Both the position numbers and the translations under genes were made by a program. The notes below the pieces were generated by a model. That model was given only the letters and a program-made list of their open reading frames with translations. It was not told the DNA's origin and ran no database searches. From NCBI GenBank assembly GCA_029820045.1, contig JALGVE010000010.1, forward strand, positions 1 to 58,849: 58,849 nucleotides of DNA, read 5' to 3'. Positions 1 through 58,849 of the stretch are shown here, piece by piece. The number at the start of each line of letters is the position of its first letter. Position 1 is the stretch's first letter. Source of the DNA: Candidatus Zipacnadia bacterium (GTDB taxonomy: Bacteria; Armatimonadota; Zipacnadia; Zipacnadales; UBA5352).

Positions 1-1
1 C

Positions 2-142
2 ACGGCGGTGATGCACTTCGTGGACTGCCTTATGGAGGGCAGCGAACCGGTATCGCCGGGCACGGACGGCCTGCGCATCATGAGACTCCTCGACGCGATG
101 TACAAGTCCGCCGACACCGGCAAGGCGGTGACGATCAAGTAG
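2..142 (+). CDS. 3' end of a Gfo/Idh/MocA-family oxidoreductase (gene starts left of the window)
   Basis: Frame 2 reads TAVMHFVDCLMEGSEPVSPGTDGLRIMRLLDAMYKSADTGKAVTIK*, a typical Gfo/Idh/MocA C-terminus (F..C....P....DG...M..LDA.Y.SA..G..V). Confidence 0.85.
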   Translation, partial: TAVMHFVDCLMEGSEPVSPGTDGLRIMRLLDAMYKSADTGKAVTIK

Positions 143-175
143 TGTTGAAGCATCGGCCCGTGCAGGCAGCGCGGG

Positions 176-589
176 CTATGTGTCTTCTTCAGGTGACAAA
201 GGCAGGGGCGGCAGGACCTGCTCAACCCAGTCGAGGAAGCGCTTCGCCTGTGTGATGATCCTGTCGGCGGAATCGCGGCCGATCGCGCGCCCCTCATACT
301 CGGCGGCATTCTTCTCGCGGATGATCTGGGTGAACTGCCTGGCGTGCCTGGCCGCCTGCTCCTCCCAACGTGTACCTCTGAGTGCTCGCTGGAGGAACCT
401 GCCGGCCTCGCTATGTGATTCGCCGGCGGCTCGTTCGCCAAGCTGGTAGAGACACAGTGCATCGTTCGCAGCGATCACCGCGTGAACAGCGTTGCTGGCC
501 GCCTGACTGGTGTGCTCCGGGTCATGGGCGGCCTCAGCTACCTCCAGGAAGCGTCGGGCCTGTATCAGGAATCCCTGCCAGTTCGCCAC
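176..589 (-). CDS. HEPN-domain protein (putative toxin of an MNT/HEPN pair)
   Basis: 137 aa helical protein with ARRFLEVAE, NAVHAVIAANDAL, GESH and KNAAEY segments typical of HEPN. Overlaps the upstream MNT gene by 25 nt. Confidence 0.75.
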   Translation of the reverse strand: MANWQGFLIQARRFLEVAEAAHDPEHTSQAASNAVHAVIAANDALCLYQLGERAAGESHSEAGRFLQRALRGTRWEEQAARHARQFTQIIREKNAAEYEGRAIGRDSADRIITQAKRFLDWVEQVLPPLPLSPEEDT

Positions 590-1194
590 CGGCTTCTCAG
601 CCTCTCAAGTGAGTCTCCCACCAACTTGATCCCGTCGCGCAGTATGTTCCGCCAGAAGTCGCTGTCCGCCTCCTCCCACTCACGCAGGTCAGCCAGGTCG
701 GCGATGTGCCACGACAGAGCTAGAGAGTGCTGCTCGGCAAGCGCGAGACATGTCTGATCAATCCGGGCCTCGATATGCTGGGTTTTGCGTTCGACGACGA
801 TCAGAATATCGGTGTCGCTCCCCGCTTCAGCCTCCCCGCGTGCCTCGCTGCCGTACAGGATAATGCTCAGCGCCTCCGGTACCTCCGACGAAAGAGCAGT
901 GACAACTCCCTCTGAACGCTTTTGCTCCGCAGCGAAGAGACCTCGCAGCCTCTCGATCAATTCCCCTTCGGGCTGTCTGAGTTCGTACGCGCTCGCGCGC
1001 CCGTGGTCTCGCTTGGTGAGCACCCCCGAGGCCACGAGTTCCTGCAATGCGTTCCATCCTGGCCCATATGATATGCGCGCCCGGCGGATGGTCTCTCGGC
1101 CACTAAGTGGGCTCTTGGCATGACAAAGCACGCGAAGCACGCCGACCTTCGCTGGCGACGACAGTATATCCTGGAGCGGGTACAGTAGCCACAT
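565..1194 (-). CDS. wHTH + minimal nucleotidyltransferase (MNT) antitoxin
   Basis: N-terminal wHTH (LSGRETIRRARISYGPGWNALQELVASGVL) and Pol-beta motif YGSEARGEAEAGSDTDILIV (GS-x10-DxD). Confidence 0.88.
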   Translation of the reverse strand: MWLLYPLQDILSSPAKVGVLRVLCHAKSPLSGRETIRRARISYGPGWNALQELVASGVLTKRDHGRASAYELRQPEGELIERLRGLFAAEQKRSEGVVTALSSEVPEALSIILYGSEARGEAEAGSDTDILIVVERKTQHIEARIDQTCLALAEQHSLALSWHIADLADLREWEEADSDFWRNILRDGIKLVGDSLERLRSRWRTGRDS

Positions 1195-1219
1195 TCGATA
1201 TCACGCAAGCAGCCGAGCT

Positions 1220-1257
1220 TGGTCTGTTTTCAGACCATATGGTCTGTATTCAGACCA
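1220..1257. promoter_or_regulatory. Twin palindromic operators TGGTCTG-N4-CAGACCA
   Basis: TGGTCTGTTTTCAGACCA (1220-1237) and TGGTCTGTATTCAGACCA (1240-1257), 20-bp period, directly downstream of the MNT promoter -10 box. Confidence 0.8.
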
Positions 1258-1286
1258 ATCATACCCGTAGCAAACGCCCGTGTCAA
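1258..1286 (-). promoter_or_regulatory. Sigma70-type promoter of the MNT-HEPN operon
   Basis: Minus strand TTGACA (1286-1281), 17 bp, TATGAT (1263-1258). Confidence 0.85.
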
Positions 1287-1416
1287 GCCCCGCCGAAGCA
1301 GGCCGGAGGTCGTACCTTTACGTCTCCTCCGGGCTTGCGTCCTCATGTATGTGTGCTTCTCGCTTCTCCTCCGGGCCGCGACAGCTGTGCGGGTCGCTGG
1401 CCGCGGCGACACGAGC

Positions 1417-1533
1417 CAACTTGCCGGGGGTTATCGGCTGTGGGGCGCCCGCTACGGCGTCATCTTCGCCCTTGACGAGCACCGCCGGCGCATATCAATC
1501 CGCGAGGTGGGGCACAGCGGCAGCATCTACTGA
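1417..1533 (+). pseudogene. Remnant of a RelE/ParE-family toxin gene (3' part only)
   Basis: LAGGYRLWGARYGVIFALDEHRRRISIREVGHSGSIY* matches the intact RelE at 1963-2220 at 22/37 residues. No recognisable 5' half or antitoxin. Confidence 0.75.
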
Positions 1534-1553
1534 GAGGGGAATGCGAAGGCGTC

Positions 1554-1623
1554 GCGCATCATGAGGCTCCTCGACGCGATGTACAAGTCCGCCGACACCG
1601 GCAAGGCGGTGACGATCAAGTAG
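1554..1623 (+). repeat. Second copy of the last 70 bp of the upstream oxidoreductase gene
   Basis: 69/70 identical to 73-142, including the stop codon. Confidence 0.97.
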
Positions 1624-1639
1624 CGCGGCTGCCTTCGCC

Positions 1640-1668
1640 TTGTCGCTCCCCATGGGCTGTGCTACAAT
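1640..1668 (+). promoter_or_regulatory. Sigma70-type promoter of the antitoxin-RelE pair
   Basis: TTGTCG, 17 bp, TACAAT with extended -10 TG. RBS GAGGAGG precedes ATG 1719. Confidence 0.65.
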
Positions 1669-1718
1669 GTGGGAGTAGGCCAGTGCTGTGTAAGGAGCGC
1701 CCCAGAGGAGGCAACGCA

Positions 1719-1976
1719 ATGGCTGAAGCCAAGGCACGGGATCGGCTGGCCCGGGCGTGGGAGCAGGCCCAGCGCCTGCCGGATCACCGCAAGGCCGCGC
1801 TGATAGACTACATCGAGTTCCTCGCCTCTCGCAGCGACGAGGATGAGATATGGCAGCCGGACCCCGAAGAGGAAGAGGCCATTCGCGCCTGGCTTGCCGG
1901 TGAGGGCGACGACGGTGTTCCCTGGGAAGAAGTGAAGCGCCGCTCGCGGGAACTGGGCGACCGTGTACTCGATTAG
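1719..1976 (+). CDS. Type II antitoxin (DUF2281-like)
   Basis: 85 aa acidic protein with LPDHRKAALIDYIEFL and C-terminal GVPWEEVK. Overlaps the toxin start by 14 nt. Confidence 0.75.
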   Translation: MAEAKARDRLARAWEQAQRLPDHRKAALIDYIEFLASRSDEDEIWQPDPEEEEAIRAWLAGEGDDGVPWEEVKRRSRELGDRVLD

Positions 1977-2220
1977 GTTCACAGGCAAGTCGGAGAGGCA
2001 GTTCCTACGCCTCGACGCGCGGACACGTGCACGGCTTGAGGAGCGGATCGATCAACTGGCGCAGTGGCCGAACACGACGCTCGATGTACGACCCCTCAGG
2101 GGCAACCTGGCGGGGGTCTACCGTCTCCGTGTCGGCCAGTACCGTGTGATTCTCGTGGTAGACGAAGAGCGCAAGCGCATCTCAGTGCGGGAGATCGGCC
2201 CCCGCGGGAGTATCTACTGA
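1963..2220 (+). CDS. relE: RelE/ParE-family toxin
   Basis: 85 aa, GTG start. YSIRFT...LRGNLAGVYRLRVGQYRVI...IGPRGSIY RelE signature. Confidence 0.9.
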   Translation: MYSIRFTGKSERQFLRLDARTRARLEERIDQLAQWPNTTLDVRPLRGNLAGVYRLRVGQYRVILVVDEERKRISVREIGPRGSIY

Positions 2221-2253
2221 GGCGGGAATGCCAAGGCCTCAGGGGCCTCGCGT

Positions 2254-2528
2254 ATCGAGCGCGAGTTCGTCTACTCGACGCTATGCGGCACCGAGGCGGG
2301 CGCGAGCCTGGAGCGCGTCTTCGGCTTCGACGGCATAGACGACACCGCGATTGACACCTGCGAACTGTACACGCAAGAGCACGGGGTGCCGGTGAACTGC
2401 ACTTCGTGGACTGCCTTATGGAGGGCAGCGAACCGGTATCGCCGGGCACGGACGGCCTGCGCATCATGAGACTCCTCGACGCGATGTACAAGTCCGCCGA
2501 GACAGGGAAGGCAGTGACCATCAAATAG
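2254..2528 (+). pseudogene. Internally deleted third copy of the oxidoreductase 3' region
   Basis: 2398-2528 matches 12-142 at 125/131. 2254-2397 encodes IEREFVYSTLCGTEAGASLERVFGFDGIDDTAIDTCELYTQEHGVPVN, resembling an earlier Gfo/Idh/MocA segment, joined out of frame. Confidence 0.8.
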
Positions 2529-2562
2529 TATTGTGGCAGGGGCCGCCCTCGGCCCCCGCATG

Positions 2563-4971
2563 TTAGTCCAGGTGTATCCCCGGAAGCAGCGTCCCGAGCA
2601 GGCCACGCACGTGGCGATTGGGGAACTGGGAGGCGGGTCTGAGTTCCCGGCCGACGCGGAACCGGACACAGGCCGCGATCGCCCCAGGCGAACCATCGTA
2701 GCTCCCACCGGGGGTGAACACGAGCCAACCGCCCTTCTCGACGCCGGGGCCCTTCACGAGCAGCAGGTCTGCCACGCGCTCGCCGGTGACAGTGCTCGCC
2801 AACACGGTCCTGCCGTCTCTACCGACCGTCACGATCATGCTGCCGCTCGGCCCGAATGCGAGCGACGTGACCGCGTCATCGTGTGCCGCGATGTCGTGCA
2901 GGAGGGACCCATCGCGGGCGTCGTGCAGCCCAACATGGCCGTCGGAGCAGCCAACAGCCAGTATCCTGCCGTCCGGGCTGAAGCGAAGCACTTGTGGGCT
3001 GTGAGGCGAGCCGCCACTGCCGAGGAGTTGACCGGACGCGGACTCGTAGACGATGATCCCGCCATAGGCCCCAATGGCAAGCCGGTCGCCGGTCGGGCTG
3101 AAAGCCATGAGGTCGCTCGCAATGACGCCCCGCTCCGGGAAGCGCGCCAGCTCCTCGCCGGTCGCTACATTGAGCACGACGATCTTCCCGCAGTGCGCCG
3201 CCAGCGTGCTTCCGTCCCCGCTCACGGCGATGGTCCTTATCGGCTCGAGGTCGGCCTCGTCGAGGTCAAACGATGCCGTTTCGTGCCCGTCCGCAAGGCG
3301 GATGACTCGCACGTGCCTGTTTGTCGGGAAGGCCACCAATCGTCCGGCTGTGTCCAGGACCGCCTCCGTGAGCTCACACGGATTGGAGATGGGCAGCGTC
3401 GCGATCAGCGATCCGTCAAAGAGGCTGTAGACCTGGGAGATGTGATTGCCCTCCCGCCGCGCGTCCAGCGTGAGGAGGAGCATGTTCCTGGCGTCGATCT
3501 GGAACGCCGAGGCGCTTCCGATCTCACAGCCGGTCCCCTCAAGCGACGGCCCTACTCCCGACCACGTGACTCTGTCTACCGATGATCGCCGCTCCGGGAC
3601 TAGTCGGCCAAGGTGCGGGTCGATCCACCACCGCGAACTCGCGGCGCGGGCGCGGATCGCGGTCAGGCGCCCATCGGGCTGAAACGCGACGGCGAAGGGC
3701 ACCATCCCCCCAGGTCTTGCGGTCGGCGCCATGGGGCGCGGTGCCGGCTCGGAGGCCGGCCGCCACACACACGTCAAGGCCTGCGCCACCCCCGCGGCGA
3801 TCAACTGTGGCTCCCGTGTGTAGCGTAGGGCGCGGATGGGGCGGTGATCGTGCGGGGGTTCGTCGGGCCACTGCCACGAGGCGATTTCCGCGTGTGTGCC
3901 CAAGTTCCAGACCCGCACCGTGCCGTCGCAGTGCGCCACCGCCACTCGCTGCTCCCAGTGCTGGAGGGCTACCAGCAGCGGGTCTTCCGGCCGCCCGCCG
4001 GGCCCGTGCCCGGGAACCAGCTCTACCCCGTCGGCCGAGCGTTCGCGCCAGACCCAGACTCCGGTCTCGGGACCCGAGGCTGCCCTGAGATGACCCGAGA
4101 TGGCGACGCCCGTTATAGTCGGGCGCGCTGGGAGCGCTGAGCTGAGCTGCGGGGGCATCCAGTGGTCTGGTCTGGGCCGCAAGTCATAGGTGCCTCGATT
4201 GATGTGATGGAAGCGCACGGCGCCGTCGGCGTACCCCAGGAGCAGGTACGGAGCGTGCGGCTCGAAGGCGACGGCCGTTGCCGGGGCCTTGGTGGCACCC
4301 CCGTGGATGATATCTACCTCCTCCCCTGTGCTCGTATCCCATATCCGAACGTCCTCGTGGTGCCTGCAGGAACCGGATGCGAGCCGCTTGCCGTCCGACG
4401 AGAGGGCCAGAGCCCGCAGGCACTTGTCAGCGGGGGAGAATGCGAGCAGCTCCTCACCCGTGGCCGCCCGGAGCAGTCGGATCTTGCCGTGGGAGAAGCT
4501 GCCGTAGGCGAGCAGGAGCGCCTCGTCGGCGAGCGCCGGCAGTCCGGCCACCTTTGGCTGCAGCTCGTAGGCGGCCCGCAGCTCGAGGCTGTCCGCGTCC
4601 CAGACCTGGATGCGTCGTCCGAAATCGGCAAGGACCAAGCTGCGCCCGTCCTGGCTGAAATCGATCCACTGGGGTTCGGAGACAATGCGTAGGATCAACT
4701 CGGGATCAGTCGCCCAGTCAGGGCGTGAGCTTCGCTGGCTGTGTATTGGCCCTGCCTGCCCGCCAGAGATCTCCTGGTCGGCGAACGCAGCCGCGAGAGA
4801 GAGGCGATCAGGCTCAGCGGCTGCATCACCAGACCGCGCGCAGCCACCGATGCAACATGTAACCGCGAGCACGCAGCAACCCACCGCGGCCGACAGCAGC
4901 TTCATGAGTACCCCCTGTCGTCGATCAACGGCCCGCGACTGTCCCGGCGACGCAAGCGTGGTTAGGGTCAT
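2563..4971 (-). CDS. WD40-repeat (beta-propeller) putative lipoprotein
   Basis: Many WD40 repeats (FSQDG, LSSDGKRLASGS, VRIWDT, FSPDGRILAVGCSDG, AHDDAVTSLAF). Lipobox-like IGG-C. Alternative start at 4905 (MKLLSAAVG). Confidence 0.85.
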   Translation of the reverse strand: MTLTTLASPGQSRAVDRRQGVLMKLLSAAVGCCVLAVTCCIGGCARSGDAAAEPDRLSLAAAFADQEISGGQAGPIHSQRSSRPDWATDPELILRIVSEPQWIDFSQDGRSLVLADFGRRIQVWDADSLELRAAYELQPKVAGLPALADEALLLAYGSFSHGKIRLLRAATGEELLAFSPADKCLRALALSSDGKRLASGSCRHHEDVRIWDTSTGEEVDIIHGGATKAPATAVAFEPHAPYLLLGYADGAVRFHHINRGTYDLRPRPDHWMPPQLSSALPARPTITGVAISGHLRAASGPETGVWVWRERSADGVELVPGHGPGGRPEDPLLVALQHWEQRVAVAHCDGTVRVWNLGTHAEIASWQWPDEPPHDHRPIRALRYTREPQLIAAGVAQALTCVWRPASEPAPRPMAPTARPGGMVPFAVAFQPDGRLTAIRARAASSRWWIDPHLGRLVPERRSSVDRVTWSGVGPSLEGTGCEIGSASAFQIDARNMLLLTLDARREGNHISQVYSLFDGSLIATLPISNPCELTEAVLDTAGRLVAFPTNRHVRVIRLADGHETASFDLDEADLEPIRTIAVSGDGSTLAAHCGKIVVLNVATGEELARFPERGVIASDLMAFSPTGDRLAIGAYGGIIVYESASGQLLGSGGSPHSPQVLRFSPDGRILAVGCSDGHVGLHDARDGSLLHDIAAHDDAVTSLAFGPSGSMIVTVGRDGRTVLASTVTGERVADLLLVKGPGVEKGGWLVFTPGGSYDGSPGAIAACVRFRVGRELRPASQFPNRHVRGLLGTLLPGIHLD

Positions 4972-5100
4972 AGAAACCTCCCGGCCGCCCCGTCAGCAGT
5001 CGGCCACTCCGTCTCGATGAGCGCGACGACCTCCCGGGGACCGTCCCGAGATCCTCCTTGGCGTCGACCTCGCCCGCTTGTGCTGTTCGCCTGAGGCGCA

Positions 5101-7728
5101 TCAGGCCTCAGCGAGTATCCCGTCCATGTGGTCTGCCAGCTTCTCCAGGGCCTCGTCTACGTCGCGCTCGCCGAGCAGGACCGGGTGGAGGTGATGCTGC
5201 ATCAGTTGGGATATGCGCGAGTAGTGGGGGATGTCGTGACGGTGCCGCGCCGTGCGCAGCATCTCGCGTAGCAGGGGATAGTGCGGGTTGAAGGCCAAGA
5301 CGTCGGGGTCGGCGTACAGCGACTCAATCGTGGGCAGCGGGCCGCCGCGCAGGGCCCGCTCCTTCTGTATCTCGTGGCTGCTCATGAACTTGATGAACTC
5401 GCCCGCCGCCACCGGCGCGCGCGCGTTCATCGGAATCGCGTAGTGCCACCCGCCCAGGAACGTGTACCCGGCATCTCCCTCCGGGCCCCGGGGCGGCGGC
5501 GCAATCCCAACCTTACCGCGCACCGCGGCGTCGGGCCGGTTCGTCTCCTGGAGCACGCTGGGCAACATGCTGAGGAAGACGGTGTGGCCCTGGACGAAGT
5601 TCTCCTGCGGCTCAAGGCCGTGGGCCGCCGTGGTCACGCTCAGCGGCGTAATCCCGTGGACGTGAATGAGGTCGCGCATGAACTGCAGGGCCGCGCGGGC
5701 CGCGTCGCTGTTTAGCGCGCTGCGCCCGTCCTCGAGCACCTCGCCACCGTTGCTCCACAGGTTGGTGAGGAACGAGGTGCTCAGGCCCTCGTAGAGATAG
5801 CCCGGGAACTGATAGCCGATGAGGCTCTCATCCTTCTCGCCCGCCAGGATGGTCTTCGCCTGCTCGATAAGCTCATCCCAGGTCGCAGGCGGGTCCTGGA
5901 AGCCGTAGGTCTCAAGGAGGTCCTCGCGGTAGAGGAAGACGCCACACAGAGCAATCGCCGGGACGCCGTAGAGATGCTCGCCCCGGATGGCCGGCTGAAC
6001 GAAATCGCTGATATGCTGCTCAAGCTCCTCGGGCGGCAGCAGGTCCTCCACCGGGCGCAGATCCATGGTGTCAATGACCTCAGGCATCCAGTACAGGCAC
6101 AGCGGCGCCACGGAGAGGTTGGTGCTCTCAGCGCGCATGGCGGTGGTGACGACGTTGAAGACCTCGTCCGGGTTGTACGGAATGCTCAGCGCGACTGAGG
6201 AGACGTTGGGATACATCTGAGTGAACCTGTCCAGCAACTCGGCGTTGAGCTGCTGATCGTACTCGGTGAAGCTTCTGACGGAGAGGGTAACGGTGGTGGC
6301 GCGCGCGGCGCCGGCCATCACGCCCTCGGCGCCCTCGAAGCGGCTCTGCACCTCGATGCCTCGGTCGGTGATGCTGTAGCGCCAGATGCCCTTGTCATGG
6401 TCGCAGCCCCGCATCTTGAGCACCGAGATGGCGCGCTGTATCTCGCTCTCCAGCTCCAGGTACTTCATCAGGATGATGCCATCAACGATGATGGAGATGT
6501 GCTCGCTGGTGACGTAGGTCTGACCGAAGAGCTCCGGCACCTCGGTGGTCAGCAGGGCAGTGACCCCGCGGCGGTTGAGCATCTCCACGAGGGAGTAGAC
6601 CGACTCGCGCAGCGAGTTGCTGTCCGTAATGGACAGTTCGAGGTCGGTAAGGCTATCGAAGACCACGCGGCTGGCTCCCATCTGCTCGATCGCCTGGTCG
6701 AGTTCGATCATCAGTTGCTCGAAGCGTGTGGTGAGCGGCGAGCAGTGGATGACCCTGAGCTTGCCGGTCTGCTCGAGTTGGGGGAGGTCCAGCCCGAAGC
6801 CGGCCGCCAGACAGGCCAACTTCGCGGGCGACTCCTCGAAGCTCACGAGGAGGCCCGGCTCCCCTTGGCGGGCGCCCTCGCAGACGAACTGCAGTCCCAG
6901 CGTGGTCTTGCCTACTCCCGCGCTGCCGGCGACCAGGGTGGCGCTATTCTCCCCTAGCCCGCCGCAGAGCATGCCGTCGAGGCCGCTCACACCTGTGGAG
7001 ATGCTCCCGACCGGGAGGGCCGGCTCAGGTTCGCGCGACACAGGGTGGTATCGCGGGTAGACGACAGCGCCCTCGGAGGTCAACTCGAAGCCGTGGCGCC
7101 CTTGCCGGTGCGCCTGGCCTCGCGCCTTGAGCACCTCCACGTAGCGCCTGCGCCTCAACTGCCCAGCCAGCGGGTAGTCCAACCTGATGACGGTGTCGCA
7201 CAGGTACTCCTCAAAGGGCACGAACTCCGGCTGCGTGTCCTCGAGTTCTTTCGTGATGATCGCGGTGAGTTCCGCACGCTTGATGCCGTTTATCATCCCG
7301 TAGAAGAGGGAGCGAAGCTCCTTGGGGTCGTCGCTTATCTGCATCAGGTGGGAGGCGCTGTCAATCATCAAGCGGCTGACGCCCATCTCCTCCACGAGCC
7401 GGTCAACCAGCCCGCCGACTTCACCGAGCTGGTCCAGGAAGACCTCGGGCGAGGTGCAGATGAGCCTGACCAGCCCGTCCCGCTCCAGGGCCTCCAGGTC
7501 CCAGCCGAACCTGGTGGCATCAGCCACCATCTGCTCCGGGAACTGCTCGAAGGTAATGACCAACCCGGCCTCGTTCTCGTTCAGGGCCCCGTGGTGTATG
7601 AACTGCAGTCCCACGGTGGTCTTTCCGGTGCCGGGAATGCCCTCGAGCAGCGTGCAGGTGCCGCTGCGCAGCCCGCCTGCGAGAATCTCGTCCAGGCCGG
7701 CGATGCCAGTGGCCACCAGCTTACTCAT
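5101..7728 (-). CDS. KaiC-like double RecA-domain ATPase fused to a C-terminal carbohydrate solute-binding-protein domain
   Basis: Two Walker A motifs (GIPGTGKT, GSAGVGKT), TG(I/V)xGLD starts, FEQ/FEE, KARG/KMRG. From about 6290 an SBP domain (LYGVP, YREDLL, PPATWDEL, LGGWHYAI). Start 7728 has an AGGAG RBS and overlaps the upstream stop. Confidence 0.92.
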   Translation of the reverse strand: MSKLVATGIAGLDEILAGGLRSGTCTLLEGIPGTGKTTVGLQFIHHGALNENEAGLVITFEQFPEQMVADATRFGWDLEALERDGLVRLICTSPEVFLDQLGEVGGLVDRLVEEMGVSRLMIDSASHLMQISDDPKELRSLFYGMINGIKRAELTAIITKELEDTQPEFVPFEEYLCDTVIRLDYPLAGQLRRRRYVEVLKARGQAHRQGRHGFELTSEGAVVYPRYHPVSREPEPALPVGSISTGVSGLDGMLCGGLGENSATLVAGSAGVGKTTLGLQFVCEGARQGEPGLLVSFEESPAKLACLAAGFGLDLPQLEQTGKLRVIHCSPLTTRFEQLMIELDQAIEQMGASRVVFDSLTDLELSITDSNSLRESVYSLVEMLNRRGVTALLTTEVPELFGQTYVTSEHISIIVDGIILMKYLELESEIQRAISVLKMRGCDHDKGIWRYSITDRGIEVQSRFEGAEGVMAGAARATTVTLSVRSFTEYDQQLNAELLDRFTQMYPNVSSVALSIPYNPDEVFNVVTTAMRAESTNLSVAPLCLYWMPEVIDTMDLRPVEDLLPPEELEQHISDFVQPAIRGEHLYGVPAIALCGVFLYREDLLETYGFQDPPATWDELIEQAKTILAGEKDESLIGYQFPGYLYEGLSTSFLTNLWSNGGEVLEDGRSALNSDAARAALQFMRDLIHVHGITPLSVTTAAHGLEPQENFVQGHTVFLSMLPSVLQETNRPDAAVRGKVGIAPPPRGPEGDAGYTFLGGWHYAIPMNARAPVAAGEFIKFMSSHEIQKERALRGGPLPTIESLYADPDVLAFNPHYPLLREMLRTARHRHDIPHYSRISQLMQHHLHPVLLGERDVDEALEKLADHMDGILAEA

Positions 7729-8116
7729 TCGAGGCACTCTCCTCTTCGGACTCGGTGGCCCCATTGCCCCTCTCCTGGAGCCTTCTCTCTATCAACAGCC
7801 GCACGATCTGCTTGCGGCTCTGCGGATCATCGTGATACGCCTCACTCACCAGACACAAGAGCCGCCACACCTCCAGGTCCGTGGAGAGAGCGTAGCACTG
7901 GTAGCGCCCATCGCCGCGAGTGAAGGTCTCGAGGATCTCGCACTCCGCCAGCCGTTCCAGCGCAGGCTCGACCATCTCCACTGACCGGTGTGTGCGCAGG
8001 GCGATGCCCGCGGCAGTGTCGAAAGTCCGTGGGTTCGCCTGGTAGAACAGCGCCACGTCCAGACCCACGAGGGTCTGAGCGATGTCCTGGACGAAGGTTG
8101 TCACGCGCTGGTCCAT
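7721..8116 (-). CDS. Small winged-helix-like protein coupled to the KaiC-SBP gene
   Basis: 131 aa with TFDTAAGIALRTHRSVEMVEPALERLAECEIL HTH pattern followed by a wing. ATGAGTAA 8-nt overlap with the downstream gene. Confidence 0.75.
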   Translation of the reverse strand: MDQRVTTFVQDIAQTLVGLDVALFYQANPRTFDTAAGIALRTHRSVEMVEPALERLAECEILETFTRGDGRYQCYALSTDLEVWRLLCLVSEAYHDDPQSRKQIVRLLIERRLQERGNGATESEEESASNE

Positions 8117-8385
8117 CTCGGCTCGACCTCTACGCCGCGAACCAATGGCCCTGTCACTTCCAGTAGCACACCTCATCTATGCTTCGCCTCCCCTGTATCA
8201 TTCTCCTGCGTGTTATACAAATCATGTACCATCGTCCGGTGTTCCGTCCCCGCGCGTTAAGAGGAGGTGACGGGGGGTGTGTGTCGGAAGTAACCCGGTA
8301 CACTGCTCGCCCGTGAAGCCGTCGCCTTTCTCCAGTCGCGGGCGTGCCCTCGTCTTACTGCCTGAGACGCGCCAAGGGAGCTGCC

Positions 8386-11106
8386 ATGACAGGAAACGGC
8401 CAGGACATGCCGCGTGCTGAACATCCCCGACCCTACCTCCACCGCGGGCTGCGGTCAGGGATTGACTGGCTCAATCTCAATGGGCCCTGGCGATTCGAGT
8501 TCGACCCCTCCGATGAGGGTCTTGAGGGGGGGTGGTACCGGCCGGGAGAGCAGGAGTTCTCACGTGAGATTGTCGTACCCTTCCCCTGGGAGAGCCACCT
8601 CGCCTGGGGCACCGAGGGGGAGGCCGGCAACGACAACTGGTTCAGCCCGGAGGCCTACCTGGAGCCAGCCACGGTGACGGTTGAGAACTACCGCGAGGCG
8701 CCACGGCACACCGTCGGCTGGTATAAGCGATCCTTCCAGGTCCCGGCGAGTTGGCGAGGCCGCCGCGTCTTCCTGAACTTCGGCGCCGTTGACTGGCACG
8801 TCCAGGCGTGGGTCAACGGCGAGGTGGTGGGCAAGGCTGAGAGCGGCTATGTGCCCGTGAGCTTCGAGGTCACCCAGGCGCTGACCTGGGAGCGGGACGA
8901 GCTAGTGGTGCGCGTGGTTGACCCCGAGGATCACGGCCGCCAGCCGGTCGGCAAGCAGTACAACTGGTACACGCGCACCAGCGGCATCTGGCAGACCGTG
9001 TGGCTGGAGCCGCGAGGGGTCGGGTATATTGCCGAGGCTGTGGCTCGTCCCTCACTGGCCAAGGCCAGCGTCGAGTTGGAGTTCACGGTCATACCGCCCG
9101 AGGGCCGCGCGGACTGCGAGATCGAGGTATTCATCCGCCCCGAGGGCAAGACCGGCGTGGCAGCCACGGCACGCGAGAGCCTGCCAGCTACCGGAGGCAC
9201 GATCTCCCTACGAGTTGACCTGCCCCAGGCCAGGCCTTGGACGCCGGAAGCGCCCAACTTGTACCGCCTTACCGCGACCCTGAGCTGCGAGGGCGAGCGG
9301 GTAGACCAGGTGCACACCCAGTTCGGCCTTCGCGACGTATCTGTGTGTCCGTTGCACGAGGGCGGCCCTAACTACATCTGCCTCAACGGCGAACCGGTCT
9401 ACCTGAGGGGCGCGCTCGATCAGGCCTTCCATCCGCAGGGTGTGTACACGTTCCCGACCGACAAGGCGCTCAAGGCCGACCTGAAGGCCGCCAAGGCCGC
9501 CGGCTTCAACTTCCTGCGCCTGCACATCAAGGCGGAGGATCCCCGGCTGCACTACTGGGCCGACCGCCTCGGCGTGCTGCTCATGTGCGATATGCCCAAC
9601 TTCGGCTACGATGGTTACTCGGACGAGGCGAAGCAGCGCTGGGAGCGCACGACCGAGGCCATCATCCGGCGCGACTTCAATCATCCCAGCATCATCTCCT
9701 GGTGCCTCTTCAACGAGACCTGGGGCCTGGGCGGCAGGGATTACGCCGACAGCCCCGACCGACAGGCTTGGGTCAAGGAGCGATACGAGGCGGCGGAGGC
9801 GCTCGACCCGACACGCCTGATCGAGGACAACTCCGCCTGTCTCCACGATCACGTCGCCACGGACCTCAACAGTTGGCACTTCTACCTCAACGATTACGAG
9901 CAGGCGCGCCAGCACCTCGAGGAGGTGGTGGAGAACACCCACCCCGGCTCGGAGTTCAACTTCGTCGGCGGCAACGTGCAGGCCGACCAGCCGCTGCTGA
10001 ACAGCGAGTACGGCGGCATCTCCGCACGCGCCGGCGACCTCGATGTCTCCTGGTGCTTCCGCTTCCTCACCAACGAGCTACGCAAACACGAGAAGGTCTG
10101 CGGCTACGTGTACACCGAGCTGACCGACATCGAGTGGGAGTGCAACGGTATCCTCAACTATGACCGCACGCCGAAGGACTTCGGCTACGATCCGTCCCTC
10201 CTGCAACACCGTCAGTTCCTCGGGCTGGACTGCCCGCCCGGGCAGACGGTTGAGCCGGGCGCGCCGGTTCGCATTCCGGTCTTCCTGCGGCCCAGCCTGG
10301 AAGCGGCACAGATGCGTGATCGTACTACCTGGACCGCCAGCTTCGTGAACTCGCTGGGGAACCAGCGCACGCTGGTACGCCGCGCGCCGCTGGGGAACGC
10401 GGAGGGCGACACGGCCGACATGGAGCTAACTGCCCCCGATGAGCCGGGGCTGGTGCGCGTGGAGGTGAACCTCCAGGACCGCCAGGGAGGGCTCGCCGCG
10501 ATGAACTTCTGCTACCTGGAGATCCTGGGCGACAGGTCGGCCACGGAGTGGACTGACCACCGCACTCTTGTCCTGCGCAGGCAAGCCGGCGAGGCCAGGG
10601 CCGAGTTCGACGGCGCGGTCGAGATGGGCGAGTTCGAGGGCGGGGTGCACCTCATCGGCGGCGAGGGCAACGGCTGGTTGGAGTACGACTTCGACCTGCC
10701 GGAAGAGCCGCCCTCGGAGAGCATCGAGAGCGTTCGCGTCGTGCTGGAGGCCTCCAGCAAGCGGCCCGGCGCGCCGCAGACGGACGCCGACACTTGGCCC
10801 TCGATCCTACGGGTAAGTCTCAACGGCATCGAGATGGCGAGACGCGTTCTACGCAATCAGCCGGCTGACTCGCGCGGGGCGCTGTCGCACATGCACGGCT
10901 TCCAGGGCCGCTACGGGGAGTTGCTCCGCGTGCAACTGGGCGGCGAGGACCTTGCCCGAGCGCTTGAGGGCGCAGCGACCGTGACGCTCAGGCTGGAATG
11001 TGAGGCGCCGGCGGGCAGAGGTGGCGGACTTGTCGTCTACGGCTCGCGCGCGGGACGCTATCCCTGCGAGGTGCAGCTTCTGCTGAGCGTTGCCCCGCCG
11101 ACGTGA
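8386..11106 (+). CDS. Glycoside hydrolase family 2 protein
   Basis: EHPRP, WLNLNGPW, FGAVDW, SGIWQTVWLE, GFNFLRLHIK, RDFNHPSIISWCLFNETWG (acid/base) and NSEYGG (nucleophile). No signal peptide evident. Confidence 0.92.
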   Translation: MTGNGQDMPRAEHPRPYLHRGLRSGIDWLNLNGPWRFEFDPSDEGLEGGWYRPGEQEFSREIVVPFPWESHLAWGTEGEAGNDNWFSPEAYLEPATVTVENYREAPRHTVGWYKRSFQVPASWRGRRVFLNFGAVDWHVQAWVNGEVVGKAESGYVPVSFEVTQALTWERDELVVRVVDPEDHGRQPVGKQYNWYTRTSGIWQTVWLEPRGVGYIAEAVARPSLAKASVELEFTVIPPEGRADCEIEVFIRPEGKTGVAATARESLPATGGTISLRVDLPQARPWTPEAPNLYRLTATLSCEGERVDQVHTQFGLRDVSVCPLHEGGPNYICLNGEPVYLRGALDQAFHPQGVYTFPTDKALKADLKAAKAAGFNFLRLHIKAEDPRLHYWADRLGVLLMCDMPNFGYDGYSDEAKQRWERTTEAIIRRDFNHPSIISWCLFNETWGLGGRDYADSPDRQAWVKERYEAAEALDPTRLIEDNSACLHDHVATDLNSWHFYLNDYEQARQHLEEVVENTHPGSEFNFVGGNVQADQPLLNSEYGGISARAGDLDVSWCFRFLTNELRKHEKVCGYVYTELTDIEWECNGILNYDRTPKDFGYDPSLLQHRQFLGLDCPPGQTVEPGAPVRIPVFLRPSLEAAQMRDRTTWTASFVNSLGNQRTLVRRAPLGNAEGDTADMELTAPDEPGLVRVEVNLQDRQGGLAAMNFCYLEILGDRSATEWTDHRTLVLRRQAGEARAEFDGAVEMGEFEGGVHLIGGEGNGWLEYDFDLPEEPPSESIESVRVVLEASSKRPGAPQTDADTWPSILRVSLNGIEMARRVLRNQPADSRGALSHMHGFQGRYGELLRVQLGGEDLARALEGAATVTLRLECEAPAGRGGGLVVYGSRAGRYPCEVQLLLSVAPPT

Positions 11107-11235
11107 CGGCCCGGTTCCGGGCTGATTCCTCAGATGCTCGCGGGATTGACAGCGGCCCGGCTATTGACGCCATCCCTGTTGCCGTATGCTTGTTGCTCGT
11201 GATGATGCGCAAGATATGTGTGATCCGCAAGAACC

Positions 11236-11264
11236 TTGTGCGCAGTTCAAGCGTTTGTTACAAT
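11236..11264 (+). promoter_or_regulatory. Putative sigma70 promoter of the prepilin-like gene
   Basis: TTGTGC, 17 bp, TACAAT with extended -10 TG. Confidence 0.5.
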
Positions 11265-11342
11265 GCACCGTGCCTGACTCCGGGCGCAGGCCTGCTTAAC
11301 CAGGGCCTGCTACGATCAACACAAATGAGGAGGCGGACGCAA

Positions 11343-11984
<642 letters not shown>

Positions 11985-12008
11985 GCCACAGCAAACCCGG
12001 AGCAGTCC

Positions 12009-12044
12009 GAAGCGCGCGGCCCAAAGTCGCGCGCTTCTTCATTT
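12009..12044 (+). terminator. Intrinsic terminator after the prepilin-like gene
   Basis: GAAGCGCGCGGC-CCAAA-GTCGCGCGCTTC stem-loop followed by TTCATTT. Confidence 0.7.
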
Positions 12045-12185
12045 GTGCCGATGGAGGAGGAGGCCGTCCCTGAGGCGAAGCAGCCGCGCGAGTTCGCATG
12101 ACAGCTTCGTTCGGAGGCGCGGGACCTGTGCGCCGTAGCCTTGGCGAAGGTGCATCGTATCCCGCGCACTGGGAGGTAAGCAGCA

Positions 12186-13163
12186 ATGTCGGAGGTAAGG
12201 ATAGGTTTCGTCGGAGCAGGCGGGAACGCACGCGGTCACATGAGCCGCCTGGCCGAGCTTGAAGATGCAACTATCGTCGCGATCTCTGACCTGGTGGAGG
12301 AGAAGGCGAAGGAGGCCGCCGGCGAGTATGGTGCTACGCCTTACACTGACTACCATGCGATGCTCGACAGCGAAGAGCTGGACGCGCTTTACGTGAGCGT
12401 CCCGCCCTTCGCTCACACGGACGCGGAGGTCCTCGCCGCCCAGGCGGGCCTGAACCTCTTCGTCGAGAAGCCGGTAGTGCTGGACATGGACAAAGGCTTG
12501 GAGAATCTGGAGGCCATCAAGCAGGCGGGCGTGCTCTCCTGCGTCGGCTATCAACTGCGTCTGATGGACACGACGCAACGGCTGAAGGCCTACCTGGCGG
12601 ACAAGACGGTAGCGATGATCTCCTCGCATCGCTGGGGCGGCCTGCCCGGCACCCCCTGGTGGCGCGTCATGGAGCAGTCCGGCGGTCAACTCGTCGAGCA
12701 GACCACCCACCAGGTGGACCTCATGCGATACGTCACCGGCGATGAGATCGTCGAGGTCTACGCCAAGTACGCGACGCGCACTCTGGGAGACCTGGAGAAC
12801 TTCACCATCCCCGACAGCCAGGCGGTGATCTTTGAGTTCGCCAGCGGTATCCTGGCAACGCTTTCGACCAGCCCGATGATGACCCAGGGCGGCGGCAAGA
12901 GCGACGTTGTCTTCCTGCTGCGCGACCAGATCATCGGCTGGTCCACGACCGGGCTTAGCGTCACTCCCGGCGGTGATCCCGACCTTGAGGCCGAGCCGAA
13001 GGAGACGCCTAACATTGACCAGGTGTTCGTGAAGGCGATCCTCACGGGCGATCAGTCGCTGATTCCGGTCTCTTACGAGGACGGCCTGCGCACTTGCGAC
13101 GCCACGCTGGCGGCCAACGAGTCGGCGGCCACCGGCAAGCCGGTCAAGCCAAAGCTGAGCTAG
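12186..13163 (+). CDS. Gfo/Idh/MocA-family oxidoreductase
   Basis: IGFVGAGG Rossmann motif, VEKP, SGGQLVEQTTHQVD. Confidence 0.92.
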   Translation: MSEVRIGFVGAGGNARGHMSRLAELEDATIVAISDLVEEKAKEAAGEYGATPYTDYHAMLDSEELDALYVSVPPFAHTDAEVLAAQAGLNLFVEKPVVLDMDKGLENLEAIKQAGVLSCVGYQLRLMDTTQRLKAYLADKTVAMISSHRWGGLPGTPWWRVMEQSGGQLVEQTTHQVDLMRYVTGDEIVEVYAKYATRTLGDLENFTIPDSQAVIFEFASGILATLSTSPMMTQGGGKSDVVFLLRDQIIGWSTTGLSVTPGGDPDLEAEPKETPNIDQVFVKAILTGDQSLIPVSYEDGLRTCDATLAANESAATGKPVKPKLS

Positions 13164-13264
13164 CCACGCACCATGGGGCGCGAACTGAAGGTGGGCAGCG
13201 CAGATCGCGCGCTGCCCACAATGCTGTACCGCGATGGTCGAACGGCCCGGGCCGCCAACGACAG

Positions 13265-13314
13265 CCTCACCCCCGGCCCCTCTCCCTCACAAGGGCACTT
13301 CGGGAGAGGGGTGA
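13265..13314. repeat. Palindromic intergenic element CCTCACCCCCGGCCCCTCTCCC...GGGAGAGGGG
   Basis: CCCCTCTCCC (13277-13286) pairs with GGGAGAGGGG (13302-13311). Resembles a widespread dispersed hairpin repeat. Confidence 0.5.
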
Positions 13315-13597
13315 ACGACCGCGAACCCAGCGACCTCTTCCCTAGCCGAGGGCTTGCCCTCGGCGCGGCCTGCCACCCGTAGTCTCGCAGAGCGGGACAA
13401 AGGGTGAAGCGCATCCGCCTTCGCCCCGCCCGCTGGGTAGGCTTCAGGCTGCGCTATGCGCGTCGGCCTCGCACAGAGATACAGAGTGGCTGCCTCGGTC
13501 GGTCGCGGCCAGGAAGGAGCACGGCCGCCCTTCGCCGAACTCCCCAGGGGGTACGACAGGTAAGACGCCGGTTCGCCAGAGACTGGAGCACGATGAG

Positions 13598-15604
13598 ATG
13601 AGCAAGGCGCAAAGCATGATCCTGGGAACCCTCATACTGGTAGGGCTGCTGGCGGCAACCTATGTCGCACTAGGCCGCATGGTGGTGGAGAACACGAACC
13701 GGACGGTCGGCCTGGCGGTTGACTACGCAGAGGTGGAGAGGCTGGCCGCGGCGACGGCCACGGCGCCGGTCAGCGTGCTCCAGCGTCTTCAGGAGGCAGG
13801 CGCAACTCACCTGGCGGTCAGCGAGGATGACCTGCAGACCTTGCTCGGCCGGGGGCAGGTCGCGATGTTTGCCAAGGGCAACACCGTCGAGATCTGGTTC
13901 GCCTCGGCCAAGCGGCTGCACCAGGCAGCCGAGGCCCTCAGCAACAAGTTGCCCGGCGAGTACGCCGAGCGGGAGACGGAGGACGGCGACAGAGTGCTGG
14001 AGGCGCCGTTTGCCGCAACCTCCGTGCCGAATGTGGGTGTCGGCTATCCGCCCGAGGCGCTTGAGGCCGCTCGCAAGCTCGGACTTCACGTGGTCGCCCG
14101 ACCGCACTGGCAGGGCGTTCGCACCCCGAGAGCAGTTACCGCCACCATCGAGCAGGCGGCCGAAGCTGGCGCGCAAATCGTCGTTTTCACGGGCGATCAA
14201 GTGATCGGCCATCCTAACCTGATCGAGACCACCGCCCAGGCCCTCATGCAGAAGAAAGTAGCCTTCGGATTGATCGAGCTAGCGCCGCAGAAAGGCGCCG
14301 CGAAGCTCGCGGCCAAGCTCCACTACCGAGTCGTGCGCGTGCATAGCGTTACTGAGCCGGAGATGCACACCATCTTGCCCCAGCGCGCCGTTGAGCGTTT
14401 CGTGCGGGCCGCAAGGGAACGCGAGGTGCGGCTGCTTTACCTGAGGCTCCTGCCGGGCGCCGAGGACCAGCCGGCCAAGGCTAACGCGACCTATGTGACC
14501 GCCATCAGGGAGGGCCTCAAGGACCACGGGCTGCAGACCGGGGCGCCGCGACCGTTGGCGGACTTCGGAACGCCCCCCTGGCTCCTGGCGTTGGTCTTGT
14601 TAGGCGCATGGGGCGGCGCGCTGTGGCTCATGCAGGCCCTCTTCGGGCTACCGCCGGAGTATTTCTGGGTGCTCACGTTGCTGGCGGTTGTCGGCGGATC
14701 GGCCGGGGCCTACGTGGCCGACGACCTGGCCCGCTCGTTGGGCGCCCTGACAGCGGCCACCGTCTTCCCGCTCCTAGCCGTGCTGTACGCGGCGCAGAGC
14801 ACCACCCCCACCTCCAACTGGCGACCTCGCCTGCTCCACGCCCTGGGCCCGCTGCTAGGCGGGTTCCTCAAGGTGTCGGTCATCACCGCCTTCGGCGGGC
14901 TGCTGGTGGTGGGTGCGCTGGGGGACTCAAGCTACCTGGTGAAAGTCGCGCAGTTCCGCGGGGTGAAGCTGGCTCAGGTCATTCCTCTCGCGGTTGTGGC
15001 ACTGGTCTGGCTGGCGCGCTCCACCGGGGCCTACCGCAACGCAACCCCGGAGGAGGGACCTGACCTCCTGGACCGGCGTAGCGGCATCACACGGCCTGAG
15101 TGGCCGGCGCTCTGGCCCGGTCTGCGCGAGGCCTTCAGTGAGTTCGTCGCCTACTGGCACGTGGCCGCCGCCGTGGTGGGGCTGGCGCTTCTAGGGCTGC
15201 TCATCGTGCGTTCGGGCAACGAAGCGGCCGGTGCTATTCTCCCCGGCGAGCTTCAGTTCCGGGCCTTGCTGGACAAGCTCCTCGTGGTGCGGCCGCGCAC
15301 CAAGGAGGTCTTCCTCGGGCACCCGGTTATGATACTCACTCTGCTGCTCGCGCTGCGGGGCGCGCGTCGGGGCCTGTGGGTCGGGTTCGCGCTTGGCACC
15401 ATCGGACAGATCTCGATTCTCAACTCATGCTGCCATCTGCACACACCGCTGCTGCTGACACTGGTCCGCATCTTCAACGGTCTCTGGTTGGGCGCGCTTG
15501 CCGGGATCGTTCTGTGCACCATCTGGGACCTGCTGAAGCTCCCGCCGCGGCCGGACCGAGCCGCCGAGCCAGCGATGCCGCCCGATGATGAGGACCAGGG
15601 ATGA
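13598..15604 (+). CDS. DUF5693-family membrane protein
   Basis: [53 protein letters not shown], multiple TM segments. 4-nt overlap with csaB. Confidence 0.88.
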
Positions 15605-16683
15605 CAATAGCCCTCTCAGGATACTACGGGTTTGGCAACGCCGGCGACGAGGCTATCCTGGCGGCCACCCTCGCCGGCCTGCGACGGCGCTTGCCCGAAG
15701 CTCAATTCGTGGTCCTCTCCGGCAACCCGCCAGCCACTGAAGCAGAGCATCAGGTGGAGGCATACCCCCGCTGGCGGCCGGCCAGCATCTGGCGCACTGT
15801 GCGCAAGGCCGACTTGCTTGTCTCAGGCGGCGGCGGCCTGCTGCAGAACAGCACCAGCGCACGCTCACTGATGTACTACCTCACGGTGCTGAAGGCCGCC
15901 TGGTTCGCGCGCACGCCCTACGTCATTTTCGCCCAAGGAGTAGGGCCGCTGCGAGGTTGGCTCGCGCGCTGGGGCACGGCGTTCTGGGCCCGGCGCGCGG
16001 TCGCCATCACCGTGCGCGATGAGGCGTCCGTGCAGTTGCTGCAAGAGATCGGCATTCCCGTCGAGCGCATTGAGCTAACGGCTGACCCGGCTCTGACGCT
16101 CCAGCCGCCGCCACCGGAACAGGTCCAGGAGGTGCTCGGCAGCGCCGGTATCACAGAGGACCGGCCGCTGCTCGGCCTGGCGGTCAGGCAGTGGAAGGAC
16201 CAGCAGATGGCGGTTGAGGGCATGGCGGAAGCCGCCCGGCGCGCTGTGGATGAGCTGGATGTGCAACCCATCGCGCTGCCCTTTCAGCCGGCACAAGACC
16301 TCGAGGTCTGCCGCTCGCTCGCTGCGATGATCCCGGGCTGCGTGGTGCTCGACGCGCCCCTGCGGCCGGCGGAACTGATGGCAGTCGTTGGCCGCCTGGA
16401 CATGCTCCTGGCAATGCGGCTGCACGCCCTCATCTTCGCAGCAGCGCAGGCCGTGCCGGCCGTAGGCCTCGTCTATGACCCAAAGATCAGAGCATTCTGC
16501 GAGCAGGCAGGACAACCGTCGGTGGAGGCCGCCGCGCCCGCTGACCTCAGCGACGTCCTCCAGCAGGCGTGGTCCTCCCAGGCTGAGAGCACGCAGGACC
16601 GAGGCCGGCGCGCAGAGCAGCTACGAGCGCGCGCGGAGCGCAACTTCGAGGTCGTGGCGGAACTTGCCCGGGCGCTGAGGTAG
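15601..16683 (+). CDS. csaB: Polysaccharide pyruvyl transferase CsaB
   Basis: [55 protein letters not shown]. Confidence 0.93.
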
Positions 16684-16710
16684 CGGCCGCCAACAGGCCC
16701 GGGCAGCACG

Positions 16711-16733
16711 GGGGCGGGCTTCCAGCCCGCCCC
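16711..16733. repeat. REP-like hairpin
   Basis: GGGGCGGGCT-TCC-AGCCCGCCCC, related to the CGGGCTTTC(T/C)AGCCCG family elsewhere in the window. Confidence 0.6.
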
Positions 16734-16826
16734 CAACGGCAAGCGCCGCCGGCGCCCTGCGAATGCAGGGCGCTGCCGGACTTCGTCCGGCCCGCAAGCC
16801 CCCAGGCTTGCGGCGGCGCTTGCCGT

Positions 16827-16850
16827 GCGATCCCGCTTACGCGGGATCGC
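16827..16850. repeat. Palindrome GCGATCCCGC-N4-GCGGGATCGC
   Basis: Perfect 10-bp arms. The same arms recur at 51268-51291. Confidence 0.7.
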
Positions 16851-17276
16851 GTGCTGCCCGCAAGTTAGCGAAATAAGCAATACGGAGCTGGCGACGACGC
16901 AAGTAGACACCGCACGGGAGATGCGGGGTCTTCTCGGCCGGTGATTTGCCCAGTGGGCCTGCGGATAGGGAGGGGGAGCCGGCCGGCGCCCGGGATGGTA
17001 TCCCGCGCCTCCGAACGGTATTGTCGAGCGCAACCTAGTATTCGCTTGCGTAGCAAAGCGTCAGGTCGCACAAGGACGTCCGTATGATGGAGCGGCCGCC
17101 TGAGCGCGTCTGTCGCGCGCGCAGACGCCGCGTCTGCGCGAGACGCGCGAAGCCGGCCCGCCGTATGCGCTAAGGGCCGAGTTCGGCCCTTCGGGCCTCA
17201 CGCGGCCCTCCCAACGACTCGGACCGGTCCCGCTCAGCGGGCGGGACGATGTCCCGCGGAACTACGCGAGTAGGCA

Positions 17277-17480
17277 CTAGTGTCCGGCCTGTGCGCGAAC
17301 CGCTGCGGAAGGCGAACTGCGGACGGCCCCGAGCCTCTTGGCCAGCACTGTAGCTGCGAGCACTTGCGCCGGGATGATGACGACTGAGAACACTTCGTGG
17401 GCGGCGCGCACTAAGGCTAACAGCGCCCCCACGCCGAAGTAGAGGGCGCAGAAGGCGATGACATCGAGCGCGTTACGCAT
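17277..17480 (-). CDS. Small hydrophobic (membrane) protein, 67 aa
   Basis: AGGAGG RBS 6 nt before ATG 17480. Two hydrophobic stretches (VIAFCALYFGVGALLALV, VFSVVIIPAQVLAATVLA). Confidence 0.55.
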   Translation of the reverse strand: MRNALDVIAFCALYFGVGALLALVRAAHEVFSVVIIPAQVLAATVLAKRLGAVRSSPSAAVRAQAGH

Positions 17481-17782
17481 CGTCGGCCTCCTATCTCTGC
17501 CGACAGCGTTTGAGCACCGAACGCGCCCGGAAGCACGACGAGCGGCGGAGGTCGCCCCCGGACAGGGGGAGGCTACGCGACCTCGGTGAAGTCGGACGGG
17601 CCACGGCATCCGCGCCTCGAGCCCTCCTGGGAGGTTGTCTCCCCGCGTTTTGCCTGGTAGAGTTACCCAGGCAGCCCGGGCCGTAAACGGAGCGCGAGCA
17701 ACAGAATCGTAACGATGCAACGGCCCGCCACGGGCGAAGGGCGCCGCCTGTTGCGAGATCACACATGGAGGTACTGAAAGCC

Positions 17783-19063
17783 ATGAGCAGCAAGCCGGTA
17801 ACTGCGGTCATCATCGGATGCGGACATCGCGGCGTGGGCTACGGGCGCTACTCCCTGACGCACCCGGAGGACCTCAAGGTCCTCGCCGTGGCTGATCCCG
17901 ACCCCATCAGGCGCGAGCGCGCGGCTGAGCAGTTTGACATCCCGCCGGAGCGTCGCTACGAAACGGGACAGGAGTTGGCGGAGGAGCCGCGCCTCGCCGA
18001 CGCGGCCATCAATGGCACCATGGACCGCGACCATGTCCCCACCACGCTCCCGCTTCTCGACGCAGGCTACGACGTGCTCCTGGAAAAGCCCATCTGCTCC
18101 ACCAGGGAAGAGCTGTTGGGGCTGCTCCGGGCGGTGCAGAGGACCGGCCGGAAGCTCATGATCGGCCATGTCCTGCGCCACGCCCCGTTCTACGTGGCAA
18201 TCAAACAGCGCCTGATGGACGGCGAGGTCGGCGAGATCATGACAATGCACACGGCGGAGAACGTTAGCTACCACCACGTCGCGGCCGCCTTCATCAGGGG
18301 CAGGTGGAACCGCAGGGATACCTCCAACCCGATGCTGCTGGCCAAGTGCTGCCATGACCTCGACCTGATAGCTTGGTTCAAGAGCGGCATTCGCCCCGTG
18401 CGCGTCGCCAGCATGGGCAGCCGCATGTTCTTCCGCGAGGAGATGGCGCCTCCCGGCTCGGGAACGCGCTGCCTGGTGGACTGCGAGATTGAGGACACCT
18501 GCCCGTACTCGGCTCGCAAGAACTATCTGGAGCAGAAGCGCTGGGGCGCATACTGCTGGGAGGCCATCGAGGATATCGCCGAGCCGACCGAGGAGGACAA
18601 GCGCGAGTCGCTACGCACCGACAACCCTCATGGCAGGTGCGTCTGGCGCTGCGACAATGACGTGGTGGACCACCAGTCGGTCATCACCGAGTTCGAGGAC
18701 GGGGCGCTTGCCACGCATGACCTGATAACCGGCACGGCCCGGCCGGGGCGGTCAATTCACATCGCCGGCACCGCCGGCGAGATCGAGGGGTTCATGGAGC
18801 ACGGGAAGTTCGTCGTGCGGCATCCGGACGCGCGCGTCGGGCACGAGTACTCCGAGGAGGAGACGGATCTGACCGTGTCTGCTGATATGCACGGCGGCGG
18901 GGACATGCGGCTGGTGGAGGACTTCATTCACGTGGTCCGCGGTGAGGCGCCTTCCATCTCGACCACGGACATTGCGGACTCCGTCTACGGACACCTCATC
19001 GCCTTCGCCGCCGACGATGCGATGCTGCACAGGCGCGTGGTCGAGATCGAGGAACTCGGGTAG
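17783..19063 (+). CDS. Gfo/Idh/MocA-family oxidoreductase (YteT-like)
   Basis: IIGCGHRG, LLEKPI, GHVLRHAPFY, LLAKCCHDLD, GRCVWRCDNDVVDHQ, HGGGD. Confidence 0.92.
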   Translation: MSSKPVTAVIIGCGHRGVGYGRYSLTHPEDLKVLAVADPDPIRRERAAEQFDIPPERRYETGQELAEEPRLADAAINGTMDRDHVPTTLPLLDAGYDVLLEKPICSTREELLGLLRAVQRTGRKLMIGHVLRHAPFYVAIKQRLMDGEVGEIMTMHTAENVSYHHVAAAFIRGRWNRRDTSNPMLLAKCCHDLDLIAWFKSGIRPVRVASMGSRMFFREEMAPPGSGTRCLVDCEIEDTCPYSARKNYLEQKRWGAYCWEAIEDIAEPTEEDKRESLRTDNPHGRCVWRCDNDVVDHQSVITEFEDGALATHDLITGTARPGRSIHIAGTAGEIEGFMEHGKFVVRHPDARVGHEYSEEETDLTVSADMHGGGDMRLVEDFIHVVRGEAPSISTTDIADSVYGHLIAFAADDAMLHRRVVEIEELG

Positions 19064-19167
19064 CGCCAGCCGCCGAACCCACAAGGGAACCCAGCCGCGG
19101 CCTGTGATGTCCATATACTGTAGAACGGGCGCGCGTGGCTGCAGGACTGCGATGCCGAGGAGCGATG

Positions 19168-20169
19168 ATGGTGAACCTGGTCGCTTGGTCAGCGATGCTC
19201 ATCACAGCCGCCCTGTGCCAACAGACGCAGAGTCAGCTAGCCTTCGTCTCCTCGCGTGACGGCAACCCCGAGGTCTACGTAGTAAACGCTGATGGCACAG
19301 GCCTGAAGCGACTTACGCGTAATCCGGCGGAAGACACCAAGCCTGCCTGGTCCCCAGATGGGACCACGCTCGCCTTTGTGACCGACCGCGACGGCAACCA
19401 GGAGATATACCTGATGGCCGCCGACGGCTCCCATCAAAGGAATCTGACCAACAACCAGGCCTTCGAGGACTACCCCTGCTGGTCGCCCGACGGACGATAC
19501 CTCTTGTTCGCCACTGACCGAGATGGCAATTCCGAGGTATACATCACGGGCCGCGATGGCGCCTGGAGCCGCGATCTCAGCAATCATCCCTCCTGGGACA
19601 GCCTGCCGACCTGGTCGCCCTCAGGTGAGGCCATCGCCTATGTCACCGACCGAGAGCAGGACCAGGAAATCGTGGTCGGCGCGCCGGATGGTTCATCCTT
19701 GCGGAACGTCACAGCCCACCAGGCATGGGATGGAGACCCGAAGTTCTCACCGGACGGCAAGCGCCTGGCCTTCAGGACTCACCGCGATGGCAACATCGGG
19801 GTCTACGTATGCGAGCTGGAAAGCCTCAAATTGACTAACGTCAGCCAGAACCAGGTCTGGAATGAGGAGCCTGACTGGTCGCCGGACGGAGGCAAGCTGG
19901 CATACGCCTCCTCGCCCGCCGGCAACAGGGAGATAATCGTTGCTGACATGCAGTCCGGCGCCCGGACCAACATCACGAGCAACGCCGCCAACGACTGGGG
20001 GCCGAAGTGGTCGCCGGACGGGGAGAGCATCGCCTTCCTGTCAGACAGGGACGGCGAGGCAAGGCTCTACGTCATGAAGAGCGACGGGAGCGAGGTCAGG
20101 GAAGTCAGCGGTGGGCAGGTCTTCGATAGCGGCCACGCTTGGCGGCCTGGAAGCGCGGGCGATAGGTAA
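19168..20169 (+). CDS. TolB-like PD40 beta-propeller protein
   Basis: Signal-peptide-like N-terminus and about 7 repeats of P.WSPDG..(L/I)AF.(S/T)DRDG..EIY. Lacks the TolB N-terminal domain. Start 19165 also possible. Confidence 0.88.
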   Translation: MVNLVAWSAMLITAALCQQTQSQLAFVSSRDGNPEVYVVNADGTGLKRLTRNPAEDTKPAWSPDGTTLAFVTDRDGNQEIYLMAADGSHQRNLTNNQAFEDYPCWSPDGRYLLFATDRDGNSEVYITGRDGAWSRDLSNHPSWDSLPTWSPSGEAIAYVTDREQDQEIVVGAPDGSSLRNVTAHQAWDGDPKFSPDGKRLAFRTHRDGNIGVYVCELESLKLTNVSQNQVWNEEPDWSPDGGKLAYASSPAGNREIIVADMQSGARTNITSNAANDWGPKWSPDGESIAFLSDRDGEARLYVMKSDGSEVREVSGGQVFDSGHAWRPGSAGDR

Positions 20170-20231
20170 TAACAGGCAAGGGGCAAAGCGCGAACGCCGT
20201 AGCCCTTGCTGTCCCAGCCGTTCCCGATCTC

Positions 20232-23200
20232 CTATTCGCCATTGCCCATTCCCCCTCGTTCCTGAGCCTTTTTCCAGTGCGCGGTCACGTAGATGAAGAT
20301 GTTGGTGCCCATCTCGAAAGCCGGTTCGCGGCTCTCGGGGCGGACCCATTCACCGGTCCCCTCCCAGCAGTCCCCGTAGTCGTTCCGTGAGAAGATCACA
20401 CCAAGCCGGCCGCCGACGTCAATGCCCTGCAGCGGATAGCGCTCCCCCATGTCCCCCGCCGGCACCCGGTCGAGCACGTAGCGCGCGCGGTAGAGGTCGT
20501 GCTCAAGAGGCAGGTCCTCGGGGGCTTTGCCGAATATCTTCTTCATCTCTCGCTCGAAGCACTCGCCGAACGGGCCGTGGGAGTCCTCGCCGAAGATAGT
20601 GCCCCCCTGGGCCACGTACTGCCTAAGGGTTTCGCGCTCCTGGTCGGTCAGACTGAAGGGCCTGTGGCCGCGGAGGTGCAGGAGGGGAGTGTTGCGGATG
20701 TTGTCCAGTGTAAGCGGCACGAAACGCTCCTGGACGGTCACGTGCACGTTGGTTCGCTCGCGCACCTCAGCCAGGAGATTGCGCATGCCCTGGGCGTCGG
20801 CCTGATAGTCGGCGGTAGTAACGCCCATCGGCATGTCGAAGCTACCGCTCACGTTTGCGTAAAGGCCGCCCAGAGCTGCCTTAGCAGCATCACCGACAAG
20901 CCCCGCGCCAACGCCACCGCCACCCGGCCCCAGGCCCGCTATGCCGGAGACCGGCAGTGCCTTGTCCTCAGAAGGGAGCCGCGGCAAGCCGATGCCGCCG
21001 GCCTGACCTCCCTCCGCGCCCAGGCCAAAGCCCACCGGTCCTCCTGTACCCAGCCCCGGGCCGGCTCCTGCGCCGGCGCCGGTACCAGTGCCAATGCCGA
21101 ATCCCAGGCCCGTGCCTCCAGGTACGGCCAGAGGACCCCGAGCCATGCGCGGAGCGCCCTTGCCAAACCCGTAGCCTGCCCCGCCCACTCCTGTTCCCGG
21201 GCCTTCCCCGGTGCCGGTCCCCAGCGCTCCCCCCAGCGCCGGCATTACGTACTCATTAAACGCGCCAACCAGCAGCCCGGGGATATTCGGGCCACGGTGG
21301 CCGGCTCCCAGACCTACCGGCCCCTCGGCGCCCATGCCTCGACCAACGCCATCACCAATGCCGCCTCCCTCGCCAGCGCCCACGCCGCCTTCGCCTCCCT
21401 GCCCACCACCGGGACCCGGCCCGCCGATTCCGACCGGTCCGTGGCCTATCTTCCAGAGGCCCTCCGTCTTTGCCTTACCCGGCAGTCCGGGCAGGCCGGT
21501 ACCCGTGAAGCCCGGGCCACCAGGTCCGGTGCCTCCGAAGCCGCCACCGCCGCCCAGCACCAGGCGCTCGCCGTACGAGCCTGGGCCGCCCGTGCCACCG
21601 GGGGTGCCCCAGGGCACGCCGTAAGGCCCACGTCCCGTGCCCGGTCCCCAGCCGGCTCCGCCGCCGGAGCCGAATCCCACAGGGCCGCCGCCGGAAGCCG
21701 CCTGACCTCCTCCCCCACCTCCGCCGCCAGTGCCTGCCCGAGCTAGACCGAATACGGAAGCTCCACTTCCTCCGCGCGCCCCGAACCGTGGAGAGGCCTT
21801 GCCCGCTCCGGACCCCAGCGGACGACCATCTCCACCACCTCCACCGAGACCCCCACCTCCGCCAAAGCCGATGCCACTGCCCCTGCCAAAGCCCGGCCCG
21901 CTACCACCTGGCCCAGCGCCGCCAGCACCCGCACCACCACCTGTGCCCGAACCGACGCCTATGCCCGGGCCGACGCCTGTGCCCACGCCACCGCCCGTGC
22001 CAGTACCCCCTGAGCCTGCACCAGCGCCACCAATGCCTATGCCGCCACCACTACCCAGGCCGGTGCCGGCCCAGCCCTCTCGCCCAACGTATACTGGCCT
22101 GCCTCCCCGGGGATTCGTGGCTACCGCCAACGGCTCCCCTCCAGGCGGTCCACTACCAGCAACCGCTCCGCTGCCACCGCCCGACCTGCCGCCACCGGGT
22201 CCGGAGCCCCCGCCGCCCGACCCTCTCTCCGCGACTGCTGGCCCAATAGGCCCCGCGCCGCCTCCGGGGGCAGACTTGTCGCCGGAGAGTCCTGTGCCCC
22301 CGTATCCCTCAGGCGCGCCGGGAGCCTCAATAGGCGCGGACGGGATTCCCTGGCGCATCGTGGGCGGGCCAGGCCCAGCGCCAGATCCTGCCTTACCGTT
22401 ACCAGCAGCGCCACCACCGGTCCCAGTCAACGAGGCAGGAGAGCCACCACCACCTCCGCCTTCAGGAGTGCCCTTCGGCAGGTCGGCAGTGACATCAGGG
22501 CTGATCTGGGGCCCGCCTGTGGGGAGGCTGCCCAGAGCCGGCGAGGCCTTGGTCAGCGGCCCGCCGGCGGACGCTGCCCCGGTGCCCGGTGACTCGCGTA
22601 TCGGTTCGGGAGCGGTGGAGGGCGCGAGAGCTATCCGAGTCTCCCCCGGGGTCGGCGGCCCCGGCGCCTTGCCGCCACCACTTCCCGCTGTCGGCATGGC
22701 GACCGGCACGGCCCCGGCGCCGCTGATTTCAGCGCCTGGCGCCTGAGCCTCCTGGGTCGGCGCTACAGCGGTCATCTGAGGCGCAGCCTTCGCCACCGTA
22801 GGCGCACTCGCTGGCCCGGGCGCACCGCCACCAGGCACAGACGGGCGCACAACGACCGGCGCAGGGTGGGGCGTAGTCACATCGGCAGGTCTCTGCGGTT
22901 GGCTTGAGGCCGGAGGCAATACCGTAAGCTGAGGAGCTACCTGCGGCTGAGGAGCAGGTTCAGGCCGCGGTGTATGAGCAACGGGCGCAGGCCGCACCTG
23001 CGGCATGGGCCTGGGCGATGACTGCGGCCCTCTTATGCCCACCACATTCACCATCGGCACGAACTGCGCGGCAGGCATTCGCCGCACAACTCGCCGTCGG
23101 GGCCTTCGTACCACCCGCCGGCTTGTCGTTCGACGGCGCGGAGCAGCCTTCACCTCAACCGGAGGTGGCTTGGGCTTGACAATTCGCACGAAATCCACGG

Positions 23201-23336
23201 CCGTCTCACTGACACGCGTGACCACCCTCGCGCGCGCTTTCCCTATCGGGCCGCCTATCGGCACGGTCAGGAAGACGGTGATGTGCAGGGCGATGGAGCC
23301 CAGGATCGCCCACTTGAAGCCAGCCTGATGCAGCAT
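20232..23336 (-). CDS. TonB/TolA-like anchored Pro/Gly-rich protein with C-terminal DUF4159 domain
   Basis: N-terminal TM with SIALH (S-x3-H), Pro-rich then very Gly-rich linker. C-terminal PLLHLRGH, LRQYVAQGGTIFGED, GRLGVIFSRNDYGDCWE, MGTNIFIY. Confidence 0.8.
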   Translation of the reverse strand: MLHQAGFKWAILGSIALHITVFLTVPIGGPIGKARARVVTRVSETAVDFVRIVKPKPPPVEVKAAPRRRTTSRRVVRRPRRRVVRRMPAAQFVPMVNVVGIRGPQSSPRPMPQVRPAPVAHTPRPEPAPQPQVAPQLTVLPPASSQPQRPADVTTPHPAPVVVRPSVPGGGAPGPASAPTVAKAAPQMTAVAPTQEAQAPGAEISGAGAVPVAMPTAGSGGGKAPGPPTPGETRIALAPSTAPEPIRESPGTGAASAGGPLTKASPALGSLPTGGPQISPDVTADLPKGTPEGGGGGGSPASLTGTGGGAAGNGKAGSGAGPGPPTMRQGIPSAPIEAPGAPEGYGGTGLSGDKSAPGGGAGPIGPAVAERGSGGGGSGPGGGRSGGGSGAVAGSGPPGGEPLAVATNPRGGRPVYVGREGWAGTGLGSGGGIGIGGAGAGSGGTGTGGGVGTGVGPGIGVGSGTGGGAGAGGAGPGGSGPGFGRGSGIGFGGGGGLGGGGGDGRPLGSGAGKASPRFGARGGSGASVFGLARAGTGGGGGGGGQAASGGGPVGFGSGGGAGWGPGTGRGPYGVPWGTPGGTGGPGSYGERLVLGGGGGFGGTGPGGPGFTGTGLPGLPGKAKTEGLWKIGHGPVGIGGPGPGGGQGGEGGVGAGEGGGIGDGVGRGMGAEGPVGLGAGHRGPNIPGLLVGAFNEYVMPALGGALGTGTGEGPGTGVGGAGYGFGKGAPRMARGPLAVPGGTGLGFGIGTGTGAGAGAGPGLGTGGPVGFGLGAEGGQAGGIGLPRLPSEDKALPVSGIAGLGPGGGGVGAGLVGDAAKAALGGLYANVSGSFDMPMGVTTADYQADAQGMRNLLAEVRERTNVHVTVQERFVPLTLDNIRNTPLLHLRGHRPFSLTDQERETLRQYVAQGGTIFGEDSHGPFGECFEREMKKIFGKAPEDLPLEHDLYRARYVLDRVPAGDMGERYPLQGIDVGGRLGVIFSRNDYGDCWEGTGEWVRPESREPAFEMGTNIFIYVTAHWKKAQERGGMGNGE

Positions 23337-23460
23337 GACAATCCGCCCTCACGTTGCCTGTCGTCGTCCCTCTCCGGTCGGCAGTACCCGCTGGCATAAG
23401 TCCGCGTCACACGCGCTGGCTGCGGGTTGTGTTCGAGGTACACCCAACCCCGCCCTTGCG

Positions 23461-23490
23461 GTTCTCCTCACGCTCCGCGTCTCCGCGGTG
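23461..23490. repeat. Dispersed CACCGCGGAGACGCGGAG-type repeat
   Basis: Reverse complement matches 46438-46467 at 24/30 positions. Confidence 0.45.
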
Positions 23491-23583
23491 AAACAACTCG
23501 TTGGCACTTGTCTGAACCTTCGCGGAGGCAGCGCCTGGCCGTCCAAGGCCGTATGATGGCTTGCGTACCTGCGCGAGTGAGGC

Positions 23584-24006
23584 CTAGTTGGGACCGGCCC
23601 TCGAGCTTTGGACTTCGATCTCGGCGGCCAGGGTTATGTCGGCGCCCAGGAGCTTGGCGGTGTCCATCACGGTGACTATGGTACCGTAGGGCACGCCCTC
23701 ATCACCGCGAATCGTCACTCCCCTGGATGCGGATTGCGCGAACTCGCGCTTGAGCACCAGGGCGAGGTCCGCGGGCTTAATCCAGTTCTTGTTAACCTTG
23801 AGCTGGCCGGCGCGATTGACCCAGATGGTGACCTCCCGCTTGGGCAGCGCCTCCGAGGTGATGGCCTTGGGCAGGGTGATGTCCAGGCCCGTGTCCTTCG
23901 CGAAGGTGCTGGTGAGCATGAAGAAGATAATGAGCAGAAAGGCCACGTCGGCCATGGTGGCCATGGGTATCATGTCGGCAGGGGTGAGGCGGGACCTAAG
24001 CTTCAT
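23584..24006 (-). CDS. exbD: ExbD/TolR biopolymer transport protein
   Basis: IPMATMADVAFLLIIFFMLTSTF, ITLP, IRGDEGVPYGTIVTVMD. Confidence 0.92.
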   Translation of the reverse strand: MKLRSRLTPADMIPMATMADVAFLLIIFFMLTSTFAKDTGLDITLPKAITSEALPKREVTIWVNRAGQLKVNKNWIKPADLALVLKREFAQSASRGVTIRGDEGVPYGTIVTVMDTAKLLGADITLAAEIEVQSSRAGPN

Positions 24007-24640
24007 TATCATCCCCCTTGGACAGGAGGCTGACAAGTTGGGCGCTGCCCAACTCTATGCCCAGCGCCAGGCCGTTGACGCGAGCCACAAAGAAACTATA
24101 CGCGATGTAGCAGGGGATGGCAACGACCAGGCCGGAGGCGGTGGTGATGAGGGCCTCACCGATGCCACCTGCCACAACGCCGGGCTCGCCGAGGCCGCTC
24201 GCGGCGATGGCGGTAAAGGCGCGGATCATCCCGCTTACCGTGCCCAGGAAGCCTATGAGCGGCGCCACGCTGGCTATGGTGGACAGCGCCGGGAGGCCTG
24301 ACTCGAGCGAGGCAAGCTGCCTGGCGCCTGCGGAGGTCGCTGCGTCCTGAACGGCCTGCCGGGCGCTGCCCGCCGTCGCCAACACCGCCTGAAGGACTTG
24401 GCTGACCGCTGCCGGTGACCTCGCGCACCTCTGCCGGGCCGCCTCGTTCTCCCCCTCCGCCGCGAGCTTGCTGACCTCTTCGACCAGGGCTGAGGCGCCC
24501 CGTCCTGCCCACCACAGGTCGAAGGTCTTGTACAGCATCACCGCAAGCGCGATGATGGAGCACGCCAGCAGAACCCACATCCAAGGCCCCCCACGCACGA
24601 AGTAGTCAAACAGGGCCAACTGTGACATCCACTCGCTCAT
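23996..24640 (-). CDS. exbB: MotA/TolQ/ExbB proton channel protein
   Basis: GGPWMWVL, LSTIASVAPLIGFLGTVSGMI, GIGEALITTASGLVVAIP. Confidence 0.93.
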   Translation of the reverse strand: MSEWMSQLALFDYFVRGGPWMWVLLACSIIALAVMLYKTFDLWWAGRGASALVEEVSKLAAEGENEAARQRCARSPAAVSQVLQAVLATAGSARQAVQDAATSAGARQLASLESGLPALSTIASVAPLIGFLGTVSGMIRAFTAIAASGLGEPGVVAGGIGEALITTASGLVVAIPCYIAYSFFVARVNGLALGIELGSAQLVSLLSKGDDNEA

Positions 24641-24762
24641 AGATCATGTCTCCCTCTGTGTTTGTGCCCCGCGTCGCGCGCGGTGGCCGTGCGGGGCCTC
24701 CCGCCCGGGTATTGCTTCTCGGTACTGCTGCCATATTCCGCGAGAGCCAGAGAATGCTGTTC

Positions 24763-24840
24763 GTAGGTCGGGCTTTCTAGCCCGACTCATCAGTCGTTTC
24801 CCCGGCGGTCAATAGACTCGGGCTAGAAAGCGCGACCTAC
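24763..24840. repeat. REP doublet (REPIN-like): two inverted GTAG-REP units
   Basis: GTAGGTCGGGCTTTCTAGCCCGAC (24763-24786) and inverted GTAGGTCGCGCTTTCTAGCCCGAG (24840-24817). Confidence 0.8.
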
Positions 24841-24951
24841 CTTGAGGCATGTGAACTCGGGCCCCCCGGTTGCGGCGCACCCTACCCCCTGCGCACAACA
24901 CCGCTAGTTCTGACGGCAACCGCCAGTAGGATTACCTTCACAGTGCTGACC

Positions 24952-27654
24952 CTAACGCTGTAAGGCCTCGATGCGCGCCTTCGCCTTGTCTACCCATTGC
25001 TGTTGGTCCGCGTAGCGGTTGATGATCACCTGATAGCTCTTAAGTGCGTTATCCGCATCCTGAAGCTGCTCGTAGCACTGACCGGCCTCGAACTGCGCCT
25101 GCGCCGCCCAGCGCTCATCGCCGTAAAGGATGGCCACCTTGAGGAACTCCTCTGCCGCCCCCCTCAGATCGCCCTTATCCCGCCGACAGGCGGCCAGCTC
25201 GTACTGAGCTTGCACGGCGACCTGCCCGTTGGTAGAGGCGGTAACCTTCTGCAGAGCCTCCAGCGCCCGGTCGAACTGCTTCTGCTGCCGGTAGCATCGC
25301 GCCAGGCCCAACGCGGCGTGCGCCGCCGCCGGATGGTCGGCATGAGCGGTCGCGACCATGTTGAAGGCTTCCAGCGCCTGCTCCGTTCGGCCCAGCTCCA
25401 TATCGGCCCGCCCCAGCAGCACCAGCGCCCACGGCGCATTCTCGGCCCCGGCGTATTCGCCGCGGAACGGCTCCAGGAGTTCAGCTACCTGCTGATGCTC
25501 ACCCTTGTCAGCGAGGAGCAGGGCCGCCTGATAGCGCGCATCGGCGGCGACCGCCGGTGAGCTTGCCGCGGTGGCTGCTTGCGAGAACAGGGGCAGGGCC
25601 TCATCGCCCTTGTCCTGCCTGAGTAAGGCCCACGCGAGGCCGTACTGCGCCTCGTCTACGAACTCGCTGCCCGGGAAGCCGTCTATGATCTGCTTATACA
25701 GACCTTGAGCCTGGGCGTACTGTTCCTGCGCAAACAGCTTCTCGCCGACCGCCAGCATGCCCTCGATGGCTCCCTGAGCCGCCTGGGAGTCAGGATGCTT
25801 CTGAATGACCACCTGAAAGGCTTCGGCGGCCGTGAGGTCGCCACCGGCGAGCTTGGCCCAGCCGATGCCCAACTGCGCATAGGGCGCGGTCTCACCCTCA
25901 GGAGCGGTCTTAAGGGCCTTGAGGTAGAGGGGGATTGCCTGTGTGTGCTTCTCCGCCCTGGTGAGCGCCTCCGCGACAGTGTAGTACGCGAAGGCCACAG
26001 CCTCAGCGCTCGCCCCGGACTTCTCCAGGTTACCGGCAAGCTGTTGCGCCCGATCCAGATCGCCGCGGCCCGCATAGAGGGTCACCAAGGCGGCAGTGGC
26101 GCGACCAACATACTCAGACTGCTTGCCTTGCTCGAGCGCCTGGCGATAGAACTTCTCGGCCTCCTGTTCATGGCCCAGCTTCTGGTGACAGGCAGCCAGG
26201 AGATAGAGGGCCTCCGCAAGCCGCTCGTGCTCAGGGTGACTGGCGATCAGCCCCTGGAGCATCTCAAGGGAACCCTGATAGTGTTCAGCGCTAAAGTAGG
26301 CGTGGGCCAGGCGATAGGACAACTCCGCGGCGAGAGCCGAACCGGGATTGCTCTTGATTACCCTCTCAAGCTCCGCCAGCGACGCCTCGGACCCGTCCTG
26401 CTGATACCTGGCCCAGGCGAGGTAGGCCATGGCCTGCTGCTTGTGCTGCTCATCCTGGGCCGCATCGGCGGCCGCCTGATAAGCGGCGAGGGCGGCCTCA
26501 TTGTTGCCGGCGGCGGTCTGAAGCTGGCCGATGCGGAATTGCGCGTCGCTCAGGCGCTTACTATCCTTATGCTCCTTCACGAGGCGAGTGTGCGCCGCCA
26601 GGGCCTTTTCCGCGTTGCCCTGCTGCTCGTAAGTAACCCCCAGCCAGTAGAGCGCCTCGTCGGCCCACTCGTTGGTGGGGTCGGCGCTCACCTGCGCGTA
26701 AAGCTCGGCGGCCCGGTCCCAGCGGCGAAGGTGGTAGAGGCAGTCTGCGGCGCGCAGCCGCGCTTCCGCCGCCACCGGACTGTCAGGATAGGTATCCGAC
26801 ACACTCTTGAAGGCCCGCAGGGCTCCCTCGTAGTCATTCTGCTGGAAGTAGCACCAGGCGATCCCGGCTTGAGCCTGAGCGGCGAACCCGGAGTCAGCGT
26901 GCGCCAGGACCTTCTTGAAGGCCTCCATGGCAGCCGCAAAGTTAGCCTGCGCCCGGTAGGCAGTGCCCAGGAGATACTGACACTCAGCGGCCACAGGGCT
27001 GTTCGCATACCGGGTGAGCGCCTGCGATAGAGGCTTGACGGCCTCCTGGGGCTGCTCAAGCTGGAGGTAGGCCAGGCCTATTGAGTAGTAGGCATAGGGC
27101 ACTTCCTGGTCGCTGAGGTTACGCTTGAGGGCGTCCCGATAGCTGGCAATGGCCTTCTCGTATTGGCCGAGATGATAGTAGCTCTCACCGCGCCAGTAGG
27201 CTGCCCTGGCGGCCTGCTTGCTGTTGGGGAACCTGCCCAGCAGCGTCTCGTAGGCGGTCGCAGCCTGCTGGTAGTTCTTGAGCTGATAGTACGCGTCGCC
27301 CAGCCAGAGGTAGCTGGGCTCGGCCTCCTCACTATCAGGAAACTCGTCCCCTACGCGCCGCAAGTACGGCAGAGCCTCGGCGAACTTGTTGAGCCGGAAG
27401 TTACACTCGCCGATGCGGAAGAGGGCCAGCGATATGTTAGCATGGTCAGGATGGTCCTTGACGAATTGAAGGTATTTCTCGGTCGCGAGCTGGTAGTTCT
27501 CCTGGCCGTACAGGCCCTCGGCGAAGGCGAAGTCCCTCTCGGCCTGGTCCGCAGCCTGCGCCCAGGAAGTGATGTTGGAGCCGCATAACAGCGCGGCTCC
27601 AACGGCCATCAGCACACATAGTTCCGTCAACAGGTCCAAAGATCGCCGGTTCAT
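24952..27654 (-). CDS. Secreted tetratricopeptide-repeat protein (CpoB/BamD-type TPRs)
   Basis: Signal peptide and many repeats of A.Y.LG..Y...A...(F/Y)......(Y/F)P.S. Confidence 0.9.
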   Translation of the reverse strand: MNRRSLDLLTELCVLMAVGAALLCGSNITSWAQAADQAERDFAFAEGLYGQENYQLATEKYLQFVKDHPDHANISLALFRIGECNFRLNKFAEALPYLRRVGDEFPDSEEAEPSYLWLGDAYYQLKNYQQAATAYETLLGRFPNSKQAARAAYWRGESYYHLGQYEKAIASYRDALKRNLSDQEVPYAYYSIGLAYLQLEQPQEAVKPLSQALTRYANSPVAAECQYLLGTAYRAQANFAAAMEAFKKVLAHADSGFAAQAQAGIAWCYFQQNDYEGALRAFKSVSDTYPDSPVAAEARLRAADCLYHLRRWDRAAELYAQVSADPTNEWADEALYWLGVTYEQQGNAEKALAAHTRLVKEHKDSKRLSDAQFRIGQLQTAAGNNEAALAAYQAAADAAQDEQHKQQAMAYLAWARYQQDGSEASLAELERVIKSNPGSALAAELSYRLAHAYFSAEHYQGSLEMLQGLIASHPEHERLAEALYLLAACHQKLGHEQEAEKFYRQALEQGKQSEYVGRATAALVTLYAGRGDLDRAQQLAGNLEKSGASAEAVAFAYYTVAEALTRAEKHTQAIPLYLKALKTAPEGETAPYAQLGIGWAKLAGGDLTAAEAFQVVIQKHPDSQAAQGAIEGMLAVGEKLFAQEQYAQAQGLYKQIIDGFPGSEFVDEAQYGLAWALLRQDKGDEALPLFSQAATAASSPAVAADARYQAALLLADKGEHQQVAELLEPFRGEYAGAENAPWALVLLGRADMELGRTEQALEAFNMVATAHADHPAAAHAALGLARCYRQQKQFDRALEALQKVTASTNGQVAVQAQYELAACRRDKGDLRGAAEEFLKVAILYGDERWAAQAQFEAGQCYEQLQDADNALKSYQVIINRYADQQQWVDKAKARIEALQR

Positions 27655-28196
27655 GGCCTCAGGAGTCCCTCACTCATCGAGCGGACCGCGCATGGGATGA
27701 CTCGACCGCCCGAAGGCAGCCGAGCGCGGCTACTCTCGCCTGGGTTCGCGGGTCCGAGGTTCAACGTCTGCCTGTAGGCTACACAACAGTCAGCCCGCCG
27801 TGCAGTTCCATCCTGAGTACCCGCTTAGCGTCTGGCGCGCGCCTGTCTGTGAGGATTGCCGGTGCGCCGGGGGCGTTGCCATCCGTAGGTCGGAACTCCT
27901 GCTCGTACATGTCTAGCGCGTCGGCGCGTCGTCTGTCGTGGGGAGGGGCCGCACGAAGGCTGAGGCGCCTCGCGCGCCGATGCCTGAGGCCGGCCCGCGC
28001 CTCACGCGAAGTAGCGGGCGCAACCGTAACCTCCGGCCCGCTGATATGCCGTGGCTTTTCCCGGGCCGACCTCGGCCGCCTCTCCCGCTGAGCGGGAGAA
28101 ACGGCCTCGTGCGGGCCCTCCCCTCTACGACGTTGCGTCGAGGCGAGCCCAACGGGTGGCAAGCCAACGCTAAACAGGCACCCTGCTCCGACTCTG

Positions 28197-30584
28197 TCAG
28201 TCCTCGGCCTTTATGATCCTGAGGTCGTCCAGGTAGGCCTCAACGTCGGCCGAGGTGAAGCTATGAATCCAGAGCTGTATGCTGGCGGTCTCATGCGGCG
28301 TCTCGAAGCGGAACTCGAAGGGTTCCCACTGCCCGGCAGCGCCCGACAAGGAGCCGACCGGAGCGATCCATCCTCTCTCGTCGGTGGGGTTCAGAGGATT
28401 CCCCTCAGCATCGAACAGCTTCACGTACATCCCGACCCCCTCGCCGCTGACATGGAACACCTTGCCGCTCAGGACAAAGGCTCCCGCGCCCTCCACCGGC
28501 ATGAGAGCCGAGGAGATATTCGAACCGCGCTGCTTGTCGTGGTCGGTGATCTTGAGCGAGGCGCTGCCCGTCGCGGCCTGCTCCTCAGATACCTCTCCCA
28601 GCCCGTTGCTCGGCAGAGACCAGCACCAGGACCCGTGCTCAAACCCGGCGTTCCTCAGCAGGCCGCCCACGCCTTCGTCCTCCAGCCCCTCCAGCGGGGT
28701 GATGCTCACGGTGATGGAGGCCGAGGTCACCGGGGCGACCAGCTTGATTGCCAGGCGAGTGGGCTGCGCGTGGGCCTCCTCATGGATCTCGTCCGCCTCG
28801 ATGGTGAACTCGCTGCCCTCAGTCTCAATATCAACCCTGAGGGCCTCGTCGAAATCGTAGACTGTCAGGCTTCCGTCCTCCATCTGACGCCAGGCACCGT
28901 CGGTAATGAGCGCGGTCTCAAAGGACTGCGGGCTGTCGAACTCGACGCGGTCAGTTACCGTCAGGGAACCGGCGCCCTGCCGCGAGTAGACAAAGGTGCG
29001 CTCCAGCGTTTTCAACTCAGGCACGTCGTAGGCCGATTTGATATCAAGCTGCAAAGTGTCGGCCTCGTCAGTGAACTCGGTCCGCAGGACCTCCGCTCGA
29101 GCCTCGCGGCCGGTCCGTTGGAGCTTCCCGGCCACGACGGGCACCGGGTGGCCGTAGGAGTTGAGCAGCTTGCTTTCGTAGCGCCGGCTGCTGAAGGTGC
29201 GGGCAGTGTAGACCTCGCTGCCCGGGTCGAGCAGGACCGCGCGCTCACCGGAGACGACCACATACGATCCCACGTCATTGTGATTGTGATGCTCCGCATT
29301 GTTGCCGCCCTTGAGGGCTACGCCCAGCCGGGATGCGGAGCCAGGAGCCGGGCGGCCTATCAGGATGCCGGCCTGATCAAACCACGTGCGCAGGCCGGGG
29401 CCCTCGGACTCCGCTGCGGTTGTCTCTGCCTCGGAGGCGGAGTTGGGGAAGGAGAAGATCATGGCCTCGGGAAGACTGCCGAGACCAGCGTTCGGCGGCA
29501 GCTCCTCGTACCCAGGCAGCCCCAGGTCCAGGCGCCGATTGACGTAGTACATGGTCGTCGTCGCGGGCTTAGCATTCACGCTGCAGTCGGCGAAGGCAGG
29601 AGACACGCCGCCGATGATCTGGATGCGCGCCCCGAAGCTCGCGGGCGCCCTGACCTCGGGAAGCTCGAACAGGTCCACGCCACCGCCGGTCGCCTGATAG
29701 ATGGTCTCGGCAAGCAGCACATAGTGGCCGAAGCCGTAGTTCCAGTAGCCCAGCCCCTCGCTGCAGTAGCCATCGGAGGTAAAGCCGGCCAGGAAGTTGC
29801 GCGAGTACTTCCCCGCCGCCACGACGAACTCAGCCCGTTGCTCGCGCGTCTCAAGCTCCACCAACCCTGCGCCCGTCACGCCCGCCAGGCAGACCGCGTT
29901 CCAGTTGTTGGTGGTCTTCATCCACCAGTTCGGCCCCCGGGCCCCGGTGAACATGTCGCGGTAGGGCGCCAGCACGCGGCGGCTCACATTGCTGCGCAAC
30001 AGCTCTCGCGTCGCCGCGCCGAGCTTGTCCCCCAGCAGGTAGTCTGCTGTTGCCAGGTTCCAGGCCAGTGCGGACGAGGCCAGGTCTATGTCGGTGGTCT
30101 CGCCGTTGAAGTTCGTGAGCTTGCGGTCATGCGCCGGCATGACCCAGGTGCGCTCTGCGCACAGCGCCTGCACGACCTCCTCTATCGCCGCGAGGAAGCG
30201 TCCCTTGTTTTCGGCGCACTCCGCGAGGACCAGGGGCGTCAGGCGGCCTCGGCGCTGCCCGGAGACCTTCTGCCATCGGGTGCGATTGCCGGTCCGAGAG
30301 AAGTCAAGGTAGAGGTCATCAGGCTGTTCGGGCAGGGGCTCGGAGAGGAGCTTCTCCGCCCGGGCAATCACTTGCTGGTAGGCGTCCTTCGCAGCGAGGG
30401 CATCCCAGGCAGCGCGATCTGTGATAGGTCTGCCCAGCCCGGCCGGGCGCTCCGGCAGCATGGCCGCTACCTCGGCGACGCGGTCGGCGTCCAGGCCTTC
30501 TTCGGCGCTCTCGGCAGAGGTCGCCGAGGTAAGCAAGACGGATAGCAGCAAGACCAGATAGAAGAGAACCAGGGGGGTGTTCAT
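28197..30584 (-). CDS. Heparinase II/III-family protein with C-terminal carbohydrate-binding-like domain
   Basis: TWVMPAH, IDLAS, NNWNAVC, DGYCSEGLGYWNYGFG, KGGNNAEHHNHNDVGS, SYGHPVP. C-terminal LLRNAGFE...YLDDLRI jelly-roll module. Confidence 0.88.
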   Translation of the reverse strand: MNTPLVLFYLVLLLSVLLTSATSAESAEEGLDADRVAEVAAMLPERPAGLGRPITDRAAWDALAAKDAYQQVIARAEKLLSEPLPEQPDDLYLDFSRTGNRTRWQKVSGQRRGRLTPLVLAECAENKGRFLAAIEEVVQALCAERTWVMPAHDRKLTNFNGETTDIDLASSALAWNLATADYLLGDKLGAATRELLRSNVSRRVLAPYRDMFTGARGPNWWMKTTNNWNAVCLAGVTGAGLVELETREQRAEFVVAAGKYSRNFLAGFTSDGYCSEGLGYWNYGFGHYVLLAETIYQATGGGVDLFELPEVRAPASFGARIQIIGGVSPAFADCSVNAKPATTTMYYVNRRLDLGLPGYEELPPNAGLGSLPEAMIFSFPNSASEAETTAAESEGPGLRTWFDQAGILIGRPAPGSASRLGVALKGGNNAEHHNHNDVGSYVVVSGERAVLLDPGSEVYTARTFSSRRYESKLLNSYGHPVPVVAGKLQRTGREARAEVLRTEFTDEADTLQLDIKSAYDVPELKTLERTFVYSRQGAGSLTVTDRVEFDSPQSFETALITDGAWRQMEDGSLTVYDFDEALRVDIETEGSEFTIEADEIHEEAHAQPTRLAIKLVAPVTSASITVSITPLEGLEDEGVGGLLRNAGFEHGSWCWSLPSNGLGEVSEEQAATGSASLKITDHDKQRGSNISSALMPVEGAGAFVLSGKVFHVSGEGVGMYVKLFDAEGNPLNPTDERGWIAPVGSLSGAAGQWEPFEFRFETPHETASIQLWIHSFTSADVEAYLDDLRIIKAED

Positions 30585-30852
30585 CGGGTTAGCTCGCTCC
30601 CTTTCGTGGAGTCTACGGCCGGGCCAGCCTGCTCTGACATTCGGCGTGCAGGCCCGACCTGAAGGACTGCTCTTTCACCGGCGCGAAGTATACGCGCGGG
30701 TACTTCGCGCCGTCAACTACTGTAGACGCCCAGCAGGAGCATCGGTTTTAGCTGCAGGGCGTGCGGCCGGGTGTTCTCTGGTTAAGAAAAGCCCCCAGGT
30801 ACAGGCTTCGGTGCGATGCTCCTTGAGCGCTATTGCTTGCCTTATCCGAATC

Positions 30853-30872
30853 GGCCGACAAGAATGTCGGCC
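30853..30872. repeat. REP-like hairpin GGCCGACA-AGAA-TGTCGGCC
   Basis: Perfect 8-bp arms in intergenic DNA. Confidence 0.5.
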
Positions 30873-31080
30873 CCCTGACAAGAAAACCGATGCCCCTGCC
30901 GCGTCGGGGGCGTCTAGAGATCGTCGGTGGGTTGGGACTATGCGGGGGCTGAGGGCAGCCCCCGCCACCAACGGACCGCAGCGCCCTCGCCACCCCGCAC
31001 ATTCTGACGGGGGCGCCCTGGCCCGTATATCGTGACGGGGGCGCCCTCGCTCCCCCCCCCGTAGCCGAGGTGAGCAACAG

Positions 31081-31560
31081 ATGCAATACAGTGAGGGCCG
31101 CATCGGCCGCGTCTTCGCCCTGCGACTCGAGCACACGGAACCCATGCCAGAAACCCTCGAGACCTTCGCCGCTGAGAAGGGCGTCTACTCGGGGCTGGTC
31201 ATCATGGTCGGCGGCGTGGATAAGGGCAGCAGGCTCGTAGTTGGGCCTGAGGATGGCGAAGCCCTGCCCGCGGTGCCGATGGTTGCGACGCTTGCCGGCG
31301 CCCACGAGCTGGCCGGCGTTGGCACGCTCTTCCCAGCGGAACCTGAGACCCCGGGAGAGCCCGGCAAGCCAGTGCTGCACATGCACGCCGCCTGTGGCCG
31401 CGAGGACAGCACTATCACCGGCTGCATCCGCGAGGGCATCAGCACCTGGCAGATACTTGAGGTCATACTCATCGAGATTACCGGGTTGGACGCGGCCCGT
31501 GTCAGCGATCCGATCACCGGCTTCGAGCTCTTGCAGTGCCAGACCGCAGGCGGCGCGTGA
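31081..31560 (+). CDS. PPC-domain (DUF296) protein
   Basis: GRVFALRLE, ELAGVGTLF, PVLHMHAACGR, LEVILIE. Confidence 0.88.
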   Translation: MQYSEGRIGRVFALRLEHTEPMPETLETFAAEKGVYSGLVIMVGGVDKGSRLVVGPEDGEALPAVPMVATLAGAHELAGVGTLFPAEPETPGEPGKPVLHMHAACGREDSTITGCIREGISTWQILEVILIEITGLDAARVSDPITGFELLQCQTAGGA

Positions 31561-31668
31561 CAACGCTCCGCGGTTGTTGGGCATCGCGAAGGCGTGACGA
31601 GAGGATTACCGCGCCTCGAGAGAGAAGAACCTGTTGTCCGATTCCAGCTTGCCCGCGAGGTGGATGCC

Positions 31669-34600
31669 ATGAGGCACCTGATAGCCGTCAGCCTGGTAGC
31701 ACTTATCCCGATGACCGCGATCAGCGCACCCGTGCACGTGCTGGACATGACCACACTGACGCCCGCGTTTCCGGTTGAGGACGCGCTGGCGGACCTTGGC
31801 GAGCGCGTTCAGGTCAGCCAGCCGGATGTTGCTCAAGCGCAGGCGCTTGAGGACGTTGATGTCCTGTTGATAGACGGCGGGGCCAATCTCGAGAGGCTCG
31901 GGTTGGGCGCTGGAGGCCTACAGGAGTTTGTGAGGCGCGGTGGCGGCATCCTGGTGGCGGGCCTGCCCGATGCACTGCCGCGCACTAACGCCCTGTGGGA
32001 ACTGCTCGGTGAGGCTGCGCCGGCCGATGTGCCGGCCGCCGACCTGTTCCCGAGCGAGGCGGGCAACTGGATGTGGATCCCACCGCAGCAGGGCGAGACA
32101 CCAGATCATATCCGCTACATCCGCAAGGTCATCGAGGTTACCAAGCCAGTCAAACGCGCGTTCATCCGCTGCACCGTGGACAACCTCTACTGGGTCTACC
32201 TCAACGGCGAGCAGGTCGGTTACCACTGGAGCTGGTACGATAACGAGCTGTGGGACATCGCGGACAAGCTGAAGCAGGGCAAGAACGTGGTGGCCTTCAA
32301 GGGCCGGAACGTGGATGGCCCGGGGGGCTTCTTCGCGCAGGTGGGGATCGAGTATGAGGACGGGACGCGCGAACTCATCGTGAGCGACAAGTCCTGGAAG
32401 TTCCACATCCCGGAGGAGGAAGGCTGGTCAAGCCTGGAGTTCGACGACTCCGGTTGGGGCACAGCTACGTCCGTTACGCCCATGGCCAGCAAGCGCGTGC
32501 TGCCAGATACCGCGACGAAGACCGAGGGCGACCTCGCGCTGGACGCCTCACACCCGATCCTCAATGCCATTGCTAACCGCTTCGGCACGGAGCACTTCCT
32601 TCGCGGCGTGATCCCGCGGGAGGGCGCAGCCGTCATCGCGCGCGTCGGGGACCATCCGGTCATGCTCGCGAGCAGCTTCGGGGAGGGCCGCGTGGTTCTC
32701 ATTGACGCTGTTACCCAGCCCGGGGGCATCGGCGTCGGTGACATGAGCGACGATCTGTTGGCAACCTCAATCCTGTGGCTGGCCGGGCGCGCGGACGGCC
32801 TCAGCATCGCCGAGGTCGCCTATCCCCCAGCCGAGCTTACCCGCGCCGACCCGTGCTCGCTCGGCTTCACGCTCAAGACCCCCCAGGCGCGGGTGAGCTG
32901 CGTTCTAACCGCGACTCTGACCCGTGATGGTCAGCCCTTGGGCGACGAGTGGCGCTTCAACCTTGGCCCGGGGATTGAGCCTCAGACGGAGGAGCGATCG
33001 GTCGAGCTGCGCGGCTACCAGGCCGAGGGGGCCTACGAGCTATCGCTGACTGCAAGGGATGAGCAGGGAGACATTATCTTTCACAGGGATGCGACGACGG
33101 AGGTGAAGAACCCCGTGAACCTGACTCTCAGCGTTCCGGCGAACCGGTATGTGACAGCCGAGGGAGCGCGAATTGACTTCCAGGGCGCCGTCGAGGGCGA
33201 GTTCCCGGCAGGCAGTGTCACGACGGCGAAGATCATCGGGCCGCGCGGCGAGGAGTTGACCGCACTCGAGGGCACGCCGGCGGAGGAGGGCATAGTATGG
33301 TCGTATGAGGTGCCTGACCTGGCGGAGGGGGAGTACCAGCTTGTAACGCAGGTGACGGGCGAGGACGGCAAGATCATTGACACCTCGCGACTGAGCTTCT
33401 ACGTTGTGCCCCGCCTCGACCTGGACGACTTCTTCTGCACCACCATGCGCATGTCCAAGCTCACGGTCCTCAACAAGCAAGCGGTGGAGCGTGAAATAGA
33501 CGACATCATCGCCCACGGCTTCAACACTCTGACCTTCAGCGCCCGCCGGCTGGGGGCCGCCCCCGGCTCCCCTTACGACTACGCGGAGGACTATGCGCAG
33601 CGCCGGGGCATGGCTATCACCTACTCATTCCAGGGCAGCTTCTCCCTGCTGCGCCGCGATGCCCTGCCGGAGGTCTCCGTCTTCTCGCCGGAGTACAAGG
33701 AAGCGCTGCGTCCGCGGATCGAGAAAGCGATTGAGACGTGCAGGCTGGTGCCACGGCTGCTGAACGTGCAGGGCTACATGGACGAACCCTTCCAGGTGAG
33801 CGGGAAGACCTTTGACGACCGCCCGCCCGCGCGCGCGGAGTTCAAGCGGCGCTACGGCATCGAGATGCCGACCCGTGAGGAGGCGATGAAAGACCCCGCT
33901 CTGTGGCTCAAGTACGTTGACTTCTGGAGTGACGGCTTCGCGGCGGGCTGGCGGCAGAGTTATGCGATGGTCAAGGAGATGTACCCTGACTTCTGGGTGG
34001 AGCTTACGCATGATTCGCACAACACCTTCGGCGCCGCGGGCCGCGACTTCAAGGGTTCATGGGCCGTGGATGATGTCTATCACTGGGGCGCGCCCTTCGA
34101 TTCGGTGAACTATGACATCTATCCCTACTGGTCCATAGACTTCCGCCTGGGCAAGTTCCGCGAGCATCCCCTCCCACGCATGGCCGGGGTGCACATGGCC
34201 TTCGCGGAGATGCGCAACCTCGCCTACACCTATGACAAGAAGCTCGGCTTCTGGCTGGAGTCCGTGGCGACCGGCGGGGGCAACAAGAACCCCAACATCG
34301 GTGACATCTACTGGTCGCCGCGCGAGCTGACCTACACGGCCATCGCCGCGGGCTGCGACTACCTGAACACCTTCTGGGGCATCCCGCAGAACGACCGCTG
34401 GTGGCAGACCTACGGAGAGACGATGAACGAGGTCAAGCAGGTCGCGCCCCTGCTCACGCGAAGCCGCGTCCCCCGCGCGCGGGCCGCGTTCCTTTTCCCC
34501 CGCACCCAGCACGTGCTCCTGCAGGAGGAGTACTGGAACGTGATGGTGGGGCTGGAGGCCTTCCGCCAGGCCTACGGCGAGCTTGACTGCATTCATGAGG

Positions 34601-35619
34601 ACCAGCTCGCGGAGGGGACGCTGGATGAGTACCGGGTCCTTGTGCTCTTCGACATCCACCTGATGAAGCGGGCCTCCGCCGAGATCATCCGCGAGTGGTG
34701 CAAGGCGGGCGGTATCATCATCGCGGACGAGGTCCCCTCGATGGATGAACTCAAGCAGCCGCTGGGGGTCTTCGAGCCGGTCTTCGGCCTTGCGGGCACC
34801 GGCGAGGTCAGAGAGGGACCCTTTGAGATGGAGGGAGGGCACAAGCTCTGGGGGATGCGCAGCTATGTCGCCGACGGGGCGGAGGAACGCGGAGCGAGAG
34901 TCGGCGATGCCCCCCTCGCGTTCGAGCACGACCTGGGGCAGGGCACTGCGTGGCTGCTGAACTACCCGGTGAAGGACTGCTACCTCGATGCGCTGGTGCG
35001 CGGCAACGAGAACAGGGACGCCGACCTGATCCTGGGGACCATTGATGACTGCCTGCGAGAGGGCCCCCCACCGAACGTCAGCTCCAGCAACCCGTGGATC
35101 GAGGCGGCGCTGCGGCAGACCGCGGACGGGGTCACCCTGGTGCTCCTGATCAACCACGAGAGCGAGGATGCCCTGACCCGGGTAGAGGTCCGCGGCGCGC
35201 CGGACGGGGGTATTGTCCGCGACCTGATAACGGGCGAGCGCCTCCCGCACGGCGCGGCGTACGCGATGGACCTGCGATGTCCATGGGGTACCACCCGCCT
35301 GCTCGGTATCTTCCCGTCCGATCCGAGCGGGACCGCGATAAGGGACCTACCTGCAACCGGGAAGCGGGGCGAGAGGGTGGACTACGCCGTGAGGGTCGGC
35401 GGCGCGGGCACTCGCGGGAACTACCTGCTGGAGATCACTGTCACCGGTCCCGACGGCGAACGTCGCGAGGCGTTCTGCGCTCGCACCTGCACGAGGCACG
35501 GCACCTGCGCACGCTCGATTCGTCTGCCCATCAACGCGGAAGAGGGTACGTGGACGATCGGCGCCCGAAGCCTGTGGGACGGCTCCGAGGCCCGCGCGAC
35601 CTTCACGGTGCAGGGCTGA
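31669..35619 (+). CDS. Large secreted multidomain glycoside hydrolase (GH42-like barrel + trimerisation domain)
   Basis: Signal peptide, jelly-roll module (TVDNLYWVYLNG, SDKSWK), TIM barrel with MDEP and YDIYPY, trimerisation-type region (EDQLAEGTLDEYRVLVL, WCKAGGIIIAD), Ig-like C-terminus. Confidence 0.7.
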   Translation: MRHLIAVSLVALIPMTAISAPVHVLDMTTLTPAFPVEDALADLGERVQVSQPDVAQAQALEDVDVLLIDGGANLERLGLGAGGLQEFVRRGGGILVAGLPDALPRTNALWELLGEAAPADVPAADLFPSEAGNWMWIPPQQGETPDHIRYIRKVIEVTKPVKRAFIRCTVDNLYWVYLNGEQVGYHWSWYDNELWDIADKLKQGKNVVAFKGRNVDGPGGFFAQVGIEYEDGTRELIVSDKSWKFHIPEEEGWSSLEFDDSGWGTATSVTPMASKRVLPDTATKTEGDLALDASHPILNAIANRFGTEHFLRGVIPREGAAVIARVGDHPVMLASSFGEGRVVLIDAVTQPGGIGVGDMSDDLLATSILWLAGRADGLSIAEVAYPPAELTRADPCSLGFTLKTPQARVSCVLTATLTRDGQPLGDEWRFNLGPGIEPQTEERSVELRGYQAEGAYELSLTARDEQGDIIFHRDATTEVKNPVNLTLSVPANRYVTAEGARIDFQGAVEGEFPAGSVTTAKIIGPRGEELTALEGTPAEEGIVWSYEVPDLAEGEYQLVTQVTGEDGKIIDTSRLSFYVVPRLDLDDFFCTTMRMSKLTVLNKQAVEREIDDIIAHGFNTLTFSARRLGAAPGSPYDYAEDYAQRRGMAITYSFQGSFSLLRRDALPEVSVFSPEYKEALRPRIEKAIETCRLVPRLLNVQGYMDEPFQVSGKTFDDRPPARAEFKRRYGIEMPTREEAMKDPALWLKYVDFWSDGFAAGWRQSYAMVKEMYPDFWVELTHDSHNTFGAAGRDFKGSWAVDDVYHWGAPFDSVNYDIYPYWSIDFRLGKFREHPLPRMAGVHMAFAEMRNLAYTYDKKLGFWLESVATGGGNKNPNIGDIYWSPRELTYTAIAAGCDYLNTFWGIPQNDRWWQTYGETMNEVKQVAPLLTRSRVPRARAAFLFPRTQHVLLQEEYWNVMVGLEAFRQAYGELDCIHEDQLAEGTLDEYRVLVLFDIHLMKRASAEIIREWCKAGGIIIADEVPSMDELKQPLGVFEPVFGLAGTGEVREGPFEMEGGHKLWGMRSYVADGAEERGARVGDAPLAFEHDLGQGTAWLLNYPVKDCYLDALVRGNENRDADLILGTIDDCLREGPPPNVSSSNPWIEAALRQTADGVTLVLLINHESEDALTRVEVRGAPDGGIVRDLITGERLPHGAAYAMDLRCPWGTTRLLGIFPSDPSGTAIRDLPATGKRGERVDYAVRVGGAGTRGNYLLEITVTGPDGERREAFCARTCTRHGTCARSIRLPINAEEGTWTIGARSLWDGSEARATFTVQG

Positions 35620-35731
35620 GGGGGTTCAAGAACCTGTGCCGCAAAAGTGGGGCAGTCCGGAGACCGTCCCACTGTTAGCCCGCATTGTCCAGCAGCTCAC
35701 CCTCGGCGCCTATCCAGGGCGGTGGGCCGTT

Positions 35732-35795
35732 GGGGACTGACACCATTTCGGGCGTTCCCGCCCATGGGCGGGACCCGAAATGGCTGTCTGTCCCC
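35732..35795. repeat. 64-bp near-perfect hairpin with GGGGAC...GTCCCC ends
   Basis: GGGGACTGACACCATTTCGGG...CCCGAAATGGCTGTCTGTCCCC. Ends resemble the element at 36988-37076. Confidence 0.7.
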
Positions 35796-35951
35796 CTGTA
35801 GGGGTGGCTGAGCCTCGCGCAACACACTGCCCCGGCGGCGCAAATGGCGGTCAGTGCACGACAACCACAGGAATAGGGCACTCTGCCCGATCTACGCCGG
35901 CCCCCATGCCTATCATCAATAATGCGGGTCAGAGGGCGACAGCCCCCGCTC

Positions 35952-36944
35952 TCACGCCACGTAGACTACGGCCTCGTTCTGCACGGACTCGATGGCTGCG
36001 GCGATGACCTTTTGCGCCGCGAGGCCGTCCGCTCCCGAACCGTCAATCTCCGCCGGCGGCGTCCCCTGGGACACCTGGCGGGTGAAGGTGCGCAGCCGCT
36101 CGATGAAAGTGTCAACGAAGTCGCGGTAGCCGCCGAAGACCGGGTTGGTGTACACGACCTTCTGAGGATCGCCCGCCGGGTAAAGCGTGGCCTCCCGCCA
36201 CATGTCCTCCAGCACGAACCGGCCGCTCACGCCCGCCACCTCGCAGCGCTCCATGGGATGACCTCGCTCGATGTCGTAGCTCGCCGTGAGGTTCCCTACC
36301 GCGCCGCTCTCGAAGCGGGCGTTCATCTGCATCGTTGTCCAGATGCTGCGACCGGGCGCCTTCGTGGCGAAGCAGTGCACGGCCTCGATGTCCCCCGCGA
36401 AGTACCGCATCATGTCCACCGTGTGGGGGTTGAGGGCCTTCATCATGAACCACGGCGAACTCTCGTTGGGGTTCTTGATCCACATCGCCATGTTCACGAA
36501 CAACTGATGGCCGATACGCCCCTCCTCTACCCACTGCTTTGCCAGGCGCGCGGCGGGCGTGAACCGGTGGTTGAAGTCAATCCCGAAGCACAGGCCCTTC
36601 TCGCGCGCGAGCGCCACCATCTCCTCAGCCCGGGCTATCTCGTTACAGATCGGCTTCTCGCACAGCACGTGGCAGCCGGCGCCCAAGGCCTGCATGGTCG
36701 GCTCATAGTGATCGCTCCCGTACTCCACGCCGCCCGTGGCCACGCTGCACATGTCAGGCTGAAGGCTGTCAATCATCTCCTGGGCGTCGTAGAACGCCGG
36801 GACCTCCAGCCTCTCAGCCGCCGCGTCAGCGCGGTCGTGGAGGATGTCACAGACTCCCACCAGCTCGCTTAGAGGGTCTTGCTTGTAGATGTCGGCATGG
36901 CGATTACCGATCGGACCACAACCTATCACCGCAACTCTCAACAT
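35952..36944 (-). CDS. Gfo/Idh/MocA-family oxidoreductase
   Basis: MLRVAVIGCGPIG, LCEKPI, FNHRF. The ORF-track extension to 37097 runs through an inserted hairpin element. Confidence 0.9.
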   Translation of the reverse strand: MLRVAVIGCGPIGNRHADIYKQDPLSELVGVCDILHDRADAAAERLEVPAFYDAQEMIDSLQPDMCSVATGGVEYGSDHYEPTMQALGAGCHVLCEKPICNEIARAEEMVALAREKGLCFGIDFNHRFTPAARLAKQWVEEGRIGHQLFVNMAMWIKNPNESSPWFMMKALNPHTVDMMRYFAGDIEAVHCFATKAPGRSIWTTMQMNARFESGAVGNLTASYDIERGHPMERCEVAGVSGRFVLEDMWREATLYPAGDPQKVVYTNPVFGGYRDFVDTFIERLRTFTRQVSQGTPPAEIDGSGADGLAAQKVIAAAIESVQNEAVVYVA

Positions 36945-37126
36945 GGGCTTGTGACACTTCCTGTCAGTGCGATTTGGCCTGAAGTCAGGAAAAAGGGGAC
37001 AGTCACCTATTTCCCCGTCACGCCTTGTAACGAGCAAGAGTGAAGGCAGGGAAATAGGTGACTGTCCCCCTTTTCCCTCAACATGGACTTGTGACACTTC
37101 CTGTCAGTGCGACTTGGCCTGGAGTC
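36937..37126. mobile_element. MITE-like 90-bp hairpin element flanked by 50-bp direct repeats
   Basis: Inverted repeats 36988-37015 and 37049-37076 (27/28). Direct repeats 36937-36986 and 37077-37126 (47/50). Confidence 0.8.
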
Positions 37127-38513
37127 GGGCGGCCTGCTTGGGGTCGCCGATGTGAAGCGTGTCATAGGCCTGCTGGCTGCTCTCGAATGCAGGGCCGACC
37201 TCGGGGTGGCCGTGCCAGGCCGTCTGCGTCAGCATCGGGTTAGTGATGCCCTCCTCCTCTTCGCGCCGCGCAATGAAGGCTTCCATCCGCCCTCTGAGCA
37301 GATCAACCACCTCGGGCAGCTCGTCGGCCAAGTTGTTGTTCTCGTCCGGGTCCTCGACCAGGTTGTAGAGCTCGACCGGGGGCTTGAAGTGGAAGTCCGG
37401 CTCCAGCGCTACGATGAGCTTCCATTCCGGCGTGCGCCAGCCGTGCTTGCGCATCCAGGTGCATTCCGTGATGTAGAACTCGGGCCCGAAGCTCGCCTCT
37501 TCGCCGCGCACGAGTTGCATGAGCGAGCGCCCGTCGAACTTCCGCCTCGTCCTGGTCCCGATAAGCTCGAGCAGCGTCGGCACCAGGTCCTTATGCTGCG
37601 TGTAACCCTTGATGCGCAGGCCGGCGGGGACCTTCTTGGGGTAGCGGATAATGAGCGGCACGCGCAGCGTCACGTCGTAGATACCGTGATGGTCAAACCA
37701 GCATTCGTGATCGTAGAGCGTCTCCCCGTGGTCGGCGTTGACGACCACGATGGTGTCATCGAGGATGTCCATGTACTCCAGGGCGGTGAAGATAGTCTTG
37801 ATGCAGGCATCCATGTACGCGACAGCGCCGTCGTACTGCGCGATGATATAATCCTTGTCCGTGACACCCGGCGGCATCCAACTCGCGAAGTAGTCGCGGA
37901 AGGGCTTGAACGCGAAGACCGGCTCCATGGACTTGTTCTTCGGATCGCACTCGTCCCCGTGATAGAACATGCGCTCATAAGGCTCCGGTGGCAGGTACGG
38001 CGAATGTGGGTCCATGTGGCGCAGCAGCATGAAGAATGGCTTCTCAGACGCCGCCAGCCGTTCCAGCTCGGGGATCGCCACCTTGTTCAGATTCTGGGCC
38101 TTCGGGCTGCGCCCGTCCTTTCCTGCGCCCCAACCTTCGTAGTTAAGATAGTTGTTGAACCCGCGCGAGGCCGGGTTGCCCGTGAAGCCGACGCAACTCG
38201 TCTCGTACCCTATCCCGCGCAGGATCTCGGGGAGCGTCTTGATCTTGTCAGTCAGCGGCCCCTGATGGCGCAGGGCCACGCACTCCGTACCAAAGCAGTC
38301 GCGCCCGGTCAGCATCGAGGCGTACCCCGAAGTGGTGGGAACGTGCGGGCAGAAGTTGTTCTCGAAAAGGGTGCCGCCCTCGGCGAAGCGGTCAATATGC
38401 GGCGTCGTGTGACGGTGATAGCCGTAGCAGCTCATGTGGGTGGCCAGGAGCGAATCGATGGCTATCATGAGCAGGTTCGGTCTGTCCTTCTTCGCGGTTG
38501 CACGCTTGGGCAT
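37104..38513 (-). CDS. Sulfatase-family (alkaline phosphatase superfamily) hydrolase, non-canonical active site
   Basis: PNLLMIAIDSL, TPHID, PTTSGYASMLTG, MDPHSPY, YDGAVAYMD, ADHGE, VPLII, ELYNLVEDPDE. Confidence 0.88.
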   Translation of the reverse strand: MPKRATAKKDRPNLLMIAIDSLLATHMSCYGYHRHTTPHIDRFAEGGTLFENNFCPHVPTTSGYASMLTGRDCFGTECVALRHQGPLTDKIKTLPEILRGIGYETSCVGFTGNPASRGFNNYLNYEGWGAGKDGRSPKAQNLNKVAIPELERLAASEKPFFMLLRHMDPHSPYLPPEPYERMFYHGDECDPKNKSMEPVFAFKPFRDYFASWMPPGVTDKDYIIAQYDGAVAYMDACIKTIFTALEYMDILDDTIVVVNADHGETLYDHECWFDHHGIYDVTLRVPLIIRYPKKVPAGLRIKGYTQHKDLVPTLLELIGTRTRRKFDGRSLMQLVRGEEASFGPEFYITECTWMRKHGWRTPEWKLIVALEPDFHFKPPVELYNLVEDPDENNNLADELPEVVDLLRGRMEAFIARREEEEGITNPMLTQTAWHGHPEVGPAFESSQQAYDTLHIGDPKQAARLQAKSH

Positions 38514-38573
38514 GGTAAGACCCCCTCACTGCTCAGATGGGTACGTGCCCGGGTCGGAGTCGGTCCACGGAGG

Positions 38574-39635
38574 TCACACTGCGGCGATGGCTTCGTCGTC
38601 GAGACTAACGCGCCTCCCCTCGCGGGCCGAGACGTAGCAGGCCAGCACCATCCGCAGTGCCATGCGCCCCTCCTCGGCCGTCGCGATCGGTGGCCGCCGC
38701 CCCTGGAGGAACTCTGTCAGCGGCCCCGCCAGCCCGGCGATGCGTTCGCCATGGCCGGCCGGGGTCGGGATCTCGCTGCAGGTCCACTCGCGGCTCTGCG
38801 CCAGGTACCACTTCAGACCGCACGCGCCCTCCGGGCGCGGCACATTGCAGCTCGGCGCGTCCCCGTAGTTGTGAATGATGGAGCCGCGTTCGGCGACGAT
38901 CTCCGTCGTGTTCTCACCCGCGAGATTCGTGAACGAGCAGCACACTTCGGCCAACGGCCCACCCGGGTACCGGAACACGGCGATGCCGTTGTCCATCGGC
39001 ATCCTCGGGTTGTAGAGGGACTCCATCTCCGCGGTGACGGTCTCAGGCTCACCCAGCAGCCAGAGAATGAAGTCAATCGCATGGGCGGCGTCGTCCGCCC
39101 AGATGTCGCGGTTGAGGGAGGGGTCAACATGCCACGAGTCCGCAAAGGCACTGTTTAGCCCCAACCCCAACCCGTGCCGGCGGCGCACCATGAAAACCTG
39201 CCCCAACTCTCCGCTGTCCAGCAGCTCCTTCATCTTCAGGTTCTGCGGGTCCGCACGCATCTGCCACGCCATGGTGAAGGGCACACCGTGGCGCTCCACG
39301 GCGGCCACGATGCGGTCGGCCTCCGACATGGTGAGGGCCATCGGCTTCTGCAACACGATGGCCTTCCCGGCGGCGGCCGCCTGCTCGACCAGGTCGGCGT
39401 GCATGGAGGTCTCGGCGGCGATGACCACCGCGCTTATCTCCTCGCGCCTGAGAAGGGCCTCCAGCTCTTCGTCGCCCTGGATCCCGTGCTCCGAAGTAGC
39501 CTGGCTCAGACGCTCCACGTCATGGTCCCAGCCTGCGACCACCTCGACCCCCATCGAGGGGTCCGCGCGCCACTGATTGCAGTAGGAGTTCACATGGCCG
39601 TGTGCGAAGCCGACGATGCCGATGCCGAGGGGCAT
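38574..39635 (-). CDS. Gfo/Idh/MocA-family oxidoreductase
   Basis: IGIVGFAHGH, LQKPMAL, DDAAHAID. Confidence 0.9.
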   Translation of the reverse strand: MPLGIGIVGFAHGHVNSYCNQWRADPSMGVEVVAGWDHDVERLSQATSEHGIQGDEELEALLRREEISAVVIAAETSMHADLVEQAAAAGKAIVLQKPMALTMSEADRIVAAVERHGVPFTMAWQMRADPQNLKMKELLDSGELGQVFMVRRRHGLGLGLNSAFADSWHVDPSLNRDIWADDAAHAIDFILWLLGEPETVTAEMESLYNPRMPMDNGIAVFRYPGGPLAEVCCSFTNLAGENTTEIVAERGSIIHNYGDAPSCNVPRPEGACGLKWYLAQSREWTCSEIPTPAGHGERIAGLAGPLTEFLQGRRPPIATAEEGRMALRMVLACYVSAREGRRVSLDDEAIAAV

Positions 39636-39678
39636 TCCTGGCTCCCTTCTCTTGGGCGGCCAGCGTCACTGCTGCGCC

Positions 39679-40482
39679 CTATCTCCCGCCGCAGGCCTTG
39701 AAACAGGCGTTCAGATAGCCGTAGCTCTCCGCCGCGATGATTGCCTGACGGTTCAGCTCATAGTCCTTCGCACCGATGATCTCGAGGTCCACGGGGCCAT
39801 CGTATCCCGCGTCCACGAGAACCTGGCAGTAGCCCATGAGATCAATCTCCCCGCGTCCACAGGCCTGCAGCTCCGGAGGGCCCGGACTCGGCCCCGGCCC
39901 GACGCAGTCGCGAATGTGCACATGCCTGACGCGGGATATGACCTGCTTCAGCGCCTCTTTGGGGACCTCGCCGGCGCGGTGAATATGGCTCGGGTCCATG
40001 TCTATCCCGAAGGCGGGCGAGGACACGCCCTCCATGACCTGGAGAGTTGTCGGGGTACTGTGCACCGCTCTCCCCACGTGCGCCTTCATGCACAGAGTTA
40101 CGCCGAACTCCTCGGCCTTCGCGGCCATCGCGTTCAGGTGGTCAACAAGTCGGGCCATGTCGTCAGCGTTGTCCTGATCGTAGCCTTGGGGCCCGATGTT
40201 CACAACGGGAATGCCGATCTCGGCGCCCGCCTCAAAGGCTGGCAGCAACCTGTCCTCGACACTCGCCCCCACCTCCATGGCGTTGAGCGGCAGTTCCAGC
40301 TCCTCGACCAGGGCTTTGATCTCGGAAGCGTGATTCTTCCAGTCGTCCAGCGGCAGGTGGTTAGCCATGCCCGCAAGGGCCGATATCTCGGCCGCGTCAT
40401 ACCCGGCCCACTTAATGTGCTCCATGGCGGTGCGCACATCGCGCTCGCCGAACAACACGGTATTCGCGCCCAGCTTGATCAT
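39679..40482 (-). CDS. Sugar phosphate isomerase/epimerase (xylose-isomerase-like TIM barrel)
   Basis: AGYDAAEI, KAHVG, DMDPSH, HVHIRD, GRGEID, YDGPVDLEI. RBS AAGGAG before 40482. Confidence 0.9.
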   Translation of the reverse strand: MIKLGANTVLFGERDVRTAMEHIKWAGYDAAEISALAGMANHLPLDDWKNHASEIKALVEELELPLNAMEVGASVEDRLLPAFEAGAEIGIPVVNIGPQGYDQDNADDMARLVDHLNAMAAKAEEFGVTLCMKAHVGRAVHSTPTTLQVMEGVSSPAFGIDMDPSHIHRAGEVPKEALKQVISRVRHVHIRDCVGPGPSPGPPELQACGRGEIDLMGYCQVLVDAGYDGPVDLEIIGAKDYELNRQAIIAAESYGYLNACFKACGGR

Positions 40483-40582
40483 GTAAGGCACTCCTTGTCC
40501 TCCGACCACCGACTTCCAACTGACGACTTTGCCGGTTGCCGTTGGTCCGCGCTCGGTTGTCCGTTGTCCGAATCGGGGCCTA

Positions 40583-41578
40583 CTACGCCTCGGGGACCTC
40601 GATCACCTTGTTCGTCTCCCACGATTTGATGCACGCCTCGATGACCAGTTGGACCTTGAGGGCGTCCTCGGCCTTCGCGTCAACTTTCTCGGGTGGCGTT
40701 CCCTTCCGCAGGTCGTCCACCCAAGCTCCGATGCGCGAGGCGAAGGTGTCAGGGAAGGCGTTCATACCTCCCAGGTGCTCATAGCATTCCACCTGGTTCG
40801 AGTTGCGCGGATAGAACGACAGCTTCTCGCACGCCTCGTTGATGACCACGCGGCCCTTGGAGCCGACGAGTTCCAGCGTCTCCAGGCCGTAGCTGCCGCC
40901 GGCGTCGTAGCTCCCGGTCAGGTGCCCGATGACGCCATTCTTGAAGAGCAGGTTAGCCTGGAGGTTGGACCAGATGGTGCGTCCCTCTCCCTTCTTGAAG
41001 AAGGCCTGCACCTTGTCGTAGTCCCCCGCGAAGTAGCGCATAACGTCGAGCGAGTGCGGGTGCAGCGCACGGATGTGGAAGTGCGGGCTGCTCTCGACCG
41101 GATTGTTGATCCACATCGTCATGTTGACGATGTTGAGTTCGCCCAGGCGCCCCTTGTCCAGCCATTGCTTCGCCCGGACGGCGCTGGGCGTGAAGCGATG
41201 GTTCAGGTTTATCGCGTAGGGGATGTTCTTTTTCTTACCCAGGGCTACCATCTTGCGCGCCTCGGGGATCTTGTTTGAGATCGGCTTTTCGCCCAGCGTA
41301 GGAATGCCGGCCTCGAGCAGCTCCATGGTCGGCTTGTAGTGGTCGCCGCCGTTCTCCTCGCCCTTGGTGCACATACTGGCGGCGTCAATCGCGATGCCGC
41401 TCGCCAGCATCTCCTTGATGCTGTAGAAGGGCGTGGCGTCATAGGCTTCGGCGGCTTTGTCGGCCTTTTCCTCGATGATATCACAGACGGCGACGACCCG
41501 CGCGTGCTTGTTCTCCTGGTAGCACTGGGCGTGCCTGTTGCCGATGCCGCCCATCCCGACGACAGCTATCTTGAGCAT
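40583..41578 (-). CDS. Gfo/Idh/MocA-family oxidoreductase (paralog of 35952-36944)
   Basis: IAVVGMGGIG, GEKPIS, NLNHRF. Shares MWI.NP.ESSP...AL.PH..D.MRYFAGD with the 35952-36944 product. Confidence 0.92.
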   Translation of the reverse strand: MLKIAVVGMGGIGNRHAQCYQENKHARVVAVCDIIEEKADKAAEAYDATPFYSIKEMLASGIAIDAASMCTKGEENGGDHYKPTMELLEAGIPTLGEKPISNKIPEARKMVALGKKKNIPYAINLNHRFTPSAVRAKQWLDKGRLGELNIVNMTMWINNPVESSPHFHIRALHPHSLDVMRYFAGDYDKVQAFFKKGEGRTIWSNLQANLLFKNGVIGHLTGSYDAGGSYGLETLELVGSKGRVVINEACEKLSFYPRNSNQVECYEHLGGMNAFPDTFASRIGAWVDDLRKGTPPEKVDAKAEDALKVQLVIEACIKSWETNKVIEVPEA

Positions 41579-41728
41579 GGTTCACTCTCCGTAGGAGGTC
41601 TAATGTCGCGTACTCCGGCCCGCTGTCCTGACTACGGCACACCTACGTCGCTGCCATTATATCCCCGACGGGGCAGCAGTCAACCGCCGAGGCAAGAAGC
41701 ACGCGCAGCCCTGCCCGCTCAGCGGCGC

Positions 41729-41792
41729 GGGCCGGGCTGAAGCCCGGCCCCTCCATGCGACCGCCCGCGTAGGTCGGGCCTTCTAGCCCGAT
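41729..41792. repeat. Two REP-like hairpins
   Basis: GGGCCGGGCT-GA-AGCCCGGCCC (41729-41750) and GTAGGTCGGGCCTTCTAGCCCGAT (41769-41792). Confidence 0.7.
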
Positions 41793-41890
41793 TCTCAAGG
41801 CGGCACGGCACAGATCCCCGACCTCGGGGACTGTCCCCTTCTTCGCGTTGTTTGCGAAAAAGGCGGACTGTCCCCCTCTCGCCCGAGGTC

Positions 41891-43108
41891 TCACAGCCAG
41901 CCAGCAACTGTCCACATGGCGCTGGCGCGGGTGTACTTGACCTTCAGTTGGGCGTCAATGTCCTCAAGCGGGTCGCATCCGTAACGCCGCTCGAACTCCT
42001 CATGCAGCCGCTTCTCGACACTTGTGACCTCGCGCAAAGGCAGATCAATCCACTCGCTCCCCCGCCAGGCGCTCTCCTTGAGGGCAATGCAAAGCTCCAT
42101 GTCCCGGCGGGCGTTCTCCCCGCCGTAACGGGGGTCGCAATTCTCGACCACCGCCCGGTACATGCTCTCCAGGATCGCCGCCTTCGCGATGTTGTCCATC
42201 TCGGAGATGCCGTAGCGCACGTAAGGGTTCTCCCACACCACCGGCGGATCGGTGTTGACACGCACCGCCTCGAGGACCTGACCGTCGTCCGTGTCCTTGT
42301 GGACCTGCTCGATCGGGTAGTGGTCCTCGGATCCCGAGCCGTGGTGGTGGCCCTCCACGTAGAGGTAAAGGTCGTCCCCCGAGAGATACCCGTGGGTGCC
42401 AACGATGTCCCAGTTGCGCTCCCAGACAGGCTTCTTCGGGGGCATCTCGAAGAGGCAGTTGACGCCGCTGGGGAACTCAAGCACCCCGCCATCCCACTGC
42501 ACGCTGGTCATCATTCCCCCGCCGTAGGCGGGCAGGGGCATCACCGGGACCTCGCCGCCGTAGCCCAGCACGCGCGTCGCCTCCTCGGCCAGGATCATCC
42601 TGATGCCGTTGAAGCCGTGGTAGCTGCCGCAGGGGTACTTGAGGCGCGCGTGCGTCGGCTCGCCGATAAGGCCGGCTTGCACGATCTTCTGCTTGAGCTG
42701 TTCCTGGGGCCAGAGCCAGACGTTCTCGGCAATCTCCAGCTTGACATCGTTGTCACGGCAGGCGGAGATGATACGGTCGGCCAGAGGGAGAGTGATGGCT
42801 ATTGGTATCTCACTGATAACGTTACATCCAAGCTCGGCGGCCCGCACACAGCCCGACACGGCGGCATCGGTAGGCGCCACGCGCAGGGCTACGTCCGGGC
42901 TCTCACTCCTCAGCATCTCCTCGACATCAGTGTAAACGGCTGGGATGTTGTACTCCGCAGCGGCTTGCGCGCCGGCATCCTCATTCGGGTCTGCCACTGC
43001 GCACAACTCATACATGTCCGTCAGCTTCGTGATGACGTCCATGTAGCTGCGCGTGCGTGACCCGCTGTCGGGCCCGGCGCCAATACATGCGATGCGGAGC
43101 TTTCCCAT
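41891..43108 (-). CDS. Gfo/Idh/MocA-family oxidoreductase
   Basis: LRIACIGAG, YTDVEEML, ISEIPIA, IAENV. Confidence 0.85.
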   Translation of the reverse strand: MGKLRIACIGAGPDSGSRTRSYMDVITKLTDMYELCAVADPNEDAGAQAAAEYNIPAVYTDVEEMLRSESPDVALRVAPTDAAVSGCVRAAELGCNVISEIPIAITLPLADRIISACRDNDVKLEIAENVWLWPQEQLKQKIVQAGLIGEPTHARLKYPCGSYHGFNGIRMILAEEATRVLGYGGEVPVMPLPAYGGGMMTSVQWDGGVLEFPSGVNCLFEMPPKKPVWERNWDIVGTHGYLSGDDLYLYVEGHHHGSGSEDHYPIEQVHKDTDDGQVLEAVRVNTDPPVVWENPYVRYGISEMDNIAKAAILESMYRAVVENCDPRYGGENARRDMELCIALKESAWRGSEWIDLPLREVTSVEKRLHEEFERRYGCDPLEDIDAQLKVKYTRASAMWTVAGWL

Positions 43109-43217
43109 CTCACGTTTCCTCCTGTCTGTCTGGATTGCGCTGACCGGATTGCGTGTACGCGTTTACGGCGGACATGAGGCACTTGCCGGCACAAACGGGT
43201 TGCGCTTGCGTCACCGC

Positions 43218-44753
43218 TCACAGGCCGGGCTCCTCGGGGTCGCGCTTGACCGGGTTCCGGCGGCCCGGAGGGACAGTCGCCATCTCATATCCGGGCGGGA
43301 ACATGTCCGAGTAGTCCCTGCCCTCCTGGTAGAGCAGGCCGGCATCCGGATCGTCCGGCACTGTGGGCCGCTCCTCCGGTGGGTAGACTTTCCAGCCCTC
43401 GCCCTCCAGCACTTCCTCGTATCCATCAGAGCGGAACCAGCGGGTCAGGCTCTCCCGCATCTCCGCGACCACGTTTTGATAGGCGACGTTCCCCGCCAGG
43501 CTGCGCTCCTCCGGCTCGGCACCGTGCCGCTGGAAGAGATACTCCCTGTCGTCGGAGGCCGAGTAGACGTACTTGAAGTCGTCATTGATGAGCGCGTACA
43601 GCCCGCTCTCGCGCTGGCTGTACTGGCAGAGGACGCCGGGCCGGTCGGCGTTGCCATCGCGGACCTCGGCGAGGTCTATGCCCTCATGCTGGTCAATGCG
43701 GTCAAGGCCGACCGTCGCCAGGATGGTAGGCGTGAGGTCCACCAGGCTGCAGACCTTGTCGCAGCGCTCGCCGGCGGGGAAGCGCTGCGGGTAGCGGATG
43801 ATGACCGGCACGCGCGCCGCAGCGTCGAACATTGAGCGTTTGCCGAAGCTGCCGAAGTCGCCGAGCATCTCGCCATGGTCGGAGACCCAGATGATGATGG
43901 TGTTGTCCATCTCACCGGTCTCGCGCAGGCGCTGGAGGATGCGCCCGGCGTTGTAGTCCACGAAGGAGATGCAGGCATAGTAAGCGGCGCGCATGGTGCG
44001 CAGGAAGTTCAGGTCCCAGCCCTGGTCGCGGTACTTGTAGCGGTTCTGCCGCCGGTTCCAGTAAGTTAGCAGGCTCTCGTACCCCGTCGGCAGATGCGGC
44101 AGGGGCATGTCAACCGGCTTGTAGAGCCGGTGCCAAGGGCTTGGTGACTCGAAGGGTGGATGCGGCTTGATGAAGCTGCTCCACAGGAAGAAGGGCCGGT
44201 CGCGGTCGCGGCTCTCCAGGAACTCCAGCGAGCGGTCGGCGACCCAGGTGCTGTTGTGCAAGCGCGCGGGAAGCTGTGAGGGCTGGGGGATGTAGTAGTA
44301 CTCGCTGCGCACGCCCATCAGCGCGGAGACGTGGTCATAGCCGCTATCGTGCACGAAACGGCAGTAGTCGTCGTCCTCCCGCCAGCCGCCCTCCTCGGAG
44401 TAATCGCGGCTTTCGTAGCCCCACATCTTGTGGCTGTCGGGCGAGAAGTGCATCTTGCCGACGCCGTGGGTCTGATAGCCGCCCTCGTGCAGTATCTCCA
44501 TCAGGGAGGTGCGCTCCTGGGGCATGGGGCAGTTGGTGGTGCAGCCGGTCTGATGAGCCCACTGGCTGAGGATCAGGCTGCAGCGCGAGGCGATGCAGAC
44601 GGGCGAGGCATCGTAGGCCGAGGTGAAGCTGATCCCCTCCTGCACGAGGCTGTCGAGCGTGGGGGTCTGAATGTGACTGTTGCCGAGCGCGCGGATGGTG
44701 TCAAAGCGTTGTTGGTCGGTGAGAAAGAGCAATACGTTCGGTTGGTCGGCCAT
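43218..44753 (-). CDS. Cys-type sulfatase (choline-sulfatase-like)
   Basis: PNVLLFLTDQQR, SPVCIASR, GKMHF, KPHPPF, SDHGEMLG, RVPVII. Confidence 0.9.
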   Translation of the reverse strand: MADQPNVLLFLTDQQRFDTIRALGNSHIQTPTLDSLVQEGISFTSAYDASPVCIASRCSLILSQWAHQTGCTTNCPMPQERTSLMEILHEGGYQTHGVGKMHFSPDSHKMWGYESRDYSEEGGWREDDDYCRFVHDSGYDHVSALMGVRSEYYYIPQPSQLPARLHNSTWVADRSLEFLESRDRDRPFFLWSSFIKPHPPFESPSPWHRLYKPVDMPLPHLPTGYESLLTYWNRRQNRYKYRDQGWDLNFLRTMRAAYYACISFVDYNAGRILQRLRETGEMDNTIIIWVSDHGEMLGDFGSFGKRSMFDAAARVPVIIRYPQRFPAGERCDKVCSLVDLTPTILATVGLDRIDQHEGIDLAEVRDGNADRPGVLCQYSQRESGLYALINDDFKYVYSASDDREYLFQRHGAEPEERSLAGNVAYQNVVAEMRESLTRWFRSDGYEEVLEGEGWKVYPPEERPTVPDDPDAGLLYQEGRDYSDMFPPGYEMATVPPGRRNPVKRDPEEPGL

Positions 44754-44942
44754 GATGCTGGGCCTCTCTCTCCGAGGCTGAAGTGATCGAGCGAGCCACC
44801 GAAACGGGAGGTTCGCCGCAGTTGCTGGCTTTGCCTGCCCTTGTGCGCAGGAGATGGCTCCCCAGGGGCGAACTTGTTGGGGGCAGCGGGCTGGGTGGTG
44901 GTCGAACCTCTTCTGACGAGAACGGCGGCAGTCAAGTCGTTT

Positions 44943-44966
44943 GTAGGGCGGGCTTTCCAGCCCGAC
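44943..44966 (+). repeat. GTAG-REP unit
   Basis: GTAGGGCGGGCTTTCCAGCCCGAC, same family as 24763-24786. Confidence 0.75.
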
Positions 44967-45058
44967 TCCGTCGCCGTTTGCCGTTGTCGTCAGTCGTTTG
45001 CCGTTAGTCCGTGGTCGGATGTCGGAAGTCGGATGTCGGAGAAAGCGGAGGTAAGCCG

Positions 45059-46417
45059 ATGAACCTGATAATGATTGTCTGTGACACTCTGAGGAGAGAC
45101 TTCCTGGGATGCTACGGGAATGAGTGGGTGAAGACGCCCTCGCTCGATGCGCTCAGTGCCTCCGGCGTGACCTTCGATCGGTGCTACGTGGGGTCCTTTC
45201 CTACCGTGCCCATGCGCCATGACCTGATGTGCAGCAACTACGTCTTTCACACCACCGGCTGGGCGCCGATCGCGCCGGGGAACACGCCGATTCAGAGCCG
45301 CCTGAGAGCCGAGGGCTATGTCACTGCCTTCATCACCGACCACCAGCAGCTTGCCGTGCCGGGGATGAACTACCACCAGGGCTTCGATGCCGTGCGCTGG
45401 ATGCGCGGGTTCATCCCCGACCCGTACATCACCGAGCCGGTTGAGTATGAGCCGCCCTGCGACCTCGCGAAGCTGCGAGCGCCGGAGAACTGGCTGGACA
45501 AGTTCTATCACAACATGTCCGTGCGCCGCTATGAGGAGGACTGGCCCTCGCCGCAGACCATGTCCGCCGCCATGCGCTGGCTGGAGCGGAACTACAAGCA
45601 TGAGAAGTTCCTGCTGTACATAGACACCTTCGACGTGCATGAGCCGTGGCTGCCGCCGGAGTGGTACACGGAGGCGTACGACCCCGGCTATGAGGGCGAA
45701 GAGGTCATCTACCCGCGCTACGACTTCGCGGGCTATCTGAGCGAGGAGGAGCTGCAACATTCTCGGGCGCTGTATGCGGGCACCATCACCATGATGGACA
45801 AGTGGATCGGGCGGCTGCTTGAGAGGGTGGAGGACTTGGGGATCGCGGATAACACCGCTATCGCCTTCATCAGCGACCACGGCTGGTATCACGGCGAGCA
45901 CGGCTACATCGGCAAGCACACGGTGCTCGACCGGGACAAGGGCTGGCAGTACTATGACGAGGTGGCGCGGATTCCTCTGCTCATCCGCGCCCCGAACCTG
46001 CAACAGGGCGTGCGCAGCAACCTGCTCGTGCAGCCGGTGGACGTGGGGCCGACCCTGATGGAGATCATCGGGCTCGAAGCCCCGCAGGATGTACACGGCA
46101 AGTCGGCGCTGCCGGCGCTCATGGGCAAGGGCGAGGCGCCGCGTGAGATCGCAGTAACCGCGCGAGACCTGCGCAAGGCCCCGGGCTACCGAACCTACAG
46201 TGCCATCCACGACGGCACCTGGACCTTGCAACATGCGGCGGAGGCCGCCGAGCCGGAGCTGTACAACGCTGTGCAGGATCCGAAGCAAGAGCGTGATGTG
46301 ATAGCGGATCACGCGGACGTAGCGACTGACCTGCTCATGAATTACCTGGAATACTTGCGGGAGATCGGGGCGGAGGAGGAGCAGATTGACGGCAGGCGAC
46401 CGCTGCGGCCGAGCTAA
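45059..46417 (+). CDS. Sulfatase-family hydrolase with Thr at the nucleophile position
   Basis: MIVCDTLRRD, TPSLD, SFPTVPMR, FDVHEPW, SDHG, RIPLLI. RBS GGAGG before 45059. Confidence 0.88.
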   Translation: MNLIMIVCDTLRRDFLGCYGNEWVKTPSLDALSASGVTFDRCYVGSFPTVPMRHDLMCSNYVFHTTGWAPIAPGNTPIQSRLRAEGYVTAFITDHQQLAVPGMNYHQGFDAVRWMRGFIPDPYITEPVEYEPPCDLAKLRAPENWLDKFYHNMSVRRYEEDWPSPQTMSAAMRWLERNYKHEKFLLYIDTFDVHEPWLPPEWYTEAYDPGYEGEEVIYPRYDFAGYLSEEELQHSRALYAGTITMMDKWIGRLLERVEDLGIADNTAIAFISDHGWYHGEHGYIGKHTVLDRDKGWQYYDEVARIPLLIRAPNLQQGVRSNLLVQPVDVGPTLMEIIGLEAPQDVHGKSALPALMGKGEAPREIAVTARDLRKAPGYRTYSAIHDGTWTLQHAAEAAEPELYNAVQDPKQERDVIADHADVATDLLMNYLEYLREIGAEEEQIDGRRPLRPS

Positions 46418-46530
46418 CGGCAAACGGCATGAGCTAGCACCGCCGAGACGCTGAGGGCGCAGAGAACGGCTATCAAGGGAGCGTTGCTGTGAGGCTACGA
46501 AGAGGGCTGATGGAAGGAGTCGGGACCGAT

Positions 46531-49500
46531 ATGCGCAGATGGATGACCGTCACAATCGCAGCTTTGCTGGTGGCATCGGTGTACGCTCAGGAGGAGGCGC
46601 CGAGAGTGTTGCTCTTCGGCCAGGGCGGGTTCACAGCTCAGGCGCTTGACGCGCTTGGTGTCAGGTACGACACCGCCACGTGGGCCGACTACGCGGCGAG
46701 CCGAGTCAACATATTCAACTACGAGGTCGGCATCAGCGGAATGGACGTTGACCGCCGACGACTGGCCGATGACCCGGAACGGCTGCTGGCCTTCGTGGAG
46801 AGCGGCGGCGTCTTTGTGGGCATGCGATACAACCATGAGGACCTCTGGCTGCCCTCGCCGGTCAAGCGGGACAAGGCCTACGAGTTCGGTGAGGTCCTGG
46901 CTCCTGACCACCCCATCTTCAACACGCCGCACCGCCTCAGCCGCGACGTGATGGCCCGCGTGCATAGCGGCAGCATTTACGACGCCTTCTATGACCTGGG
47001 CGAGGGCTGGGCGCCACTGGTAAGCACGGGCGCGGAGCAGGGCTGGGACGAGCGCGAGGCGCAGAGCAAGGGGCCGCATTACGGGATCATCAAGCTGAAG
47101 TACGGCAAGGGGCGGATCATCCTGTGTCAGATGATTCCCACCTACGCTTGGTTCAACGACAACGGCGGCGAGGACTGCGAGGGGAAGCTGCTCTTCGAGA
47201 ACATGCTTGCCTACGTGCAGTCCATCGCGCCCCACTGGCCGCAAGCAGGGAGGGCGAGCGTAATGCCCGACAGCTACTACGAGCGCTTGAGCGAGCTGCT
47301 GCCAGAGCCGACCGCCGGCGGGAGCCTGCCGCTTGATGAGGAGGGCTGGCGGTTCGAGAGCAGCGGCGACTTCACCGGTAAGGCGGACCGGCGCTACGTG
47401 TTCACCATCTCATATCCGGACGAGCCCTCAAAGGCGGGCGGCTTCGGGCGGGTGCAGAGAAAGGTCAAGCTCACCAACGCCGAGGGCGGCTGCTACCTGA
47501 GGTTCTATGTCTCCGACGACTACTGCGGCGGCTGGGACCGAGAGTTCGAGGGCGACCGCTCGGTCGGCAAGACCGAGAACCGCAAGAGGGATATGCGGTT
47601 CGCTGAAGTACTCGTGGACGGCAAGCGCGTCTGGGAGACCGACGTGCTTGGCATGAACCCGCGGCCCGCAAGGGATCGCTTCTACGTGGCGGACATCTCT
47701 CGGCAGGCGCGCGGCAAGGATGAGGTAACCATCACGCTCCAGGTCTCGGACCGGCAGGGCAGCGGCGAGGCGCCCTTCGCAACCGAGGTGTTCTGGGCGG
47801 GCGTGGAACTGTTCGAGGGTGTGCAGCAGTTGGACCTGCGGACCGCAAGGGCAAAAGGATTCGTGCCCGACGAAGAGTGCGTCCGTCTGCAAGACGAGGC
47901 GGAAAACGGCACGCTGGCGCGCAGGTTCACAGGCAAGACCGGCGACTACTACGCTGCCATCAACCTGCGCGATGAGCATACCGGGCAGTCCGAGCTGTCG
48001 CTTAGCGTGGGTGGCAGGGAGATGGGCCGGGTCAAGCTCACCGCCGATGACTACGGCTGGCACTGGGCCCGCCTGGGGCCGAGCCGCATCGAAGAAGGCG
48101 CGGAGATAGAGTTGCGCTGCCGGCGCGAGGGCGAGGAGCAGGTGCGCCTCCGCGAGATGGTGCTTCTGCCGAAGGAGCTGGTCGAACGCAGGCCGGCGCG
48201 GCCACCGCTCGCCATCAGGAAGCCGTGCTACCAACCCGGTCCCGAGTCCCGTCGCGAGAGCTTTGCAGCGCGCGTGCAGGAGAACGCAGGCGTACCCCGC
48301 GAGGGCGAGGTCGCCAGCCACGGCATGCCCTTCGCCCACGGCGCGCTGAAGTCGGTAGAGAACATCCGCGTGCTGTCGCCGACCGGACAAGAGGCGCCCA
48401 GGCAGGTGCGTCAGCTTGCCGCCTGGCCCGACGGGTCAGTCATGTTCGCGCTGGTTACCTTTCCGGCCTCAGTCGGCGCGGGCGAGACCGCCGAGTACCG
48501 CGTCGAGTACGGCTCCCAGGTGCAAGCAAGCGCGCAGCCGACGCAGCCTGTCAGCGTGGCTGAGAAGGGTGACGAGATTGTCATCAACACAGGCCCGCTG
48601 ACGGCCACGCTCAGCAAGGTCATGGGGACGGTCTTCGACTCGGCAGTGCTCGACGGCAAGGAGATGGTGGCGGGCGGCCAGCCTTGGACAGCGCTGGTCA
48701 CGACCGAGGACGGGAAGACATACTCCTCCGCGAGCGGCTCGGTGACAAAGGTGCAGATACTGGAGAGCGGACCGCTGCGCGCCATCGTGCGGCGCATCGG
48801 CAGGCACCAGGGGGATGATGGCTCGACGCTGCTGGAGTACGAAATAATCCAGGAGTTCTACGCCGGCAGTCCGATGACACGGCTGCGGTACTACTTCACG
48901 CATAGGGAGAACAGCGACACCGAGAAGATCCGGCAGGTTCGCCTGCAACTGCCGACGCCGTGGGCGTCGGGCAACGGCGCGCGGTCCCTGGTTTGGCTCG
49001 ACGGCGACAAGATGGCGGAGAGCGCGGGCGGCGTGAGCGTCAACCAGCATGACCTCGACGTGGCCACGGTGACCACCGGTGGGGAGGTCTCGGAGGCCGG
49101 GCGCACGCGCGGCTGGGCGCGACTGAGCGCGGACGGTGGACTGTCGGTCGCCACCCGCTGGTGGTGGGAGAAGTTCCCCAAGGCCGTCGAGGTTGGGCCG
49201 GACGGGATCGCGCTTGACCTGATCCCGCGGGATAGTCACACGCTCTTCAGCGATGGGCCCTTCGCGCTGCACCAGGGGGAGTGCATCGGGCACGAGATTC
49301 TCGTAAGCTTCGAGAGGCCGGGCAGCGAGCCGGAGTCCACGGACGTGTTCCGCGCGTTCCAGGACCGTCTGCTGCCCACGCCCGATCCGCAGTACGCCTC
49401 CACCACCATGGCTCTCGGGGAGGTGGCGCCGCACAACGAGTTGATGTTCCCCGACTATGAGGCGGGGATTAAGAGGCTTTACGACGGCTACCTCGCCAAG

Positions 49501-51186
49501 CGTGAGCAGCGCAAGGAATACGGGATGGAGAACTTCGGGGACGATACCTTTGAGTGGGGCTACGGGCCGAGTTACACCTTCTGGAGCAATCAGGAGTACG
49601 ACCACCACCACGGGTTCCTGATGGAGTACCTGCGCTCGGGGGATCGGCGTTACTTCGAGATAGGCGAGCAGGCGGCCCGGCACCACCGGGACGTTGACTG
49701 CATTCATGGGGCGCCCGGGCGGGAGTATGTCCTGGGCTCACCCCACCACCACAACAGCAAGCACCTGGTGGAGGAGGGCTGGTTCCCGGATCACTGCCTG
49801 CGCCCATCCGACGTCACCCACGCCTGGGTCGAGGGCCTGCTGACGTACTGGATGCTGACCGGCGATGTCCGGGCGGAGGAAACCGCGAAGCAGATGGGCG
49901 ACTGGTTCGTGTGGTGCGTGAAGAATGACCACTACGGGGCAGGCGGCCAGGAGCGCGGCCCGGGCTGGACGTTGATTGCACTGTCCGCCCTGTACCGGAT
50001 AACCGGCGACGAACGCTTCAAGCAGGCCGGCGATACTATCCTCGACTGGATGGAGGATATCCAGGACCCGGTGCGCGGCGTCATCAGCGTGCCCATCTCG
50101 GAGCAGCCCAGCTACGAAGGCGGGACCGCCTTCATGCACGGCATTGTCGGGCGCGGCCTGGGCAGGTTCTACGAGGCCACCGGCGAGCGGCGCGCCATGC
50201 GCATGTGCCTGGGGATCGGCGAGTGGCTGACCACCGAGCCGATGGGCCCGCCCGCGAGGTTCTGGTACAAGCAAGCGCCGAGCTGTAAGCACGGCTACGG
50301 CGCTACCTCGCAGTGTCTGAGCGCGCTGAGCTACCCCTACCGTTATACCGGCGACGAGTGGTTCGCGGAGATGAGCGAGGCATTGCTGGCGCAGACGCGC
50401 CCAAGTGTGCGGAGCGTGGCGTGGGCTTACACCACGCTCGCCCACCTCGCCCCACGCCTCACACCCCTGCGCCTTGATCTCCCGAGGGAGCCGCTGGCGG
50501 TTGCACCGGCAACGCCGGGCGAGGTGTCCCTGCACCTGACCAACACAAGTGCGGGACCGGTCGAGGCACGCATACGTGCGGCAGCCGCTCAAGGGCTGGC
50601 GCTGAGCGCGCAGCCCCCGCTCGTCAAGCTGCCCAGCGGCGAGACCGCGGAAGTCAAGCTTACCATCAGCGCTAACCCCCAAGCCGTCGGCAAGACGGTT
50701 GACCTCACCCTCCAAGTAGTGAGCGGGGAACGGACACAGGAGAGGACCTTGCGCGTCAGGGCCATCAAGGAGCTGGTGCGCAAGACGCTGGGCGTGGAGC
50801 AGGCGCAACTGACCTCACCGTTCGTCCTCTCCGAGGAGGACGGCAAGAAGTACGCGCATGTGCCTCGGGAAGCTCGCTTCAACCCCGATCCGTGGGCCGT
50901 GCAGGACGAGGCCGGCGCAGTAACCTGGCAAGTCACCCTGCCGACGCGAGGTGAGTACTCCCTCCTCGCGGACTGCTACTGGCTGGACGACAAGGGCAAC
51001 TCCTTCTACGCTGCCGTGGATGACGGTAAACCAACGGAGTTCGGGAACGACTCCCGCCTCGAGCAGTGGCATTCGGTGCGTGGGGAGGCCTACCAGCTCG
51101 AAGCCGGTACGCATACCATCTCACTCCGCAGCCGTGAGGACGGCGCCCGCGTGCGGGCCATCACGCTCACGAATATGCCGCAGTAG
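46531..51186 (+). CDS. Giant secreted protein with PL26/PcRGLX-like (exo-rhamnogalacturonan lyase-like) core
   Basis: Signal peptide, GMPFAHGAL...WPDGSV, SGPLRA, YGMENFGD, WSNQEYD, ARHHRDVD, HAWVEGLLTYWMLTGD, ERGPGW. Jelly-roll modules on both sides. Confidence 0.72.
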   Translation: MRRWMTVTIAALLVASVYAQEEAPRVLLFGQGGFTAQALDALGVRYDTATWADYAASRVNIFNYEVGISGMDVDRRRLADDPERLLAFVESGGVFVGMRYNHEDLWLPSPVKRDKAYEFGEVLAPDHPIFNTPHRLSRDVMARVHSGSIYDAFYDLGEGWAPLVSTGAEQGWDEREAQSKGPHYGIIKLKYGKGRIILCQMIPTYAWFNDNGGEDCEGKLLFENMLAYVQSIAPHWPQAGRASVMPDSYYERLSELLPEPTAGGSLPLDEEGWRFESSGDFTGKADRRYVFTISYPDEPSKAGGFGRVQRKVKLTNAEGGCYLRFYVSDDYCGGWDREFEGDRSVGKTENRKRDMRFAEVLVDGKRVWETDVLGMNPRPARDRFYVADISRQARGKDEVTITLQVSDRQGSGEAPFATEVFWAGVELFEGVQQLDLRTARAKGFVPDEECVRLQDEAENGTLARRFTGKTGDYYAAINLRDEHTGQSELSLSVGGREMGRVKLTADDYGWHWARLGPSRIEEGAEIELRCRREGEEQVRLREMVLLPKELVERRPARPPLAIRKPCYQPGPESRRESFAARVQENAGVPREGEVASHGMPFAHGALKSVENIRVLSPTGQEAPRQVRQLAAWPDGSVMFALVTFPASVGAGETAEYRVEYGSQVQASAQPTQPVSVAEKGDEIVINTGPLTATLSKVMGTVFDSAVLDGKEMVAGGQPWTALVTTEDGKTYSSASGSVTKVQILESGPLRAIVRRIGRHQGDDGSTLLEYEIIQEFYAGSPMTRLRYYFTHRENSDTEKIRQVRLQLPTPWASGNGARSLVWLDGDKMAESAGGVSVNQHDLDVATVTTGGEVSEAGRTRGWARLSADGGLSVATRWWWEKFPKAVEVGPDGIALDLIPRDSHTLFSDGPFALHQGECIGHEILVSFERPGSEPESTDVFRAFQDRLLPTPDPQYASTTMALGEVAPHNELMFPDYEAGIKRLYDGYLAKREQRKEYGMENFGDDTFEWGYGPSYTFWSNQEYDHHHGFLMEYLRSGDRRYFEIGEQAARHHRDVDCIHGAPGREYVLGSPHHHNSKHLVEEGWFPDHCLRPSDVTHAWVEGLLTYWMLTGDVRAEETAKQMGDWFVWCVKNDHYGAGGQERGPGWTLIALSALYRITGDERFKQAGDTILDWMEDIQDPVRGVISVPISEQPSYEGGTAFMHGIVGRGLGRFYEATGERRAMRMCLGIGEWLTTEPMGPPARFWYKQAPSCKHGYGATSQCLSALSYPYRYTGDEWFAEMSEALLAQTRPSVRSVAWAYTTLAHLAPRLTPLRLDLPREPLAVAPATPGEVSLHLTNTSAGPVEARIRAAAAQGLALSAQPPLVKLPSGETAEVKLTISANPQAVGKTVDLTLQVVSGERTQERTLRVRAIKELVRKTLGVEQAQLTSPFVLSEEDGKKYAHVPREARFNPDPWAVQDEAGAVTWQVTLPTRGEYSLLADCYWLDDKGNSFYAAVDDGKPTEFGNDSRLEQWHSVRGEAYQLEAGTHTISLRSREDGARVRAITLTNMPQ

Positions 51187-51266
51187 CGGGCAAGGTCGCG
51201 GAGGCTCGGGCAGCGCCGGGGTCGGCGTGGCATCAGCCGCGCCGACCCCGAAGCGCAGCGATGGCA

Positions 51267-51292
51267 GGCGATCCCGCAACCGCGGGATCGCC
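51267..51292. repeat. Palindrome GGCGATCCCGC-AACC-GCGGGATCGCC
   Basis: Same arms as 16827-16850. Lies between convergent genes. Confidence 0.7.
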
Positions 51293-51416
51293 GACGCGCA
51301 CAGGCTCAGCCGCACCTCCTGCGGCTGAGCCTGTGCGCGTCCCGGCCCCAGGCCGGTGCCATCGCTGCGTTGTGCGCGCTTCGCGCGCACGCGCTGCCCG
51401 TGAGGGCTCGCCTCAC

Positions 51417-52037
51417 TCAGGCCGCAAGACTCTGCTCGATCTGAAGGATGCTGATGAGCACGGCGACGACGTCCGGGTGGAACTGCGTGCCTGCGCGCAT
51501 GAGGAGTTCAGCAAGGGCCTGCGCGCGTGGCCTGGCGGGACGGTAGGGACGCCAACTCGTCATGGCGTCGTACGCATCGCAGACGCCGAGTATGTAGGCG
51601 CGCAGGTCGAGTTCGTCACCGCCCAGCCCATCGGGGTAGCCCCGCCCATCGAACTGTTCGTGATGATGGCGCACGGGGTCGCTCAGGTGAGCGAGGGCGG
51701 GGATGCCAACGATCAGCTCGGCTCCTACGATGGGGTGCTGACGCACCTGGCGGAACTCGGTGGGCGTAAGAGGTCCCGGCTTGGAGAGAACCGCGCGATC
51801 CACCCCTACCTTGCCGACGTCGTGCAACATACCCAACACGCCCAACTCGTTCAGGCTGGAGCGGGGCAGGCCGAAGAAACGGCCAACCTCCACGGCAAGC
51901 TGGGCGACGCGGCACGAGTGAGCGTAGACACACGCGTCCGCGCTGGCCGCCCGAGAAAGGAGGCTGGCAACTGCGGCATCAGTGTGCGGGGGGAATGCGA
52001 CGTCCACCCACCCACGTTGCGGTTCATGCGCGGACAT
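51417..52037 (-). CDS. Stand-alone HD-GYP phosphodiesterase
   Basis: HSCRVA, LHDVGK, HPIVGA, HHHEQFDGRGYPDGL, DAYDAMTSWRPYR. Start inferred, overlaps the upstream gene by 14 nt. Confidence 0.9.
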   Translation of the reverse strand: MSAHEPQRGWVDVAFPPHTDAAVASLLSRAASADACVYAHSCRVAQLAVEVGRFFGLPRSSLNELGVLGMLHDVGKVGVDRAVLSKPGPLTPTEFRQVRQHPIVGAELIVGIPALAHLSDPVRHHHEQFDGRGYPDGLGGDELDLRAYILGVCDAYDAMTSWRPYRPARPRAQALAELLMRAGTQFHPDVVAVLISILQIEQSLAA

Positions 52038-52845
52038 TGCGTACTGGCGCCTCTGTCCGCGAGCCGGCGCAGGCCACGGCCTGTGCCATCGGGCGCTGGT
52101 GGTAGGAAGCCGCGGGTAGGATGAGCAGGATGCCTGGGCGGTCGGTGAGCAGATCGAGGCTCCCACCGTGCCGGATGGCGATAAGCCGCGCGGCGGTCAT
52201 CGGCAACTGATCGGCCGCGAGCGCTCCCGGCGTGTCCTGCTCATTGTTGCTCAGCGAATCGAGGCGGACGACCAGCTTGACGCGCGCCTCTTGACCTGCC
52301 TGTGCCGGGACCGGCGTCACGGAGGTGACTACCCTGTCGCCCGCACGCGCCAGCGAGGTGACGGACCGCAAGGCGCTCAGCACGGCCTGGTGCAGCAGGT
52401 CTTCGTCCCCCAGTACTGGTGGACAGGATTGAGCCGCATCCACCACCAGCCATGCACCCACGAGCTGCGAGTAGGAGGCGAGGGTGCGCACCGCGCGCCT
52501 GCTGATGCCCACGAGGTCCACCGGGCTGAGCAGTCTGGCGTCCAGCGCTCCGCCCTGCCTCGCCACCACCAGGAGGTCGGAGACCAGCCGGTCAATGGTC
52601 GTTACCTCGCTCGCAATCATGCTCAGCATCTCACGGTGGTCGTTCGGGTCAAAGTCCCCGCCGAGCAGGTAGTCGGCGGCGGCCCCGATGGTGGTCAAGC
52701 TCGAGCGAGTGCGATGGGCAAAGGACTCAACGGCCCGCAGGTCGAGGTCAAAGGAAGGGCCCGTGGCCCCGCCCGAGATAGCCGCATCCTGCGGAGCAGG
52801 CTGCTCTGCGCCGTCGGCGGCTTGATAGCCGATTCCCTCGGACAT
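52024..52845 (-). CDS. Degenerate histidine-kinase-like protein (HisKA + defective HATPase_c)
   Basis: FAHRTRSSLTTI H-box, RLVSDLL, VDL, GDEDLLHQAV and RLIAIRHGG are retained. N, G1 and G2 boxes are lost. Confidence 0.75.
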   Translation of the reverse strand: MSEGIGYQAADGAEQPAPQDAAISGGATGPSFDLDLRAVESFAHRTRSSLTTIGAAADYLLGGDFDPNDHREMLSMIASEVTTIDRLVSDLLVVARQGGALDARLLSPVDLVGISRRAVRTLASYSQLVGAWLVVDAAQSCPPVLGDEDLLHQAVLSALRSVTSLARAGDRVVTSVTPVPAQAGQEARVKLVVRLDSLSNNEQDTPGALAADQLPMTAARLIAIRHGGSLDLLTDRPGILLILPAASYHQRPMAQAVACAGSRTEAPVRNVRA

Positions 52846-52891
52846 GGTAACACCGCATCCCGTTCGCTGAGAATAGCGTGTCTATGATTGG

Positions 52892-52918
52892 TTATCGGCA
52901 GGATACGCCGAGAGTTTA
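52892..52918 (-). promoter_or_regulatory. Sigma28 (FliA/SigD)-type promoter
   Basis: Minus strand TAAA, 15 bp, GCCGATAA: exact consensus, 46 bp upstream of ATG 52845. Confidence 0.85.
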
Positions 52919-52943
52919 GTGGCTGAGGCGAATACGCGCTTGC

Positions 52944-54586
<1,643 letters not shown>

Positions 54587-54603
<17 letters not shown>

Positions 54604-54982
54604 TATCGGTCACCCCCGTAATCTCGGCCACGATGTCCCGAAGCGTTTCCGGCGCAAAGGGTTTGTGAATGAACTTAGCGCCGATCTGCACCAGGCGATT
54701 GATGCGCGTCTCACTGCCCTCGGTGGAGACGACGATGACGGGGATCTCCGCGACGTTGGGGTCGGCCTGCATCCGTTGGATCATCTCCTCGCCATCCATC
54801 ACAGGCATGTTGATGTCCACGATGCCCAGGTCAATCCAGTGCTCACCGAGGGCGTCGAGCCCCTCCTGGCCGTTAGCCGCCTGATGGACCTCTCCGACCG
54901 GTATGCCGGCCATGCCGAGCGTCTTGATGATCATCGCCCTCATCACGGCGCTGTCATCCACCACTAGAACGTTCAGTGCCAT
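54587..54982 (-). CDS. cheY: CheY-like single-domain response regulator
   Basis: LVVDDS, DINMPVMDG, VSTE, HKPF. RBS GGAGG. Confidence 0.9.
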
Positions 54983-55102
54983 CTTGCTTACCTCCAGCAC
55001 TACGGCTTCGAGCTGCGAGCGACGAGTTCCCAGCCTCTAACACCAACGACCTTGCGCGACAGCAATGTCGCGCCTCCTGTAGGCGGGCATCGCCTTGCGC
55101 GC

Positions 55103-55125
55103 GTCGGGCTAGAAGCGCAACCCAC
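55103..55125 (-). repeat. Degenerate REP unit
   Basis: Reverse complement GTGGGTTGCGCTTCTAGCCCGAC resembles 24763-24786. Confidence 0.5.
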
Positions 55126-55139
55126 GCGAGTAGTTGGGG

Positions 55140-55619
55140 CTAGAGTTGCGTCTCTTCCCGCCCCGTGCTGACCCAGGTGCGGCCGCTGCCAATCTCCAGG
55201 TACATCGTCCTCGCCTTGCTGCCTCCGACATCCTGCGCATCTATGAGGATGCCGTTCTTCCAGAACAGCTTCTTGAGTGTGACGATGTTCCTCTTGCCGA
55301 TGGCAAAGCGGTCGCTGCTGCTGTCCTGGACGTTCGCGCCACCCGCCACCTTCACAACCAGCCGGGCTTTGTCCGCACCGGCGGCGTAGACCTCGCGAAA
55401 GAACGCGGGCACACCCGTGTCCACGAACATGAAGGGGTTCTTCTCAGCCTTCTCAGGGTTGATAGATGACACCGGCATCATCACATGCAGCACACCCCCG
55501 ACGCCCGCGACCTCGTCGTGAATGGCTATGCCGAGGCAGCTACCCAGGGCGTGGGTGATGATGAGGTCTCCCGCCTCGCTCGAGAGCTTCATCTCCGCTA
55601 TGCCGACGATGTGTTTCAT
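55140..55619 (-). CDS. cheD: Chemoreceptor glutamine deamidase CheD
   Basis: THALGSCLGI, HVMMP, KVAGGA, IGKRN, DVGG...RT. Confidence 0.95.
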   Translation of the reverse strand: MKHIVGIAEMKLSSEAGDLIITHALGSCLGIAIHDEVAGVGGVLHVMMPVSSINPEKAEKNPFMFVDTGVPAFFREVYAAGADKARLVVKVAGGANVQDSSSDRFAIGKRNIVTLKKLFWKNGILIDAQDVGGSKARTMYLEIGSGRTWVSTGREETQL

Positions 55620-56476
55620 GCTGCCTTTTCCTCGCTCAGGGGCGCTGGCTTTTCGTACACGGTCGGCTCTACGTAGCGAAGCTGGTGGCGGACACCGGTC
55701 AGGCTCTCTGAGTGGCCGATGAAAAGCGTTCCGGCGGGCGCGAGCAGGTCCGTGAAGCGTTCGACAAGCTGGGCCTGCGTGGGTTTGTCAAAGTAGATCA
55801 TCACGTTGCGGCAGAAGATGATCTCAAAGGGCCCACCCATCGGCCACGTGTCCATCAGGTTGAGACGTGCGAAGTGCACGAGCTGGCGCAAGCTCTCCTT
55901 CACCTGGTAGCGGCGCTCCGGACGCGCCTCAATGCACGTGAAGTGCTTCGACCGCAGCATCCCCGGCACGTCCTGGAGACGCTTCTTGTCGTAGATGCCC
56001 TCTCGGGCACGCTCGAGCACGGTGGTGGAGAGGTCCGTGGCCAGGATCTTGACATCCCAGGCTTGCAGGTCCGGGATCGCCTCGGCCAGGTGGATCGCGA
56101 TGGAATATGGCTCCTCCCCTGACGAGCAGCCGGCGCTCCAGACGTGCAGGCGACGGCTTCCGCTGGCGAGGAGGCGGGGCACGATTGTGTTGACCATGTA
56201 CACGAAGTGGCTTGGCTCGCGGAAGAATCTGGTCAAGTTCGTGGAGAGGGCATCGAGCATGGCGGTGAGCTCGTCCCCGCTGTCGTCGCGCCGGAGGTAG
56301 TCCATGTACTCCTCAAAGCTCGCCATGCCGAGCGCCCGCAGGCGCTTGGCGAGGCGTGCCCTGACGAGTTGCTTCTTCCCCTCGTGCAGGTTGATCCCGC
56401 ACAGCTTCTTGGTCAGCGTGCTGACCCTGCGGAACTGTGCGTCCGTCAATTCGGCCCCTTGCAGTCCCGACTGCAT
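55616..56476 (-). CDS. cheR: Chemotaxis methyltransferase CheR
   Basis: GINL..GK..LVRARL, TNLTRFFRE, WSAGCSSGEEPYS, ATDLS, IFCRNVMIYF, GHSESL. Start approximate. Confidence 0.95.
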   Translation of the reverse strand: MQSGLQGAELTDAQFRRVSTLTKKLCGINLHEGKKQLVRARLAKRLRALGMASFEEYMDYLRRDDSGDELTAMLDALSTNLTRFFREPSHFVYMVNTIVPRLLASGSRRLHVWSAGCSSGEEPYSIAIHLAEAIPDLQAWDVKILATDLSTTVLERAREGIYDKKRLQDVPGMLRSKHFTCIEARPERRYQVKESLRQLVHFARLNLMDTWPMGGPFEIIFCRNVMIYFDKPTQAQLVERFTDLLAPAGTLFIGHSESLTGVRHQLRYVEPTVYEKPAPLSEEKAA

Positions 56477-56577
56477 CGCGAACACCACACAAACAGTATA
56501 TCGAACTCTCAACTCGACGCCCTGGCGCCGCCCAAGCGACATGGCGAAGAGTGGACTCACGGATGCGCGAACTACGC

Positions 56578-57189
56578 TTACCCCTGCACCTTCTGAAATA
56601 GCTGGGCATCAGGTGCTACCCGCTCAAAGAGAGCAGCCACCTCTCGCGGCAGCTTCTGAGTCTGCTCTACCGCCAGGAAGCCGTCAGCCGCCAGCGCATC
56701 ATGGAACATCTGGAGCACATCTATTCTCTCCTTGGGCTTGAGATGAAGCAGCACGTTCTTACACACGATCAGGCCGAAGCCGGAGCGGATCGGCTTCAAG
56801 GAGAGCAGGTCATGCCTCTGGTAGCAGACAACTCTCATGAGTTCCGGGTCAATTCTGAAGTGCTTCGGCGTGTCCTCGACCGGCGTGAAGTACCTCGCGA
56901 GAAGGTCGGCGGGTATCCTCTTGACAGACTCATAGGGATACATCCCTTGAGCGATGATGTCCCCGAAGCGACGGCTGCTATCAATATCGCTGGCATATAT
57001 CTTCAGGTTCCTGAAAAGGAAGGGACCCATGTTCTCACGGAAGATGATAGCGAGCGAGTATGGCTCCGGTCCCATGGCACAACCGGCGTCCCAGACATTG
57101 ATGTAGCGCCTACCTTTGAGCTGCGGGATGGCGTGTCTTTCGATGGCACGCAAGGCATCCATGTCACGGAAGAAGTAGGTAAAGGCCAT
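56578..57189 (-). CDS. cheR: Short CheR-type methyltransferase lacking the N-terminal helical domain
   Basis: Begins at MAFTYFFRD. WDAGCAMGPEPYS, ASDID, HDLL, VCKNVLLH. Confidence 0.85.
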   Translation of the reverse strand: MAFTYFFRDMDALRAIERHAIPQLKGRRYINVWDAGCAMGPEPYSLAIIFRENMGPFLFRNLKIYASDIDSSRRFGDIIAQGMYPYESVKRIPADLLARYFTPVEDTPKHFRIDPELMRVVCYQRHDLLSLKPIRSGFGLIVCKNVLLHLKPKERIDVLQMFHDALAADGFLAVEQTQKLPREVAALFERVAPDAQLFQKVQG

Positions 57190-57306
57190 CAGTATGACCC
57201 CTCATCGGCTGGCCCCCTTTACTCGGCGGCAGCTACTCACGTTGTCACCCGGCGAGTGCCTGCGGTCGCAAGCGGAGCGAATGGTCTCATAGGCGTCTCG
57301 GCCATA

Positions 57307-57331
57307 GTAGGACAGGTGCCCTCACCTGTCC
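57307..57331 (+). repeat. GTAG-REP unit facing the tandem array
   Basis: GTAGGACAGGTG-CCCT-CACCTGTCC hairpin. Confidence 0.7.
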
Positions 57332-57356
57332 CGGCTGCTCGCCCGGCGATGCCTCG

Positions 57357-57568
57357 GACAGACGAGGCGTCTGTCCTACTACCCGACAGACGAGGCGTCT
57401 GCCCTACTACGCGACAGACGAGGCGTCTGTCCTACTACGCGACAGACGAGGCCTCTGTCCTACTACGCGACAGACGAGGCGTCTGTCCTACTACGCGACA
57501 GACGAGGCCTCTGTCCTACTACGCGACAGACGAGGCCTCTGTCCTACTACGCGACAGACGAGGCCTCT
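57357..57568. repeat. Tandem array of a 28-bp REP-like unit (7 full copies + 16 bp)
   Basis: Unit GACAGACGAGGC(G/C)TCTGTCCTACTACGC starts at 57357, 57385, 57413, 57441, 57469, 57497, 57525 and 57553 (partial). No spacers. Confidence 0.97.
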
Positions 57569-57597
57569 CCCAGGTGAACAGTTACACTCAGCGCGAC

Positions 57598-57631
57598 AAG
57601 GGGGGAGCCGAGCGAACCCGGCTCCCCCTTT
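57598..57631. terminator. Terminator-like hairpin downstream of the MCP gene
   Basis: GGGGGAGCCG / CGGCTCCCCC 10-bp stem with short A/T flanks. Confidence 0.55.
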
Positions 57632-57652
57632 GCCTGTACTGTGAAGCTGATC

Positions 57653-58849
57653 TCAGAAGCTTCCCAGCGCCTCCTTGTCGCCCTCATCCATCGGGATTAC
57701 TTCCTCGGCCGCCGGCGCGTTCTCTCCGCCAACTAGCTTTAGTGACGTGCCTGCGGCCTTGTGCGCGGTCGGAGCATGGGCTGGTGTTGTAGCTCGGCCC
57801 CCTCCTCCCGCGGCGCTGCTCAGCCTGAAGGCCTCCACCATCGCGCGCAGCTCCTGAGCCTGAGCGGATAGCTCCTCCGAGGCGCTGGCCGACTCCTCGG
57901 AGTTGGCCGCGTTCTGCTGAGTGACCTGGTCCATCTGGCCCACGGCGGTGTTGATCTGCTCGATGCCCTGGGCCTGCTCGTTGCTGGCCGCGGCGATCTC
58001 AGCCACCAGGCTGTTGACCTTGCTGGAGCCGTCGGCGATCTCCACCAACGCCTCGGCGACCTCCTGGCTGATAGCGACGCCGCCTTCGGCGTTCTTCACC
58101 GATTCCGCGATCATGTCGGCAGTGTTCTTCGCAGCCTCGGCGCTGCGCTGCGCGAGGTTGCGGACCTCCTCGGCCACCACGGCAAAGCCCTTGCCAGCAT
58201 CGCCAGCGCGGGCCGCCTCCACCGCGGCGTTGAGCGCCAGCAGATTGGTCTGGAAGGCGATCTCGTCAATGGTCTTGACGATCTTGCTGGTCTCCTCCGA
58301 GGATTTCTGGATGTCGTCTATGGCCGCGGACATGCGTCCCATTGCCTCGCTGCCCTTGTCGGCACTCGACTGGGCCCCGGCGGCGAGGTTTGTGGCTTCG
58401 TCGGCATTGCCAGCGTTCTGCTTGGTCATCGAGGACATCTGCTCGAGGCTGGCTCCTCGAGAGCACTGGCTTGCTCGGCGGCGCCTTCAGCCAGGCTCTG
58501 GCTGCCAGTGCCGATCTGTCCGCTGGCCTCGGCAATCTGCACCACCGCCGCCGCGACCTGGCCCAGAGCCTCATCTATCCCGGCGACCGCGGCGTTGATG
58601 TTGTTCTTCAGCTCTGCGAAATCGCCTTTGTAGGCGCCCTCCATGCGCTTGGTGACGTCCCGCTGCGCTGCGGCCTCCAGCACTATCGCGGCCTCGTTAA
58701 TCGGCCCGACGATCGCGTCGAGCGTATTGTTGACGCCCTGGAGAATCTGAGCGTAGTCGCCTTGGTACTGCGAGATGTCGGCGCGGCTGTCGAGCTTGCC
58801 TGCGACCGCGTCATCGGCGAGCCGGGCCGACTCGGCGATCAATCCGTTC
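57653..58849 (-). pseudogene. Methyl-accepting chemotaxis protein (5' part outside window), frameshifted near 58452
   Basis: HAMP-like and EQASALEE in one frame. [13 protein letters not shown] and [40 protein letters not shown] in another. May be a real lesion or a sequencing/assembly error. Confidence 0.8.

Follow-up and report, generated by a model that had tools for sequence, protein, structure and literature searches.

In a Candidatus Zipacnadia bacterium, the 3' flank of an oxidoreductase gene is probably a hot spot at which self-contained toxin-antitoxin (TA) operons are gained, stacked and eroded by host recombination, with no need for an element-encoded or integron-type recombinase. 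The window analyzed here, a stretch of 58,849 nucleotides, is the entire contig C90 of a metagenome-assembled genome (MAG; G000) that comprises 173 contigs and is 59.6% complete. In this window, the 3' end of a Gfo/Idh/MocA oxidoreductase gene is present three times, at positions 1-142, 1554-1623 and 2234-2528, with TA genes between the copies; no further copies of this tail were found in the 2.6-Mb genome, the BLAST E-values of the copies being 4e-29 and 5e-58.

Three copies of a gene end

The first copy (1-142, plus strand) consists of the last 46 codons and the stop codon of the oxidoreductase gene, as identified from the end of contig C41 and from orthologues, and scores 22.7 bits at 2-142 with the C-terminal domain of the family (PF02894), against a cut-off of 22.9 bits. 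It is followed, at 143-177 of the same strand, by native-type sequence with a terminator-like hairpin (155-177), that is, by a gene end of the 'empty-site' type; a GC-rich hairpin 20-40 nt past the stop is also discernible by eye in the empty orthologous loci. The second copy (1554-1623, plus strand) is the last 70 nt of the gene, identical to copy 1 (73-142) in 69 of 70 positions. It is preceded at 1534-1553 (plus strand; compare 2221-2240) by the junction j', GGAATGCGA, and the first gene-fragment bases, AGGCGTC, so that copy 2 opens with the short junction of copy 3 (GGAATGCxA, then AGGCxTC of the gene) and then jumps to the last 70 nt. The rest of copy 2 appears to have been removed by an internal deletion across a GCGCATC microhomology.

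The third copy (2234-2528, plus strand), entered through the junction j, GGAATGCCA (2225-2233, plus strand; 8/9 identical to j'), represents approximately the last 347 nt of the gene minus some 52 nt that are absent at 2397|2398, which results in a frame shift. The earlier, sequence-only reading of this DNA had placed the start of this copy at 2398; the copy is real and the identity of 125/131 between 12-142 and 2398-2528 holds, as does that reported for copy 2, but the start lies at 2234, the first 164 nt (2234-2397) being 97.6% identical to the end of C41. Positions 2398-2500 are identical to copy 1, and there are 6 differing sites in the final 28 nt. Nine of the 10 coding differences between copy 3 and the gene, among them all six at the 3' edge, fall in third codon positions. 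Because the edge differences are all of this kind, we take copy 3 to be a displaced, once-functional allele whose divergence occurred in another lineage, where it was a working gene, and the sequence-only reading, which took the distal tail for a displaced gene end, is borne out on this point. The centres of the tail copies are identical over 114 and 103 nt and both edges are diverged, a pattern that fits homologous exchange or conversion. Past copy 3 lies native-type downstream sequence with a hairpin (2529-2562, plus strand), common to the WD40 gene that converges on it from the minus strand (2563-4971).

Between copies 1 and 2, a HEPN toxin gene (176-589, minus strand; PF05168, 25.3 bits) overlaps at 565-589 with a gene for an MNT antitoxin (565-1194, minus strand; winged helix and nucleotidyltransferase, PF18765 and PF01909), which has homologues at 68-69% identity in genomes G006, G010 and G016. 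The two genes form one operon in which HEPN stands beside a minimal nucleotidyltransferase, as in HEPN/MNT modules. A sequence search places ahead of this operon (1219-1286, minus strand) a promoter-like site (TTGACA, 17 nt, TATGAT) and a 40-nt palindrome (1219-1258) that is likely to be the operator. Next to it lies the remnant of a second RelE gene (1423-1533, plus strand), namely, its last 36 codons and stop, delineated by alignment with 10 RelE homologues and matching metagenome contig L057 in tblastn with E = 8e-10; the 5' half and the antitoxin of this unit are gone. Cassette 2 (1624-2224, plus strand) carries a promoter-like site (1640-1668), an antitoxin gene (1719-1976) and a RelE/ParE toxin gene (1963-2220) that matches PF05016 with 29.2 bits against a cut-off of 23 bits (28 bits in the genome search). 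The antitoxin gene, whose family match is weak (DUF2281, 24.3 bits, under the 26.5-bit cut-off), overlaps the toxin gene by 14 nt behind a promoter-like site of its own, the layout of a type II module, and we predict that cassette 2 is a type II RelE/ParE TA module. Apart from this weak antitoxin match, the Pfam searches support the assignments made previously from the sequence. The two inserts are 1.4 and 0.6 kb in size, and each of the two intact operons is equipped with its own consensus-like promoter.

Empty and filled sites

All 19 orthologous loci fetched from relatives encode one conserved oxidoreductase C-terminus and have a single tail, and 18 of the 19 are empty: within 1.5 kb, they contain none of the TA genes seen in the window. 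Two other assemblies have the same cassette and no tail copy, its place being exactly the interval from stop codon to terminator: in genome G005 (L006) and the metagenome contig L057, the intact gene and its stop are followed by the promoter, antitoxin and RelE of this cassette, and homology to the window stops at 2224. In L057, a hairpin follows the cassette and there is no tail copy within 1 kb. We also compared the window with four public runs (Logan contigs only, k=31), one of which, X3, departs from the window at 2224 into sequence resembling that behind the RelE gene of L057; both ends of cassette 2 were set by comparison with G005, L057 and X3. An exact 31-nt pattern search matched one metagenome contig (L057) plus the G005 contig, and a search of public collections for close relatives of the RelE gene found none in genome contigs or metagenome contigs. 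Empty and variably filled sites, which the sequence-only reading had proposed to look for in related genomes, are thus both present.

The cassette family has moved between genes: in relatives, it is found at the stop codons of three other genes (four in all), each time behind a co-directional host gene and once stacked with a tail copy between the cassettes. In that parallel stack (G001, contig C113), the order is gene X, tail, cassette a, tail copy, cassette b. At contig C215 of G004, 58 nt are identical on each side of a homologous cassette, and the G001 and G004 copies at gene X have a joint in common. A cassette at the aconitase locus of G009 carries about 34 nt of the gene X tail and so has taken a piece of the tail of a former host gene to a new locus.

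Separate acquisition of the stacked cassettes

Could the stack have arisen in situ, by a tandem duplication of tail, cassette and a few bases, after which the copies diverged, conversion kept the tails alike and the HEPN/MNT operon overwrote part of unit 1? Copies 2 and 3 do share the same junction (8/9) and the same start in the gene, an observation that we count for entry by homology yet that would also fit local duplication of one unit; the two G001 cassettes are homologous and in tandem (68% identity over 574 nt); and, on contig C156 of the MAG, a 144-nt MNT fragment (99% identity) upstream of a HEPN-MNT pair looks like a partly deleted tandem duplicate. Nevertheless, we consider this explanation unlikely. 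The RelE remnant aligns with its intact neighbour in 21 of 36 residues and with RelEs of other genomes in 23, 21 and 20 of 36; because it is no closer to the neighbour than to these, the cassettes appear to be separate acquisitions. The stacked cassettes of G001 are not sisters either but belong to different clades (support 99/97), each of which also includes cassettes from other host genes. Furthermore, copy 3 ends in a junction of the empty-site type with its own hairpin, its six third-position edge differences are unlike the decay of a local pseudocopy, and L057 and X3 lack copy 3 altogether. The view that a single simple tandem duplication does not account for the locus, previously argued from the low identity of the RelE pair, accordingly stands, as does the low identity itself, the count being 21/36 rather than the 22/37 first given.

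Assembly state of the locus

The assembler or a mixture of strains may have shaped part of this picture. C90 starts inside copy 1, the body of the oxidoreductase gene is on contig C41 (reverse strand) with about 41 nt unassembled between the two, and the split of the gene coincides exactly with the borders of the 52-nt gap in copy 3. The joint 2397|2398, which matches these contig ends, is found in 0 of the 4 public runs, and in X1 both of its flanks continue into intact gene sequence; the gene-like tract in X1 also extends further left (2241, 2242, 2253). In X2 and X3, the same pieces have other neighbours. Record 7 of X2 has gene-like letters ahead of 1554, which could reflect either a genuine intact tail or a k=31 path that crosses between copies 1 and 2, and record 16 of X5 extends just 12 nt to the left of 1553|1554, short of bridging that junction. 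Positions 1-292 and 1398-1541 (the latter containing the RelE remnant) are uncovered in every run.

The extreme form of this concern, that strains with different genes behind the oxidoreductase were threaded through the shared tail to produce the whole array, seems improbable to us. The junctions of the RelE remnant with copy 2 and of RelE with copy 3 are novel sequence that occurs in no mix of simple alleles, and record 3 of X1, which may be the source sample, crosses the latter by more than 31 nt on each side. Neither collapsing nor threading can create the edge differences between the copies, and the same architecture recurs at a second locus of this MAG as well as in other MAGs.

The recombinase question

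The sequence-only reading saw no integrase or transposase here, and indeed none of the families PF00589, PF00239, PF00665 and PF01609 has a match on C90, C41, C35 or C156, such that no recombinase gene was found on the MAG contigs concerned here. In the entire MAG, these four families match only C127, C140, C74 and C161; the tyrosine recombinase genes are just two (PF00589, on C127 and C140), and no serine recombinase or rve integrase was found in the 59.6% of the genome that the MAG represents.

That same reading went on to propose an integron-like array of gene tails recombined site-specifically and mobilised in trans, and here our results disagree with it, so that overall its interpretation is supported in part. 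Integration into the gene tail as an attachment site by a recombinase supplied in trans, be it integron-like, Xer-like or that of an integrase-less island derivative, is in our estimate a very doubtful account of the locus: direct repeats of a gene 3' end around an insert are the classic footprint of integrase-borne islands, the borders of cassette 2 are exact in three assemblies, the cassettes sit at stop codons of four different co-directional genes and a trans-acting recombinase could be unassembled in a MAG that is about 60% complete, but the repeats range from 58 to ~347 nt, come from different host genes and start at unrelated sequences with no shared core that we could see by eye, the same cassette also occurs with zero duplication, the patchwork of identity among the copies is in line with homologous exchange, and the cassette ends have no inverted repeats or attC-like arms, the 1219-1258 palindrome being the only one near the cassettes in a search of positions 1-6000. 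Judged as an integron, the array has no IntI-type tyrosine recombinase beside it; its cassettes are closed by gene-tail copies and, according to the inverted-repeat search, not by attC sites; and these cassettes bring promoters instead of being mostly promoterless and expressed from Pc. It thus resembles an integron, on our best reading, in its result and not in its mechanism.

A proposed mechanism

The reading that we prefer, and consider fairly probable, is homology-anchored entry followed by unequal crossover, with the outcome stabilised by addiction. The antitoxin and RelE cassette would first have sat exactly between the stop codon and the terminator, a state that persists in the other assemblies. 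DNA comprising the gene end and the cassette would then have passed from one such strain into a recipient that had a different allele; one end of it would be anchored through homology to the gene and the other joined by illegitimate recombination inside the resident gene, that is, by homology-facilitated illegitimate recombination or, equally, by a single crossover of a circularised fragment. The incoming end would thereby restore the gene, and what had been the resident end, copy 3, would come to lie behind the cassette. Misaligned tails of different alleles might subsequently recombine and add units on the gene side, such as HEPN/MNT with the RelE remnant, while gene conversion would keep the copy centres alike and microhomology deletions would trim the copies. 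Recombination between tails can be expected to remove cassettes; because the toxin outlasts the antitoxin, such loss would be selected against, and otherwise unstable structures would persist around addiction modules. Against homology-anchored entry, no recombination intermediate, circular or empty-site joint was found in the four runs, of which only contigs were searched, with 1-292 uncovered; the same scope applies to the circular junctions of 142 with 1623 or 2528 that the sequence-only reading had proposed to look for, none of which was seen.

Conceivably, although we regard this as rather less likely than not to be the case, the transferable unit is 'host-gene tail + TA operon', and the locus belongs to a lineage of recombinase-free selfish elements in which the tail serves as a portable homology arm and RecA-dependent attachment site, tail recombination releases a unit able to re-enter any genome with the gene or to land illegitimately elsewhere, and the toxin punishes loss. 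The joint j conserved in two units, the joint of G001 and G004 at gene X and the gene X fragment in G009 hint at such a life cycle. If true, type II TA cassettes would have an independent life cycle, and there would be a general route by which cassette arrays are built behind housekeeping genes.

Relation to known systems

The insertion of restriction-modification (RM) systems accompanied by a long duplication of the target was reportedly described by Nobusato and colleagues in 2000. This phenomenon and the sequential displacement in Rhs and type VI secretion (T6SS) loci are the closest precedents for the present locus. According to Furuta, Abe and Kobayashi (2010, PMC2853133), RM insertions of this type have no mobility gene, and the direct repeats at their flanks, which exceed 30 bp and reach ~420 bp, occur once in genomes with an empty site; in two cases from Haemophilus, there is overlap with a gene's 3' end. 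These authors envisage a cycle in which a module invades, is amplified through the repeats and is released, and they suggest that DNA breakage caused by the cargo drives insertion. An addiction-type module, the lack of a mobility gene and long, variable direct repeats are features in common. The repeats in the window (70 to ~295 nt) align with the one tail of all 19 orthologues, as the 96-nt repeats at contig C35 of the MAG do with those of 17/17, and the inserts (1.4 and 0.6 kb) are well within the 20-kb limit of those authors, with no recombinase or transposase match in them or beside them on C90 and C41. Their definition also calls for both R and M genes in the insert, whereas the cargo here is TA genes (type II operons with RelE or PIN toxins and HEPN/MNT), such that the locus works like this class without being a member of it as defined by its authors. 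Moreover, the units here are stacked and the displaced copy carries the mark of a foreign functional allele. RelE family toxins cleave RNA and are not known to cut DNA, so DNA breakage by the cargo would not be the driver of insertion here, which argues that cutting by the cargo is not needed. The product of Campbell-type insertion-duplication, in which a non-replicating circle (a suicide vector) with a 3' fragment of a gene yields the complete gene, the insert, a 5'-truncated gene end and the native downstream sequence, is identical to this locus, the circular form being conjectural in our case.

In rhs, CDI and T6SS arrays, modules enter beside a conserved gene by one-sided homology, for which homology-facilitated illegitimate recombination was proposed (Kirchberger et al. 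2017, PMC5361080), and older 3' ends with their protective genes are shifted downstream, the newest unit adjoining the gene (Jackson et al. 2009, PMC2935791; PMC5361080). Copies 2 and 3 are likewise displaced 3' fragments downstream of newer modules. In those arrays, as described there, it is the conserved gene's own toxic C-terminus, along with an immunity gene, that varies; here, by contrast, the host gene encodes an ordinary oxidoreductase and its tail provides nothing beyond a homology arm, and the cargo consists of autonomous TA operons with their own promoters. Integron arrays also stack small cassettes, often TA, behind a fixed point, all oriented alike and with repeats between them, but here there is no IntI on the contig, host gene tails replace attC hairpins as separators, the promoters are the cassettes' own and repeat length depends on the locus. 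In genomic islands and CIME-like integrase-less, att-flanked islets, the gene is similarly rebuilt by the incoming 3' end and the displaced end marks the far border; by contrast, the present inserts measure 0.6-1.4 kb, contain no integrase gene or remnant and include a cassette that is also found without duplication. A literature search, mostly outside subscription journals, returned no paper on gene-tail arrays or on long target duplication at type II TA cassettes.

Pandey and Gerdes are said to have discussed TA mobility in 2005, and how chromosomal TA cassettes move without a mobility gene of their own is an old open point. The locus and its relatives offer a testable model, with gene ends as homology arms, one-sided recombination, misaligned stacking and addiction that preserves the repeats, which extends the footprints of RM long target duplication and polymorphic-toxin displacement to classical TA operons. 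For annotators, a short gene end that looks like a 'pseudogene' and lies behind a TA or defence cassette becomes an informative scar.

Extent of the footprint

A scan for other TA modules with duplicated gene tails, suggested in the sequence-only reading, uncovered loci in relatives and a second one in the MAG. In the latter (contig C35), a MazE/PIN pair lies between 96-nt copies (88.5% identity) of the tail of an F5/8-type-C gene, and 17/17 family orthologues are empty and single-tailed. Third-position differences at this locus amount to 6 of 11, which is not significant and counts against homology-anchored entry. On contig C142 of G010, a DUF559 gene is enclosed by 312-nt tail copies.

Among 12 TA loci detected in the MAG, 3 are flanked by direct repeats of at least 66 nt; with 9 of 12 devoid of a flanking repeat, the footprint is not general. 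Low-copy direct repeats 500-10000 nt apart occur at 8 loci of the MAG and enclose TA genes at 3 of these. The repeats on C14, C15, C40, C85 and C144 turned out to be dispersed intergenic or tandem repeats and not gene tails. Weaker repeats were also seen at L046 (70%, 94 nt), L054 (82%, 50 nt), L042, L111 and L117, and as a 28-mer on C22.

Duplicated gene ends around toxin-antitoxin cassettes

When the beginning of the window was analyzed, the 3' end of a single host gene was found there three times (copies 1, 2 and 3, at 1-142, 1554-1623 and 2234-2528), with toxin-antitoxin (TA) genes between the occurrences. The repeated piece codes for the C terminus of an oxidoreductase of the Gfo/Idh/MocA type (PF02894; score 22.7 bits, cut-off 22.9 bits). 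Both direct repeats that a sequence-only reading had reported are present, with 73-142 matched at 1554-1623 (69/70 identical nucleotides) and 12-142 at 2398-2528 (125/131; E-values 4e-29 and 5e-58, respectively), and the 2.6-Mb genome contains no further copies. The window starts inside copy 1 and is the whole of contig C90, one of the 173 contigs of a metagenome-assembled genome (MAG) that is 59.6% complete; the body of the oxidoreductase gene lies at the end of contig C41, and comparison with orthologues indicates that approximately 41 nt are absent between the two contigs. Because the last 164 nt of C41 match window positions 2234-2397 (97.6% identical), copy 3 begins at 2234 and represents approximately the last 347 nt of the gene, so that the match originally placed at 2398-2528 holds but its start moves to the left. 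Approximately 52 nt are missing from copy 3 at 2397|2398, which shifts the frame; the borders of this gap coincide exactly with the end of C41 and the start of C90, and both the gap and the exact copy number rest on short-read assembly. Copies 2 and 3 open with the same short junction (GGAATGCGA versus GGAATGCCA), followed by the AGGCxTC of the gene. Given this common opening, after which copy 2 jumps across a GCGCATC microhomology to the last 70 nt of the gene, copy 2 is a deleted version of a copy-3-type fragment. A native-type hairpin comes after copy 1 and after copy 3, as at empty loci.

Behind copy 1, domain searches identified two genes on the minus strand, one for HEPN (176-589) and one for an MNT nucleotidyltransferase (565-1194), accompanied by a promoter close to consensus and a palindrome of 40 nt (1219-1286), and alignment with RelE homologues revealed a RelE remnant that comprises the last 36 codons and ends at 1533. 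The HEPN/MNT pair thus stands in place of the 5' half of this older RelE cassette. Between copies 2 and 3 lies an intact operon, with a promoter-like site at 1640-1668, that encodes a small, weakly DUF2281-like antitoxin (1719-1976) and a ParE/RelE toxin (1963-2220). The remnant matches the neighboring RelE at 21/36 positions, compared with 23/36 and 21/36 for the RelE proteins of two relatives, G001 and G010; that it is no nearer to its neighbor than to these agrees with the earlier argument against one simple tandem duplication.

Empty and filled sites at the oxidoreductase gene

Orthologues of the oxidoreductase were detected in 36 of the 41 genomes searched, that of the window included. 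The search for empty or variably filled sites that had been proposed as a check covered 19 loci of relatives, each of which has one tail within 1.5 kb; the TA genes of the window were seen within this distance at one of them, in G005. There, the stop codon of the intact oxidoreductase gene (87% protein identity) is directly followed by the same promoter and antitoxin as after copy 2, in a stretch 88% identical in DNA to the window, after which the contig ends. In an independent metagenome contig (L057), the gene (84% protein identity) and its stop codon precede this same promoter and the genes for the antitoxin (79%) and RelE (67%). The similarity to the window breaks off at 2224, a hairpin comes next, and no tail copy was found in the remaining 1 kb after the cassette. 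Finally, a contig from the public sequencing run X3 is 98% identical to the window over 1939-2224 and exits it at 2224 into L057-like post-RelE sequence. Because these three cases fix the borders, the antitoxin-RelE cassette is a discrete unit (1624-2224) that lies precisely between stop codon and terminator and also exists without tail duplication.

Independent sequence was taken from Logan contigs for four runs, each belonging to a different study; as these contigs were built with k=31, a path that crosses a repeat of more than 31 nt can be chimeric. Pieces of both cassettes were present at 98-100% identity in all four runs. In X1, possibly the source sample, one record (record 3) leads from copy 2 through the antitoxin and RelE into the gene fragment and spans 2224|2225, reaching over 31 nt beyond it in both directions. 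The 2397|2398 joint was seen in none of the four runs; in X1, intact gene sequence continues on both sides, the 52-nt stretch is present and the gene-like tract reaches further left (2241, 2242, 2253).

Copy 3 matches the gene without a single mismatch over 114 nt (2284-2397) and 103 nt (2398-2500) and differs from it at both edges, a near-identical center with diverged edges that is probably the trace of homologous exchange or gene conversion. The coding differences fall at third codon positions in 9 of 10 cases, including 6/6 at the 3' end, for which we calculate a binomial chance of approximately 0.0014, assuming that sites are hit evenly. This bias is a mark of divergence under purifying selection; the end of copy 3 once terminated a working allele of another lineage.

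The same footprint at other loci

Homologous antitoxin-RelE cassettes occur in 22 of the 67 genomes of the order, the window's genome counted. Within the taxonomic family, these cassettes directly follow the stop codon of a gene that runs in the same direction; four different genes are occupied in this way, namely, those for the oxidoreductase, glycogen synthase and aconitase, and a very large gene, here called gene X, with a weak, below-threshold PKD-domain match. The gene X site is filled in five genomes, and the cassette that it holds in G008 is decayed; none was detected beside the gene X tail at the loci of G005, G007 and G009. In G001 (contig C113), the order is gene X, tail, cassette a, tail copy, cassette b, that is, a second stack, in which the right side of the tail copy is identical (31/31 nt) and the left side diverged. 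In G004 (contig C215), 58 identical nt flank the cassette on both sides and a third, partial copy is present. Inside the gene X end at this locus (L030, 986-1019), there is also a 40-nt tandem duplication, with the frame shifted and the ORF running towards the antitoxin gene, which reflects either a true disruption or a slip of the assembler in the repeat.

A maximum-likelihood tree of antitoxin plus RelE from 11 cassettes contained three supported groups (99/97, 100/99 and 88/90). The stacked cassettes a and b of G001 belong to different groups, both of which also contain cassettes from different host genes, and the glycogen synthase site is occupied by a member of one group in G013 and of the other in G015. 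As judged from these comparisons, the cassettes move. At the aconitase locus of G009 (L032, contig C141, approximately 1160-1210), some 34 nt alignable with the gene X 3' end of other genomes are present after the stop codon of aconitase and before the promoter of the cassette; a piece of a former host gene's tail thus travelled with the cassette.

A scan for other TA modules followed by duplicated tails had been proposed as a check, and contig C35 of the window's own genome has one: an F5/8-type-C gene has a MazE/PIN pair behind it and then a second copy of its own tail (96 nt, 88.5%), and all 17 orthologues of this gene in the family are single-tailed and lack the pair. In the same region (C35:8301-10225; L059:1802-3726), a strong promoter-like site (TTGACA, 17 nt, TACAAT) follows PIN, and the tail copy continues in frame from some 20 codons that resemble the beginning of a winged-helix antitoxin gene; the two may represent a further, eroded cassette. 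On C156 (3990-4905; L060), a HEPN-MNT pair next to purL has upstream of it a 144-nt copy (99%) of the 3' end of an MNT gene, apparently what partial deletion has left of a tandemly duplicated TA cassette. In G010 (L105, contig C142, 2244-3623), a DUF559 gene (Vsr-like endonuclease) is bracketed by two copies (312 nt, 88%) of the final part of a large upstream gene and directly adjoins an MNT/HEPN pair homologous to that of the window, and at L113, near MNT homologues in relatives, an MNT-HEPN pair is enclosed by 135-nt repeats. Searches of the MAG with three toxin families found 12 TA loci, 3 of which are flanked by direct repeats of at least 66 nt. Low-copy direct repeats spaced 500-10000 nt apart occur at 8 loci, and at 3 of these they enclose TA genes.

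Possible mechanism and related systems

The sequence-only reading inferred an integron-like array that uses host gene tails as recombination sites and is possibly mobilized in trans. The MAG does encode two tyrosine recombinases (C127 and C140) and has DDE transposase matches, on C74 and C161 only; no serine recombinase or rve integrase was found in this 59.6%-complete assembly, C90, C41, C35 and C156 have no recombinase or transposase matches, and no inverted repeats were found at the cassette ends, which speaks against such a system, although a recombinase could still have acted in trans.

While the anatomy and the comparative results are observations, the pathway, the order of events and the part played by addiction are inferred. 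In the simplest account, homology to the host gene anchors the recombination. Incoming DNA consisting of a gene end and a cassette would pair with the resident gene, and its far end would be joined illegitimately inside that gene, possibly at the AGGCC common to the junction and the gene, so that the resident gene end would be displaced behind the cassette; a circularized fragment entering by a single crossover would yield the same product. With tails flanking each cassette, homologous recombination of misaligned alleles could then add units on the gene side, while conversion would homogenize the tail centers and short-homology deletions would trim the copies. Because deletion between tails would remove the antitoxin gene, addiction should select against such loss. 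In the MAGs and short-read contigs that form the evidence base throughout, no recombination intermediate was observed.

Insertion of restriction-modification systems with a long duplication of the target was reportedly treated by Nobusato and colleagues in 2000. Furuta, Abe and Kobayashi (PMC2853133) describe such insertions of restriction-modification systems as having repeats of more than 30 bp and up to approximately 420 bp, variable in length and without mobility genes, with two cases overlapping a gene 3' end, and propose a cycle in which the systems invade, are amplified by way of the repeats and are released. Kirchberger et al. (PMC5361080) explain T6SS immunity arrays by sequential displacement via homology-facilitated illegitimate recombination and connect them to rhs orphan arrays; displacement arrays at rhs-type loci were reportedly treated by Jackson et al. 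2009 (PMC2935791). In the literature searched, we found no published account of a long-target-duplication or displacement footprint for type II TA operons.

Other repeats in the genome

Near the far end of the window, there is a 100-nt tandem repeat (57357-57568; 96%), and approximately 900 nt (57649-58551) show 82% identity to the opposite strand of C82:408-1285. The genome also contains a dispersed family of repeats of approximately 100-230 nt, with 27-34 matches per copy in this 60%-complete MAG, mostly intergenic and often at contig ends (for example, C10:9155-9331, C10:11727-11903 and C128:47852-50196). At the end of contig C14 (16919-18205), a small DUF559-like gene (17485-17847), with the motif recognized by eye and without a Pfam call, lies among local repeat copies.
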